DNA from: Candidatus Micrarchaeota archaeon
GTDB taxonomy: Archaea; Micrarchaeota; Micrarchaeia; Anstonellales; Bilamarchaeaceae
Assembly (NCBI GenBank): GCA_040754495.1
Contig: JBFMCO010000049.1
Span: 1 to 11,137 of the forward strand
Direction of reading: 5' to 3'
DNA length: 11,137 nucleotides
This document shows positions 1 through 11,137 of the stretch, one piece after another. The translations under genes and the position numbers were made by a program. Under the pieces are notes generated by a model. It saw only the letters and a program-made list of their open reading frames with translations, ran no database searches and was not told where the DNA came from. Position 1 is the stretch's first letter. The number at the start of each line of letters is the position of its first letter.

Positions 1-1
1 A

Positions 2-1165
2 TCGAAACAAATAACCGCTCCGCCAAAAGTCCCGGAGCCGGAAGAACCCGCACAGCCAAAAGCAGAAGCACCGAAACCGGCTATCAAAACCGAACCGGCA
101 AAACCGACCCCGGCTCTTGCGCCAGAATCCGAACCGGCCCCGCCCGAAGCGGCTGTGCCCGAACCAAAACCGGCCCCCCTGCCGCCCGCGAAACCGGAAG
201 CGGTCCAGCCAAAACCCGAAACCCGGGACCGGAGACCACCTGAGCCTGCAGGCGTCGAGGAGAAGCCCAGGGAAAGGCTCAAGCTCGGTCTCGTGGGCGC
301 GGTCAAAAGCATCATAACGCGGGAAGTGGAGATAAGCGAAAATGACGTGAAGGGGATGCTTGATGGCCTGGAGCTGGAGCTGCTTGAGGCGGACGTGGAG
401 CTCGGCGTGGCCGAGGGAATAAAGGCCGAGCTGGAAGGCAGGCTTGTCGGCTCGAAGGTGAAAAAGGGCGAGCTTCACTCATTCGTGTCAGGCTCGATAA
501 AGGAGACGCTCATATCCATCCTGAGCAACGACAAGGCGTTCGACATCGTGGAGAGGGTGGATGCGGGCGAGAAGCCCGTGAAAATAATGTTCATAGGCAT
601 AAACGGCGCGGGCAAGACCACGACAATAGCGAAGGTGGCGAGGCTCCTCCAGGCAAGAGGCAGGAAGCCGGTCCTTGCGGCAGCGGACACATTCAGGGCA
701 GCGGCAATCGAGCAGATGGGCGTGCACGCGGAGAGGCTCGGCCTGAAGATGATAAAGCGGGAATACGGCAGCGACCCGACCTCTGTGGCCTATGACGCGG
801 TGAATTACGCGAAGGCCCACGGCATGGACGCGGTCCTCATAGACACGGCCGGAAGGCAGGACACGAACATCAGCCTGCTGAACGAGATAAAGAAGATGGA
901 CCGCGTGATAAAGCCGGACGCGAAGATATACGTCGGGGAGAGCATAGCCGGGAACGCCATCCTGGAGCAGATAGCCGCCTTCAACCGGGAGGTCGGGCTT
1001 GACGCGGTCATACTTACAAAGCTCGACTGCGACCCGAAAGGGGGCACCATGCTTTCGATAAACAAGGCGACCGGAGTCCCCATCATCTATGTCGGGGTGG
1101 GCCAGGGCTATGACGATTTGGAGCGCTTCGACCCGGAGCGCATGGTTTCGCGCATCTTATCTTAG
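2..1165 (+). CDS. ftsY: Signal recognition particle receptor GTPase FtsY, archaeal type (5'-partial; true start lies upstream of the window)
   Basis: The frame is open from nt 2 (SKQITAPPKVPEPEEPAQPKAEAPKP...), so the track's start at 155 is an internal GTG. SRP-GTPase motifs: LLEADV in the N domain, G1 GINGAGKTTTIAK (596-), DTFRAAAIEQ, G3 DTAGR (842-856), G4 TKLD (1016-1027), KGG, and C-terminal GVGQGYDDL. There is no C-terminal M domain, so this is the receptor and not SRP54. 'KREYGSDPTSVAYDAV' resembles archaeal FtsY. Stop is TAG at 1163-1165. Confidence 0.97.
   Translation, partial: SKQITAPPKVPEPEEPAQPKAEAPKPAIKTEPAKPTPALAPESEPAPPEAAVPEPKPAPLPPAKPEAVQPKPETRDRRPPEPAGVEEKPRERLKLGLVGAVKSIITREVEISENDVKGMLDGLELELLEADVELGVAEGIKAELEGRLVGSKVKKGELHSFVSGSIKETLISILSNDKAFDIVERVDAGEKPVKIMFIGINGAGKTTTIAKVARLLQARGRKPVLAAADTFRAAAIEQMGVHAERLGLKMIKREYGSDPTSVAYDAVNYAKAHGMDAVLIDTAGRQDTNISLLNEIKKMDRVIKPDAKIYVGESIAGNAILEQIAAFNREVGLDAVILTKLDCDPKGGTMLSINKATGVPIIYVGVGQGYDDLERFDPERMVSRILS
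211..241 (+). repeat. Degenerate heptamer tandem repeat (AAAA-CCCGAAA-CCCGGGA-CCGGAGA-CCACCT) embedded in frame in the ftsY linker
   Basis: Three 7-nt units read directly from the sequence, encoding KPETRDRRPP. Ungapped 23/31 identity to the reverse complement of 5425-5455. Confidence 0.6.
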
Positions 1166-1190
1166 AGCACGAAGAACCACAAATCAATAC

Positions 1191-1199
1191 TTTTTTAAA
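1191..1199 (+). promoter_or_regulatory. Putative archaeal TATA box (TTTTTTAAA) for the 1260 gene; the T6 run may also terminate ftsY transcription
   Basis: Lies in an AT-rich 94-bp intergenic gap (1166-1259) within a GC-rich window. It is preceded by an A-rich stretch (CAAATCAATAC) and sits about 60 nt before the ATG. No TSS data. Confidence 0.45.
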
Positions 1200-1249
1200 C
1201 ACTAGCCGACACATAATCCTACAAAATATCATAATACTGAGACTCAGGC

Positions 1250-1255
1250 AGGTGA
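1250..1255 (+). promoter_or_regulatory. Shine-Dalgarno site AGGTGA
   Basis: The GGTG core (1251-1254) ends 5 nt before ATG 1260, the same spacing as at the other two starts in the window. Confidence 0.75.
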
Positions 1256-1259
1256 CGTT

Positions 1260-4200
1260 ATGGCGGGAGACGATACGACGGGGATGAAACAGGCTCAGAC
1301 GAAAGACAGCGGCGCAGCGGCTGCCGGAAGGGGAAGGAAGGCGCTGGAGTGGACCAAGGGGCACGTGCCGTTCACGCCGTGGAGGAAGGCTTACAAGGAG
1401 GAGAAGAAGAGGGGCGGCATAGAGGAGGAAGAGCGCATCAGGCACGAGACCAGGCAGAAGCTCCAGGGAAACGGCGAGCAGGCCCAGTCCGGCGCGGGCC
1501 CGAAGGTCAATCCCAACGTCGACGTCAAGGCCACGAGGGGCGAGGACCTCACCACGTTCAACAGGCATTTCCTGGACGCCATCAGGCGCGGCCAGAGCAG
1601 GACCGAGCAGGCTGGCACTGCTGACGCGCTCATCCGCGAGGTCGTCACCAATGACCAGTTCATAGACGCTGTCGCGAACGGGACGATAAAGACGCCGCTC
1701 GAGCAGGTCGATTCCGAGTACGCCAAGGACATGGCGAGGAAGAGGGGCGGCCTTGCCGACAGCCTGAGGAGGGCCAAGCACTTCAAGGAGTTCATGATAG
1801 GCGAGCTGACCGCCCAGGAGCTCGACGTACTTTTCGTCACCATGCTCGGCACCGCCGAGGAAGACGAGGGCGAAGAGCGCAAGAAGAAAAAGGGAGCGGA
1901 AGACGAGAGGGACAAGGGAAAGAAGGGCGCGGTGGCGCTGTGGAACGGCACGGCGTGGCCGGAGGAGGTCCCGAGGCCGCACGAGGCATTCTTCGTCTTC
2001 CTCGAGAGCCTTGCGATGAGGCTTCGGAGCACTCCGGAGGAGCAGGGAAACTTCATCGGCATGGTGTGCAAGGACCTCTCGTGGAGGAGGACGTTCACCG
2101 AGTCCGGGGAGCAGACGCTGCGCCTGCTCGTGGACGCTGCATTCATAAACGACTGGCTTTACTCGAAATCTTCTTATCCTACGGACAAGGCCGTCGAGAG
2201 CTTCCATTCGCTCGCGGCGAGCGCGCTAAGCACGCCCACTGGCGAGATGCACCCGGTGCTGAAGATGCCGGGCATCGGCTACGACCAGGGATACCAGAAG
2301 GCCCTGGCGGAGAAGAAGCTGTGGATAGGCGAGGCGGAGCAGTGGGTGGCCCAGGCCACGCAGGGCCTGGAGCAGGCAACGGCTGCTGTCGCGGTCGCTG
2401 AAAGCAGGGCCGAGAGCGCAAAGGCCGAGTACCAGAGGGTGCTCGGCCTGGCCAAGAAGGCCGAAGAGAAGGGAAGCGTAACGCTGAGAGGCGGGAAGGT
2501 CCTCAAGCCCGGCGACGCGGAGCTGACGGGCGCACTCGCAGCCGCAGAGGGCGGCGTCGCGAAGGCGAACCAGGAGCTCCACAAGGCCAGGCAGTGGGAG
2601 CTTAACGCCCAGAACGCGCTCGGGAAGGCGAGGAAGGAGCTTTCCCAGCGCGAAACAGAGGTGGCTTCTTTCGAGAAGGACTCCAACCCGCAGGCGCTTG
2701 CCAAGGAGCTGGCGCGGCACTTCAAGTCCCTCCTCGAGGCGAATGGCGAGGTCAACGTTTCCCTGGACGATATTCCGGCGCGCATGGCGCCGAGGCTGCC
2801 GAACCCGGTCGTGGACAAGCTCGTGGAGCAGGCTACTGCGCTCATCAGCGAGAGGGAGGAGTTCGCTCCAGTGTTCCTCGGAACGCAGATGGTGGACGCG
2901 TCCGCGCCGGACGAGGGCAAGAAGGGCTCGTCATCGTCCACGCAGATAGTGAGGGACATAATCGGATATCGGCTTCCTGATTTCGAGGCGAGGGTGAATG
3001 AATTCGATGCCGCGGTGGAAGCGGCGGAGCTGCCGGCGGAAGCCAAGGAGCCGCTGCGCGGCGTAGGGAGGGGGCTCAAGCACTTCGGGGTGCCGGCCGC
3101 TTTCCTGAGCGAGCAGGTCTCCAAGGTGAGGACCGCGCACTCGGAACCGCTGCGCAAGGCCGCGCAGGTCGCCATAAAGAGCCTGAAGGAAAGGAGCTAC
3201 AGGAACCTCGCAACCCCGACCGACGCTGTGAAGGTAATCGCGAGGATGACCTACGAGGGCCGCACAGGAGAGGTCCCCCCGGGAAGCGCGAACAAAGAGG
3301 GCAAGTGGAAGCGCGCATGGCACTGGATCAGGTACCAGCTTTTCACCGGCGAGTCGTGGAAGAACAAGGGGCTGTGGCTCTACAAGCAGACTTACGCGGA
3401 CGATTTCGACGACCTCCGCTACAGGAACTGGAAGCAGAGGAGGTCGGGACGCAGGCCGGACGGCACGCCTTACCGGAGGAGCACGCCCAGATGGATGGAC
3501 GGCCTCTGGGGCGTCACGTGGAAGACGTACGTCCTTGCCATGGCGGTCGGCTACATGGCCGGTCAGGAGCGGGCCAAATGGTACTGGCCGCCTTCCTGGC
3601 CCGCGCCTGCCGTGAGGTATGTGGCGAACGAGGCGTTCAATGCCGGCTGGGGACCGTACCGCACGAGCGAGCACAGGTACCTTATGCCATGGACGCTCCT
3701 TGCGCCCCTCGAATCCGAGAGGGAGATAAAGCTCGTGATACACGACAACTGGGACATCCCTGCGAGGCTGGCCACGCGCGGAGACACGTACTACCGGAAC
3801 ACCTACGGCGTCGGCACGCACAGGCTGGAATCCGAGCAGAACGATTCCGGCATGAGGGCGAGGCTCACATGGCTCCAGCAGCACCCGGACGTCATGAGGT
3901 TCTTCCAGGAGCGCACCACGCTGCGCCAGGACGTCACCGTCAGGTACCTGGAGGAGAACCCGAACACGTGCAGCACGAGGCAGAGGCCGATCCCGCAGAC
4001 GTGCGAGCACGAGGGGCTCGGCCTGCGCACAAGCGAACGGCTGCAGGCGTACACGCCTTCCCAGCGGGACCCGAGGTGGCAGCCCGGAATGAAGGTCTGC
4101 TGCACGATTGAGGTGAGCAGCAGGCGGGTGCCGGACGGCCTCAAGCTGAACACGCGCACGTCCGACCAGTTCGTGGACCTGCTCATGGCCGCGGAAAGGG

Positions 4201-5390
4201 GAGGTACGGCCGTGAATTACGCCTACCTCAATAGCGGGCAGAACAGGGCAAGGTGGGTCCAGGAGTGGTTCCTGGTGACGCCGGGCGAGGCTGACATAAT
4301 CAATAACTACAAAATAACCGTGAGGGACAACGTCCGCTTCCTGCTCATGCAGGGGGCGGATGCCGGAGGCCATCTCCTGCCGCGCTGCGCGCAGGAGGCG
4401 CTCTCGCCGGAATACCTGCAGGAGGCGCACAGGGACGAGTTCGTTAACGCCTGGAGGGCGGCGCTCGTCTCAAGGGGAGCGCAGGCCCAGCCGCCGGTGA
4501 CGGTGGAGCCGCTCACCCAGGACCTCACAAGGGAGGACCTCGAGGCCGCGTTCAACTCGGTCAGGGATGCGAACCGCGGGTGGTTCACGGACAGGACGCA
4601 CCAGTACGAGCGCAGGCAGGTGCTCCAGCAGGTGCCGGAGCTGCAGCTCCAGACCGACACCGCAATAGACGTCCTCGTGGCGCAGCCGGACATACTCGCC
4701 CTCGTGAGGGAGTTCAGGTCGCCTGCACGCTACGGCATAACGCAGGGAAGGGCCGACGAGTTCGTCCAGAGGCTGGACCAGCACAAGCGCGCGGGCGGAA
4801 GACTGCTCGAATTCAACCCGTTCTCGACCGAGACCGGGGCAGGCTCGCTGGTACAGCAGGCGGTGAACGTGGACGGCCTGCTCTTCGACAGGGAGACCGA
4901 GACGCTGCACGCGGCGGACGGCCAGTCCAGGGAAGGCGATGCAGGCGCGCAGTCCGCAGCACCCGCGAGGGTCCCGCTGCCGGAATACTCGCAGGACGTG
5001 CGGCGCTTCTACGAGAACCAGGAGAACGAGCCCTTCAGGAACATGGTCGAGGGCGCGCTGAGCGTCCTGCTCGAGGACAGGCAGTTCGGCGCGACTACGC
5101 GCGCAGTGCTCGCCAACAGCTTCGGGAACGACAGGGCGAGGATGGAGGGCACCATAAAGGCGCAGGTCTACTCGTTCTTCACGAGCACGAGGGAGGCCGA
5201 CGTCTCCATAAGGAGGGGCTACCGATTCACGATGAGTGGCGAGGGTCCCGCCATGGTGGTGAGGCCCTCGAGGACCGACGGCCCGGGCATGATGGAGGCT
5301 TCCAGGAACATCCAGAGCTATGTGAGGCAGTACGTGGGCAGCCTCCAGCAGAGGCCTGCACCGGCCGCTCCTGCAGCCTCGTCCAGGTAA
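1260..5390 (+). CDS. Large hypothetical protein (1376 aa), probable membrane-anchored protein with an N-terminal coiled-coil region and a C-terminal, probably extracytoplasmic region
   Basis: Long ORF with SD site and AGG/AAG/GAG-rich codon usage like ftsY. Coiled-coil-like helices at about aa 342-473. Trp-rich zone at aa 683-831 around the weakly hydrophobic segment GLWGVTWKTYVLAMAVGYMAG (aa 748-768). Cys cluster at aa 904-948. No recognisable catalytic motif or signal peptide. The CDS is secure; the product is inferred. Confidence 0.9.
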   Translation: MAGDDTTGMKQAQTKDSGAAAAGRGRKALEWTKGHVPFTPWRKAYKEEKKRGGIEEEERIRHETRQKLQGNGEQAQSGAGPKVNPNVDVKATRGEDLTTFNRHFLDAIRRGQSRTEQAGTADALIREVVTNDQFIDAVANGTIKTPLEQVDSEYAKDMARKRGGLADSLRRAKHFKEFMIGELTAQELDVLFVTMLGTAEEDEGEERKKKKGAEDERDKGKKGAVALWNGTAWPEEVPRPHEAFFVFLESLAMRLRSTPEEQGNFIGMVCKDLSWRRTFTESGEQTLRLLVDAAFINDWLYSKSSYPTDKAVESFHSLAASALSTPTGEMHPVLKMPGIGYDQGYQKALAEKKLWIGEAEQWVAQATQGLEQATAAVAVAESRAESAKAEYQRVLGLAKKAEEKGSVTLRGGKVLKPGDAELTGALAAAEGGVAKANQELHKARQWELNAQNALGKARKELSQRETEVASFEKDSNPQALAKELARHFKSLLEANGEVNVSLDDIPARMAPRLPNPVVDKLVEQATALISEREEFAPVFLGTQMVDASAPDEGKKGSSSSTQIVRDIIGYRLPDFEARVNEFDAAVEAAELPAEAKEPLRGVGRGLKHFGVPAAFLSEQVSKVRTAHSEPLRKAAQVAIKSLKERSYRNLATPTDAVKVIARMTYEGRTGEVPPGSANKEGKWKRAWHWIRYQLFTGESWKNKGLWLYKQTYADDFDDLRYRNWKQRRSGRRPDGTPYRRSTPRWMDGLWGVTWKTYVLAMAVGYMAGQERAKWYWPPSWPAPAVRYVANEAFNAGWGPYRTSEHRYLMPWTLLAPLESEREIKLVIHDNWDIPARLATRGDTYYRNTYGVGTHRLESEQNDSGMRARLTWLQQHPDVMRFFQERTTLRQDVTVRYLEENPNTCSTRQRPIPQTCEHEGLGLRTSERLQAYTPSQRDPRWQPGMKVCCTIEVSSRRVPDGLKLNTRTSDQFVDLLMAAERGGTAVNYAYLNSGQNRARWVQEWFLVTPGEADIINNYKITVRDNVRFLLMQGADAGGHLLPRCAQEALSPEYLQEAHRDEFVNAWRAALVSRGAQAQPPVTVEPLTQDLTREDLEAAFNSVRDANRGWFTDRTHQYERRQVLQQVPELQLQTDTAIDVLVAQPDILALVREFRSPARYGITQGRADEFVQRLDQHKRAGGRLLEFNPFSTETGAGSLVQQAVNVDGLLFDRETETLHAADGQSREGDAGAQSAAPARVPLPEYSQDVRRFYENQENEPFRNMVEGALSVLLEDRQFGATTRAVLANSFGNDRARMEGTIKAQVYSFFTSTREADVSIRRGYRFTMSGEGPAMVVRPSRTDGPGMMEASRNIQSYVRQYVGSLQQRPAPAAPAASSR

Positions 5391-5414
5391 TTTTTTTCTC
5401 TTCTTCTATATTTC
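5391..5414 (+). terminator. Archaeal-type oligo(T)/pyrimidine-rich intrinsic terminator
   Basis: TTTTTTTCTCTTCTTCTATATTTC begins immediately after the TAA stop (5388-5390). Confidence 0.65.
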
Positions 5415-5424
5415 CTGTCTTCGT

Positions 5425-5514
5425 AGGTGGTCTCCAGTTTTCAGTTTCCAGTTTTGTTTTTGAATAAAACCCGGACACGGAGCATCGGAACCGGAAACTG
5501 GAGACCCGAAACCC
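5425..5514. repeat. Inverted pair of degenerate heptamer tandem repeats (REP/STRR-like), able to form a stem-loop
   Basis: The left arm TCTCCAG-TTTTCAG-TTTCCAG (5431-5451) faces a right arm of six units: CCCGGAC-ACGGAGC-ATCGGAA-CCGGAAA-CTGGAGA-CCCGAAA (5470-5511). There is a perfect 12-bp inverted repeat GGTCTCCAGTTT (5429-5440) / AAACTGGAGACC (5495-5506), and an inner mini-hairpin GTTTT-TGAAT-AAAAC (5456-5470). Confidence 0.8.
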
Positions 5515-5542
5515 ATTTGCCCGCCTGAGGTATCTTAGTATA

Positions 5543-5551
5543 TTATATAAA
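5543..5551 (+). promoter_or_regulatory. Putative archaeal TATA box (TTATATAAA) for the 5582/5900 operon
   Basis: Good match to a TATA box, ending about 30 nt before ATG 5582, which would give a short leader containing GGTG. Confidence 0.65.
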
Positions 5552-5572
5552 CTTGCCCGGCGAATCCTTACC

Positions 5573-5576
5573 GGTG
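5573..5576 (+). promoter_or_regulatory. Shine-Dalgarno core GGTG
   Basis: Ends 5 nt before ATG 5582. Confidence 0.55.
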
Positions 5577-5581
5577 TTGGC

Positions 5582-5890
5582 ATGCCTAAAAAAGGGGCGA
5601 AAGATTCTGTGAAAAAGGTTCCTGTGAAGGCGGACACGGCTGCTCTTGAGGAGCAGACGCTGGCAAAAGTCGAGCGGACGCTGAGGACGCTCGGTGATTT
5701 CCTCTCAAGATGGGACTCCGCCGAGACCAAGCCGGACAGCATGTATCCGGAAGTCGTGAAGATGAGGAGGTTCCGCGACATGCTCCTCTCGTGGAAGCAG
5801 GATGCCGAGAAGGCCCGCGGCAGGAGCGACGAGAAGGGCCGCATCAGGAGGCTCAGGGATTTCGTGGTGCTCTGCAAGATATACTCATGA
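5582..5890 (+). CDS. Small basic helical hypothetical protein (102 aa), probably cytoplasmic; candidate chaperone or immunity partner of the downstream giant protein
   Basis: Has TATA and GGTG signals upstream, typical codon usage and amphipathic helices (LAKVERTLRTLGDFLSRW; VVKMRRFRDMLLSWKQ; RIRRLRDFVVLCKIY). Its stop overlaps the SD site of the next gene. No family recognised. Confidence 0.8.
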   Translation: MPKKGAKDSVKKVPVKADTAALEEQTLAKVERTLRTLGDFLSRWDSAETKPDSMYPEVVKMRRFRDMLLSWKQDAEKARGRSDEKGRIRRLRDFVVLCKIYS

Positions 5891-5894
5891 GGTG
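5889..5894 (+). promoter_or_regulatory. Shine-Dalgarno site GAGGTG overlapping the upstream stop codon (translational coupling)
   Basis: The sequence reads TGAGGTGTTCCTATG; the GGTG core (5891-5894) ends 5 nt before ATG 5900. Confidence 0.75.
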
Positions 5895-5899
5895 TTCCT

Positions 5900-8800
5900 A
5901 TGACTGGCCAGGCTATGCGCGAAAGACAGGGGCAAGAGGCGGTGGAAGCGCCGCGGGAGGCGGTCGTTCCGAGGGTGGCTGACGAGGGCGAGGGGCTCCG
6001 CAGGCAGCGCGAGCAGGCGGCGGCGACCATTGCCCAGCTCCAGCAGGCGTCGAGAGTGATACGGGTGCCGGGCGACGTCCGGGCCGAAATCGAGAGCCGC
6101 ATCCGCGTGCTCGATGCCATGCGCCAGGCTGGCGTGCCCATCCTGCAGGACCGCTACAACAACGAGATAGACTACATAAGCGGAATCCTCCGCCAGGCGC
6201 TCCGGGCGAGCGATGACAACCGGAGCACGGACGCGCTCCGCATACTGGAGTCGGCCACGGCCATGATGGCGTTCCTCGGGCGCATCTACGAGGTGGAATT
6301 AGGGATAGCGATACGCGGCGTCCCGCCGGGGCTCGAGAACGGGGAGCAGACCTGGACCGACCTGCTCGACTCGATGGAAGTAGTTCTGTTCGACATCGGG
6401 ACCGCGAACTCCCGCAGGGCCGAGACAGTTCTCAGTGCAGGCCGCCTCATTTTCGAGTTCGGCACCACTTACAACGTCGATGACATTGCCATAAAAGGGG
6501 AGCTGAACAGGGTCGTCAACTTCATAATAGACCGAGGCGTCAGGAAGGGGACGACCGCTGATGCAAGGGCCGCGCAGGCCTACACCGCGAGGGACGCGAG
6601 GGCGGACGAGCGCGAGATTGCGACGTTCAGGAGGTTCATAGAATCCGCCTCGCGGGGCTTGGGCGAGGAGAGGGTCGCGCTGCTCACCGGCTGGAGGCAG
6701 GACCTCGAAACGAGGATAGGCCAGTTGGGCGCGCAGGAGCGCACGAGGGCGCTTCTCGAGACGCTGAGAGGCGACATCGACGCGCTGCTTGTCAGGCTGC
6801 GCAACGAGCGCGCTGTGCGCGATGTCACGGACCAGGAGGTACGCGAAATCGAGAACAGGTACAGGATGCTGAGCGGGCAGGAGCCTCTGCTATCCTCCGA
6901 GCAGCGCCAGGACGAGGTGCGAAGCTCCGCAGTGGAGCTGAGGGGCACGGCCAGGACTGTCCGGGAAGGGACCGCGGAATGGTTCGGCCAGAAGGCCCTC
7001 GACGCCCTCGCAAGGGGGGAGAGGGAGCTTGCGGGCCTTGCGGTAGCTATGGGCATTCTCGAGAGGACGGCGGCAGCCGTGCGCAGGAGGGGCTCTGATT
7101 ATCTTCCGCCGGACTCGTACCGGCTCGTCATGGAACTCCTCGCGGCGAGGGGGCAGCTCACTCCGGTGCTCGCGAGCAGGCTCGCAAACGACATCAGCGT
7201 AGCGGCCCTTGCAGCGGACATCGCGCGGCTCGGGAGCGAGAACCCGGTCCGCGGGAGAGGGGTTGCGCGCGAGCGGGCGCAGAGGATAAACGATGCTGTG
7301 GCGGAAGCCAGGCGCCTGCTCGAGCGCGGCGATATCGAGGGCGTGCGCACGCTGCTCGACATGTCTTCCCAGTACGCGGCGATGGTGAGTGCAAGGAGGG
7401 GGCGCGACTGGACGGGCTCATCCGAGATGGAGGCCGCGCTCGACGCGCAGATGCGCGGGGTGGATTCGAGGCAGAGGTTCGAGGACGCGCTCACAAGATA
7501 CAACTTCTCCCAGCAGACGACGGAATTCAGGCAGCGCCTCGAGGGATGGGGGCGCAGGCTGGAGCAGAAGCAGCTTGCCGTCCGCGCAATCGAGCATGTC
7601 GAGAGCCTGGTCGGGCAGGGGAATTTCCAGGAGGCGCAGAGCACGATGCTCCGGCTTCTCATGTTCGCCGACTCGGTGGAGCTGCTGGGCGTCCGGCGCG
7701 GCGGGAAAATCGAGTCCCTCAATCCGCGCTACGACGGCTCAGGCATGGAGCGGGCGCTCGGGGCGTTCATCGCCGGGCAGTCCCAGGTGGAGGGCAGGGG
7801 AGCAGAGACGCTATTCATGGAGAGCTTCGCCTCCACCCAGCGCAACGCCGTGGACCTCGAGGCGACAAGGCTCGCGGACTTGGCGAGGACGAACCGCTGG
7901 ACGATAGGGAAGGACAGGATAGATGCCGCCCTGCAGGCAGCGCGCGACCGCGCCGCACAGGGGGATTTCGAGGGCGCATTCAGGATTATCCGGTACGTGA
8001 AGCAGTTCTACGGAGAGGCGGCCGCCGCAATCCCCGCGCAGGGCGGGCAGCCTGCCGTTCCCGCGCGCAGCGCAGGATGGAGGTACCAGCTCGCGAGGCG
8101 CGAGGGCGCCGGATTCAGGGAGGGCCGCGAGAGGATGCTGGACGCCATCCGCATGGAGAGTGATGCTACGGCGCCGGAAAGGCGCGAGGCGGCAGCCAGG
8201 ATGTTCGAGGCCGCCACCATGAGGATTGCCGAGTGCGAGATGCTCATCAGCAATTATGCCGAGAAGAGGAGCATGTACATGGGCGAAACGCCCCTGGCCT
8301 CCGGCCATCCTGCCGGACGGCTCCTCCTCGGCTACGCGCAGGACCGGACGCCGGTCTATATCGACCTCGCGATTGTCCGCGATTACGAGACCAGGCACGC
8401 GCGCGACACGTCGCTGGGGAGCGGCCCGACGCTCGCGCAGCTTTTCACCCAGCTCGAGACCGCGGCCAACAACGGCGACGTGAGCGGATACAACAGGACG
8501 CTTGAAGCCATTTTCGGAAGGTATGACGAGGGGACGCAGGGCATGGCGGGCGGCAGGTTCTGGCTGGTGGCCCAGAGGGCGGCCAGGATGCAGATGATAG
8601 ACTCCGCCATCACGCAGCTGAATTCCATGGGTGGGTTCCTCGGCCAGCTTCCGAATTATGAGGCGCTCCCGAACGACGCGAGGCGGCTCGCTGAGATAAG
8701 GGCGCTTGTGGACAGCGGTGCCAGCAAGGTGGACCTGGCGCAGGCCCTTGCGCGCAACACGCGCGAGAGGCAGGAGGAGGTCGCAGCCGGGACGCTCACG

Positions 8801-11137
8801 CAGACGAGGCAGACGCTGGAGACGCAGAGGACCTCCACGATAGCAAGGCTCAACGCGATGAGGTATACGACCGAGGAGGTCGTGACGGTGGAGGGCGGAC
8901 GGTCCGCGCTCGACGATTATGCCTCGCTGGTTTCCTCGATGGAGCGCGAGCGCAGGATATCCATAGGCATGGCGCAGGTCGGCGAGGAAGTCCGGCTGAA
9001 CGATGAGTACAGGAAGGCGATTGCAGGGGAGAGCGGAGACATCCGGAACCGGACGGTAGGGCTGCTTGACGAGTGCAAGCGCCTGCTCGAAGAGTGCCGC
9101 ACCGCGGTGAGGGAAGGCAGGTTCGAGGACGCGGTCCGGCTCTACGACCGGGCCATAGAATCGCGCGGCTCCGCGCTGCAGACTTATTGGGCCGAGAACG
9201 TGCTCAACTTCTATTACGTTTCCGCGGCGCACCGCGCTTCGCACGCGGACCGCCCGGACCCGAGGTTCTTCCCGGCTCTCCGGCTCCAGCAGGAGCAGAT
9301 GGAGATACAGCCGTACCTTGACGCGCACCACCAGATTTTCAGGGAGCTCCTTTTCGGAAGCGTCAGCGGCGACCCGCAGGCGTATGCGGAGAGGATGCAG
9401 CGCAGGCTCCAGGGGACCGTGCAGATTGAGGTTTCCATATTCGCGGTGCCCTCAGACGCGACAAGCCAGGTGCTCGACGATTACCGGGCCGAGCAGCGCA
9501 GCGTCCGCCAGTCGGTTTACGCTGCGTGGAGGCTTGAGGACCAGGCCGTGCGGATGAGCCCGGGTGCCGAGCGCGAATCGCTCATGGCAAGGGCGCAGAG
9601 GGAGTTCACGGACGCGCAGGCGCAGATACAGGAGATGCAGAGGAGGGCCGAGAGGAACAGGTTCATCGCAAAGGTCGCGCTTATCGTGGTCGGCATAGCG
9701 GCCGCGTTCATCCCGGTCGTGGGCCCGTTCATCTCGGGCGGCATATTCATAGGGATGTCCATAGACCAGATAGCGACCGAGTACAGGAGGGACGGCCATG
9801 CCTCTGCCGAATCGTGGGCCATGCTCGGGCTGACCGTAGTCACGCTGGGCTTTGCCGGCGTGGGCGCCGCGTTCCGCGGGCTTGCCACCACGGCAAGGAC
9901 CGGTGGAGAGGCAATGGTGCTTGCAGGGAACATCGCGAGGGCGGAGCAGCTGCTGCTCACCGCCAGCAGATACTCGAGCGTCAGCAGGGCATTCAGCGGG
10001 ACCGCGCTCGCCGTAGGGCTTGGCATGAGCGGGTACATGGAAATCGGCGCGTACAACCTTTACCGGCAGGCCCAGCGCGAGACAGACCCGGTCAGGAAGG
10101 AGGCGCTCATGAGGGAAGCCGTGCTCATGGCCGGAATGGGGCTTTTCCCGATTGTCCATATAGGCTCATCGCTCGCCTACCGGGGTTTCACCGCCCCGCC
10201 GAGGGCGAGGCTTAGCACCGCCCTCGCCGAGGTTTCGCCTGTCCGCGAGGCCGCGCGCGTGGCTGCCGAAGAGCCGGTCGCGGCCAGGGTGCGGAGGCCG
10301 GACGGATTGTTCGACCTCCTTACCAGGCTCAGGAGCAGCGACGCCGCGGTGCGCACTGCCGCCGAGGCCGAGCTTGCCGCGCTCCCGGAGCCGGTGCGCG
10401 TCGGAATCGGCCAGCTCGCCGCGAACGTAAGGGTAGGCGGCGGACCGACATACCTCAACCTGACAAGAGCCTTGCAGACCGGGGAGCTCACGCCCTTCGC
10501 GAGGGCGGAGCTTGAAGGCGCAATCGGGATGCTGGCTGCCGAAGGCCCGAGGCCTCCGACATCACCGACCCGCGGGCCTGGAGGAGGCGGGCCGAGGACG
10601 ACGAGGCCGGAGGTGGATTCGGCAGGGCTCGCGGACGCTTTCGGGCTCCGCCAGATTCTTGCGGACTTGCTCGTGCCGGACGGGGCTCCTGCGCAGGCGC
10701 TTGCGAGGCGCTCTTCGGCCCGCGCAATGCTTGAGAGGATAAGGGGCGATGCGCGCACCGCGCCGATAGCTGACATGATAGACAATCTCATAGGCAACCC
10801 TGAGCGCGGGATTGCCGGCAGGGAGGCGTTCAGGACCGCGGTCGGCAGCGACACGCCATACGAACTGCTCGACCCGTTCACGACGAGGGCCCTTGAGAGG
10901 GCCGCCGGCCAGATAGAGGGCATGCTGAGGCCGCAGGTCATGAGGGCCGCGGTAGGCCAGACGCAGCCGGTGGAGGAAGCCGCACAGCCGCAGACGCTCG
11001 GCGGGCAGGGCGCGGCTGAAGGCATCGGCGGCACGATTCCCACAAGGGCTTCAGCAGGCGAAGGCGGGAGGCCGGGTGCCGGAGGCGGCGAAGTCGTGCC
11101 CGGACGCGTCTCGCCAGCCGAAGGCGGAGGAGGCCAG
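5900..11137 (+). CDS. Giant hypothetical protein (at least 1746 aa, 3'-partial): helical-repeat rod, coiled coil, multi-helix hydrophobic (membrane/translocation-like) domain and tandem helical modules
   Basis: Hand translation from ATG 5900 (MTGQAMRERQGQEAVEAPREAVVPRV...) stays open to the last base (...VSPAEGGGGQ). It is missing from the ORF track, presumably because no stop occurs in the window. SD site present, codon usage matches the other genes. Hydrophobic segments at 9674-9763, 9812-9874, 9989-10039 and 10118-10180. Confidence 0.93.
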   Translation, partial: MTGQAMRERQGQEAVEAPREAVVPRVADEGEGLRRQREQAAATIAQLQQASRVIRVPGDVRAEIESRIRVLDAMRQAGVPILQDRYNNEIDYISGILRQALRASDDNRSTDALRILESATAMMAFLGRIYEVELGIAIRGVPPGLENGEQTWTDLLDSMEVVLFDIGTANSRRAETVLSAGRLIFEFGTTYNVDDIAIKGELNRVVNFIIDRGVRKGTTADARAAQAYTARDARADEREIATFRRFIESASRGLGEERVALLTGWRQDLETRIGQLGAQERTRALLETLRGDIDALLVRLRNERAVRDVTDQEVREIENRYRMLSGQEPLLSSEQRQDEVRSSAVELRGTARTVREGTAEWFGQKALDALARGERELAGLAVAMGILERTAAAVRRRGSDYLPPDSYRLVMELLAARGQLTPVLASRLANDISVAALAADIARLGSENPVRGRGVARERAQRINDAVAEARRLLERGDIEGVRTLLDMSSQYAAMVSARRGRDWTGSSEMEAALDAQMRGVDSRQRFEDALTRYNFSQQTTEFRQRLEGWGRRLEQKQLAVRAIEHVESLVGQGNFQEAQSTMLRLLMFADSVELLGVRRGGKIESLNPRYDGSGMERALGAFIAGQSQVEGRGAETLFMESFASTQRNAVDLEATRLADLARTNRWTIGKDRIDAALQAARDRAAQGDFEGAFRIIRYVKQFYGEAAAAIPAQGGQPAVPARSAGWRYQLARREGAGFREGRERMLDAIRMESDATAPERREAAARMFEAATMRIAECEMLISNYAEKRSMYMGETPLASGHPAGRLLLGYAQDRTPVYIDLAIVRDYETRHARDTSLGSGPTLAQLFTQLETAANNGDVSGYNRTLEAIFGRYDEGTQGMAGGRFWLVAQRAARMQMIDSAITQLNSMGGFLGQLPNYEALPNDARRLAEIRALVDSGASKVDLAQALARNTRERQEEVAAGTLTQTRQTLETQRTSTIARLNAMRYTTEEVVTVEGGRSALDDYASLVSSMERERRISIGMAQVGEEVRLNDEYRKAIAGESGDIRNRTVGLLDECKRLLEECRTAVREGRFEDAVRLYDRAIESRGSALQTYWAENVLNFYYVSAAHRASHADRPDPRFFPALRLQQEQMEIQPYLDAHHQIFRELLFGSVSGDPQAYAERMQRRLQGTVQIEVSIFAVPSDATSQVLDDYRAEQRSVRQSVYAAWRLEDQAVRMSPGAERESLMARAQREFTDAQAQIQEMQRRAERNRFIAKVALIVVGIAAAFIPVVGPFISGGIFIGMSIDQIATEYRRDGHASAESWAMLGLTVVTLGFAGVGAAFRGLATTARTGGEAMVLAGNIARAEQLLLTASRYSSVSRAFSGTALAVGLGMSGYMEIGAYNLYRQAQRETDPVRKEALMREAVLMAGMGLFPIVHIGSSLAYRGFTAPPRARLSTALAEVSPVREAARVAAEEPVAARVRRPDGLFDLLTRLRSSDAAVRTAAEAELAALPEPVRVGIGQLAANVRVGGGPTYLNLTRALQTGELTPFARAELEGAIGMLAAEGPRPPTSPTRGPGGGGPRTTRPEVDSAGLADAFGLRQILADLLVPDGAPAQALARRSSARAMLERIRGDARTAPIADMIDNLIGNPERGIAGREAFRTAVGSDTPYELLDPFTTRALERAAGQIEGMLRPQVMRAAVGQTQPVEEAAQPQTLGGQGAAEGIGGTIPTRASAGEGGRPGAGGGEVVPGRVSPAEGGGGQ

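What the first reader, a model, noticed from the sequence alone, without database searches (positions are those of the whole stretch)
1260..11137. Candidate undescribed three-gene contact/effector-delivery locus next to ftsY
Seen in the sequence: three co-oriented orphan genes. These are a 1376-aa protein whose composition flips across a membrane segment, a 102-aa Lys-rich protein, and, coupled to it, a giant of at least 1746 aa with no signal peptide, almost no Lys, a long helical rod, a coiled coil plus hydrophobic hairpin, and beads-on-a-string modules. Established knowledge: coiled coil followed by a Gly/Ala-rich hydrophobic hairpin, encoded next to a small cytoplasmic partner, is the logic of T3SS translocators (IpaB/SipB/YopB with their chaperones) and of AB or polymorphic toxins. 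Host-attached DPANN archaea form protein-mediated contacts whose genes are largely unassigned. Inference: this may be an archaeal anchor + chaperone/immunity + membrane-inserting effector system for host or competitor contact. No secretion machinery is visible in the window.
Basis: partly seen in the sequence, partly recalled or inferred. Interest (0 to 1): 0.8.

Follow-up and report, generated by a model that had tools for sequence, protein, structure and literature searches.

The report
Lysine-free giant-protein locus of Micrarchaeota
The three genes are real and form the left part of a conserved, fast-evolving five-gene block beside ftsY in a tiny symbiotic archaeon (Micrarchaeota); none of the three matches a known protein family, a small helper protein is modelled to bind the start of a membrane-embedded giant protein that has almost no lysine, and the block probably builds a cell-surface or host-contact device, though its function is untested.

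Summary
The window is a whole contig holding ftsY, A (1376 aa), S (102 aa) and the first 1746 aa of giant G.

- **Locus.** In relatives named Ca. Bilamarchaeum (Micrarchaeota), the order ftsY-A-S-G-D-E-pgm is conserved. G is 2700-3600 aa, D carries an SGNH esterase domain, and E is a ~2800-aa protein with a signal-like N-terminus.
- **No known family.** A, S and G match nothing in Pfam, NCBIfam, PHROGs or PADLOC. Two confident AlphaFold models (pLDDT 81 and 83) have no fold match.
- **Shared domain.** A and G end in the same ~125-aa domain.
- **S family.** S belongs to a family almost confined to Bilamarchaeaceae. It has ten copies in this genome, each just upstream of a large gene. A complex model supports S binding G residues ~29-139 (ipSAE 0.82, best control 0.00).
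- **Lysine status.** Lysine content of G is sharply bimodal among orthologs and independent of GC.
- **Reading.** My best reading (about 45%) is a membrane-anchored envelope or host-contact apparatus with S as G's dedicated chaperone or adaptor. Membership in T3SS translocators is not met, and an immunity role for S is unlikely.
- **Prior notes.** This scan noted orthologous loci before on other DNA. I found no paper describing them.

The parts
2..1165 (+). ftsY (5' end cut by the contig start), the conserved left flank of the locus
   Evidence: TIGR00064 293.6 bits against a cut-off of 260.7, and Pfam SRP54 E 5.8e-71. It is 63-79% identical in relatives and sits next to A in 16 loci.
1185..1259 (+). 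AT-rich promoter-like stretch and GGTGA ribosome-binding site upstream of A
   Evidence: Read directly from the sequence. Consensus-level only; no transcript data.
1260..5390 (+). Gene A, 1376 aa, a putative single-pass membrane protein of no known family
   Evidence: ORF. No Pfam or NCBIfam hit. Orthologs at 22-34% identity lie next to ftsY.
1260..3551 (+). A, N-terminal Lys-rich part (aa 1-764; K 8.0%, R 7.5%)
   Evidence: Composition split at the conserved hydrophobic segment.
3552..3614 (+). A, conserved moderately hydrophobic segment (aa 765-785), a candidate transmembrane helix after a basic PRW-x-RG motif
   Evidence: Alignment of 10 orthologs. It scores below the 1.6 Kyte-Doolittle cut-off in this genome and 1.68 in L020.
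3615..5387 (+). A, C-terminal Lys-poor folded part (aa 786-1376; K 1.0%, R 11.0%) with two invariant and two nearly invariant Cys
   Evidence: AlphaFold2 model of aa 790-1376, pLDDT 81.2. No fold match. Conserved C904, C915, C947, C948. Composition.
4971..5354 (+). A, C-terminal ~125-aa domain that also ends the full-length G orthologs
   Evidence: hhalign probability 98.8%, E 4.8e-17. It sits at the extreme C-terminus of A and G in the loci searched that hold a complete 3' end (weak in L027), and nowhere else in this genome.
5391..5581 (+). Intergenic region between A and S: T-run right after A's stop, then an AT-rich box (about 5531-5552) roughly 30-50 nt before S
   Evidence: Read from the sequence, plus a promoter-like hit at 5517-5546. 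It suggests S-G is a separate transcription unit; this is inferred.
5582..5890 (+). Gene S, 102 aa, with a Lys-rich N-terminal tail and a conserved helical body. It belongs to a small stand-alone family whose members precede large genes.
   Evidence: Orthologs are 43-51% identical. Ten paralogs in this genome each lie upstream of a large gene. There are 174 cluster representatives, all 49-184 aa. The model supports binding to G.
5900..11137 (+). Gene G, first 1746 aa of a giant. Orthologs are 2700-3600 aa, and a 91-95% identical strain reaches at least 2592 aa.
   Evidence: Open frame to the contig end. Collinear orthologs. L058 extension. K 0.74%, R 12.1%.
5984..6316 (+). G aa 29-139, the main modelled docking surface for S
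   Evidence: complex prediction: median ipSAE 0.82, best control 0.00. Interface residues 29-80 and 120-139, plus 185-189 and 304-308.
7232..8209 (+). G aa 445-770, three related tandem units of about 100-115 aa carrying a G-[DN]-[FI]-x-[EG]-[AV] motif
   Evidence: Motif positions 477, 574, 688. Pairwise hhalign: units 2 and 3 84% (E 7.6e-6), units 2 and 4 96% (E 8.6e-9), units 3 and 4 24%.
9659..10180 (+). G aa 1254-1427, a conserved cluster of Gly-rich hydrophobic segments (membrane module)
   Evidence: Hydropathy peaks 2.56, 1.88 and 1.65. Conserved motifs in 7 orthologs. The module is shared with the 6841-aa paralog on contig C22.
10505..10651 (+). G aa 1536-1584, Pro/Gly-rich linker
   Evidence: Composition scan; present at the same place in orthologs.
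10967..11137 (+). G aa 1690-1746, second Pro/Gly-rich linker, cut by the contig end
   Evidence: Composition scan. In L058 the linker continues and is followed by about 800 more residues.

Best explanation
The window holds the left part of a five-gene, roughly 24-kb locus (A-S-G-D-E) fixed between ftsY and pgm in the Ca. Bilamarchaeum genomes examined. It most likely builds a membrane-anchored cell-envelope or host-contact apparatus.

Proposed working:
- A is a single-pass membrane protein with a Lys-rich N-terminal half on one side and a folded, Cys-bearing, Lys-poor C-terminal half on the other.
- S is a small cytoplasmic partner, made from the same transcript just ahead of G. It clamps G's N-terminal helices as a dedicated chaperone or targeting adaptor.
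- G is a giant built as S-docking site, repeat scaffold, Gly-rich hydrophobic membrane module, linkers, a conserved C-terminal domain of unknown fold, and a terminal ~125-aa domain.
- A carries the same terminal domain, so the two C-termini probably meet or bind a common partner.
- The SGNH esterase protein D and the signal-bearing giant E complete the set.

Shown: gene order and conservation, the shared terminal domain, the S family's position upstream of large genes, and the lysine pattern. Modelled: S-G binding. Inferred: topology, export, host contact and every activity.
For: Locus conservation:
- A and G homologs were found in 17 and 20 of 24 same-genus genomes and in 0 of 16 genomes of other families of the order.
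- The order ftsY-A-S-G-D(-E) holds in L018-L026 and L046-L058.
- The right flank pgm-GGR is conserved.
- This genome's D and E lie on contig C16, which starts inside D.

Membrane and export features:
- G's hydrophobic cluster is conserved.
- A has a conserved hydrophobic segment after basic residues.
- E has a basic-then-hydrophobic N-terminus in 5 orthologs.
- D keeps the SGNH catalytic Ser, Asn and Asp-x-x-His.
- A and G share a C-terminal domain found nowhere else in the genome.

S as G's partner:
- S and G are 9 nt apart.
- S-like genes sit directly upstream of a large gene at 9 of this genome's 10 sites.
- Complex model: ipSAE 0.82 (runs 0.32, 0.82, 0.83) against a best control of 0.00, partner pLDDT at least 75, run-to-run contact agreement reported as at least 0%. 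In calibration this mark was reached by 58 of 80 solved complexes and 2 of 110 mismatched pairs; the counts hold only roughly because my own alignments were used.

Evolution and composition:
- FtsY is 63-79% identical among relatives, S 43-51%, and A and G 22-36%.
- G, D and E lose or keep lysine together in the seven loci compared, while S stays Lys-rich. A's C-terminal half is Lys-poor in four of the genomes with Lys-free G.
Against: - No domain of A, S or G could be tied to any known surface, adhesion, secretion or pore-forming family.
- G and D lack a signal peptide, and no export machinery lies in the locus.
- With an even number of membrane passes, G would be wholly cytoplasmic.
- A's membrane segment is only weakly hydrophobic in this genome.
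- A's C-terminal half is Lys-normal in L019 and L023 although their G and D are Lys-free, so the 'same compartment' argument is imperfect.
- Lysine depletion has other possible causes.
- The host of these archaea is unknown, and there are no expression or protein data.
Confidence: 0.45

Rival explanations
1. Intracellular membrane-bound scaffold. G stays on the cytoplasmic face of the archaeon's own membrane, wedged in by a hairpin that does not cross it. Together with A it shapes or organises the membrane (division site, cell-cell bridge base, cortical skeleton). S acts as an assembly factor.
For: - G and D have no signal peptide.
- G has a long repeat-containing N-terminal region.
- The hydrophobic segments are Gly-rich, short, and contain conserved polar residues, as in re-entrant hairpins.
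- The locus sits among housekeeping genes (prefoldin, ftsY, pgm).
- S binding at the N-terminus suits a cytoplasmic assembly factor.
Against: - E has a signal-like N-terminus and shares G's lysine status.
- A's two halves differ in composition across the hydrophobic segment.
- A's C-terminal half carries four conserved Cys.
- The locus diverges much faster than its neighbour ftsY, which is unusual for a core cytoskeletal part.
- It was not found in other families of the order.
Confidence: 0.2
2. Contact-dependent toxin or effector. G is exported, inserts its hydrophobic module into a host or competitor membrane and carries a harmful C-terminal domain. S is its chaperone or immunity protein, and A is the anchor.
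For: - The central hydrophobic module is followed by linkers and a conserved C-terminal domain with invariant N, D, D and a retained Lys.
- G is almost lysine-free with Arg kept high. From my own knowledge, this is also seen in toxin chains that enter cells with lysine-directed tagging.
- Paralogous S-linked giants in this genome were described in earlier scan notes as carrying kinase-like modules (not tested here).
- The sequence diverges rapidly.
Against: - G's C-terminal part is collinear and conserved among orthologs rather than swapped.
- No toxin or effector family was found by sequence or fold.
- S binds the N-terminus, lies upstream and is the best-conserved gene of the three, unlike immunity proteins.
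- The locus has a fixed site and one copy per genome in most relatives.
- No delivery machinery was identified.
Confidence: 0.17
3. Remnant of a virus or mobile element, for example a tape-measure-like giant with accessory genes, lodged beside ftsY.
For: Giant, fast-evolving genes of unknown family with lineage-restricted distribution.
Against: - The site and gene order are the same in all 16 loci that keep the upstream flank.
- No integrase, tRNA or repeat boundary was seen in the ORF lists.
- No PHROG family reached significance; the only row is S with E 0.0062 and no qualifying stretch.
- No BFVD fold match at E <= 0.001.
- Local GC composition resembles that of ftsY.
Confidence: 0.03

Closest known systems
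T3SS translocators with class II chaperones (IpaB/SipB/YopB with IpgC/SicA/SycD)
   Same: A small partner is encoded next to a large protein that has hydrophobic membrane segments. The partner is modelled to bind an N-terminal region of that protein.
   Different: - No sequence relationship: Pfam T3SSipB appears only once, at E 0.78, in 1 of 10 A orthologs and never in G.
- S has no TPR hit.
- G is 5-6 times longer.
- No injectisome is known in archaea (my own knowledge).
T6SS Eag-type (DUF1795) chaperones with transmembrane-domain effectors, and polymorphic toxin systems in general (named from my own knowledge)
   Same: The logic is similar: a dedicated small protein holds part of a large multidomain membrane-inserting protein, and the locus is modular and fast-evolving.
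   Different: - S binds soluble N-terminal helices in the model, not the hydrophobic module.
- G's C-terminal part is conserved, not polymorphic.
- There is no small downstream immunity gene; D is about 780 aa.
- No PAAR, Rhs or LXG family membership: LXG appears once at E 0.0034 in 1 of 10 A orthologs.
SPEARE-type giant surface proteins of Nanohaloarchaeota (PMC10266531 and work cited there)
   Same: Giant proteins of a DPANN episymbiont thought to mediate host contact.
   Different: SPEARE proteins are defined by recognisable protease, adhesion and endonuclease domains. A and G show no such Pfam domain, and no homology was detected.
S-linked giant paralogs of the same genome (6841-aa protein on contig C22, 6147- and 6652-aa proteins on C42; earlier scan notes e1-1066231, e1-5723573)
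   Same: Each has an S-family gene immediately upstream. The C22 giant shares G's repeat scaffold (G 336-1093, 30% identity) and hydrophobic module. Both lysine states occur among them.
   Different: The paralogs are 2-2.5 times longer than full-length G orthologs and, by the earlier notes, carry kinase-like modules. G orthologs show no BLAST match to those regions. The paralogs lack the A-type C-terminal domain and are not beside ftsY.

Membership tests
T3SS translocator (IpaB/SipB/YopB) | Sequence membership in the translocator families (Pfam T3SSipB, SseC and the like) | tested here: not met
   G and its 6 orthologs have no hit. A: 1 of 10 orthologs hits T3SSipB at E 0.78, far below threshold.
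T3SS translocator (IpaB/SipB/YopB) | Hydrophobic transmembrane hairpin preceded by a coiled coil | tested here: inconclusive
   The conserved hydrophobic cluster at G 1254-1427 is present. No coiled-coil predictor was run.
T3SS translocator (IpaB/SipB/YopB) | TPR-type class II chaperone partner | tested here: not met
   S has no TPR or any other Pfam or NCBIfam hit. It is basic and only 102 aa.
T3SS translocator (IpaB/SipB/YopB) | Injectisome genes in the genome | not tested
   I did not search this 80%-complete genome for injectisome families.
Polymorphic toxin system | Variable C-terminal toxin domain on a conserved N-terminal body | tested here: not met
   Orthologs are collinear to the end. 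The C-terminal 700 aa form the best-conserved stretch of the C-terminal ~1200 aa.
Polymorphic toxin system | Recognised toxin domain | tested here: inconclusive
   No Pfam, PDB-sequence, Foldseek, VIA or BFVD match for the modelled C-terminal part. Absence of a match does not exclude an unknown toxin fold.
Polymorphic toxin system | Small immunity gene immediately downstream | tested here: not met
   The next gene is D, 520-930 aa, with an SGNH domain in most orthologs.
SPEARE-type giant proteins (Nanohaloarchaeota) | Serine protease, adhesion and restriction-endonuclease domains | tested here: not met
   No such Pfam domains in A, G or their orthologs.
   No Pfam or PHROG hit. The only tape-measure rows in BFVD have E 0.09-0.8 and TM about 0.1. 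Only G's C-terminal 718 aa (from an ortholog) and A's C-terminal 587 aa were modelled. G's N-terminal 1250 aa was not folded alone.
SGNH/GDSL hydrolase (gene D, outside the window) | Pfam Lipase_GDSL_2 above threshold plus catalytic Ser, Asn and Asp-x-x-His | tested here: met
   PF13472 72.4 bits (cut-off 32.9) for this genome's D on C16. GDS, GxN and DHLH blocks are present. PDB GDSL and PAF-acetylhydrolase matches.
FtsY (left flank) | NCBIfam TIGR00064 above the curated cut-off | tested here: met
   293.6 bits against 260.7.
S-family small partners of Bilamarchaeaceae giants (undescribed; defined in this scan) | Profile match plus position directly upstream of a large gene | tested here: met
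   The window's S scores E 2e-47 against the ortholog profile. Nine further paralogs in this genome match, eight of them abutting a large gene. Family spread.

The most novel reading that the evidence does not exclude
The locus is part of a lysine-avoidance system at a symbiont-host interface. The exposed components (G, D, E, and in some species one half of A) have been purged of lysine, one module at a time and in some lineages but not others. The purge lets them escape a lysine-directed attack or tagging system of the partner organism, or self-modification by an enzyme of the locus. The only lysine-rich piece, the tail of the small partner S clamped onto G's N-terminus, is left as the single designated lysine acceptor or membrane/nucleic-acid handle that controls the giant's fate.
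Probability: 0.15. Interest if true: 0.9.

Novelty: categorically new. Interest (0 to 1): 0.72.

Why it matters
How DPANN archaea attach to and exploit their hosts is largely unknown at the molecular level. Micrarchaeota in particular have no assigned contact genes. This locus gives a defined candidate set of five co-inherited genes at a fixed site, with concrete parts to test:
- a modelled small-partner/giant interface (S 22-102 with G 29-139);
- a conserved membrane module;
- a domain shared by two of the proteins;
- an apparently active esterase.

The all-or-none lysine status is independent of GC. One example: 6 Lys against 295 Arg codons in a 39%-GC genome whose neighbouring ftsY has 32 against 15. 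This is a strong and unexplained selection signal that could reveal a lysine-directed conflict between archaea. If instead the proteins are cytoplasmic, they would represent a new kind of archaeal membrane scaffold.

Tried and rejected
**Family libraries.** Nothing significant for A, S, G or G's C-terminal part in Pfam, NCBIfam, PHROGs or PADLOC. Isolated weak rows were dismissed as chance: Rod-binding, TPR_7, LXG, Cap15, T3SSipB, DUF4781 and phrog_2820, each in one or two sequences only.

**PDB sequence search.** The profile of G's C-terminal part gave a best E of 0.061.

**Fold searches of two confident models.**
- Foldseek PDB found no match at E <= 0.001.
- VIA wide gave best Z 5.8 and 4.9, on small helical pieces.
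- ESM Atlas by shape gave TM <= 0.2.
- BFVD found nothing.
- ESM Atlas by features found no usable hit for A's C-terminal part or for S.

**Homolog searches.** A word-indexed search for more G C-terminal homologs returned only the query's own cluster. The search for A returned 5.

**Sequencing runs.** No RNA holder was listed. Only small word shares (0.16 and 0.06) appeared in groundwater metagenome runs of one study. I did not lay reads.

**Exoproteome test.** My crude test of whether exported proteins are Lys-poor genome-wide gave 18% against 10% of proteins with K < 1.5%. It is too noisy to use, because rough ORF calling in a 64%-GC genome lets in shadow ORFs.

**FtsY tree.** The tree built to count lysine-status switches was poorly resolved: 3 changes on the best tree, but the well-supported branches force only 1.

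**Literature.** Searches for Bilamarchaeum, Micrarchaeota with giant protein, DPANN with giant and lysine, and lysine-free effectors found no description of these genes.

**Misannotation.** One S homolog (P0077) is labelled 'ribosomal protein S15P/S13E' by its source. I reject this because S has no Pfam ribosomal hit.
Full report
**What is in the window**

The window is an entire 11,137-bp contig (C49) of a 1.63-Mb, 72-contig genome estimated 80% complete. All genes are on the + strand:
- the 3' part of ftsY (2-1165; TIGR00064 293.6 bits against a cut-off of 260.7);
- A (1260-5390, 1376 aa);
- S (5582-5890, 102 aa);
- G (5900 to the contig end, 1746 aa, still open).

A has its own AT-rich upstream stretch and a GGTGA site. 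After A's stop comes a T-run, then an AT-rich box about 30-50 nt before S. S ends 9 nt before G's ATG, with GGTG between them. So A probably stands alone and S-G are coupled; this is inferred from sequence only.

A, S and G have no Pfam or NCBIfam match.

**Which organism**

Contigs of relatives that carry S orthologs are named Candidatus Bilamarchaeum or Micrarchaeota by their depositors. Ca. Bilamarchaeum belongs to Bilamarchaeaceae, Anstonellales, Micrarchaeota, described from groundwater (PMC8561730). The upstream genes (L31e, eIF6, LX, prefoldin alpha, ftsY) are a typical archaeal set.

**The locus is conserved and larger than three genes**

- With single-protein queries, G homologs were found in 20 and A homologs in 17 of 24 same-genus genomes. 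Neither was found in 16 genomes of other families of the order.
- In every locus I fetched with enough sequence, the order is ftsY, A (1250-1580 aa), S (104-124 aa), G (2700-3600 aa), D (520-930 aa), then E.
- ftsY lies directly upstream in 16 loci.
- In four genomes followed further, E (about 2800-2900 aa where complete) is followed by pgm and a geranylgeranyl reductase. The same arrangement is on this genome's contig C16.
- C16 begins inside D at about residue 120. The missing piece of this genome is therefore G's last ~1100-1200 codons and D's start.
- A contig from a 91-95% identical strain (L058, GCA_964540525.1) extends G to at least 2592 aa at 92.5% protein identity.

**Rate of change**

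FtsY is 63-79% identical among these genomes. S is 43-51% identical, and A and G only 22-36%. The locus is vertically kept at one site but evolves fast.

**Anatomy of G**

- Residues 445-770 hold three related tandem units of about 100-115 aa. Pairwise hhalign gives 84% (E 7.6e-6) and 96% (E 8.6e-9) between unit 2 and units 3 and 4, and 24% between units 3 and 4.
- Residues 1254-1427 hold a conserved cluster of Gly-rich hydrophobic segments with conserved polar motifs, such as EYR-x-x-GH-AS-x-ESW and G-M-A-x-F-P-W-x-H-M-G-G.
- Two Pro/Gly-rich linkers follow.
- In orthologs the protein continues with a helical region, then a conserved ~450-aa domain with invariant Asn, Asp, Pro, Asp, then a short linker and a terminal ~125-aa domain.
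- An AlphaFold2 model of the last 718 residues of the L022 ortholog is confident (pLDDT 82.8).
- That model has no match in PDB by Foldseek, by the exhaustive VIA search (best Z 4.9) or in BFVD.
- I did not fold G's N-terminal 1250 residues alone, so 'long helical rod' and 'coiled coil' remain untested.

**Anatomy of A**

- A conserved, moderately hydrophobic stretch at about aa 765-785 follows a basic PRW-x-RG motif.
- It scores under my transmembrane threshold in this genome, so a membrane helix is likely but not certain.
- The part after it (aa 790-1376) folds confidently (pLDDT 81.2) and carries four conserved Cys, two invariant and two nearly so.
- It has no fold match: Foldseek none, VIA best Z 5.8 on a 66-residue piece, Atlas TM <= 0.2.
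- Its last ~125 residues are homologous to the end of G (hhalign 98.8%, E 4.8e-17).
- This domain sits at the extreme C-terminus of both proteins in the loci searched that hold a complete 3' end (weak in L027), and nowhere else in this genome. The two C-termini therefore probably pair or share a partner. That is inference.

**S is a dedicated partner**

- The S profile finds ten genes in this genome. Nine lie directly upstream of, and mostly abut, a large gene of 366 to 6841 aa.
- A broader profile finds the family in 27 of 28 genus genomes, 12 of 48 genomes of other genera of the family, and 1 of 325 other genomes sampled from the phylum.
- An exhaustive search of 1.84 billion representatives gives 174 members, all 49-184 aa and never fused.
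- The complex prediction of S with G(1-450), both given as alignments, passed. ipSAE was 0.32, 0.82 and 0.83 (median 0.82) against 0.00 for all three controls. Partner pLDDT was at least 75. Run-to-run contact agreement was reported as at least 0%.
- The pass mark was reached by 58 of 80 solved complexes and 2 of 110 mismatched pairs in calibration. These counts hold only roughly, because my own alignments were used.
- The interface uses S 22-71 and 88-102, which includes the conserved RLRDFV...Y-S end, and G 29-80 plus 120-139. S's Lys-rich tail (aa 1-21) is left free.
- This supports binding; it does not prove it. It fits a chaperone or adaptor. It does not fit an immunity protein, which would be expected to mask a C-terminal toxic domain.

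**The lysine pattern**

- G has 0.74% Lys and 12.1% Arg. This genome's D has 0.5% Lys and E 0.4%. My rough ORF-based genome medians are 4.6% and 7.1%.
- This is not a GC effect. Among 25 G orthologs, lysine is either <= 0.5% (14 sequences, locus GC 39-66%) or 3.6-8.1% (11 sequences, GC 38-63%), with nothing between.
- In the 39%-GC relative L018, G has 6 Lys and 295 Arg codons (203 of them AGA), while its ftsY has 32 and 15.
- At alignment columns where Lys-normal orthologs have Lys, the Lys-free ones most often have Arg (27%).
- G, D and E share their status in the seven loci compared. S is always Lys-rich (6-22%).
- A's two halves switch independently. The C-terminal half is Lys-poor in this genome, L018, L022 and L025. 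The N-terminal half is Lys-poor (1.7-2.3% Lys, 12% Arg) in the 38-42%-GC relatives L020 and L021. L019 and L023 have a Lys-normal A beside Lys-free G and D.
- One Lys in G's conserved C-terminal domain (L022 position 2443) is retained in three Lys-free orthologs.
- A single-gene FtsY tree could not fix the number of switches (1 to 4).
- I have no tested explanation for this pattern. It shows strong, module-wise selection against lysine, and that the two halves of A are under different regimes. The latter is what one expects for the two sides of a membrane.

**The other two genes**

D has an SGNH/GDSL domain above the Pfam threshold, with Ser, Asn and Asp-x-x-His intact in this genome. E begins with a basic stretch, a ~20-residue hydrophobic segment and a conserved G-x-N-[IL]-N-x-L-G...A-M-A motif, like an export signal.

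**Interpretation**

The best-supported reading is a membrane-anchored envelope or host-contact apparatus, with S as G's chaperone or adaptor. I put it at about 45%. The rivals are:
- a cytoplasmic membrane scaffold (about 20%);
- a mobile-element remnant (about 3%).

The remainder is unassigned. Polymorphic-toxin membership also fails, on the conserved C-terminus and the lack of a small downstream gene.

**Relation to earlier notes and the literature**

This scan had already noted orthologous loci and the S-giant pairing on other DNA (e1-1068670, e1-5475041, e1-3376034, e1-2886914; e1-1066231). I re-derived the following independently:
- the gene order and the fixed site;
- the S family's position upstream of large genes;
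- the lysine pattern.

My sampling places the S family almost wholly inside one family of the phylum. I found no paper that describes these genes.

Noticed in passing
own genome contigs C72:9645-10076, C42:3106-3459 and 26389-26742, C22:19804-20178, C65:2185-2616, C55:18736-19041 and 17216-17539, C40:4574-4873, C31:48820-49191: Nine further S-family genes. Eight sit directly upstream of a large gene (366 to 6841 aa); for C55:17216-17539 no abutting gene was called. Some downstream proteins are Lys-free (C42 6147 aa, K 0.3%) and others Lys-normal (C22 6841 aa, K 5.1%; C42 6652 aa, K 6.6%) within the same genome.
   Followed up: partly
L058:3094-7220 (GCA_964540525.1, a 91-95% identical strain): Gene A is broken there: the frame ends after aa 1202, and a separate 171-aa ORF follows. 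This is either a real frameshift that detaches the shared C-terminal domain or an assembly error.
   Followed up: no
L046 (G183:C2:3500-23499): Two G-like giants lie on the same strand, one on either side of the S gene. One is 2913 aa. The other, upstream of S where A would be expected, is at least 1882 aa and is cut by the end of the stretch I fetched. Both are Lys-free and both end in the A/G terminal domain. This looks like a local duplication.
   Followed up: no
L023 (G002:C2), oriented 7424-16179: G is split into ORFs of 175, 411 and 2360 aa, with one TAG and one TAA reported inside the match. The gene is either decaying or carries sequencing errors.
   Followed up: no
L018:2990-4552 (G024): The D ortholog is only 521 aa and lacks the whole SGNH esterase domain, so the esterase is not indispensable to the locus.
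   Followed up: no
window 2-300 (FtsY aa 1-100): FtsY starts with a long Pro/Ala/Glu/Lys-rich low-complexity region ahead of its N and G domains. Its length varies among relatives.
   Followed up: no
window 3969-4103 (A aa 904-948): Four conserved Cys (C904, C915, C947, C948; C904 and C947 invariant, the other two nearly so) sit in an otherwise Cys-poor protein. They could be two disulfides or a metal site. I could not inspect the model's coordinates.
   Followed up: no
own genome, e.g. C15:1-10241, C67:13145-21058, C56:49727-56362, C51:145-6351: A second class of giant proteins is poor in both Lys and Arg (K 0.5-1.5%, R 1-3%), some with signal-like N-termini. They look like ordinary surface proteins and are distinct from the Arg-rich, Lys-free S-linked giants.
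   Followed up: no
P0077 (JGI record, 101 aa): One S-family member is labelled 'ribosomal protein S15P/S13E' by its source. This is probably a misannotation prompted by the Lys-rich tail and the ribosomal neighbourhood.
   Followed up: partly

Follow-up and report, generated by a model that had tools for sequence, protein, structure and literature searches.

The window analysed here, a stretch of 11,137 nucleotides, is one entire contig of a genome belonging to the Micrarchaeia (DPANN). It carries a giant orphan open reading frame (P0001; 5900-11137, forward strand), of which the first 1746 codons are present before the contig end cuts the open frame. Full-length relatives of this giant comprise 2,700 to 3,250 amino acids, and its missing C-terminal half was not found by tblastn on the other contigs of the genome. 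The N-terminus lacks a signal peptide. The encoded protein contains 0.7% lysine and 12.1% arginine, and Arg-rich arms (12%) extend on both sides of a hydrophobic module. A lysine-rich helper gene of 102 amino acids (5582-5890, forward strand) is preceded by a TATA-like AT-rich box (5540-5549) and is translationally coupled to the giant: its TGA stop codon overlaps the ribosome-binding site GAGGTG located 10 nt before the ATG of the giant. Further upstream, a syntenic partner gene (1260-5390, forward strand) encodes 1376 amino acids; its C-terminal 100 to 130 residues (approximately) are similar to the ends of full-length giants on their C-terminal side, and its lysine content drops sharply at about residue 760.

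The giant family was found in one GTDB family of Micrarchaeota only. Its locus stays beside ftsY in genomes whose giants share about 30-34% identity and is thus inherited vertically. Together with their sister giants, these genes make up several per cent of a genome of roughly 2 Mb. Helper orthologues were found directly upstream of family members at L002, L003, L004, and L005. Furthermore, ten helper paralogues of the genome are paired with large ORFs, referred to here as cargoes, and most of them end 3-13 nt before the start of the large ORF or overlap it. About seven of the 10 cargoes share a similar N-terminal motif, GGQ..ER(R/Q).(E/D), as judged by eye. Some helper-paired cargoes are devoid of the hydrophobic module; therefore, the helper does not act as a chaperone of transmembrane (TM) helices. 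The cargoes are mosaic, and a giant of 6841 amino acids on contig C22 combines the repeat region and the module of the family, its C-terminal 4439 residues having no Pfam match at E ≤ 0.01. Scans of the giant, nine relatives, neighbours, and helpers against Pfam and NCBIfam returned nothing relevant, the sole match being a GDSL lipase in a downstream syntenic gene; neither a TPR nor any other family was matched by the helper protein.

The scarcity of lysine is kept in the orthologues of the giant (0.1-0.7%), and many of the cargoes are lysine deserts as well. An effect of GC content was considered and rejected: the two halves of the partner gene have GC3 values of 0.85 and 0.88, yet they contain 8.1% and 1.2% lysine. 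A mark of Sec export was likewise dismissed, as proteins with signal peptide-like N-termini are not poor in lysine (median K/(K+R) of 0.46 as compared to 0.41 for soluble proteins). Two articles discuss lysine deserts as a means to evade lysine-directed tagging (PMC10665810, PMC13696103).

An earlier note, written from the sequence alone, had drawn attention to nucleotides 9584-10180, which correspond to residues 1229-1427 of the giant. The hydrophobic stretches listed there are all present (residues 1259-1288, 1305-1325, 1364-1380, and 1407-1427). The residue numbers given for the quoted strings are right; the string beginning with ESLMARAQ starts at residue 1226, that is 9 nt before the position given, and three residues (IAK) separate the end of this string (ERNRF) from the following one (VALIV), which had been described as directly joined. 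The module comprises about 180-240 residues and includes, at residues 1256-1427, four charge-free helical segments, the first of which is broken by a Pro-x-x-Gly motif. It is preceded by the polar to amphipathic part of a long helix (residues 1223-1255; 9566-9664, forward strand), which continues into the first segment. This part had been described as a coiled coil. AlphaFold2 predicts one continuous helix of 46 residues (1223-1268, pLDDT > 90) that runs from polar into apolar sequence; its heptad pattern is weak, with little hydrophobicity even in the best register.

The first segment, H1 (residues 1256-1288; 9665-9763, forward strand), consists of H1a (1256-1271), the break P1272-x-x-G1275, and H1b (1276-1288). 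Residues 1259-1288 form a run of 30 positions without D, E, K, R, or H, with P1272 and P1276 inside. The proline of the FIPVVGP stretch noted earlier, P1272, is nearly invariant in the family; at the break, homologues may have E, K, Q, N, H, or GGG (PGGG), and W, Y, or F follows it. This chemistry would suit an exposed hairpin turn better than a position in the middle of a span. Loop 1 (residues 1289-1304; 9764-9811, forward strand) carries the acidic signature TEYxxxGxxSxExW, which no other motif in the family equals in conservation, with T1293, E1294, G1299, S1302, E1304, and W1306 invariant in alignment A1. H2 (residues 1305-1325; 9812-9874, forward strand) comprises 21 apolar residues and is of transmembrane length. 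It is followed by the basic polar tip of a long H2/H3 hairpin (residues 1326-1363; 9875-9988, forward strand), for which AlphaFold2 predicts helices at 1303-1341 and 1345-1393; in the model of this hairpin, the apolar residues 1305-1325 face about 1362-1382. H3 (residues 1364-1380; 9989-10039, forward strand) is Gly-rich, weakly apolar, and in register with H2. The roughly neutral loop 3 (residues 1381-1406; 10040-10117, forward strand) leads to H4 (residues 1407-1427; 10118-10180, forward strand), in which the nearly invariant P1417 and the conserved H1420 both lie in the middle of the helix. Aromatic residues are located at the segment ends (W1306, Y1379, W or F at 1255, and W or Y at 1428). 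The AlphaFold2 model of the module consists of long helices with a pLDDT of 88-89. Other giants of the genome carry a second hairpin module, LAPxTGG ... EM(Y/R)xxGxxW, which is possibly related.

The hydropathy of the module was compared with shuffled sequences of the giant. Among 2000 shuffles, 18 matched the observed peak hydropathy of 2.56 and 74 gave a charge-free run of 30 residues; about two windows with a hydropathy above 1.5 arise by chance at this composition. Judged by composition alone, the hydrophobic signal is therefore modest, and conservation is the stronger argument that the module is real. Across 46 homologues, the mean number of charged residues per segment is at most 0.4 in H1 to H3 and about 0.6 in H4, as compared to 4-6 in the loops. 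No stretch of the giant outside the module reaches the hydropathy threshold, and the module is the sole hydrophobic region in the seven closest full-length homologues; in distant homologues, the hydropathy of all segments is marginal. It is furthermore the most widely conserved and alignable part of the family, and in the family alignments, no columns other than P1272, G1299, and P1417 are conserved in 90% or more of the sequences. A polymorphic C-terminal toxin architecture was also considered and is borne out only in part: alignability falls to 33% past the module and recovers to 65-70% further on. The set of apolar helices noted earlier stands; it is conserved and is almost certain to reside within a lipid bilayer.

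As a reference, 938 TM segments of 110 polytopic proteins from the same genome were used. H1, H2, and H4 reach the 93rd, 51st, and 38th percentile, respectively, and H3, with a 19-residue hydropathy of 1.03, falls below the TM range of the genome. Apart from H3, the charge-free helices of the module thus lie in the hydrophobicity range of conventional polytopic membrane domains of this organism. With H1 taken as a single span, the number of lysine and arginine residues is 8.5 on the side of the N-terminus, the tip, and the C-terminus as compared to 4.3 for loops 1 and 3 together. The net charges along the module alternate (+, -, +, -, +); the family mean is -1.6 for loop 1 and +2.1 for the H2/H3 tip. 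Provided that H1 does form one span, this pattern fits the positive-inside rule with both termini inside (N-in/C-in). Taking H1 as a hairpin yields five segments with the N- and C-terminus on opposite sides, and the bias is gone (6.4 versus 6.4).

Searches for relatives of the module gave no specific match. The giant and nine full-length relatives matched no toxin-translocation family of Pfam-A at E ≤ 0.01 or at E ≤ 0.1. Sequence profiles of alignments A1 and A3 found no toxin chain in the PDB at E ≤ 1, nor did a single-sequence search at E ≤ 10; PDB searches with A1, A3, and the module on its own gave no more than chance matches to designed or coiled proteins. Using models of 550 and 236 residues, Foldseek yielded nothing below E = 0.2 apart from a best value in the range 0.18-0.22 and no specific fold, and VIA-align yielded only generic long helical hairpins with Z ≤ 10.8, a Z of about 13 being the level that this tool itself regards as meaningful for helical models. 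The best of these matches are hairpins of ESCRT-III, PspA, and Vipp1 (Z 8.9-10.8, 75-98 residues, rmsd 2.1-3.6); no Pfam match to Snf7 or PspA_IM30 was obtained, and of their fold, in which α3-α5 come after an α1-α2 hairpin, the hairpin alone aligns, half of it being apolar in the giant. α-Pore-forming toxins of the ClyA/XaxA/AhlB type have a long coiled-coil body and a hydrophobic hairpin as head; the matches to XaxA (Z 8.8 over a hairpin of 74 residues) and AhlB (Z 9.1, rmsd 14.6) are generic, and their scores stay under the noise level for helical models. The pore-forming region of TcdA/TcdB and the translocation folds of diphtheria toxin and BoNT were absent from the lists of Foldseek and of wide VIA-align, as were SctE and PT-TG; absence of a fold from such lists does not exclude that fold. 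SctE (IpaB/SipB/YopB), the major translocator of T3SS, which has a coiled coil, two TM helices, and a class II TPR chaperone, had no Pfam or NCBIfam match in the giant. The nearest named cluster in the ESM-Atlas is PT-TG, with a score of 0.85 and 91 shared features, which is under the reliability level of the tool; this identity was rejected, as a genome-wide search with PF14449 gave nothing at E ≤ 1, while control genomes did respond. Hence, the kinship to toxins or translocators suggested earlier found no backing in Pfam, NCBIfam, PDB profiles, Foldseek, or VIA-align for diphtheria T, BoNT HN, TcdB, SctE, or PT-TG. The case that the earlier note had set against its own proposal, a conventional polytopic helix bundle, is what the model resembles. 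Literature searches retrieved no description of the giant family.

The earlier note had furthermore argued that the helices insert post-translationally into a target membrane, since they lie 1250 residues from an N-terminus without signal peptide. This does not follow, because internal TM helices can insert co-translationally as they leave the ribosome; moreover, the hydrophobicity of H1, H2, and H4 is that of ordinary TM helices in this organism. We tentatively favour, at not quite an even chance, that residues 1256-1427 (approximately) form an integral α-helical membrane domain, the core of an undescribed giant family, which inserts at least at first into the cell's own membrane. This is the best reading because the hydropathy of H1, H2, and H4 is TM-like and the positive charges fit four spans with N-in/C-in orientation. 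The segments that stay charge-free across the family, the register of H2 and H3 in the model, the aromatic residues at the segment ends, and the vertically inherited place beside ftsY also speak for it. On leaving the ribosome, H1 and H2 would be recognised like an ordinary TM helix by SRP/FtsY, handed to Sec or a YidC-type insertase, and enter the cytoplasmic membrane of the archaeon. The domain would end as a bundle of four spans, H1 kinked at Pro-x-x-Gly and followed by H2, H3, and H4, with the N-terminal arm of 1250 residues of helical repeats and the C-terminal arm of about 1400 residues both in the cytoplasm; export of such signal-less arms containing 12% arginine would be costly. No more than two short loops, namely loop 3 and the acidic loop with TEYxxxGxxSxExW, would face outward. 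In this way, the domain would fasten a huge scaffold in the cytoplasm to the membrane, possibly where the host is contacted. What we infer from these features is how the domain is inserted, how many spans it has, which membrane it enters, and what its function is. [quoted passage not shown] (2018, PMC6110835) is that their TM helices stay less hydrophobic than the SRP threshold; by this rule, nothing predicts that the giant escapes the cell's own membrane-targeting route. A chaperone masking the TM helices and an export signal would be further marks of such effectors. Counted against insertion into the own membrane are the chemistry of the H1 break, the weak H3, and the marginal distant homologues; in addition, the genomic context looks effector-like, with a family of helpers, coupled starts, lysine deserts, and cargoes of mosaic make-up.

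These latter features would be explained if the giant were an exported effector or translocator, which the helper and the shared N-terminal motif direct to an unspecified export route and whose module inserts into a host membrane, a view that we consider rather unlikely but that this context keeps viable. It draws on the ten helper paralogues adjoining large ORFs, the common motif, the C22 giant with its repeat region and module, the lysine desert kept in orthologues, the sharp lysine switch of the neighbour at equal GC3, the hairpin-like turn of H1, and, as a weak lead, the PT-TG cluster. In one variant, five segments would place the N-terminal arm outside and the C-terminal arm in the host cytoplasm, the module either anchoring the protein or forming a conduit through which the C-terminal arm passes. 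In another, the giant would first enter the producer's membrane and then be extracted, as the transmembrane effectors of the Legionella T4bSS; short outer loops, C-in topology, and a common C-terminal domain parallel this two-step model (PMC11602083). Against export stand the lack of likeness in sequence or fold to any translocation domain, the hydrophobicity of H1, which exceeds the rule for effectors in this giant but is marginal in distant homologues, the pairing of the helper with cargoes that have no module, and the vertical inheritance of a family in which most members keep a conserved C-terminal region and not polymorphic tips. Furthermore, export of proteins of 3,000 residues is not known to us from any characterised archaeal system. 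In the widest form of this view, Micrarchaeota would possess a hitherto undescribed system for delivering effectors, with the module as its membrane-insertion device; helpers and an N-terminal address would bring Lys-free mosaic cargoes of 3,000-7,000 residues into or across the membrane of a host archaeon, the second hairpin module doing likewise; we regard this as unlikely.

Reticulon-type hairpins dip into one leaflet, as do the paddles, or the hairpins at the centre, of dynamin-like and mitofusin-like proteins. An improbable alternative is that H1, and perhaps H2/H3, acts in this manner as a monotopic wedge from the cytoplasmic side and tethers or bends the membrane. The H1 arms of 13-16 residues around the conserved Pro-x-x-Gly turn, the long stalk-like helical hairpins, the best fold matches to the membrane-remodelling proteins ESCRT-III, PspA, and Vipp1, and the central position of the hydrophobic unit between two huge signal-less arms would all suit such a wedge; however, these matches stay below the meaningful Z level and cover one generic hairpin, H2 and H4 have with 21 residues the length of a full span, and neither GTPase nor reticulon nor Snf7/PspA families were detected in the Pfam and NCBIfam scans. 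More improbable still, the apolar helices could be the buried core or oligomer interface of a soluble helical assembly that never meets a membrane. The whole protein is helical and Ala/Gly-rich, the shuffles produce hydrophobic windows by chance, and distant homologues are only marginally hydrophobic in these segments; but stretches of 17-33 residues are charge-free on every helical face in 46 sequences, aromatics and arginines occupy the segment ends, and the hydropathy rises to 2.56, whereas helices of soluble bundles are amphipathic, as the rest of the giant appears to be.

Like the giant, TM effectors of T3SS/T4SS are signal-less, have a few closely spaced TM helices, and are encoded next to a small partner gene. 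The giant is, however, archaeal and exceeds these effectors in size 10-30 times, homology to them was not found, its H1 lies above the T3SS hydrophobicity rule, and its helper also serves cargoes without TM helices. SidF-type effectors of Legionella are secreted in two steps via an inner-membrane intermediate (Malmsheimer et al. 2024, PMC11602083), which shares with the giant a conserved C-terminal region as well as the short outer loops and the C-in orientation that are predicted for the latter. Diphtheria T, BoNT HN, the delivery domain of large clostridial toxins, SctE, and PT-TG resemble the giant in having an apolar hairpin with a Pro/Gly turn between large soluble parts; in contrast, no family match links them, and the hydrophobic-P-x-x-G pattern, comprising four residues, is no evidence of kinship. 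The domain of the giant has four or five segments and the conserved acidic loop TEYxxxGxxSxExW, to which, to our knowledge, none of these toxins has a counterpart. Mitofusin- and atlastin-type proteins, bacterial dynamin-like proteins, and ESCRT-III/PspA/Vipp1 are likewise signal-less and large, with long stalks and a hydrophobic hairpin in the middle of the protein, but the giant gave no GTPase or Snf7/PspA signal, and the match is one hairpin in the range of helical noise.

Host attachment and exchange are a major question in DPANN archaea, for which we know of no delivery machinery, and the membrane and facing of the module would separate a cytoplasmic scaffold at a contact site from an exported effector. 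SPEARE and other DPANN giants are, like the family described here, very large, lineage-specific, and found in host-dependent nano-archaea. The SPEARE proteins, reportedly described by Hamm and colleagues in 2019, are said to contain protease, adhesion, and nuclease domains and to have been proposed to act in host contact; the giant family, in contrast, has no recognisable domain, and its central membrane module is the sole landmark. Insertion into the own membrane, if true, would make it a new family of membrane anchor. As the one fixed landmark of an orphan giant family, the module provides a short, confidently modelled, and conserved handle.

The hydrophobic segments quoted in the earlier note were all located where it had placed them in the giant, a 1746-codon open frame at 5900-11137 (forward strand) that leaves the contig end. 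They form a module of four helices, H1 (residues 1256-1288), H2 (1305-1325), H3 (1364-1380) and H4 (1407-1427). The strings were not contiguous as described: 'IAK' separates '...ERNRF' from 'VALIV...', and the quoted string begins 3 residues ahead of its coordinate. Judged by composition alone, the hydrophobicity of the giant is only moderately unusual; its peak hydropathy was matched by 18 of 2000 shuffles and the 30-residue charge-free run by 74 of 2000. The feature was counted as real because it is conserved. A word-index search retrieved six full-length relatives of 2801-3048 residues, and an exhaustive HMMER search of 1.84 billion cluster representatives revealed 48 relatives. In about 38 of these, the module occurs once, close to the centre of a protein of 1,400-3,260 residues, and the others are short fragments; the best-matching stretch starts at residues 1235-1240, which is the module start, in roughly a third. 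The seven closest full-length proteins contain no hydrophobic region besides the module. In an alignment of 46 sequences, the four segments are almost charge-free as compared to loops with 4-6 charges. Conservation in at least 90% of sequences is confined to P1272 (the proline in FIPVVGP), G1299 and P1417. The loop after H1 carries TEYxxxGxxSxExW, the signature of the giant's family. The module is genuine: a conserved domain of membrane helices belonging to a new family.

AlphaFold2 models were built with family alignments for residues 1000-1549 (pLDDT 89.0, pTM 0.70) and 1215-1450 (pLDDT 88.4). Identical long helices were obtained in both, spanning residues 1223-1268, 1275-1298, 1303-1341, 1345-1393, 1397-1431 and 1434-1445. 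From these boundaries, the supposed 'coiled coil' ahead of the hairpin is therefore the polar beginning of the helix that turns into H1a, the arm preceding the Pro-x-x-Gly break at P1272. Packing was deduced from the helix boundaries and the ranges aligned in fold searches. H2 and H3 are predicted to form a single hairpin of roughly 55-70 Å with a basic polar tip, their apolar stretches probably being in register (1305-1325 opposite about 1362-1382).

The module had been likened to the translocation domains of toxins. Pfam and NCBIfam scans gave no match on the giant or nine relatives, family profiles gave only chance matches against all PDB sequences, and Foldseek searches with the models returned none below E 0.18. 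VIA-align against 48,161 chains aligned only the H2/H3 hairpin, with ESCRT-III, PspA and similar hairpins as top matches (Z ≤ 10.8, under the tool's own noise level of ~13 for helical models). No relationship of the module to toxin translocation domains was detectable; with no specific domain match, its likeness to diphtheria toxin and BoNT thus comes down to the four-residue motif hydrophobic-P-x-x-G. Among named ESM-Atlas clusters, PT-TG came closest (0.85); this identity was rejected, PF14449 having no match in the genome at E ≤ 1.

For hydropathy, the reference set comprised 938 TM segments taken from 110 polytopic proteins that this genome encodes. Against it, H1 ranked at the 93rd, H2 at the 51st and H4 at the 38th percentile, and H3 was weaker. 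Helices of bacterial secreted TM effectors lie mostly just under the SRP threshold or are chaperone-masked (PMC6110835), whereas H1 of the giant is not under any such threshold. The N-flank, tip and C-flank together contain 8.5 K+R, and loops 1 and 3 have 4.3. The sign of the net charge alternates along the module (+0.35, -1.57, +2.13, -0.48, +0.76); judged from sequence, this is the positive-inside pattern predicted for a four-span N-in/C-in protein. Furthermore, neither of the giant's arms has a signal peptide, and both are huge and rich in Arg. TM-range hydropathy, charge pattern and arm properties favour a conventional anchor embedded in the membrane of the cell itself. The break in H1, however, accepts E, K, Q, N, H or PGGG as well as 1-3-residue indels, with W/Y/F next to it, and looks like an exposed turn at an interface; H1 would then be a hairpin with arms of 13-16 residues. 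This would give five segments, place the giant's arms on opposite sides and remove the charge bias. Hence, we give the four-span arrangement in the own membrane slightly less than an even chance.

The earlier note had instead proposed post-translational insertion into a target membrane. Coupled helpers, mosaic cargoes and lysine deserts resemble chaperone-effector repertoires and sustain delivery of the giant as the somewhat less likely reading. The helper, a Lys-rich 102-residue protein encoded at 5582-5890, ten bases ahead of the giant, also accompanies cargoes without a hydrophobic segment, so it was ruled out as a chaperone for TM helices. A Legionella two-step pathway comprises an inner-membrane intermediate with C-in topology and short outer loops, together with small chaperones and a signal at the C-terminus (PMC11602083); an analogous route could reconcile own-membrane anchoring with delivery. 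Topology and destination of the module are open to testing.

The genome (1.63 Mb, 72 contigs, 80% complete), whose contig C49 makes up the complete 11,137-base window, contains ten helper paralogues. Most of them stop 3-13 nt short of the start of a large ORF or overlap with it. Besides the window copy, they lie at C72:9645-10073, C42:3106-3456, C42:26389-26739, C22:19804-20175, C65:2185-2613, C55:18739-19041(-), C55:17219-17539(-), C40:4577-4873(-) and C31:48820-49188. These ~100-aa proteins share a conserved motif at the C-terminus, '(R)L(R/E)(D/E)F..(I/L)C..Y'. The cargoes behind them range from 366 to 6841 aa, and about seven of ten show by eye a similar 'M(G)GQ..ER(R/Q).(E/D)' start. Cargoes are mosaic: the 6841-aa giant at C22:20178-40700 has the module (aa ~2131-2290) and the helical-repeat region of the window giant's family (aa 1146-1924 align with aa 336-1093), and its last 4439 residues matched no kinase or other Pfam family at E ≤ 0.01.

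Three other giants of the genome have central hydrophobic segments (C42:3466-21906, aa ~2024-2185; C42:27110-46706, aa ~2350-2430; C57:78-11879, aa ~1607-1685). The 6147-residue C42 protein and the C57 giant are mutual relatives (E 2e-17), and ORFs of 4,500-7,000 aa in sister genomes are related to them as well. Both carry a second, clearly analogous type of hairpin module: a helix, an 'L(A/S)PxTGG' turn, a helix, an 'EM(Y/R)xxGxxW' loop and a further helix corresponding to H2, the same layout as in the window giant's module. A relationship of this second type to the window giant's module is only suggestive from profile comparison (hhalign P 0.0012, probability 19.5%).

Lys is scarce in the giant (K 0.7%, R 12.1%), a lysine desert like its orthologues, the GDSL-lipase protein downstream and further members of the cluster; helpers are Lys-rich. 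In the neighbouring 1376-residue orphan protein (1260-5390), Lys drops from 8.1% in aa 1-755 to 1.2% in aa 769-1376 at unchanged GC3 (0.85 vs 0.88). This switch at about residue 760 (window near 3540) is kept in all four neighbour orthologues and coincides with a weakly hydrophobic, Trp-rich segment (GLWGVTWKTYVLAMAVGYMAG). Additionally, the last ~100-130 residues of full-length giants (L003:10001-18478, aa 2695-2816; L004:10001-18565, aa 2720-2853) are homologous to the C-terminus of this 1300-1460-aa neighbour family (window ~4975-5340, aa 1239-1359), with 28-40% identity and E 1e-6 to 1e-17. At locus L002 this domain was called as a separate 213-aa ORF overlapping the giant's end. It could be a docking or sorting domain.

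Wherever a homologue carried a name, it belonged to Candidatus Micrarchaeota or Micrarchaeia, both DPANN archaea. This query detected the family in 22 of 76 genomes within one GTDB family; the 324 genomes searched elsewhere in the phylum gave no match. Gene order (ribosomal-protein/prefoldin cluster, ftsY, 1300-1460-residue protein, ~100-residue helper, giant) is shared by genomes whose giants are just 30-34% identical; at L003, the helper precedes a second, tandem giant, and none was called ahead of the first. A GDSL-lipase protein and additional giants often follow downstream. This acylhydrolase (~800-830 aa, PF13472 E 3e-18; L002:19177-21681, L003:27667-28478) is notable in an archaeon presumed to rely on its host for lipids. 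In one relative, an inserted toxin-antitoxin-like nucleotidyltransferase/HEPN pair (L004:4132-5107) separates ftsY from the first large gene; therefore, the site downstream of ftsY tolerates insertions. The 3' part of ftsY occupies the window start, where (2-300) a long Pro/Glu/Ala/Lys-rich low-complexity N-terminal extension precedes the SRP54_N and GTPase domains. An AT-rich box, ATATTATATA, at 5540-5549, ~33-42 nt upstream of the helper ATG, is a likely archaeal TATA promoter for a helper-giant operon.
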